Shown: positions 1-4,340 of the stretch, piece after piece | How positions within the stretch are numbered: position 1 is the stretch's first letter | How the letters are laid out: every line of letters begins with the position of its first letter | Virus record (IMG/VR): IMGVR_UViG_3300029376_000268 | DNA from: a virus | Taxonomy: Duplodnaviria > Heunggongvirae > Uroviricota > Caudoviricetes | Direction: 5' to 3' (one strand) | DNA: 4,340 nt | The notes under the pieces: generated by a model | The model's input: the letters and a program-made list of their open reading frames with translations, nothing else | Told to the model about the DNA's origin: nothing | The model's database searches: none | Translations under genes and position numbers: made by a program

Positions 1-43
1 GGTGATCAATCGAGAACTCGCCAGCTTGCTGCAGGCTTTATAG
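1..43 (+). CDS. wcaL: 3' end of upstream colanic-acid cluster gene, probably the glycosyltransferase WcaL (partial, 5' truncated by window)
   Basis: Frame 2 reads open from the window edge (codons from nt 2) as [13 protein letters not shown] and stops at TAG 41-43, 10 nt before the wcaM start. Assignment to wcaL is by synteny with the canonical wca cluster order only; 13 residues are too few to identify a family. Confidence 0.4.
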
Positions 44-49
44 AGGAGA
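43..49 (+). promoter_or_regulatory. Ribosome-binding site for wcaM (AGAGGAG)
   Basis: The purine-rich Shine-Dalgarno-like sequence tAGAGGAGaa ends about 5-6 nt before ATG 54. It overlaps the stop codon of the upstream ORF, suggesting tight operon packing. Confidence 0.6.
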
Positions 50-53
50 ACGT

Positions 54-1448
54 ATGCCATTTAAAAAACTCTCCCGACGCACCTTCCTGACGGCAAGCTC
101 GGCGCTTGCCTTCCTCCATACCCCTTTCGCTCGCGCGCTTCCCGCCCGACAAATCGTTAACATTAACGACTACAACCCACACGACTGGATCGCCTCATTT
201 AAACAAGCCTTCAGCGAAGGGCAAACGGTCGTCGTGCCTGCCGGATTCGTTTGTGAAAATATCAACACCGGCATCTTCATTCCTCCTGGCAAAACGTTGC
301 ACATCCTTGGAAGCCTGCGCGGCAACGGCAGAGGGCGATTTGTCTTACAGGACGGCAGCCAGGTGACAGGGGAGAAGGGCGGCCGTATGCATAACATCAC
401 CCTGGATGTGCGCGGCTCTGACTGCATCATCAAAGGGTTGGCGATGAGCGGTTTTGGCCCGGTAACGCAGATTTATATCGGCGGCAAAAATAAACGCGTC
501 ATGCGCAACTTGACCATCGATAACCTGACCGTCAGCCACGCTAATTACGCCATTTTACGCCAGGGATTTCATAACCAGATTATCGGTGCCAACATCACCA
601 ATTGTAAGTTCAGCGACTTACAGGGCGACGCCATTGAATGGAATGTAGCAATCAATGATCGCGACATTTTGATATCCGACCATGTCATCGAGCGCATCAA
701 CTGTACTAACGGCAAAATCAACTGGGGCATTGGCATAGGCCTTGCGGGAAGTACCTACGATAATAATTATCCGGAAAACCAGGCAGTGAAAAACTTTGTC
801 GTGGCGAATATCACGGGATCAGATTGTCGGCAACTGATCCATGTTGAAAATGGTAAACATTTTGTTATCCGTAATATCAAAGCTCGTAATATCACGCCGG
901 ATTTCAGTAAGAAAGCAGGTATTGATAACGCCACAGTTGCTATTTATGGTTGTGACAACTTTGTGATTGATAATATTGAAATGATTAATAGTGCCGGGAT
1001 GTTAATTGGCTATGGGGTAATTAAAGGCAAATATCTCTCGATACCGCAGAATTTCCGAGTGAATGATATTCAACTGGATAATACTCATCTTGCTTATAAA
1101 TTGCGCGGCATCCAAATCTCCGCCGGGAATGCTGTCTCCTTTGTGGCGCTGACTAACATTGAGATGAAGCCTGCGTCGCTTGAGCTACACAATAAACCGC
1201 AACACCTTTTTATGCGAAATATCAATGTGATGCAGGAATCCTCTGTTGGACCCGCATTGAGCATGAACTTCGACATGCGCAAAGACGTACGCGGTGTCTT
1301 TATGGCGAAAAAAGAAACACTGCTGTCACTTGCAAATGTTCATGCGATGAATGAAAAAGGACAAAGCTCCGTCGATATCGACAGGATTAATCACCATATT
1401 GTTAATGTGGAAAAGATTAACTTTAGATTGCCGGAACGGAGAGAGTAG
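54..1448 (+). CDS. wcaM: Colanic acid biosynthesis protein WcaM; predicted Tat-exported right-handed parallel beta-helix protein of unknown function
   Basis: 464-aa ORF with ATG start and a strong upstream SD. The N-terminus [28 protein letters not shown] has a twin-arginine motif (S-R-R-x-F-L), a hydrophobic core and an AxA site. The body has recurring N-[IL]-T / N-x-T motifs ([38 protein letters not shown]) typical of beta-helix asparagine ladders. Position directly upstream of galF matches the known last gene of the colanic acid cluster. Coordinates include the stop codon. Confidence 0.92.
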
Positions 1449-1542
1449 ATTTGCGACCATTCCTGGAAAAATGGAGCCATACTTAGGAACAATGCTACTG
1501 CAATCCACAACGAAGCGGCGTAACATCACAAGTAATTCAGTA

Positions 1543-1562
1543 ATCAATTCAGGGTAATTGAT
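1543..1562. repeat. Perfect 7-bp inverted repeat ATCAATT-cagggt-AATTGAT in the wcaM-galF intergenic region
   Basis: Read directly: atcaatt (1543-1549), 6-nt loop, aattgat (1556-1562). AT-rich stem with no following T-run, so it is not a classical intrinsic terminator; more likely a protein-binding palindrome or chance. Confidence 0.3.
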
Positions 1563-1608
1563 GCTGGCGAAAAAAATCGAACAAGCTATAATTCAGCAAC
1601 CATTTTAC

Positions 1609-1614
1609 AGGTGG
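1609..1614 (+). promoter_or_regulatory. Ribosome-binding site for galF (AGGTGG)
   Basis: AGGTGG lies 8 nt upstream of ATG 1623. This supports ATG 1623 as the true start rather than the GTG at 1611 used by the ORF track. Confidence 0.6.
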
Positions 1615-1622
1615 ATGAAATA

Positions 1623-2516
1623 ATGACGAATTTAAAAGCAGTTATTCCTGTAGCGGGTCTTGGGATGCATATGTTGCCTGCCACTAAGGCGATTCCCAAA
1701 GAGATGCTACCGATCGTCGACAAGCCAATGATTCAGTACATCGTTGACGAGATTGTGGCTGCAGGGATCAAAGAAATCCTCCTGGTAACTCACGCTTCCA
1801 AGAACGCGGTCGAAAACCACTTCGACACCTCTTATGAATTAGAATCTCTCCTTGAACAGCGCGTGAAGCGTCAACTGCTTGCGGAAGTGCAGTCCATCTG
1901 TCCACCGGGCGTGACCATTATGAACGTGCGTCAGGGCGAACCTTTAGGTTTGGGCCACTCCATTTTATGTGCACGACCTGCTATTGGTGACAACCCATTT
2001 GTCGTGGTACTGCCAGACGTTGTTATCGATGACGCCAGCGCCGACCCGCTGCGTTACAACCTTGCTGCCATGATTGCTCGTTTCAACGAAACGGGCCGCA
2101 GCCAGGTGCTGGCAAAACGTATGCCGGGTGACCTCTCTGAATACTCCGTTATTCAGACCAAAGAACCACTGGATCGTGAAGGTAAAGTCAGCCGCATTGT
2201 TGAATTTATCGAAAAACCGGATCAGCCGCAGACGCTGGACTCAGACATCATGGCCGTGGGCCGTTATGTGCTTTCTGCCGATATTTGGCCGGAACTGGAA
2301 CGTACTCAGCCTGGTGCATGGGGACGTATTCAGCTGACTGATGCCATTGCTGAGTTGGCAAAAAAACAAGCAGTTGACGCAATGCTGATGACTGGGGACA
2401 GTTACGACTGCGGAAAGAAAATGGGTTATATGCAAGCGTTTGTGAAGTATGGGCTGCGTAACCTAAAAGAAGGGGCGAAGTTCCGTAAAGGGATTGAGAA
2501 GCTGTTAAGCGAATAA
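1623..2516 (+). CDS. galF: GalF, UTP-glucose-1-phosphate uridylyltransferase paralog (GalU-like, regulatory/low-activity subunit)
   Basis: Translation from ATG 1623 gives a 297-aa protein [43 protein letters not shown]..., the sugar-nucleotidyltransferase N-terminal fold with the GalU-like motif. The G-L-G-M-H-M variant (instead of GalU G-L-G-T-R-M) and the position between the wca and rfb clusters identify galF rather than galU. The track ORF 1611..2516 starts at an in-frame GTG 4 codons upstream; ATG 1623 has the better SD spacing. Coordinates include the TAA stop. Confidence 0.93.
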
Positions 2517-2554
2517 TGAAAATCTGACCGGATGTAACGGTTGATAAGAAAATT

Positions 2555-2618
2555 ATAACGGCAGTGAAGATTAGCGGCGAAAGTAATTTGTTGCGAATTT
2601 TCCTGCCGTTGTTTTATA
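2555..2618 (+). terminator. Putative structured element or weak terminator downstream of galF: long-range inverted repeat followed by a T-rich tract
   Basis: AACGGCAG (2557-2564) is the exact reverse complement of CTGCCGTT (2603-2610), extendable to about 10 bp with one G-U pair. The 3' arm is followed by gttttatat. The roughly 38-nt loop is atypical for a rho-independent terminator, so the call is tentative. Confidence 0.25.
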
Positions 2619-2689
2619 TAAACAATCAGAATAACAACGAGTTAGCAACAGGATTATCGTCAAAGTTTTCCAGGATTTTCCTTGTTTCC

Positions 2690-2774
2690 AGAGCGGATTG
2701 GTAAGACAATTAGCTTCTGAATTTTTCGGGTTTAGCGCGAGTGGGTAACACTCGTCACATCGTAGGCATGCATG
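2690..2774 (+). promoter_or_regulatory. Probable promoter region of the O-antigen (rfb) operon, immediately upstream of JUMPstart
   Basis: Established knowledge: the rfb promoter lies just upstream of the JUMPstart element in the galF-rfbB gap. I cannot pinpoint convincing -35/-10 hexamers by eye; a candidate is TTGGTA at about 2699-2704 with an A/T-rich stretch about 17 nt downstream. Exact boundaries are not supported. Confidence 0.3.
2738..2754 (+). other. Small hairpin CGAGTG-ggtaa-CACTCG in the rfb leader
   Basis: Read directly: a 6-bp perfect stem (2738-2743 / 2749-2754) with a 5-nt loop, about 20 nt upstream of JUMPstart. It could be an RNA structure in the 5' leader or a DNA palindrome. 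Confidence 0.3.
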
Positions 2775-2813
2775 CAGTGCTCTGGTAGCTGTAAAGCCAG
2801 GGGCGGTAGCGTG
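2775..2813 (+). promoter_or_regulatory. JUMPstart element (39 bp) containing the ops (operon polarity suppressor) site GGCGGTAG for RfaH-dependent antitermination
   Basis: Sequence CAGTGCTCTGGTAGCTGTAAAGCCAGGGGCGGTAGCGTG matches, as I recall it, the conserved JUMPstart found upstream of polysaccharide operons. The ops core GGCGGTAG is at 2802-2809 (extended GGCGGTAGCGTG to 2813). It lies in the untranslated leader 76 nt upstream of the rfbB start, the canonical position. Confidence 0.85.
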
Positions 2814-2888
2814 CATTAATACCTCTATTAATCAAACTGAGAGCCGCTTATTTCACAGCATGCTCTGAAGTAATATGGAATAAATTAA

Positions 2889-3974
2889 GTGAAAATACTT
2901 GTTACTGGTGGCGCAGGATTTATTGGTTCTGCTGTAGTTCGTCACATTATAAATGATACGCAGGATAGTGTTGTTAATGTCGATAAATTAACGTACGCCG
3001 GAAACCTGGAATCACTTGCAGATGTTTCTGATTCTGAACGCTATTTCTTTGAACATGCGGATATTTGTGATGCAGCTGCAATGGCACGGATTTTTGCTCA
3101 GCATCAGCCGGATGCAGTGATGCACCTGGCAGCTGAAAGCCATGTTGACCGTTCAATTACAGGCCCTGCGGCATTTATTGAAACCAATATTGTTGGTACT
3201 TATGTCCTTTTAGAAGCGGCTCGGAATTACTGGTCTGCACTTGATGGCGACAAGAAAAACAGCTTCCGTTTTCATCATATTTCTACTGACGAAGTCTATG
3301 GTGATTTGCCTCATCCTGACGAGGTAAATAATAAAGAAGGATTACCCTTATTTACTGAGACGACAGCCTACGCACCAAGCAGCCCTTATTCTGCATCAAA
3401 AGCGTCCAGCGATCATTTAGTCCGTGCGTGGAAACGTACCTATGGTTTACCGACCATTGTGACTAATTGCTCTAACAATTATGGTCCTTATCATTTCCCG
3501 GAAAAATTGATTCCATTGGTTATTCTGAATGCTCTGGAAGGTAAAGGATTACCTATTTATGGAAAAGGCGATCAAATTCGCGACTGGCTGTATGTTGAAG
3601 ATCATGCGCGTGCGTTATATACCGTCGTAACCGAAGGTAAAGCGGGTGAAACTTATAACATTGGTGGACACAACGAAAAGAAAAACATCGATGTAGTGCT
3701 CACTATTTGTGATTTGTTGGATGAGATTGTCCCGAAAGAGAAATCTTACCGCGAGCAAATTACTTATGTTGCCGATCGTCCGGGACACGATCGACGTTAT
3801 GCGATTGATGCTGAGAAGATTGGTCGCGAATTGGGATGGAAACCACAGGAAACGTTTGAGAGCGGGATTCGTAAAACTGTGGAATGGTATCTGTCCAATA
3901 CAAAATGGGTTGATAATGTGAAAAGTGGTGCCTATCAATCGTGGATTGAACAGAACTATGAGGGCCGCCACTAA
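2889..3974 (+). CDS. rfbB: dTDP-glucose 4,6-dehydratase (RmlB/RfbB), extended short-chain dehydrogenase/reductase family
   Basis: 361-aa ORF with a GTG start ([14 protein letters not shown]...). It has the N-terminal Rossmann NAD-binding motif TGGAGFIGS, the STDEVYG motif and the catalytic YxxxK (PYSASK). The C-terminal region (...[16 protein letters not shown]...[18 protein letters not shown]) is typical of RmlB. First gene after JUMPstart, as in E. coli/Shigella/Salmonella rfb clusters. Coordinates include the TAA stop. Confidence 0.95.
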
Positions 3975-4340
3975 TGAATATCCTCCTTTTTGGCAAAACA
4001 GGGCAGGTAGGTTGGGAACTACAGCGTGCGCTGGCACCTTTGGGTAATTTGATTGCTCTTGATGTTCACTCTACTGATTATTGTGGTGATTTTAGTAACC
4101 CAGAAGGTGTGGCTGAAACCGTCAAAAAAATTCGTCCTGACGTTATTGTTAATGCTGCTGCTCATACCGCGGTAGATAAGGCTGAGTCAGAACCCGAATT
4201 TGCACAATTACTCAATGCGACAAGTGTTGAAGCGATTGCAAAAGCGGCTAATGAAGTTGGGGCTTGGGTAATTCATTACTCAACTGACTACGTATTCCCT
4301 GGAAATGGCGACACGCCATGGCTGGAGACGGATGCAACCG
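3974..4340 (+). CDS. rfbD: dTDP-4-dehydrorhamnose reductase (RmlD/RfbD), 5' portion; CDS continues beyond the window end
   Basis: ATG at 3974-3976 overlaps the rfbB stop (TAATG). The frame is open to the window end, about 122 codons: [122 protein letters not shown]. It has the Rossmann G-x-x-G-x-x-G-like motif (FGKTGQVG) and YSTDYVF typical of RmlD. Absent from the ORF track only because it has no stop in the window. Confidence 0.92.
   Translation, partial: MNILLFGKTGQVGWELQRALAPLGNLIALDVHSTDYCGDFSNPEGVAETVKKIRPDVIVNAAAHTAVDKAESEPEFAQLLNATSVEAIAKAANEVGAWVIHYSTDYVFPGNGDTPWLETDAT

What the first reader, a model, noticed from the sequence alone, without database searches (positions are those of the whole stretch)
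54..1448. WcaM: Tat-exported beta-helix protein in the colanic acid cluster with no assigned function
The N-terminus has a textbook twin-arginine signal (SRRTFL, hydrophobic stretch, AxA site ARA at residues 26-28, nt 54-137). The mature protein is packed with N-x-T/N-I-T repeats that form asparagine ladders in right-handed parallel beta-helices, the fold used by pectate lyases and phage tailspike or capsule depolymerases. WcaM has, to my knowledge, never been given a biochemical role. A periplasmic beta-helix enzyme in an exopolysaccharide cluster is a plausible polysaccharide lyase, hydrolase or chain-length-modifying enzyme for colanic acid; this is a hypothesis, not a known function.
Basis: partly seen in the sequence, partly recalled or inferred. 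Interest (0 to 1): 0.6.

Follow-up and report, generated by a model that had tools for sequence, protein, structure and literature searches.

The report
WcaM: host-encoded colanic acid hydrolase candidate
The last gene of the E. coli colanic acid slime cluster with no assigned function encodes an exported beta-helix protein that is a clear relative of the enzymes phages use to cut colanic acid, so it is most likely the cell's own colanic-acid-cutting enzyme, a prediction that can now be tested directly.

Summary
Window 54..1448 (+) is E. coli wcaM (464 aa), the last colanic acid gene, just upstream of galF and rfbB. It has a twin-arginine signal (SRRTFL, ARA at residues 26-28), significantly enriched N-x-T motifs, and a confident right-handed beta-helix model.

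WcaM is a sequence homologue of phage colanic-acid-degrading tailspikes:
- Phi92 gp150, the "colanidase" (PDB 6E0V): E=3e-24, best Foldseek match with TM 0.71.
- NST1 CAE: E=6e-12.
- PHROG 6117 "colanic acid degradation": E=1e-52 over residues 86-460.

Both phage enzymes are reported to hydrolyse colanic acid. WcaM keeps every family-invariant polar residue (D192, E195, N197, W224, G225, Q260, H263, E265). It lacks the phage N- and C-terminal domains and carries a Tat signal instead. Distant cellular relatives (Raoultella, Bradyrhizobium, soil metagenomes) also have RR signals and lie in Wzx/Wzy clusters beside WcaD-type polymerases.

Best reading (about 0.65): a Tat-exported periplasmic endo-glycosidase that trims or clears colanic acid, functionally like Pantoea WceF. 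A lyase or epimerase role is unlikely. No enzyme assay exists; a 2026 paper still calls the role unclear. Novelty: new member of a known kind. Interest: moderate.

The parts
1..43 (+). 3' end of wcaL (last glycosyltransferase gene of the cluster), stop TAG at 41-43
   Evidence: Frame-2 translation ends ...ELASLLQAL*. RefSeq annotation of the identical record.
43..48 (+). Shine-Dalgarno GAGGAG, 5 nt before the wcaM ATG. The 10-nt gap to wcaL means the two genes are in one operon.
   Evidence: Read directly from the sequence.
54..1448 (+). wcaM coding sequence, 464 codons plus stop
   Evidence: ORF list. NCBIfam WcaM equivalogs at 1021.6 and 969 bits. RefSeq annotation.
54..137 (+). Tat-type signal peptide, residues 1-28. 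Predicted cleavage after A26-R27-A28.
   Evidence: Sequence. The same 28 residues are listed as the WcaM Tat signal in PMC7549933. Disordered in the model.
72..89 (+). Twin-arginine motif S-R-R-T-F-L (residues 7-12)
   Evidence: Kept as [ST]RRx[FL][LIVM] in 80 of 80 species loci. RR also present in distant cellular homologues.
225..1418 (+). Right-handed parallel beta-helix, residues about 58-455 (about 11 rungs), preceded by a capping helix at residues 45-55
309..1433 (+). Residues 86-460: stretch that aligns to the central catalytic part (profile positions 194-559 of 711) of PHROG 6117 'colanic acid degradation'
   Evidence: hmmscan E=1.4e-52.
540..1097 (+). Residues 163-348: most conserved core, aligned to Phi92 gp150 (PDB 6E0V) chain residues 180-374, which are residues 358-552 of the full-length protein
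   Evidence: phmmer against PDB E=3.2e-24. BLASTP E=1e-26, 32% identity.
624..644 (+). Motif 1, G-D-A-I-E-W-N (residues 191-197). Candidate catalytic carboxylates D192 and E195, plus N197. Corresponds to gp150 D387, E390 and N392.
   Evidence: Across 67-68 family members: D192 99%, E195 93%, N197 96%. Invariant in orthologs. Coordinates.
720..740 (+). Motif 2, N-W-G-I-G-I-G (residues 223-229), the glycine-rich strand of the next rung. Corresponds to gp150 420-426.
   Evidence: W224 87%, G225 100%, G229 96%. Coordinates.
828..848 (+). Motif 3, R-Q-L-I-H-V-E (residues 259-265). Candidate catalytic E265 with H263. Corresponds to gp150 H461 and E463.
   Evidence: Q260 96%, H263 100%, E265 100%. 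Coordinates.

Best explanation
WcaM is the cell's own colanic acid glycanase.

**Proposed steps**
1. It is made with the rest of the Rcs-controlled cps operon. (Shown: gene position and operon layout.)
2. It folds in the cytoplasm into a right-handed beta-helix. (Inferred from the model.)
3. It is exported folded to the periplasm by the Tat pathway, and its 28-residue signal is cut after ARA. (The motif is shown; export and cleavage are inferred and also listed in the literature.)
4. It acts as an endo-glycoside hydrolase on the colanic acid backbone. It uses the same active surface as the phage colanidases: three stacked motifs on consecutive rungs, GDAIEWN, NWGIGIG and RQLIHVE, with D192/E195 and E265 (helped by H263) as the likely acid/base pair. 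(Homology and residue conservation are shown; catalysis and bond specificity are inferred. By analogy with Phi92 gp150 the bond would be the Glc-beta-1,4-Fuc linkage between repeat units.)

**Proposed physiological role (inferred)**
Trimming chain length and/or clearing polymer that is made at the periplasmic face but not exported through Wza. This would avoid periplasmic clogging and trapping of undecaprenyl carrier. Pantoea WceF does this kind of job for stewartan, and AlgL, BcsZ and PslG do it in other exopolysaccharide systems.

**Architecture**
WcaM is the catalytic beta-helix of a phage colanidase tailspike with the virion-attachment N-domain and the C-terminal domain removed and a Tat signal added.
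For: **Homology to enzymes with reported activity**
- Phi92 gp150 (6E0V/6E0W): phmmer E=3.2e-24, BLASTP E=1e-26.
- NST1 colanic acid-degrading enzyme: E=6e-12, 35% identity over 164 residues.
- Sortsne tailspike colanidase: E=2e-23 over WcaM residues 90-451.
- PHROG 6117 'colanic acid degradation': E=1.4e-52 over residues 86-460.
- 247 phage records match WcaM, most of them annotated as colanic acid degradation or colanidase.

**Reported activity of those relatives**
- gp150 hydrolyses the beta-1,4 Glc-Fuc bond of colanic acid (PMC13450770 citing Xu 2025).
- NST1 CAE releases repeat-unit oligosaccharides and no monosaccharides (PMC9143390).

**Structure**
- The best Foldseek match in the PDB is 6e0v_A: E=1.2e-10, TM 0.71. 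Every other match has TM below 0.5.

**Conserved residues**
- All family-invariant polar residues are present in WcaM, invariant in 39 orthologs, and kept as exact motif strings, together with the Tat motif, in 189 of 197 ortholog representatives. A dead binding protein would be expected to lose them.

**Export signal and genomic context**
- The RR motif is kept in 80 of 80 species.
- Distant cellular homologues from Raoultella, Bradyrhizobium and soil metagenomes all carry RR signals and all lie inside Wzx/Wzy clusters next to WcaD-type polymerases.
- The phage-type long forms lack the signal.

**Precedent**
- Pantoea WceF is Tat-signalled, has a tailspike-like beta-helix, is cluster-encoded, cleaves stewartan, and its mutants make longer polymer (PMC7949094).
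Against: - No assay of WcaM activity exists in the literature I could search.
- I could not read the coordinates of the model or of 6E0W. The claim that D192, E195 and E265 line one groove rests on sequence register and secondary structure, not on measured distances.
- The catalytic residues of gp150 are not described in any paper I could read.
- Identity to gp150 is only 32% over the core and about 20% overall, so substrate or bond specificity could differ.
- Salmonella groups use a wcaM deletion as a 'colanic acid-deficient' strain and see phenotypes (PMC8171120). If that label is literally true, WcaM is needed for production, not only for trimming.
- A constitutively co-expressed periplasmic depolymerase seems counter-productive unless its activity is low or restricted.
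- The alignment used for the structure prediction was shallow (39 sequences, 74-84% identical).
Confidence: 0.65

Rival explanations
1. WcaM is a non-catalytic colanic-acid-binding protein. It would be a periplasmic lectin-like scaffold or chaperone that guides the growing polymer from the WcaD/Wzc machinery to Wza, keeping the sugar-binding groove of the colanidase fold but not turnover.
For: It is annotated as a 'biosynthesis' protein. wcaM deletions are used as colanic-acid-deficient strains and have phenotypes. It co-occurs with WcaD-type polymerases in all four distant clusters examined. Tailspike-like beta-helices can act as binding modules; WceF also aggregates with stewartan.
Against: Every family-invariant acidic or polar residue shared with the active phage enzymes is retained under strong purifying selection: D192, E195, N197, H263, E265. 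Inactivated homologues normally lose such residues.
Confidence: 0.15
2. WcaM is a beta-helix polysaccharide lyase or a C5-epimerase that modifies colanic acid, like AlgG/AlgE4, PL6 lyases or RbmB, rather than a hydrolase.
Against: There is no sequence match to any lyase or epimerase family: Pfam gives zero hits at E<=0.1, and the only PDB sequence hit at E<=10 is gp150. The two characterised relatives are reported as hydrolases giving reducing-end oligosaccharides. From my own knowledge of the colanic acid structure, the glucuronic acid is in the side chain, so beta-elimination cannot cut the backbone, and no epimerised uronic acid is present. The N-P-H-D string at residues 41-44 resembles the epimerase DPHD motif only superficially: it lies in the N-terminal cap, and it is not among the family-wide conserved positions.
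Confidence: 0.07
3. WcaM is a glycoside hydrolase whose real substrate is not finished colanic acid. It could act on lipid-linked intermediates, releasing polymer from undecaprenyl diphosphate, or on foreign colanic-acid-like polysaccharides from neighbouring bacteria.
For: It sits in the periplasm, where Und-PP-linked polymer is made. Colanic acid is a released slime, and colanic acid loci carry wcaM while group 1 capsule loci do not (PMC6128206). Identity to gp150 is low outside the core.
Against: There is no direct evidence. The Raoultella homologue P0123 sits in what looks like a Klebsiella-type capsule (K) locus, which weakens any strict link to slime rather than capsule. The conserved groove motifs argue for the same kind of bond as the phage enzymes.
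Confidence: 0.13

Closest known systems
Phage colanidase tailspikes: Phi92 gp150 (PDB 6E0V/6E0W), NST1 colanic acid-degrading enzyme, PHROG 6117; grouped with WcaM in Pfam PF27800
   Same: Homologous catalytic beta-helix (E=3e-24 to gp150, E=1e-52 to the PHROG). Best structural match (TM 0.71). All invariant residues shared (GDAIE-N, WGIGIG, H-V/F-E). The presumed substrate is the same polymer.
   Different: WcaM is 464 aa against about 790-800 aa. It lacks the N-terminal virion-attachment region (PHROG profile positions 1-193) and the C-terminal domain (positions 560-711; an Ig-like domain in gp150). It has a Tat signal instead. It is chromosomal and co-expressed with the polymer's synthesis genes. 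Its oligomeric state and activity are unknown.
Pantoea stewartii WceF (PMC7949094)
   Same: Tat signal, tailspike-like right-handed beta-helix, encoded inside a Wzx/Wzy exopolysaccharide cluster. WceF cleaves its own cluster's polymer, and mutants make longer chains. It is the closest functional analogue.
Cluster-encoded periplasmic glycanases or lyases of other exopolysaccharide systems (AlgL, BcsZ, PslG, PelA). Named from established knowledge, not tested here.
   Same: The same logic: a degrading enzyme co-encoded with the synthesis machinery and acting in the periplasm to clear or trim polymer.
   Different: Unrelated folds and families, mostly synthase-dependent pathways, and Sec rather than Tat export.
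Beta-helix alginate epimerases and polysaccharide lyases (AlgE4, AlgG, RbmB, PL6, K1 and K5 lyases)
   Different: No sequence-family match. Different chemistry, and no suitable uronic acid in the colanic acid backbone.

Membership tests
Colanidase catalytic-domain family (PHROG 6117 / Pfam PF27800; prototypes Phi92 gp150 and NST1 CAE) | Significant sequence similarity to the catalytic beta-helix of a characterised colanidase | tested here: met
   phmmer against PDB E=3.2e-24. BLASTP to gp150 E=1e-26. NST1 CAE E=6e-12. PHROG 6117 E=1.4e-52 over residues 86-460. The precomputed Pfam family is PF27800 'WcaM', which also covers phage tailspikes.
Colanidase catalytic-domain family | Right-handed parallel beta-helix that superimposes on 6E0V | tested here: met
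Colanidase catalytic-domain family | Family-invariant polar residues present (D, E and N of GDAIE-N; W-G; Q, H and E of Q-x-x-H-x-E) | tested here: met
   D192, E195, N197, W224, G225, Q260, H263 and E265 are all present. They are 87-100% conserved in 67-68 diverse members and invariant in orthologs.
Colanidase catalytic-domain family | Hydrolysis of colanic acid | not testable with these tools
   Needs an enzyme assay. Activity is reported only for gp150 and NST1 CAE.
Phage tailspike proteins | N-terminal virion-attachment domain and C-terminal domain flanking the beta-helix; phage genomic context | tested here: not met
   WcaM aligns only to PHROG profile positions 194-559 of 711. It has no tail-fibre N-domain or Ig-like C-domain, unlike gp150 and P0131. 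It is chromosomal, in the cps operon.
Tat (twin-arginine) exported proteins | S/T-R-R-x-F-L consensus, weakly hydrophobic h-region, basic c-region, A-x-A cleavage site | tested here: met
   SRRTFL at residues 7-12, h-region mean hydropathy 0.91, R27, ARA at 26-28. Conserved in 80 of 80 species and in distant cellular homologues.
Tat (twin-arginine) exported proteins | Export depends on TatABC | not testable with these tools
   [quoted passage not shown] I recall a signal-peptide reporter study (Tullman-Ercek 2007) but could not verify it here.
WceF-type cluster-encoded tailspike-like glycanases | Tat signal, beta-helix, and a gene inside a Wzx/Wzy exopolysaccharide cluster | tested here: met
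   WceF features taken from PMC7949094.
WceF-type cluster-encoded tailspike-like glycanases | Sequence homology to WceF | tested here: not met
Beta-helix polysaccharide lyases, C5-epimerases and GH28 | Match to a lyase, epimerase or GH28 sequence family | tested here: not met
   Pfam gives 0 families at E<=0.1. The fold similarity is generic.

The most novel reading that the evidence does not exclude
WcaM is an active, Tat-exported 'self-colanidase' that sets the chain length and the released-slime character of colanic acid and rescues undecaprenyl carrier from stalled periplasmic polymer. It would belong to a wider, so far unrecognised class of RR-signalled colanidase-like enzymes that travel with WcaD-type polymerases in Wzx/Wzy clusters from Enterobacteriaceae to Bradyrhizobium. 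In this reading the catalytic module has been exchanged repeatedly between host clusters and phage tailspikes. As a consequence, the many studies that use wcaM deletions as 'colanic acid-null' strains would need re-reading.
Probability: 0.3. Interest if true: 0.7.

Novelty: new member of a known kind. Interest (0 to 1): 0.55.

Why it matters
- **An open gap in a model pathway.** In the literature I could search, WcaM still has no assigned role: a 2022 paper assigns roles to the other genes of the cluster and leaves WcaM out (PMC9143390), and a 2026 paper still calls its role unclear. The homology found here turns 'unknown' into a specific, cheap experiment: a named substrate, a named control enzyme (gp150 or NST1 CAE), three named residues to mutate, and a predicted product.
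- **Generality.** If confirmed, the idea that exopolysaccharide machines carry their own glycanase would extend from synthase-dependent systems and from WceF to the model Wzx/Wzy pathway.
- **Phage-host evolution.** It would give a cellular counterpart, and a possible source or sink, for a widespread phage depolymerase module.
- **Published phenotypes.** Salmonella and E. coli studies that equate a wcaM deletion with loss of colanic acid may be looking at altered polymer size or location instead.
- **Practical use.** A small, monomer-sized colanidase could be useful for making low-molecular-weight colanic acid.

Tried and rejected
- **Local Pfam-A copy.** No hit for WcaM at E<=0.1. The family exists only as the newer PF27800, seen in precomputed annotations.
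- **GTDB genome scan with 14 distant homologues**. The 80 returned loci were all Enterobacteriaceae-type wcaM loci (three carry non-enterobacterial record titles). This was useful for conservation statistics but gave no distant contexts. Those came instead from contig look-ups.
- **Primary papers on gp150.** Schwarzer 2012 (PMC3457257) and Xu 2025 are not held. The activity of gp150 is therefore cited second-hand, and its catalytic residues are unknown to me.
- **WceF homology.** None found by sequence, and WceF is not among the top structural matches. Kept as a functional analogue only.
- **Lyase or epimerase reading.** Rejected for lack of any family match and on substrate chemistry. The NPHD string at residues 41-44 was judged coincidental.
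- **Literature check on wcaM mutants.** I looked for direct measurement of colanic acid amount or size in wcaM mutants and found none.
- **Neighbour-joining tree of the core domain**. It shows cellular RR-bearing clades interleaved with phage-type clades. It has no support values, so I use it only as a hint of repeated exchange.
- **Short ORFs overlapping wcaM on either strand** (62-87 aa; one on the + strand, four on the - strand). These are mechanical ORFs with no supporting evidence.
- **Promoter and terminator scan of 1400-2900.** Nothing above the shuffle expectation.

Full report
**What is in the window.**
The window is E. coli chromosome. It is 100% identical to NZ_CP091756.1 and matches 5238 of 5426 complete E. 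coli genomes. It contains:
- the last 43 nt of wcaL;
- wcaM (54..1448);
- galF (annotated 1623..2516);
- a JUMPstart element (2775-2813);
- rfbB (2889..3974);
- the start of rfbD.

wcaM is the last gene of the colanic acid operon, which runs wza...wcaL-wcaM. It lies 10 nt after the wcaL stop and has a GAGGAG ribosome-binding site.

**Checking the observation.**
- The ORF is 464 aa and scores as the WcaM equivalog (1021.6 bits).
- The N-terminus is [28 protein letters not shown]. It has a consensus twin-arginine motif, a weakly hydrophobic h-region, a basic residue in the c-region and ARA at 26-28.
- The RR motif is kept in 80 of 80 Enterobacteriaceae species loci, and galF follows directly in 79 of them.
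- N-x-T occurs 8 times against 1.76 expected, and N-[ILV]-T 6 times against 0.43. No shuffle out of 5000 reached these values.
- An AlphaFold2 model built from 39 orthologs has pLDDT 83.9 and pTM 0.84. The signal peptide is disordered, there is a capping helix at 45-55, and regular beta rungs run from 58 to 455.

- A plain sequence search of the PDB returns one hit: phage Phi92 gp150, deposited as 'colanidase tailspike protein'. WcaM 163-348 aligns with chain residues 180-374 at E=3.2e-24.
- Against the full 804-aa gp150 the BLASTP E-value is 1e-26 at 32% identity.
- The same structure is the best Foldseek match for the whole model (E=1.2e-10, TM 0.71). All other matches have TM below 0.5.
- WcaM residues 86-460 match the central part (positions 194-559 of 711) of PHROG 6117 'colanic acid degradation' at E=1.4e-52.
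- tblastn finds relatives in 247 phage genomes, mostly annotated as colanic acid degradation or tailspike colanidase. Some cover about 80% of WcaM at 25-28% identity.
- The phage NST1 colanic acid-degrading enzyme is also a homologue (E=6e-12).

Both prototypes have reported activity. gp150 hydrolyses the beta-1,4 Glc-Fuc bond of colanic acid (PMC13450770 citing Xu 2025). NST1 CAE gives repeat-unit oligosaccharides without monosaccharides and lowers the polymer from 8.7 MDa to about 107 kDa (PMC9143390).

**Is WcaM likely to be active?**
An exhaustive search of 1.84 billion representative proteins finds only 192 relatives. They fall into two architectures:
- proteins of about 400-500 aa, most of which carry RR N-termini;
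- proteins of 600-1000 aa with phage tail-fibre N-domains and no signal.

In an alignment of 67-68 diverse members, a handful of polar residues are nearly invariant: D192 (99%), E195 (93%), N197 (96%), W224 (87%), G225 (100%), Q260 (96%), H263 (100%) and E265 (100%). WcaM has all of them. They are invariant in 39 orthologs. The exact motif strings and the Tat motif occur together in 189 of 197 ortholog representatives. They correspond to gp150 D387, E390, N392, W421, G422, H461 and E463.

The three motifs GDAIEWN (191-197), NWGIGIG (223-229) and RQLIHVE (259-265) are 32 and 36 residues apart. In the model's strand pattern they fall at the same position of three consecutive rungs. From this I infer a single groove in which a glycine-lined middle rung sits between carboxylates on the rungs above and below, as in other beta-helix glycosidases. 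That geometric step is inference: I could not read coordinates.

**Genomic context beyond Enterobacteriaceae.**
Four distant cellular homologues could be placed on contigs:
- P0133, from a farmland soil metagenome;
- P0123, from Raoultella planticola, in what looks like a Klebsiella-type capsule (K) locus with GDP-fucose genes and a pyruvyl transferase;
- P0276, from Bradyrhizobium sp. 150;
- P0277, from another metagenome.

Each lies inside a Wzx/Wzy-type polysaccharide cluster that also encodes a WcaD-type polymerase (PF27321). Each has an RR signal and the three motifs. For P0276 the called start is too short, and the RR motif is in the in-frame upstream extension. The pairing of a Tat signal with a colanidase-like helix inside a polysaccharide cluster is therefore recurrent, not an E. 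coli oddity. A rough neighbour-joining tree places cellular clades among phage-type clades, which hints at repeated exchange, but it has no support values.

**Best explanation.**
WcaM is a Tat-exported periplasmic endo-glycoside hydrolase for colanic acid. It is the catalytic module of a phage colanidase without the virion-attachment and C-terminal domains. I put this at about 0.65.
- Shown: homology, fold, conserved residues, signal motif and its conservation, operon position, recurrent context.
- Inferred: export route, catalysis, the bond cleaved, and the physiological role.

For the role I favour trimming and clearing periplasmic polymer and relieving carrier-lipid sequestration. This is by analogy with WceF (Tat-signalled, tailspike-like, cleaves stewartan, mutants make longer polymer; PMC7949094) and with AlgL, BcsZ and PslG (my own knowledge).

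**Rivals.**
- A non-catalytic binding or scaffold protein (0.15). The retained invariant residues argue against it.
- A hydrolase with a different substrate, such as lipid-linked polymer (0.13).
- A lyase or epimerase (0.07). There is no family match, the relatives are hydrolases, and the backbone lacks uronic acid.

**Comparison with what is known.**
The gene, its Tat signal and its fold class are already known. Databases already group WcaM with phage proteins: PF27800, PHROG 6117, and a 'wcaM superfamily' hit in a phage genome noted in PMC6141743. Some phage tailspikes are even mislabelled 'colanic acid biosynthesis protein'.

What I could not find anywhere in the searchable literature is the functional conclusion. 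No paper links WcaM to hydrolase, depolymerase or tailspike. The WceF paper does not mention WcaM. A 2026 paper says its role remains unclear. Salmonella groups treat a wcaM deletion as colanic acid-deficient.

WcaM passes the membership tests for the colanidase catalytic-domain family and for Tat substrates (motif level). It fails the tests for tailspikes, for WceF homology and for lyase, epimerase or GH28 families.

**Verdict.**
It is a new member of a known kind rather than a new kind of system. Interest is moderate (0.55). The homology is visible to anyone who runs a search, but it makes the long-open question of the cluster's one gene still lacking an assigned role directly testable, and it affects how wcaM mutants are read.

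Noticed in passing
window 804-1103 (wcaM codons 251-350): Sharp compositional break inside wcaM. GC3 is 0.58-0.72 in codons 1-250, falls to 0.30-0.36 in codons 251-350, and recovers partly afterwards; overall GC drops from about 54% to about 38%. The low-GC part includes the HVE motif. It may reflect a mosaic origin or recombination next to the O-antigen locus. PMC13139461 reports that wcaM alleles predict O serotype with 0.88 accuracy, which fits linkage to the O-antigen locus.
   Followed up: partly
window 1611-1623: The mechanical ORF for galF starts at GTG 1611 (301 aa). The GalF family models align from residue 5, and RefSeq annotates the start at ATG 1623 (297 aa).
   Followed up: yes
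window 2775-2813: JUMPstart RNA element (Rfam RF01707, 60 bits, E=1.8e-12) with the ops sequence GGCGGTAG at 2802, upstream of rfbB, as expected at the head of an O-antigen operon.
   Followed up: yes
phage records ON568341.1 (H14), OM362897.1 (H21), OP921041.1 (H48): Phage tailspike-type genes are annotated 'colanic acid biosynthesis protein', evidently by name transfer from WcaM, while their close relatives are annotated 'colanic acid degradation'. The same family carries opposite functional labels in different records.
   Followed up: no
L084 1369-4063; L086 10001-19625; L087 4264-11125; L089 10001-14555: In all four distant clusters examined, the WcaM-family gene co-occurs with a WcaD-type polymerase (PF27321). 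In L084 the two genes are adjacent with only a 1-nt gap. This may be a functional coupling of glycanase and polymerase, or it may only reflect similar fucose-containing polymers.
   Followed up: partly
L087 about 9850-10000: The Bradyrhizobium homologue P0276 (374 aa as called) has a miscalled start. The in-frame upstream extension encodes ...LLISRRSLVAIAAVLPVAVPTARSALA, a typical Tat signal.
   Followed up: yes
L018, L071; P0067, P0298: Typical enterobacterial wcaM genes sit in assemblies titled Chryseobacterium sp. 18061, Vagococcus sp. WN89Y and Bacillus amyloliquefaciens, and the two loci (L018, L071) also carry galF directly downstream. These are probably contaminated or mislabelled assemblies.
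   Followed up: no
literature: PMC8171120, PMC7074811: Salmonella biofilm studies use a wcaM deletion as the 'colanic acid-deficient' strain. In the passages I read, no measurement of colanic acid amount or size in that mutant is given. If WcaM is a glycanase, the label may be inaccurate.
   Followed up: partly
PMC6128206 (context of window 54-1448): That paper notes that wcaM is the final gene of colanic acid loci and is absent from group 1 capsule loci, whereas wzi is unique to group 1 capsules. This is a reciprocal pattern that could relate to released slime versus anchored capsule. The Raoultella homologue, which sits in what looks like a Klebsiella-type capsule (K) locus, argues against a strict rule.
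   Followed up: no

Follow-up and report, generated by a model that had tools for sequence, protein, structure and literature searches.

GalF at the Colanic Acid–O-Antigen Boundary of Escherichia coli: A Conserved Paralog of GalU in Which the M-H Loop Is Probably One of Several Lesions

Introduction

The galF gene arose by duplication of galU, the gene for UDP-glucose pyrophosphorylase, and sits between the colanic-acid (wca) and the O-antigen (rfb) genes. The O-antigen and capsule loci on which serotyping relies have galF as the marker of their upstream edge. The hypothesis that its product acts as a regulatory subunit reportedly goes back to Marolda and Valvano in 1996.

The kinetics of the protein from Escherichia coli K-12 have been described in detail (Ebrecht et al. 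2015; PMC4643126). The Vmax of GalF is 0.015 U/mg compared with 340 U/mg for GalU, and the turnover is 0.01 versus 227 per second. For UTP, the S0.5 is 360 µM in GalF and 170 µM in GalU, and for glucose-1-phosphate (Glc-1-P) it is approximately 15-fold higher in GalF. Relative to the tetramer, monomeric GalU is approximately 20-fold less active, and both E. coli GalF and its mutants are monomers (PMC4643126), whereas the GalF of Klebsiella pneumoniae (KpGalF) was reported to be a dimer, which is unable to form tetramers (Ramon Roth et al. 2024; PMC11796359). The activity of KpGalF amounts to 0.06% of that of UGP, and the same authors judged stable hetero-oligomers of GalF and GalU to be unlikely for Klebsiella (PMC11796359).

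A paralog with a similar loss is found in the same nucleotidyltransferase superfamily: The non-catalytic large subunit of plant ADP-glucose pyrophosphorylase no longer has the loop Arg at the equivalent position (K44 in potato) and has turned into a modulatory subunit (Ballicora et al. 2005, cited through PMC4643126). The plant large subunit regains substantial activity through one or two mutations, whereas the reversion of GalF gives only a 10-fold gain; likewise, the stable heterotetramer of the plant large subunit with its catalytic subunit is well established, whereas a complex of GalF with GalU is a hypothesis.

Here, we compare these systems with the galF gene of a 4340-base stretch of DNA, referred to as the window, for which a first-pass annotation made from the sequence alone had highlighted an M-H pair in place of the catalytic T-R motif of GalU, had attributed the very low activity of GalF to these two substitutions, and had described GalF as a presumed regulatory paralog. 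The literature does propose a regulatory role, as a hypothesis.

Results and Discussion

Genomic Setting and Assignment of the Gene

The window is 100% identical to part of the chromosome of E. coli strain LC-1302-2020 (NZ_CP091756.1), and the RefSeq gene order across this identical segment is wcaL (end), wcaM, galF, rfbB, and rfbD (start). The features discussed in the following are listed in table 1. Assignment of the gene as galF is well founded: The protein scores 687.4 bits against the galF model TIGR01105 (cut-off 659.2) and 665.1 bits against NF007516 (cut-off 534), with residues 1–297 covered in both, and it stays under the cut-offs of both GalU models, with 393.1 versus 548 bits for NF009928 and 313.2 versus 326.8 bits for TIGR01099. 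Its position is also that of a galF, 3' of wcaM and 5' of the JUMPstart/ops element and the rfb genes, at the boundary of the surface-polysaccharide locus.

Table 1. Features of the window, with positions counted from its first base.
Feature	Position	Strand	Basis
wcaM	54–1448		NCBIfam WcaM, 1021 bits, above the curated cut-off
Shine-Dalgarno-like AGGTGGA	1609–1615	+	7 nt 5' of ATG 1623
galF coding sequence, 297 aa plus stop, very-low-activity GalU paralog	1623–2516	+	NCBIfam; RefSeq at the same coordinates
G14-M15-H16-M17, phosphate-binding loop of G-x-G-(T/S)-R type	1662–1673	+	Direct reading; M-H opposite GalU T20-R21
Codon S113 (GalU A118), second active-site substitution, near the uridine pocket	1959–1961	+	Alignment; coordinates as 1623+3*(113-1)
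Codon S175 (GalU G179), glucose-binding backbone position	2145–2147	+	Invariant Ser in 80 species
Codon R235 (GalU E238), charge reversal at the active-site mouth and tight-dimer contact	2325–2327	+	Invariant Arg in 80 species
Near-perfect long hairpin, then GUUUUAUAU	2555–2612	+	About 40 nt past the galF stop
JUMPstart element RF01707	2775–2813	+	Rfam, 60 bits versus gathering score 35, E 1.8e-12
rfbB	2889–3974		NCBIfam dTDP-glucose 4,6-dehydratase, 791 bits, above the curated cut-off

The closest characterized relative is the GalF of K-12 (b2042, NP_416546.1, "UTP:glucose-1-phosphate uridylyltransferase, low activity"), which shares 296 of the 297 residues, the exception being position 250 with Ser in K-12 and Ala in the window. 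M15-H16, S113, S175, and R235 are present in both proteins, and the neighborhood is also the same, with wcaM upstream and the JUMPstart element followed by rfbB downstream. As the two proteins differ at one residue only, the published K-12 values apply directly to the window protein, and we infer a UDP-glucose pyrophosphorylase activity approximately 10^4-fold under that of GalU; the very low activity that the first-pass annotation had stated for GalF is thereby in agreement with the measurements on the K-12 protein (PMC4643126). KpGalF (KP1_3726) also carries the M-H pair, as M17/H18, and the same Ser, Ser, and Arg substitutions (PMC11796359), but its gene heads the capsule (cps) locus instead of preceding an rfb O-antigen cluster. 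GalU (PDB 2E3D, 6MNU, and 4D48) belongs to the same fold family, with 58% identity between the window protein and K-12 GalU, and shares the uridine-, Mg-, and phosphate-binding residues bar the T-R pair; it differs from GalF in T20-R21, A118, G179, and E238, in being a tetramer, and in being approximately 20,000-fold more active.

The Phosphate-Binding Loop

Read from the ATG at 1623–1625, the loop has the sequence A-G-L-G-M-H-M-L-P, with codon 14 as GGG (1662–1664), codon 15 as ATG (Met, 1665–1667), codon 16 as CAT (His, 1668–1670), and codon 17 as ATG (Met, 1671–1673). M15 and H16 are thus encoded at 1665–1670 within G-L-G-M-H-M as had been noted, and the alignment (GalU structures 6mnu, 2e3d, and 4d48, and K-12 GalU) places GLGTRM opposite GLGMHM, in agreement with the proposal that this is the nucleotide-phosphate loop of the G-x-G-(T/S)-R type. 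The residue numbering rests on ATG 1623 as the start codon, which is the start annotated by RefSeq in the 100% identical genome. The program-made list of open reading frames opens at an in-frame GTG (1611–1613, + strand), four codons 5' of this ATG, giving 301 aa; this GTG is very unlikely to be the true start, because it lies inside the Shine-Dalgarno-like AGGTGGA, and its use would shift the numbering by 4. On the opposite strand, the same list contains no open reading frame of at least 50 aa at 1662–1673, and an Rfam scan found no family there.

The M-H pair is not a chance variant but is specific to GalF. Among the best 150 representatives at 50% identity, drawn from 1.8 billion proteins, it was confined to GalF-type sequences; approximately 127 of these representatives carry T-R, and a handful show other single deviations (K-R, V-R, T-G, or T-A). 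A separate query returned T-R in 118 of 119 GalU-type relatives, the remaining one being N-terminally truncated. Overall, T-R was found in the GalU structures and approximately 245 family representatives, and the GLGMH of the window protein departs from this GalU loop.

Conservation Across the Enterobacteriaceae

Conservation was assessed in the galF genes of 80 species-representative genomes of Enterobacteriaceae, covering Escherichia, Salmonella, Citrobacter, Kluyvera, Enterobacter, Kosakonia, Leclercia, Lelliottia, Phytobacter, Pseudescherichia, and other genera. Met15 is present in all of them (80/80), and position 16 is His in 72, Asn in five, Tyr in two, and Arg in one species. All seven species with Asn or Tyr belong to Kluyvera, both His codons are in use, and the lone Arg, encoded by CGC, is that of Citrobacter amalonaticus S646. 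In the best 120 clusters at 90% identity, Met is again invariant, and position 16 is His in 60, Asn in 54, Ala in three, Arg in two, and Ser in one. The signature is therefore better written as M-x, with M-H as its most frequent form, and the His is not an absolute part of it.

Natural GalF proteins with the sequence G-L-G-M-R were found at L010 3001–3891 (C. amalonaticus S646) and as proteins P0072, from Enterobacteriaceae bacterium RIT691, and P0073; M15 is kept in this form, and the L010 variant also keeps S113, S175, and R235. Ala or Ser at position 16 occurs in a few metagenomic GalF sequences.

Outside the loop, the residues A16, G17, G19, K31, E32, Q109, G114, D137, E201, K202, and D265 (GalU numbering) are invariant in the 80 species. 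The single exception among the other GalU ligand-binding residues checked is V214A, and this substitution is itself invariant in the 80 species. The three further substitutions S113, S175, and R235 are all present in the window protein, as expected for a member of GalF, and each is invariant in the 80 species. They correspond to S115, S177, and R237, the three additional active-site substitutions described for KpGalF, where S115 was proposed to hinder uridyl binding and R237 cannot make the R85–E238 salt bridge that GalU has in its tight dimer (PMC11796359).

Causes of the Low Activity

The replacement of T/R by M15/H16 is already published together with the exact mutant that the first-pass annotation had suggested as a check (Ebrecht et al. 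2015; PMC4643126), and another E. coli allele adds no novelty in this respect. The published data bear directly on the simplest explanation, namely that the pair alone accounts for the low activity, so that restoring T-R would yield a working enzyme. The exchange in the opposite direction, GalU T20M/R21H, causes a 500- to 1000-fold loss, and when GalU T20M/R21H is monomeric its activity drops to about the level of GalF (PMC4643126); KpUGP R21A retains only 4.6% of its activity (PMC11796359), and almost all members of the family carry the Arg. The restored GalF M15T/H16R, however, gains only approximately 10-fold of a deficit of approximately 2x10^4 and remains more than 1000-fold below GalU, and the authors state that the loop substitution is not the sole reason for the low activity of GalF (PMC4643126). 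Even the five-residue reversion of KpGalF (M17T/H18R/S115A/S177G/R237E), with a 27-fold gain, reaches only 1.6% of UGP/GalU activity, the inability to assemble into tetramers being a further contributor in this protein (PMC11796359), and S113, S175, and R235 persist in the natural M-R variants. We thus consider it highly improbable that the pair is the whole cause. The earlier attribution is partly supported: M15 and H16 are necessary contributors, but they are not a sufficient explanation.

A further lesion is seen in the substrate kinetics: The K198A exchange has no effect in GalF, whereas the equivalent K202A raises the S0.5 for Glc-1-P approximately 40-fold in GalU (PMC4643126). Together with the approximately 15-fold higher S0.5 of GalF for this substrate, this shows the Glc-1-P subdomain of GalF to be independently impaired.

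A mechanism can be outlined from the chemistry of the exchanged residues. In GalU, the Arg neutralizes phosphate charge and positions UTP for attack by Glc-1-P, and the Thr hydrogen-bonds the UTP gamma-phosphate, which it touches in the structures 5VE7 and 6KNJ (PMC11796359). The Met of GalF could not offer such a hydrogen bond, and the His, being shorter and mostly uncharged, would not reach or neutralize the beta- and gamma-phosphates in the way the Arg does. With Met and His replacing Thr and Arg, the chemical step would therefore be slowed while the affinity for UTP would be nearly unchanged. The remaining deficit is probably due to S113, S175, and R235, to the diverged Glc-1-P subdomain, and to the loss of the tetramer, and the lesions would jointly lower the activity about 20,000-fold.

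Selection on galF and Its Possible Function

The reading frame of galF is intact in the 80 species, and the protein is 89–100% identical across genera. Within Escherichia, dN/dS between the window gene and its orthologs (Nei–Gojobori) is 0.002–0.012 with a dS of 0.24–0.83; across genera it is 0.012–0.056, a rough estimate as dS exceeds 1 and is saturated. The window gene differs from K-12 galF at 48 nucleotides, 47 of them synonymous and one non-synonymous. Matches to galF were found in 5228 complete E. coli genomes, mostly 90–95% identical to the window allele, which is itself rare (only three of the 5228 matching records are at least 99% identical); against the species-representative genome of E. 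coli, its dS is 0.29. High synonymous diversity is thus combined with an almost unchanged protein, and this diversity fits a recombination-driven origin beside the O-antigen locus.

With more than 99.99% of its activity lost (PMC4643126), galF could be taken for a pseudogene-like relic that decays without any selected function. The conservation of the frame and the protein, a dN/dS of 0.002–0.056, and the ratio of synonymous to non-synonymous changes from K-12 speak against this to a degree that leaves the idea practically no probability. The constraint is strong and the ligand-binding pocket is preserved; galF is therefore not in decay but encodes a highly conserved protein that has a selected function.

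One candidate for this function is that of a physiologically relevant isozyme, providing a local source of UDP-glucose for the synthesis of O-antigen, colanic acid, or capsule. GalF activity is measurable and Mg-dependent, and overexpressed GalF complements a galU mutant in approximately 72 h (PMC4643126); the K. pneumoniae protein formed UDP-glucose after 4 h when a large amount of enzyme was used (PMC3134468), and the Mg- and substrate-binding residues are all conserved. Transposon mutants in K. pneumoniae galF were found in the reduced-capsule fraction (PMC6247091), although this phenotype could be a polar effect. We nevertheless regard an isozyme function as unlikely, given the turnover of 0.01 versus 227 per second and the failure of chromosomal galF to rescue galU mutants (PMC4643126). 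Furthermore, galU is present in 5423 of the 5426 complete E. coli genomes, always with at least 95% nucleotide identity, and the pyrophosphorylase function is thus not missing.

A different possibility is a new function, either on another pair of nucleotide and sugar-1-phosphate or as a pure ligand sensor, in which case M15, S113, S175, and R235 would be adaptive rather than damage. These four residues are invariant in the 80 species at a dN/dS of approximately 0.002–0.06, GalF has diverged most in its Glc-1-P subdomain (PMC4643126), and the assays described in the two main papers were limited to UTP and Glc-1-P (PMC4643126, PMC11796359). Positive evidence for another substrate is absent, however, and the uridine-binding residues are unchanged, and we hold a new function of this kind to be quite unlikely.

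GalF is best described, we believe with high confidence, as a conserved, catalytically crippled paralog of GalU that still binds ligand and in which the altered loop is one lesion among several, because the ligand-binding residues are kept and the gene is under very strong purifying selection. It is in this sense a textbook-style example of a bacterial paralog in which catalysis was lost and strong selection was kept. The selected role is probably that of modulating the supply or the use of UDP-glucose for surface polysaccharides. As a hypothesis, a role in supplying polysaccharide precursors or in controlling this supply is consistent with the position at the locus edge, with the reduced-capsule mutants, and with the intact pocket. 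More tentatively, and with odds clearly against it, we suggest that selection may act on M15, S113, S175, and R235, which are invariant and belong to a fully retained UTP/UDP-glucose pocket, rather than on the M-H pair as such, and that GalF may serve as a non-catalytic, ligand-binding sensor or adaptor; it would then couple the level of UDP-glucose (or UTP) to surface-polysaccharide synthesis. The observations that are mildly new here are the invariant M15, the variable position 16, the natural M-R forms, the intact pocket, and the dN/dS of approximately 0.002–0.06, and this pattern of conservation narrows, without answering, what GalF does in the cell.

A Degraded GalF-Like Protein and the Sequences Flanking galF

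A 295-aa GalF-like protein (P0143) is encoded at L082 8001–8888 in Citrobacter freundii (GCA_015947645.1), with 42% identity to GalF and 34% to GalU. It reads A-S-P-G-L-S in place of A-G-L-G-M-H and VLPRF in place of VLPDV, the E-K motif is gone, and it is thus without the G-x-G motif and the Mg-binding Asp. Its gene lies directly upstream of the cellulose synthase operon bcsO-bcsQ-bcsA-bcsB-bcsC, an operon which consumes UDP-glucose. The protein is a singleton in a collection of 5.8 billion proteins, in which all of its relatives are at most 41% identical. The idea of a broader family of degraded GalF-like proteins, considered on the basis of this sequence, was thus rejected; of the 119 relatives, the 118 with an N-terminus all carry T-R. 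The "GalF" of a 2026 PNAS paper stands for galactofuranose and is unrelated to the GalF protein.

Downstream of galF, the region 2517–2640 has a folding energy of -37.6 kcal/mol (z = -5.5 versus shuffles), and the hairpin within it looks like the transcription terminator of galF. An Rfam match to MIR8001 at 2551–2618 was dismissed: This is a plant microRNA model, the score was 25 bits versus a gathering score of 90, and the chance match is due to the hairpin, which is itself real. Between galF and rfbB, the JUMPstart element contains the ops sequence GGCGGTAG at 2802–2809 (+ strand). JUMPstart/ops is the usual RfaH-dependent antitermination signal that heads an O-antigen operon.

A scan of 1400–2950 for sigma-70 promoters and terminators gave sites no more numerous than in shuffled sequence. 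A perfect TATAAT, absent from the list of this consensus scan, is present at 1587–1592 (+ strand) in the wcaM–galF spacer, 31 nt 5' of the galF start, and no good -35 hexamer was found at a spacing of 16–18 nt from it. The spacer itself (174 nt) is 99.4% identical to that of K-12, whereas galF is only 94.6% identical.

What the first reader, a model, noticed from the sequence alone, without database searches (positions are those of the whole stretch)
2517..2888. Sharp GC drop at the galF/rfbB boundary marks the horizontally exchanged O-antigen cluster
Hand counts give about 60% GC for galF blocks (1861-1920, 2041-2100) and about 35-38% for rfbB blocks (2941-3000, 3301-3360), with the 372-bp leader also AT-rich. 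This is the classic signature of the low-GC O-antigen cluster inserted between galF and gnd, with the galF to JUMPstart interval as the recombination boundary. The serotype cannot be determined from this window, as the variable genes lie downstream.
Basis: partly seen in the sequence, partly recalled or inferred. Interest (0 to 1): 0.45.

Follow-up and report, generated by a model that had tools for sequence, protein, structure and literature searches.

The report
Ordinary O-antigen boundary, crossover inside galF
This is the well-known start of the E. coli O-antigen gene cluster: the drop in G+C is real but much smaller than claimed, and the DNA exchange point in this strain lies inside the end of galF, not in the gap after it.

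Summary
The window is E. coli wcaM–galF–(372-bp gap)–rfbB–rfbD. It is 100% identical to only two of 5,426 complete genomes.

**Observation.** They are tail values, though. Whole-gene GC is galF 50.2%, gap 40.6%, rfbB 43.1%. The step is significant and clearest at third codon positions (52.7 to 34.8%, p = 6e-6), with the change-point at the galF stop codon. It is not the strongest GC step in the window, and the deep drop (29–35%) comes only at wzx, outside the window.

**Interpretation.** The O-antigen locus reading is correct. A JUMPstart/ops element sits at 2775–2813, and the low-GC cluster runs to gnd in the parent genome. The claimed recombination boundary is not supported. Informative sites place the crossover at 2335–2464, inside galF. 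The whole gap travels with rfbB, and 2335–4008 is identical to O18 strains. A second junction lies at 3837–4008, after which rfbD matches O139 strains.

**Typing.** The wzx/wzy genes are O19-like, so typing from the leader and rfbB would wrongly give O18.

**The gap.** It is not all leader. It holds a likely galF terminator, then a conserved promoter and leader region.

This is known biology and of low interest.

The parts
54..1448 (+). wcaM, the last colanic-acid gene. GC is 46.7%. An internal composition step sits near 471 (53.6% before, 40.2% over 601-1100).
   Evidence: Annotation of the identical record; GC and change-point.
1623..2516 (+). galF, UTP-glucose-1-phosphate uridylyltransferase subunit. 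GC 50.2%, GC3 52.7%. The protein is identical to that of UTI89 and M1/5 although the DNA differs at 36 sites from UTI89.
   Evidence: same WP_000183053.1; TIGR01105, 687 bits.
2335..2464 (.). Crossover interval inside the 3' end of galF. To the left the window carries the M1/5-type allele (identical over 1216-2464). To the right it carries the O18/UTI89-type allele (identical over 2335-4008).
   Evidence: Mismatch maps. Run of 60 M1/5-type informative sites followed by 216 UTI89-type sites; max chi-square 254, with 0 of 1000 permutations reaching it.
2517..2664 (+). Distal part of the gap. It is highly divergent between allele classes (60.8% identity to the M1/5 form).
2555..2620 (+). Long hairpin (2555-2612, -30.3 kcal/mol, z = -6.0) followed by GUUUUAUAU. 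This is the likely intrinsic terminator of galF (inferred).
   Evidence: three divergent alleles each fold to about -30 kcal/mol, with different inner-stem sequence, and each is followed by a U-rich run. flags the inner hairpin as terminator-like. The weak Rfam MIR8001 hit is this hairpin.
2665..2888 (+). Proximal part of the gap, conserved between allele classes (84.8-100%). It holds the O-antigen operon promoter region and 5' leader (inferred).
   Evidence: Alignment A1; segment identities.
2682..2710 (+). Candidate sigma-70 promoter, TTGTTT-17 nt-GACAAT. Both hexamers are invariant in three alleles and the spacer varies. This is a weak match read by eye, not mapped experimentally.
   Evidence: Alignment A1. 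The consensus scan found no stronger site in 2620-2775.
2775..2813 (+). JUMPstart element with its small hairpin (CUGGU...GCCAG).
   Evidence: RF01707, 60 bits against a gathering score of 35, E = 1.8e-12.
2802..2813 (+). ops site GGCGGTAGCGTG, the loading site for the anti-terminator RfaH.
   Evidence: Single exact match; none found in 200 shuffles.
2889..3974 (+). rfbB (rmlB), dTDP-glucose 4,6-dehydratase, with a GTG start. GC 43.1%, GC3 34.8%. 100% identical to O18 strains.
3837..4008 (.). Second junction interval, at the rfbB/rfbD boundary. Identity to UTI89 and 22AR0118 ends at 4008.
3974..4340 (+). 5' part of rfbD (rmlD). Its start overlaps the rfbB stop by one base. From 4009 it is 86% identical to UTI89 and 99.9-100% identical to O139:H1 strains.

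Best explanation
The feature is the 5' edge of the E. coli O-antigen gene cluster.

**Composition.** galF has genome-typical composition. The rml genes that open the cluster have an intermediate, AT-shifted composition, and the serogroup-specific genes further down are lower still. The change in synonymous-site GC coincides with the gene boundary at the galF stop. It is a stable property of the locus across divergent alleles.

**Exchange.** The cluster is swapped between strains by homologous recombination, with crossovers falling in conserved sequence. In this strain one junction lies inside the last 180 bp of galF (2335-2464) and another at the rfbB/rfbD boundary (3837-4008). A 1.67-kb block comprising the galF 3' end, the whole gap and rfbB is therefore shared base for base with O18 strains. 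Its neighbours come from other lineages.

**The gap.** It is functional DNA. It holds a galF terminator hairpin, then a conserved promoter region, then a roughly 170-nt leader carrying JUMPstart/ops. At ops, RfaH is expected to load onto RNA polymerase so that it can transcribe the long AT-rich operon.

**Shown here:** composition statistics, gene and JUMPstart identity, mosaic junctions, and conservation of the hairpin.

**Inferred:** terminator function, promoter position, RfaH dependence, and foreign origin of the low-GC DNA.
For: **Gene identities and order.**

**Composition.**
- GC staircase in the parent locus: wca genes about 54%, galF 50.2%, gap 40.6%, rfbBDAC 39-46% (GC3 33-38%), wzx to GT4 29-35% (GC3 about 25%), gnd 50.1%.
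- Synonymous-codon log-odds, his-operon-like against wzx-like: galF +0.42, rfbB -0.13, rfbC -0.45, wzx -0.83.
- GC3 change-point at 2513.
- The same step is seen in five strains whose rfbB alleles differ by up to 13%: galF GC3 53-56%, rfbB GC3 35-38%.

**Mosaic structure.**
- Against UTI89 there are 113 mismatches in 1-2334, none in 2335-4008, and 50 in 4009-4340.
- Against M1/5 there are none in 1216-2464 and 226 in 2465-3974 (9 in galF, 94 in the gap, 123 in rfbB).
- Informative-site runs and max chi-square 254.
- Segment trees disagree. The galF 5' part equals M1/5. The galF 3' part, gap and rfbB equal UTI89 and 22AR0118. rfbD equals O139 strains. UTI89 and M1/5 share an identical rfbD while their rfbB is only 88.7% identical.

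**The gap.** JUMPstart and ops. Hairpin conserved in structure across alleles.

**Published background.**
- rml genes have intermediate GC; rmlB follows the host lineage while rmlC follows the O antigen; junctions occur within rml genes (PMC3715488).
- O-antigen switches in which galF and five upstream genes also differ; published galF GC 50.7-51.1% and wcaM GC 47.4-47.6% (PMC5359238).
- RfaH acts from leader ops sites on H-NS-bound AT-rich operons, including the O-antigen operon (PMC9765446).
Against: - Junctions are defined relative to a handful of comparison genomes. The direction and order of the events are not resolved.
- The promoter assignment rests on a weak hexamer match plus conservation. 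The consensus scan did not report it.
- Terminator and RfaH function are not tested here.
- Low GC alone does not prove foreign origin. The composition is equally stable in alleles about 11% apart, which would also fit maintenance by selection or mutation bias.
Confidence: 0.85

Rival explanations
1. One reading: the gap between galF and JUMPstart is itself the recombination boundary of the exchanged cluster, so galF belongs to the backbone and everything from the gap onward to the import.
For: The distal gap (2517-2664) is the most divergent stretch between allele classes, at 60.8% identity to the M1/5 form. Allele classes therefore do change around here. The GC3 change-point sits at the galF stop.
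Against: - In this strain the ancestry switch lies between 2334 and 2465, inside galF.
- In 22AR0118 the identity tract starts at 2418, also inside galF.
- The last 52 bp of galF in M1/5 carry 9 differences that go with its divergent gap.
- No comparison places a junction inside 2517-2774.
- Published switches extend several genes beyond galF (PMC5359238).
Confidence: 0.08
2. The AT-shift of rfbB and the cluster is kept by function rather than being a fading mark of foreign origin. Examples of such function are low-expression codon use, or H-NS binding coupled to RfaH-dependent control. On this view the GC step marks a regulatory domain, not a transfer scar. This can hold alongside the main explanation.
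For: rfbB alleles 7-13% apart keep GC3 at 35-38% while the adjoining galF alleles keep 53-56%, so there is no visible drift towards the genome average. Every RfaH target operon in CFT073 is H-NS/StpA-bound (PMC9765446).
Against: In Salmonella the rml blocks nearest the housekeeping flank have higher GC than those nearest the specific genes, and can reach the genome average. Reeves et al. read this as showing no benefit from low GC (PMC3715488). Nothing in this window tests selection directly.
Confidence: 0.25
3. The step is an artefact of chance, of block choice, or of amino-acid composition.
For: The low GC of the last 100 bp of galF (42.4%) does come from its amino-acid content, because GC3 there is still 51.5%.
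Against: GC3 differs at p = 5.6e-6. Change-point permutation p is 0.0055 for all bases, and 0 of 2000 permutations reach the observed value for GC3. Codon-choice log-odds change sign at the boundary. The same step is seen in five strains.
Confidence: 0.02
4. The cluster is a mobile genomic island inserted by site-specific recombination or transposition.
For: Compositionally distinct block with sharp ends at galF and gnd.
Against: - No tRNA gene in the 44-kb locus.
- No integrase or transposase is annotated in this strain's locus.
- No flanking direct repeats were found around the gap beyond short chance matches.
- The junctions lie inside homologous coding sequence, which is the mark of homologous recombination.
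Confidence: 0.02

Closest known systems
[quoted passage not shown]
   Same: Position between galF and gnd, rmlBDAC at the 5' end, wzx, wzy and glycosyltransferases in the centre, JUMPstart upstream, and a low-GC staircase. GC values for galF and wcaM match published ones (PMC5359238). The rml mosaic, with rmlC tracking the O type, matches Reeves et al. (PMC3715488).
   Different: Nothing in kind. The particular allele combination is rare: the window is 100% matched in only 2 of 5,426 complete genomes.
JUMPstart / ops leader of RfaH-dependent operons (Rfam RF01707)
   Same: Full-length match well above the gathering score, an exact ops 12-mer and a small hairpin, located in the 5' untranslated region of a polysaccharide operon.
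   Different: None seen. RfaH dependence itself was not tested.
O18 O-antigen cluster (for example UTI89, NU14, APEC O18)
   Same: Window 2335-4008 (galF 3' end, gap, rfbB) is 100% identical. The terminal GT4 is 97% identical and Gnd 100% identical at protein level.
   Different: Wzx is 39.5% and Wzy 24.7% identical at protein level, and rfbC DNA is 73% identical. This is not an O18 cluster.
O19 O-antigen cluster (O19:H7 strain 730V1)
   Same: Same gene order: rfbBDAC-wzx-wzy-GT2-GT2-...-GT4. wzx/wzy DNA identity is 93.2%; Wzx protein is 93.8% and Wzy 92.2% identical.
   Different: - The wzx/wzy identity is below the 95% or higher seen within accepted O-cluster groups (PMC4379981).
- The terminal GT4 is only 33% identical.
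- There is no ISAs1 copy.
- The leader and rfbB are 93-96% identical rather than the same.

Membership tests
[quoted passage not shown] | Lies between galF and gnd | tested here: met
   Annotation of the identical genome: galF, then rfbBDAC-wzx-wzy-GT2-GT2-GT4, then gndA. galF confirmed by TIGR01105 above its cut-off.
[quoted passage not shown] | JUMPstart/ops upstream of the first cluster gene | tested here: met
   RF01707 at 2775-2813, 60 bits. ops at 2802-2813, 76 nt before the rfbB start.
[quoted passage not shown] | Carries O-unit processing genes wzx and wzy | tested here: met
   Annotated as flippase and O-antigen polymerase. Wzy matches TIGR04370 at 103 bits (cut-off 40). Wzx gives only a weak MOP-flippase match (35 bits, below cut-off) but is 93.8% identical to a protein annotated as O19 Wzx.
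[quoted passage not shown] | GC below the flanking housekeeping genes | tested here: met
   29-46% inside the cluster against 50% for galF and gnd and 52-58% for the his genes.
JUMPstart RNA (RF01707) / RfaH-dependent leader | Score above Rfam gathering threshold, with hairpin and ops core | tested here: met
JUMPstart RNA (RF01707) / RfaH-dependent leader | Expression of distal genes depends on RfaH | not testable with these tools
   Needs genetics or ChIP. Shown for the O-antigen operon of CFT073 in PMC9765446, not for this strain.
Serogroup O18 cluster | O18-type wzx and wzy | tested here: not met
   Wzx 39.5% and Wzy 24.7% protein identity to UTI89. No megablast match of this strain's wzx/wzy to O18 genomes.
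Serogroup O19 cluster | wzx/wzy at 95% DNA identity or higher, and the same glycosyltransferase set | tested here: not met
   93.2% DNA identity. Terminal GT4 only 33% identical at protein level. Threshold taken from PMC4379981.
Integrative genomic island | tRNA or attachment site, integrase, flanking direct repeats | tested here: not met
   No tRNA in 44 kb. No integrase annotated. Only short chance repeats.

The most novel reading that the evidence does not exclude
Two readings remain open.

1. The 1.67-kb block made of the galF 3' end, the terminator, the promoter/JUMPstart leader and rfbB behaves as a portable front-end cassette that recombines onto unrelated O-antigen clusters. Here it is identical in O18 strains and in two different versions of an O19-like cluster.
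2. The strain's cluster is an unnamed hybrid that makes an O antigen not in the current scheme. It combines O19-like wzx, wzy and two GT2 genes with an O18-type terminal glycosyltransferase and an O139-type rfbD.
Probability: 0.3. Interest if true: 0.3.

Novelty: already known. Interest (0 to 1): 0.15.

Why it matters
The value is mainly practical.

- Composition boundaries and recombination junctions are different things. The GC3 step sits at the gene boundary, while the actual crossover lies in conserved coding sequence nearby.
- Conserved front-end genes are unsafe for in-silico serotyping. Here rfbB points to O18 and rfbD to O139, while wzx/wzy are O19-like.
- The gap should not be annotated wholesale as a leader.

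None of this changes the current understanding of O-antigen loci.

Tried and rejected
- **Codon adaptation index.** The Sharp-Li E. coli table is not installed in the sandbox. I used instead a log-odds of synonymous codon choice, his operon against wzx-to-GT4, computed from the parent locus.
- **Rfam MIR8001 hit at 2551-2618.** E = 0.14, 25 bits against a gathering score of 90. Rejected as spurious; it reflects the long terminator-like hairpin.
- **Chi site as a cause of the galF junction.** No exact GCTGGTGG on either strand, and the one 1-mismatch site is within chance expectation.
- **Consensus promoter scan.** No strong sigma-70 site in 2620-2775. The promoter proposal therefore rests on conservation only.
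- **NCBIfam scan for serogroup-specific Wzx/Wzy models.** Only generic families were returned.
- **Promoter-mapping paper.** Marolda & Valvano 1998 (PMC107806), on the O7 cluster, is not held. I cite no details from it.
- **Literature search for galF breakpoint reports.** It returned mostly Klebsiella and other unrelated papers.
- **Mobile-island reading.** Rejected: no tRNA, integrase or repeats.

Full report
**What the window is.** A megablast of the whole window against 5,426 complete E. coli genomes found matches in 5,238. Only two were at 99% identity or above: strains LC-1302-2020 and MMC-J-0105, both at 100%.

The annotation of the identical record gives these features in window coordinates:

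| Feature | Coordinates |
|---|---|
| wcaL 3' end | to 43 |
| wcaM | 54-1448 |
| galF | 1623-2516 |
| rfbB | 2889-3974 |
| rfbD | from 3974 |

NCBIfam models confirm galF (TIGR01105, 687 bits, cut-off 659) and rfbB (NF007490, 791 bits, cut-off 649). The finding's interval, 2517-2888, is therefore exactly the 372-bp galF-rfbB gap.

**Checking the observation.** The four 60-bp hand counts are accurate: 58.3, 58.3, 36.7 and 36.7% GC. They come from the tails of each gene's distribution. Only 15.6% of sliding 60-mers in galF are that high and only 17.5% in rfbB are that low. The medians are 50.0% and 41.7%.

Feature means are as follows:

| Feature | GC | GC3 |
|---|---|---|
| galF | 50.2% | 52.7% |
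| Gap 2517-2888 | 40.6% | n/a |
| rfbB | 43.1% | 34.8% |
| rfbD 5' part | 46.0% | 33.6% |

The step is statistically real:
- Chi-square p = 0.0018 for all bases and 5.6e-6 for third positions.
- A single change-point over 1623-4340 falls at 2414, with permutation p = 0.0055.
- A third-position change-point falls at 2513, the galF stop, and 0 of 2000 permutations reach it.

A codon-choice log-odds, his-operon-like against wzx-like, changes sign at the boundary: galF +0.42, rfbB -0.13.

It is a 7-point step overall and an 18-point step at GC3, not roughly 25 points. Two further points reduce its distinctiveness:
- The largest step in the whole window is near 471 inside wcaM, and wcaM 601-1100 is 40.2% GC.
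- The gap is no more AT-rich than the wcaM-galF gap, which is 39.1% (p = 0.81). Its AT-richness is what non-coding E. coli DNA usually shows.

**Wider context.** In the 44-kb parent locus the composition forms a staircase:
- wca genes: about 54%
- wcaM: 46.7%
- galF: 50.2%
- rfbB, rfbD, rfbA, rfbC: 43.1, 46.0, 43.3 and 39.1% (GC3 33-38%)
- wzx, wzy, two GT2 genes and GT4: 29-35% (GC3 about 25%)
- gnd: 50.1%
- his operon: 52-58%

The 'classic low-GC cluster between galF and gnd' reading is correct. The window sees only the first, smaller step; the deep drop is at rfbC/wzx, outside it. This matches published descriptions: rml genes have intermediate GC (about 40-51%) and specific genes 28-37% in Salmonella (PMC3715488). 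In E. coli, galF is 50.7-51.1%, wcaM 47.4-47.6%, and the cluster is below 40% (PMC5359238). The step is a fixed property of the locus. In five strains whose rfbB alleles differ by up to 13%, galF GC3 stays at 53-56% and rfbB GC3 at 35-38%.

**Where the recombination boundary really is.** Separate searches with galF, the gap and rfbB gave discordant nearest relatives.
- The gap and rfbB are 100% identical to O18 strains such as UTI89, NU14, APEC O18 and IHE3034.
- galF is at best 99.0% identical to other genomes, for example M1/5, an O75 strain.

Base-by-base comparison shows the following:
- Against UTI89: 113 mismatches in 1-2334, none in 2335-4008, and 50 in 4009-4340.
- Against M1/5: none in 1216-2464, then 226 through to the end of rfbB (9 in galF, 94 in the gap, 123 in rfbB).

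Informative sites form three runs:
- 60 consecutive M1/5-type sites over 1244-2334
- 216 consecutive UTI89-type sites over 2465-3836
- 50 sites unique to the window over 4009-4329

The maximum chi-square is 254, between 2334 and 2465, against a highest permuted value of 21.

A third genome, 22AR0118, becomes identical from 2418, again inside galF. The crossover in this strain's ancestry is therefore within galF codons about 238-281, some 50-180 bp before the stop. The entire gap is co-inherited with rfbB.

A second junction lies at 3837-4008, the rfbB/rfbD boundary. Beyond it, rfbD is 99.9-100% identical to O139:H1 pig strains. The same boundary recurs elsewhere: UTI89 and M1/5 have identical rfbD but rfbB only 88.7% identical. 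rfbC is 68-74% identical between O types, as expected if it tracks the O antigen (PMC3715488).

No Chi site explains the galF junction. No tRNA, integrase or bounding repeats are present. The mechanism is homologous recombination in conserved flanks. Published switches show exchanged tracts reaching galF and five genes beyond (PMC5359238).

**Typing.** The leader and rfbB point to O18 and rfbD to O139. The strain's wzx/wzy occur in only 4 of 5,426 genomes: three near-identical, plus one O19:H7 strain at 93.2%.

| Protein | Identity to O19 (730V1) | Identity to O18 (UTI89) |
|---|---|---|
| Wzx | 93.8% | 39.5% |
| Wzy | 92.2% | 24.7% |
| Terminal GT4 | 33% | 97% |
| Gnd | not computed | 100% |

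The cluster is thus an O19-like centre with O18-like ends. Its wzx/wzy identity is below the 95% or higher seen within accepted O-cluster groups (PMC4379981).

**Anatomy of the gap.**
- *Terminator-like hairpin.* Positions 2555-2612 fold into a long hairpin (-30.3 kcal/mol, z = -6.0) followed by GUUUUAUAU. Two divergent alleles have different inner-stem sequences, yet each folds to about -30 kcal/mol and is followed by a U-rich run. I infer a galF intrinsic terminator. This hairpin also explains a spurious weak microRNA-family hit.
- *Divergent distal part.* The distal gap, 2517-2664, is only 60.8% identical between allele classes.
- *Conserved proximal part.* The proximal 2665-2888 is 85-100% identical. 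Within it, TTGTTT (2682-2687) and GACAAT (2705-2710) are invariant around a variable 17-nt spacer. This is a plausible but weak promoter. It would give a leader of about 170 nt. The consensus scan did not report it, and the O7 promoter-mapping paper was not available.
- *JUMPstart and ops.* JUMPstart is at 2775-2813 (RF01707, 60 bits) with the ops core GGCGGTAGCGTG at 2802-2813.

From established work, RfaH loads at ops in leader regions and lets RNA polymerase traverse H-NS-bound AT-rich operons, including the O-antigen operon of a uropathogenic strain (PMC9765446; JUMPstart motif, PMC2864571). This links the compositional drop to a mechanism, but I did not test it here.

**Verdict.** Everything found belongs to well-described biology of O-antigen loci. 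The only mildly new items are the precise four-way mosaic of this rare haplotype and the hybrid O19-like/O18-ended cluster downstream of the window.

Noticed in passing
window 54-1448 (wcaM), step near 471: This is the strongest compositional step in the window. wcaM is 53.6% GC over 54-600 and 40.2% over 601-1100 (LLR 9.8; 0 of 2000 permutations reach it). wcaM is also a patchwork relative to UTI89 and M1/5.
   Followed up: partly
window 1623-2516 (galF); densest at 2335-2516: galF is unusually polymorphic for a housekeeping gene. Most genomes are only 90-95% identical to this allele. There are 36 differences from UTI89 with an identical protein. The last 182 bp differ by up to 13.7% between strains. 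This fits hitch-hiking with the O-antigen cluster.
   Followed up: partly
L001 26365-32177 (outside the window): Hybrid O-antigen cluster. wzx, wzy and two GT2 genes are O19-like (88-94% protein identity), while the terminal GT4 is the O18 type (97%, against 33% to the O19 GT4). Its wzx/wzy have a megablast match in only 4 of 5,426 complete genomes (three near-identical, plus O19:H7 strain 730V1 at 93.2%). It may encode an unnamed O-antigen form.
   Followed up: partly
L001 30567-31073; L005 16551-17687: A 507-bp non-coding stretch of 25% GC lies between the second GT2 gene and GT4. It sits at the place where the O19:H7 strain carries an ISAs1 transposase. It may be the scar or junction of the GT4 swap.
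   Followed up: no
window 4009-4340, continuing to L001 24873: The rfbD allele is 99.9-100% identical to that of O139:H1 pig strains and one plant isolate. It is only about 90% identical to rfbD of UTI89, M1/5 and 22AR0118.
   Followed up: yes
L004 (22AR0118) against L001, window coordinates 4009-6197: Two genomes share the same O19-like centre (99.8-100%) and the same leader and rfbB (100%), yet differ by 6-12% across rfbD-rfbA-rfbC. About 2.2 kb inside the rml block was replaced in one of them.
   Followed up: partly
window 3972-3976: The rfbB stop and rfbD start overlap by one base (TAATG), which suggests translational coupling.
   Followed up: no
window 1611-1625: An in-frame GTG at 1611 lies four codons upstream of the annotated galF ATG at 1623. 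The annotated start matches the full-length galF model (1-297 of 297).
   Followed up: no

What the first reader, a model, noticed from the sequence alone, without database searches (positions are those of the whole stretch)
2775..2813. JUMPstart/ops element in the rfb leader
The 39-bp sequence ending in GGCGGTAGCGTG carries the ops core GGCGGTAG (2802-2809). From established knowledge, ops on the non-template strand pauses RNA polymerase and recruits RfaH, which suppresses termination and polarity across long polysaccharide operons. Its presence 76 nt upstream of rfbB confirms the start of the O-antigen transcription unit. Not novel, but it is the key regulatory signal in this window.
Basis: partly seen in the sequence, partly recalled or inferred. 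Interest (0 to 1): 0.5.

Follow-up and report, generated by a model that had tools for sequence, protein, structure and literature searches.

The report
JUMPstart/ops RfaH-loading site, rfb leader

Summary
Confirmed and already known. Window 2775-2813 (+) reads CAGTGCTCTGGTAGCTGTAAAGCCAGGGGCGGTAGCGTG. It matches Rfam RF01707 (JUMPstart) end to end at 60 bits (gathering score 35, E 1.8e-12). The 12-nt ops GGCGGTAGCGTG lies at 2802-2813 on the coding (non-template) strand and is the only copy in the window.

The window is E. coli wcaM-galF-[372-bp spacer]-rfbB-rfbD. It is 100% identical to two complete genomes, and its spacer is identical to strain NU14 (O18 cluster). K-12 MG1655 is identical from 2762 through the rfbB start.

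In 22 copies from several enterobacterial genera, operons and plasmids, similarity starts at 2775 and ends at 2813, and the flanks are unrelated. Every annotated copy precedes polysaccharide genes.

ops carries every base shown experimentally to be needed for RfaH binding and for the consensus pause. rfaH is present in 5426 of 5426 E. coli genomes. RfaH occupancy downstream of the leader ops of the O-antigen unit is published for CFT073, and that paper cites the same for K-12.

One caveat: ops marks the leader, not the transcription start. I predict the promoter about 90 nt upstream (-10 at 2705-2710). The one open point is the role of the covarying 5-bp hairpin in the 5' half.

The parts
2775..2813 (+). 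39-nt JUMPstart element
   Evidence: Rfam RF01707 match at 60 bits against a gathering score of 35, E 1.8e-12, full model length. The conserved block has sharp edges at 2775 and 2813 in 22 copies from different genera, operons and plasmids. Local BLAST matches start and end at these edges.
2802..2813 (+). 12-nt ops element GGCGGTAGCGTG (core GGCGGTAG at 2802-2809) on the non-template strand
   Evidence: Single exact match in the window on either strand. Positions 1-9 and 11 are invariant in alignment A1. It contains C3, G4, G5, T6, A7 and G8, the bases needed for RfaH recruitment, and T11 and G12, the bases needed for the pause (PMC5995543).
2812..2812 (+). Predicted RNA 3' end at the ops pause (U11). 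The consensus pause bases are G-10 = 2803, Y-1 = 2812 and G+1 = 2813.
   Evidence: Bases read from the sequence. The pause position at U11 and the consensus-pause match come from PMC5995543 and PMC11001881. Inferred here, not measured.
2804..2809 (+). Small non-template-DNA hairpin of ops: C3:G8 pair (2804:2809) closing the loop G4-A7, with T6 (2807) flipped out towards RfaH
   Evidence: The minimum-free-energy DNA fold of the 12-mer pairs G2-G4 (2803-2805) with G8-G10 (2809-2811), and so includes the C3:G8 pair 2804:2809 (-0.9 kcal/mol; 13 of 200 shuffles fold as well). The structure of the RfaH:ops complex is in PMC5995543.
2782..2800 (+). Conserved stem-loop in the 5' half: arms 2782-2786 (CTGGT) and 2796-2800 (GCCAG), 9-nt loop
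   Evidence: It is the consensus structure of the Rfam model. On A1, 92.7% of cells pair, against 21-64% when the 3' partner is slid. Compensatory changes C-G to U-A (3 sequences) and U-A to A-U (4 sequences) occur, and 0 of 500 shuffles reach the observed covariation score. It is thermodynamically weak (-5.6 kcal/mol, z about 0).
2784..2789 (+). Upstream GGTAGC, a direct repeat of ops positions 4-9 (2805-2810), 21 nt apart
   Evidence: These are the only two GGTAGC in the window. The upstream copy is invariant or nearly so in A1, including loop bases. Part of that invariance comes from the search pattern that collected 11 of the 22 sequences.
2814..2888 (+). Downstream leader (75 nt) with a very weak Shine-Dalgarno (GGA at 2877-2879) before the GTG start of rfbB
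   Evidence: Duplex energy with the anti-SD is -3.3 kcal/mol for rfbB, against -5.9 to -9.1 for wcaM, galF and rfbD. This fits ribosome recruitment through RfaH (PMC6358824; PMC11001881).
2682..2710 (+). Candidate sigma-70 promoter of the rfb unit: -35 TTGTTT (2682-2687), 17-bp spacer, -10 GACAAT (2705-2710), start predicted near 2716-2718
   Evidence: Hexamers and spacing read from the sequence. The tool's stricter consensus scan did not list this site. It is identical in K-12. CTTGTTTCCAG is kept in three of the five sequences of alignment A2 and recognisable in a fourth, an E. coli with a different O cluster. Inter-serogroup homology continues up to about 2713. It agrees with my recollection of a 173-nt leader in E. 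coli O7 (Marolda and Valvano 1998, not readable here). Prediction only.
2555..2612 (+). Long hairpin followed by a T-tract, 39 nt after the galF stop: probable galF terminator separating upstream transcription from the rfb unit
   Evidence: RNA fold -31.3 kcal/mol, z -7.45, 0 of 200 shuffles as stable. The inner hairpin was flagged as terminator-like.
2889..3974 (+). rfbB (rmlB), dTDP-glucose 4,6-dehydratase, first gene of the regulated operon
   Evidence: NCBIfam NF007490 at 791 bits, full length. Annotated rfbB in NU14.
3974..4340 (+). rfbD (rmlD), 5' part; its start overlaps the rfbB stop (TAATG)
   Evidence: NCBIfam NF007440, residues 1-122 of 299. Annotation.

Best explanation
The 39-nt JUMPstart element lies in the untranslated leader of an E. 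coli O18-type O-antigen (rfb) operon. Its 3' third is the ops signal.

RNA polymerase starts at a promoter about 90 nt upstream (predicted). When it has transcribed ops, it pauses with the RNA 3' end at U11 (2812), because ops matches the consensus pause (G-10, Y-1, G+1). In the open bubble the non-template strand GGCGGTAG folds into a tiny hairpin (C3:G8), which presents G5 and the flipped-out T6 to the N-terminal domain of RfaH.

RfaH binding releases its C-terminal domain, which refolds into a beta-barrel. RfaH then stays on the polymerase for the whole operon. It excludes NusG, suppresses pausing, backtracking and Rho-dependent termination inside AT-rich, H-NS-coated O-antigen genes, and recruits a ribosome to an mRNA whose first gene has a GTG start and almost no Shine-Dalgarno.

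Shown here: the sequence, its strand, its position, its conservation, the presence of rfaH, and identity to K-12. Taken from the literature: the pause, RfaH loading and antitermination. Inferred: the promoter position and the translational role at rfbB.
For: - Rfam JUMPstart match at 60 bits against 35, exactly 2775-2813. ops is unique in the window, with 0.16 matches expected by chance even at one mismatch.
- Context is galF, then a 372-bp spacer, then rfbB and rfbD. In NU14, whose spacer is identical, ten co-directional O18 O-antigen genes follow, with only one ops in 32 kb.
- K-12 MG1655 is identical from 2762 to 2900.
- A JUMPstart copy covering at least 80% of the 39-mer is present in 5426 of 5426 E. 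coli genomes, with a median of three places per genome. Sampled copies precede O-antigen clusters, wza, kpsM-type ABC transporters, wzi, and plasmid rfbB or flippase genes.
- The 22-sequence alignment shows sharp edges and an invariant ops.
- ops has all bases that mutagenesis showed to be needed for RfaH recruitment and for the pause (PMC5995543).
- rfaH is in 5426 of 5426 genomes. NU14 RfaH has the contact residues K10, H20, R23, Q24 and T68-V75 (compared).
- RfaH ChIP-seq in CFT073 shows loading downstream of the single leader ops of the O-antigen unit and persistence through it; the authors state this agrees with earlier K-12 findings (PMC9765446).
- rfbB has the weakest Shine-Dalgarno in the window. 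G+C drops from 50% in galF to 43% in rfbB.
Against: - Nothing in the data contradicts the explanation.
- No expression data exist for this exact strain.
- The promoter is only predicted. The consensus scan found no strong sigma-70 site in 2620-2775.
- The fold energies of the ops DNA hairpin and of the JUMPstart stem are no better than shuffled sequence, apart from the 12-mer alone (z -2.15). Structure is therefore supported by covariation and published structures, not by stability.
- The role of the 5' 27 nt is not explained by the ops model.
Confidence: 0.95

Rival explanations
1. The element acts mainly as RNA. The leader transcript, with its conserved hairpin and the ops sequence in RNA form, binds RfaH or another factor, or gives rise to a small RNA like RirA from the waaQ leader that titrates RfaH. 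On this view the non-template DNA is not the key signal.
For: - The stem at 2782-2786/2796-2800 covaries and contains G-U pairs that would be C-A on the other strand, so it is specific to the sense strand.
- A 19-nt hairpin is too long to form inside a transcription bubble, which favours RNA.
- Rfam files JUMPstart as a cis-regulatory RNA, and Weinberg et al. reported a conserved stem-loop (PMC2864571).
- RirA, a 73-nt RNA from the waaQ 5' UTR that carries ops, is reported to bind RfaH in the presence of polymerase (PMC6358824).
Against: [quoted passage not shown]
- The hairpin is weak (-5.6 kcal/mol, z about 0).
- 4 of 22 copies break the second pair.
- No processed small RNA is known from the rfb leader.
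- At most this is an added layer, not a replacement for the DNA signal.
Confidence: 0.15
2. The element is chiefly a recombination junction: a conserved anchor that lets whole O-antigen clusters be swapped by homologous recombination, with regulation secondary.
For: Homology between E. coli genomes with different O clusters stops at query 296-305, that is window 2812-2821, at or just past the end of ops. A second breakpoint lies near 2713. JUMPstart-headed O-antigen gene fragments sit on IncX3 and IncF plasmids next to IS26 or IS1, and one sits on a ColRNAI plasmid.
Against: - A 39-nt anchor is very short for RecA-dependent exchange, and the long conserved galF gene is the more obvious upstream arm.
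- The same element heads unlinked operons (wza, kps, wzi) where no cluster swapping at galF occurs.
- Base-by-base conservation matches the RfaH and pause requirements.
- The boundary is the expected result of a conserved regulatory site next to diversifying genes.
Confidence: 0.05
3. The match is fortuitous, or the element is a promoter component rather than an elongation signal.
For: In 596 Gb of genomes the loose pattern GGTAG..GGCGGTAGNNTG is common, and 102 of 109 hits outside JUMPstart lie inside long open frames. One paper draws JUMPstart 'within promoter P2' in Klebsiella (PMC3438125).
Against: - The full 39-mer matches at E 1.8e-12.
- It is non-coding and conserved across genera with unrelated flanks.
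- No sigma-70-like hexamers overlap it.
- The published title for hly says that RfaH and JUMPstart act 'via a postinitiation mechanism' (Leeds and Welch 1997, cited).
Confidence: 0.01

Closest known systems
JUMPstart element (Hobbs and Reeves 1994; Rfam RF01707) of the E. coli K-12 rfb (galF-rfbB) leader
   Same: The 39-mer is identical, and so are the last 13 nt of the leader before it (2762-2774), the 75-nt downstream leader and the rfbB start. The gene order galF-JUMPstart-rfbB is the same. It passes Rfam's gathering score.
   Different: The galF-proximal part of the spacer differs at 16 of 372 positions (95.7% identity). The downstream cluster is O18-type rather than O16. Nothing differs in the element itself.
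ops/RfaH system of the waaQ (rfaQ), hlyCABD, kps and F tra operons
   Same: The same 12-nt ops lies on the non-template strand of an untranslated leader, once per unit, ahead of a long, AT-rich, horizontally acquired envelope operon (PMC9765446; PMC6775461).
   Different: The distance from ops to the first gene is short here (75 nt, against 634 bp for hlyC). I did not retrieve the waaQ, hly or tra copies. In the sampled kpsM-type and wzi copies, ops position 12 is A or C, whereas it is the consensus G here.
JUMPstart upstream of wza (colanic acid operon) about 25 kb upstream in the same genome
   Same: The ops half is the same and the strand relative to its operon is the same. 34 of 39 positions are identical.
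   Different: The first stem pair is U-G instead of C-G, the loop sequence differs (CTAAAAA against CTGTAAA), and the flanks are unrelated. The operon it controls is Rcs-dependent; it is listed as a cryptic RfaH target in CFT073.
Hairpin-stabilised (class I, his-type) pause signals
   Same: A 5-bp stem with a 9-nt loop ends 13 nt (11 nt if two extra G-C/G-U pairs form) behind the RNA 3' end at the pause. From memory, this geometry resembles the his pause hairpin.
   Different: The ops pause is described as biochemically distinct from hairpin-stabilised pauses and as pre-translocated or backtracked (PMC11001881). No evidence here shows that the JUMPstart hairpin affects pausing.

Membership tests
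JUMPstart (Rfam RF01707) | Matches the curated covariance model at or above its gathering score over the full length | tested here: met
   60.0 bits against 35, E 1.8e-12, model positions 1-38 of 38, window 2775-2813 +.
JUMPstart (Rfam RF01707) | Conserved 5-bp stem-loop 5' of ops | tested here: met
   Stem CUGGU/GCCAG is present. Across 22 copies 92.7% of cells pair, with compensatory changes at two pairs.
JUMPstart (Rfam RF01707) | Lies in the non-coding 5' region of a polysaccharide (or hly/tra) gene cluster, in the direction of transcription | tested here: met
   It lies 258 nt after the galF stop and 75 nt before rfbB, on the same strand. The only open frame of at least 40 codons over it is an unsupported 81-codon frame on the opposite strand (2571-2816). 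The O18 O-antigen operon follows.
ops / RfaH-dependent operon | 12-nt ops GGCGGTAGnnTG on the non-template strand | tested here: met
   GGCGGTAGCGTG at 2802-2813 +, the same strand as rfbB; it is the only copy.
ops / RfaH-dependent operon | Bases needed for RfaH recruitment (C3, G4, G5, T6, A7, G8, with C3:G8 able to pair) and for pausing (G2 at -10, T11, G12) | tested here: met
   All are present in the sequence. The requirements come from PMC5995543. The DNA fold includes the C3:G8 pair.
ops / RfaH-dependent operon | ops is transcribed, that is, it lies downstream of the promoter in a leader that is not translated | tested here: inconclusive
   The region is non-coding. Only a weak predicted promoter lies upstream (-35 at 2682-2687, -10 at 2705-2710), and the consensus scan found none at its threshold. 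The start site was not mapped here.
ops / RfaH-dependent operon | Single ops per transcription unit, at its 5' end | tested here: met
   There is one GGCGGTAGNNTG in the 32-kb NU14 locus L001, at the position corresponding to the window element. This is the same pattern as in CFT073.
ops / RfaH-dependent operon | Cognate RfaH encoded in the genome | tested here: met
   rfaH is annotated in NU14, between tatD and ubiD. Its product carries the ops-contact residues. rfaH DNA is present in 5426 of 5426 complete E. coli genomes, which include the two that are 100% identical to the window.
ops / RfaH-dependent operon | Distal gene expression depends on RfaH and on ops; RfaH occupies the elongation complex downstream of ops | not testable with these tools
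   RfaH ChIP-seq is published for the O-antigen unit of CFT073, and its authors state that the result agrees with earlier K-12 findings (PMC9765446). It is also published for O-antigen clusters generally (Wang et al. 1998, cited). It applies here through 100% identity to K-12 over 2762-2900.

The most novel reading that the evidence does not exclude
The 5' two-thirds of JUMPstart, which the ops model leaves unexplained, may encode a nascent-RNA hairpin (2782-2800) timed to fold in the RNA exit channel just as the polymerase sits at the ops pause. The 3' end of its stem is 13 nt behind U11.

The hairpin could act as a built-in anti-backtracking device that helps the RfaH-bound, hyper-paused complex to escape. 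It could also act as a platform for ribosome or NusA loading.

The near-invariant GGTAGC in the stem and loop, a repeat of ops positions 4-9 placed 21 nt upstream, suggests sequence-specific recognition beyond simple pairing.
Probability: 0.15. Interest if true: 0.45.

Novelty: already known. Interest (0 to 1): 0.1.

Why it matters
The element is the switch that allows full-length expression of an O-antigen operon of about 10 kb, and so of serum resistance and virulence in an O18-type extraintestinal E. coli. Annotating it fixes the 5' regulatory boundary of the O-antigen cluster.

It adds nothing new biologically. The sequence is identical to the K-12 copy that has been studied for thirty years. 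The only point worth an experiment is what the conserved, covarying hairpin and the upstream GGTAGC repeat do. Published RfaH:ops structures and assays centre on the 12-nt ops and leave this open.

Tried and rejected
- **Genome-wide pattern scan.** Only about 11 were real JUMPstart copies, all from Enterobacterales-type contigs. Of the other 109 hits, 102 lie inside long open frames, so they are chance matches. It therefore gave a small comparative set, not a taxonomic survey. The Pasteurellaceae hit (L044) lies inside an opposite-strand open frame and is probably chance, although I had put it in alignment A1.
- **Fold energies.** The DNA and RNA folds of the 39-mer, and the RNA folds of the 5' part and the whole leader, are no better than shuffled sequence (z between -1.0 and +0.5). 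Thermodynamic stability cannot be used as evidence for the stem.
- **Promoter scan.** The sigma-70 and terminator scan found no promoter between the galF terminator and JUMPstart at its threshold. The promoter I propose rests on weaker hexamers and on conservation.
- **Papers not held.** Marolda and Valvano 1998 and Leeds and Welch 1997 could not be read. Statements about the O7 leader length are my recollection only.
- **Spurious Rfam hit.** The MIR8001 hit at 2551-2618 (25 bits against 90) is caused by the galF terminator hairpin.
- **Second ops hairpin rejected.** I considered that the upstream GGTAGC forms a second ops-like DNA hairpin. The base at its 'position 3' (2783) covaries with 2799, not with its 'position 8', so I rejected this.

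Full report
**Observation**

The window reads CAGTGCTCTGGTAGCTGTAAAGCCAGGGGCGGTAGCGTG at 2775-2813 on the + strand. GGCGGTAG is at 2802-2809 and the 12-nt ops GGCGGTAGCGTG at 2802-2813. The next gene, rfbB, starts with GTG at 2889, so 75 nt intervene. Every coordinate in the finding is correct.

The ops pattern GGCGGTAGNNTG occurs once on either strand. Even with one mismatch allowed, only 0.16 matches are expected. A scan of the window against all of Rfam gives one significant hit: RF01707 JUMPstart, at exactly 2775-2813 +, 60.0 bits against a gathering score of 35, E 1.8e-12, over the whole model.

**Context**

The ORFs are:
- wcaM (54-1448)
- galF (1623-2516)
- rfbB, a dTDP-glucose 4,6-dehydratase (2889-3974)
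- the start of rfbD (3974 onwards)

All have full-length, above-cutoff NCBIfam matches. The whole window is 100% identical to two complete E. coli genomes. The 372-bp galF-rfbB spacer is 100% identical to strain NU14. In NU14 it is followed by rfbB, rfbD, rfbA, rfbC, an O18-family wzx, an O18ab/ac wzy and four glycosyltransferases, then gnd, ugd and wzzB. That 32-kb locus holds only one ops.

K-12 MG1655 is 95.7% identical over the spacer and identical at every base from 2762 to 2900. The K-12 rfb leader and this one are therefore the same sequence through JUMPstart, the downstream leader and the rfbB start.

G+C falls from 50% in galF to 43% in rfbB. This is typical of O-antigen genes.

**Comparative evidence**

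The 39-mer finds a copy covering at least 80% of its length in all 5426 complete E. coli genomes, with a median of three places per genome and up to six. It also finds a few dozen copies on plasmids of Escherichia, Klebsiella, Citrobacter, Salmonella and Enterobacter.

Sampled copies precede:
- other O-antigen clusters downstream of galF
- wza of the colanic-acid operon, including the copy about 25 kb upstream in NU14
- kpsM-type ABC transporters
- a wzi group-1 capsule locus
- plasmid-borne rfbB or flippase genes

Copies from Leclercia, Cedecea, Citrobacter, Intestinirhabdus, Phytobacter, Symbiopectobacterium and an Arsenophonus endosymbiont came from a pattern scan. In L099 the order is galF-JUMPstart-rfbB, in Cedecea galF-JUMPstart and in Leclercia JUMPstart-rfbB.

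In an alignment of 22 copies with 10 nt of flank on each side, similarity begins abruptly at CAG (2775) and ends at GTG (2813). The flanks are unrelated. Local BLAST matches from unrelated loci likewise span query 259-296/299, which is window 2775-2812/2815.

One caution applies. Eleven of the 22 sequences were collected with a pattern that fixes GGTAG and GGCGGTAG..TG, so invariance at those positions is partly built in. The BLAST-derived copies and the Rfam consensus are independent of it and agree. As a control, 102 of the 109 pattern hits outside JUMPstart lie inside long open frames in unrelated phyla, so they are chance matches. The short pattern alone is not diagnostic; the 39-mer in a non-coding leader is.

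**Mechanism**

The published dissection of ops (PMC5995543) reports the following:
- The polymerase pauses at U11.
- G12 is needed for the pause.
- G4, G5, A7 and G8 are essential for RfaH recruitment, and C3 and T6 are important.
- The non-template strand forms a small hairpin closed by C3:G8. T6 is flipped into a pocket formed by RfaH H20, R23, Q24 and R73.

All these bases are present here. With the RNA 3' end at 2812, the consensus positions are G-10 = 2803, Y-1 = T2812 and G+1 = G2813. The DNA fold of the 12-mer includes the C3:G8 pair.

Cryo-EM work adds that RfaH hyper-stabilises the pause. Escape then needs anti-backtracking factors, and the extended pause probably serves ribosome recruitment (PMC11001881).

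In uropathogenic CFT073, RfaH ChIP-seq shows loading downstream of the single leader ops of the O-antigen unit and persistence throughout it. The authors state that this agrees with earlier K-12 findings. Of 42 ops-like sites in that genome, only the eight in leaders bind RfaH, and all eight are covered by H-NS-StpA filaments, which RfaH counter-silences during elongation (PMC9765446).

The factor is present. rfaH is annotated in NU14, its product has all listed contact residues, and rfaH DNA is in 5426 of 5426 genomes.

Consistent with the ribosome-recruitment part of the model, rfbB has a GTG start and the weakest Shine-Dalgarno pairing in the window: -3.3 kcal/mol, against -5.9 to -9.1 for the other three genes. 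The review PMC6358824 also states that the waaQ and rfb operons lack a ribosome-binding site.

**What surrounds the element**

Thirty-nine nucleotides after the galF stop, a long hairpin (2555-2612; -31.3 kcal/mol; z -7.45) is followed by a T-tract. It is probably the galF terminator.

Downstream of it, the best promoter candidate is -35 TTGTTT (2682-2687), a 17-bp spacer and -10 GACAAT (2705-2710), which predicts a start near 2716-2718. It is identical in K-12. CTTGTTTCCAG is kept in three of the five sequences of alignment A2 and is recognisable in a fourth, an E. coli with a different O cluster. It also fits my recollection that the O7 leader is 173 nt long (Marolda and Valvano 1998; that paper could not be opened). 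This remains a prediction. If it is right, ops lies at about +86 to +98 of the transcript.

**The 5' half of JUMPstart**

The Rfam model and Weinberg et al. (PMC2864571) describe a stem-loop. Here it is CUGGU (2782-2786) paired with GCCAG (2796-2800), with a 9-nt loop.

On the 22-sequence alignment, 92.7% of cells pair, against 21-64% when the 3' partner is slid. The two outer pairs show compensatory changes: C-G to U-A in three sequences and U-A to A-U in four. None of 500 shuffles reaches the observed covariation score, but four sequences break the second pair.

The stem includes an invariant G-U pair, so it is specific to the sense strand. It is also too long to fit inside a transcription bubble. 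Both points favour nascent RNA.

It is not especially stable (-5.6 kcal/mol, z about 0).

The 3' end of the stem lies 13 nt behind the RNA 3' end at the pause, or 11 nt if two more pairs form. The hairpin would therefore complete in the exit channel just as the polymerase sits at ops.

The loop and part of the stem carry GGTAGC, an exact repeat of ops positions 4-9 placed 21 nt upstream, and this repeat is nearly invariant. Position 2783 covaries with 2799 rather than with the base that would be its partner in an ops-like mini-hairpin, so the repeat is unlikely to be a second ops hairpin.

What this half does is not settled by anything I could read. An anti-backtracking or factor-loading role is my speculation. 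I rate it at about 15%.

**Rivals**

- A purely RNA-level mechanism, such as a RirA-like titrating RNA, is contradicted as the main mechanism by the structural and genetic evidence for non-template DNA read-out. It could still be an added layer.
- A recombination-junction role is suggested because homology between serogroups stops at or just past 2813, and at a second breakpoint near 2713. This is the expected by-product of a conserved site next to diversifying genes, and the same element heads unlinked operons.
- Chance, or a role as a promoter element, is excluded by the E-value, the sharp cross-genus conservation and the lack of overlapping promoter hexamers.

**Verdict**

The element is a textbook JUMPstart/ops site, identical to the K-12 copy. 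Novelty: already known. Interest is low (0.1). It is useful as an annotation landmark for the 5' regulatory end of an O18-type O-antigen operon.

Noticed in passing
window 2555-2612 (T-tract to about 2619): A very stable long hairpin (-31.3 kcal/mol, z -7.45) followed by TTTTATAT lies 39 nt after the galF stop. It is probably the galF intrinsic terminator. It also explains the spurious sub-threshold Rfam hit to MIR8001 at 2551-2618. Between this window and K-12 the stem carries several substitutions, not all of them obviously compensatory.
   Followed up: partly
window 2682-2718: Candidate rfb promoter: -35 TTGTTT, 17-bp spacer, -10 GACAAT, start near 2716-2718. It is identical in K-12. The motif CTTGTTTCCAG is kept in three of the five sequences of alignment A2 and recognisable in a fourth. 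The consensus scan did not detect it at its threshold.
   Followed up: partly
window about 2713 and 2813: Homology between E. coli genomes with different O-antigen clusters breaks at two points: just after the predicted -10 (about 2713) and at or just past the end of ops (2812-2821). In strain RM9387 the 60 nt between promoter and JUMPstart are unrelated, although both flanks are conserved. The leader is therefore mosaic.
   Followed up: partly
window 2737-2755: A 7-bp hairpin (GCGAGUG-GGUAA-CACUCGU) lies in the serogroup-variable part of the leader, upstream of JUMPstart. K-12 has one substitution in its 3' arm (A to G at 2750), which changes U-A to U-G. Its function is unknown.
   Followed up: no
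window 2877-2891 and 3972-3976: rfbB has a GTG start and only a GGA remnant of a Shine-Dalgarno (-3.3 kcal/mol), the weakest in the window. The rfbB stop and the rfbD start overlap as TAATG, which suggests translational coupling.
   Followed up: partly
L126:2501-2538 (kpsM-type) and L127:2501-2538 (wzi): In these E. coli JUMPstart copies, ops position 12 is A or C instead of the pause-promoting G (GGCGGTAGCGTA and GGCGGTAGCGTC). Capsule operons may therefore pause less strongly at ops.
   Followed up: no
L128 (IncX3, Citrobacter), L129 (IncF/IncR NDM-5 plasmid, E. coli), L131 (IncX5), L132 (ColRNAI, Klebsiella): JUMPstart-headed fragments of O-antigen or capsule clusters (rfbB-rfbD-rfbA; flippase plus glycosyltransferases) sit on plasmids. 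The IncX3, IncF/IncR and IncX5 copies lie next to IS1, IS26 or ISSen4, and the IncX3 copy also next to catA1. Polysaccharide genes appear to be mobilised together with their RfaH signal.
   Followed up: partly
L099 (NZ_JBQPOM010000031.1, labelled Vagococcus sp. WN89Y): The contig carries galF-JUMPstart-rfbB, with products 85-87% identical to the E. coli proteins. This is an enterobacterial arrangement in a genome labelled as a Gram-positive, so contamination or mislabelling is probable.
   Followed up: no
L001:13539-14932 against window 54-1448: wcaM is annotated as frameshifted in NU14 but is an intact 464-codon ORF in the window. The window therefore comes from a different strain (100% match to LC-1302-2020 and MMC-J-0105), even though its galF-rfbB spacer is identical to NU14.
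   Followed up: partly
window 800-1100: A low-G+C patch (34-38%) lies inside wcaM, flanked by sequence of 45-57% G+C. It may be a mosaic or recombinant segment.
   Followed up: no
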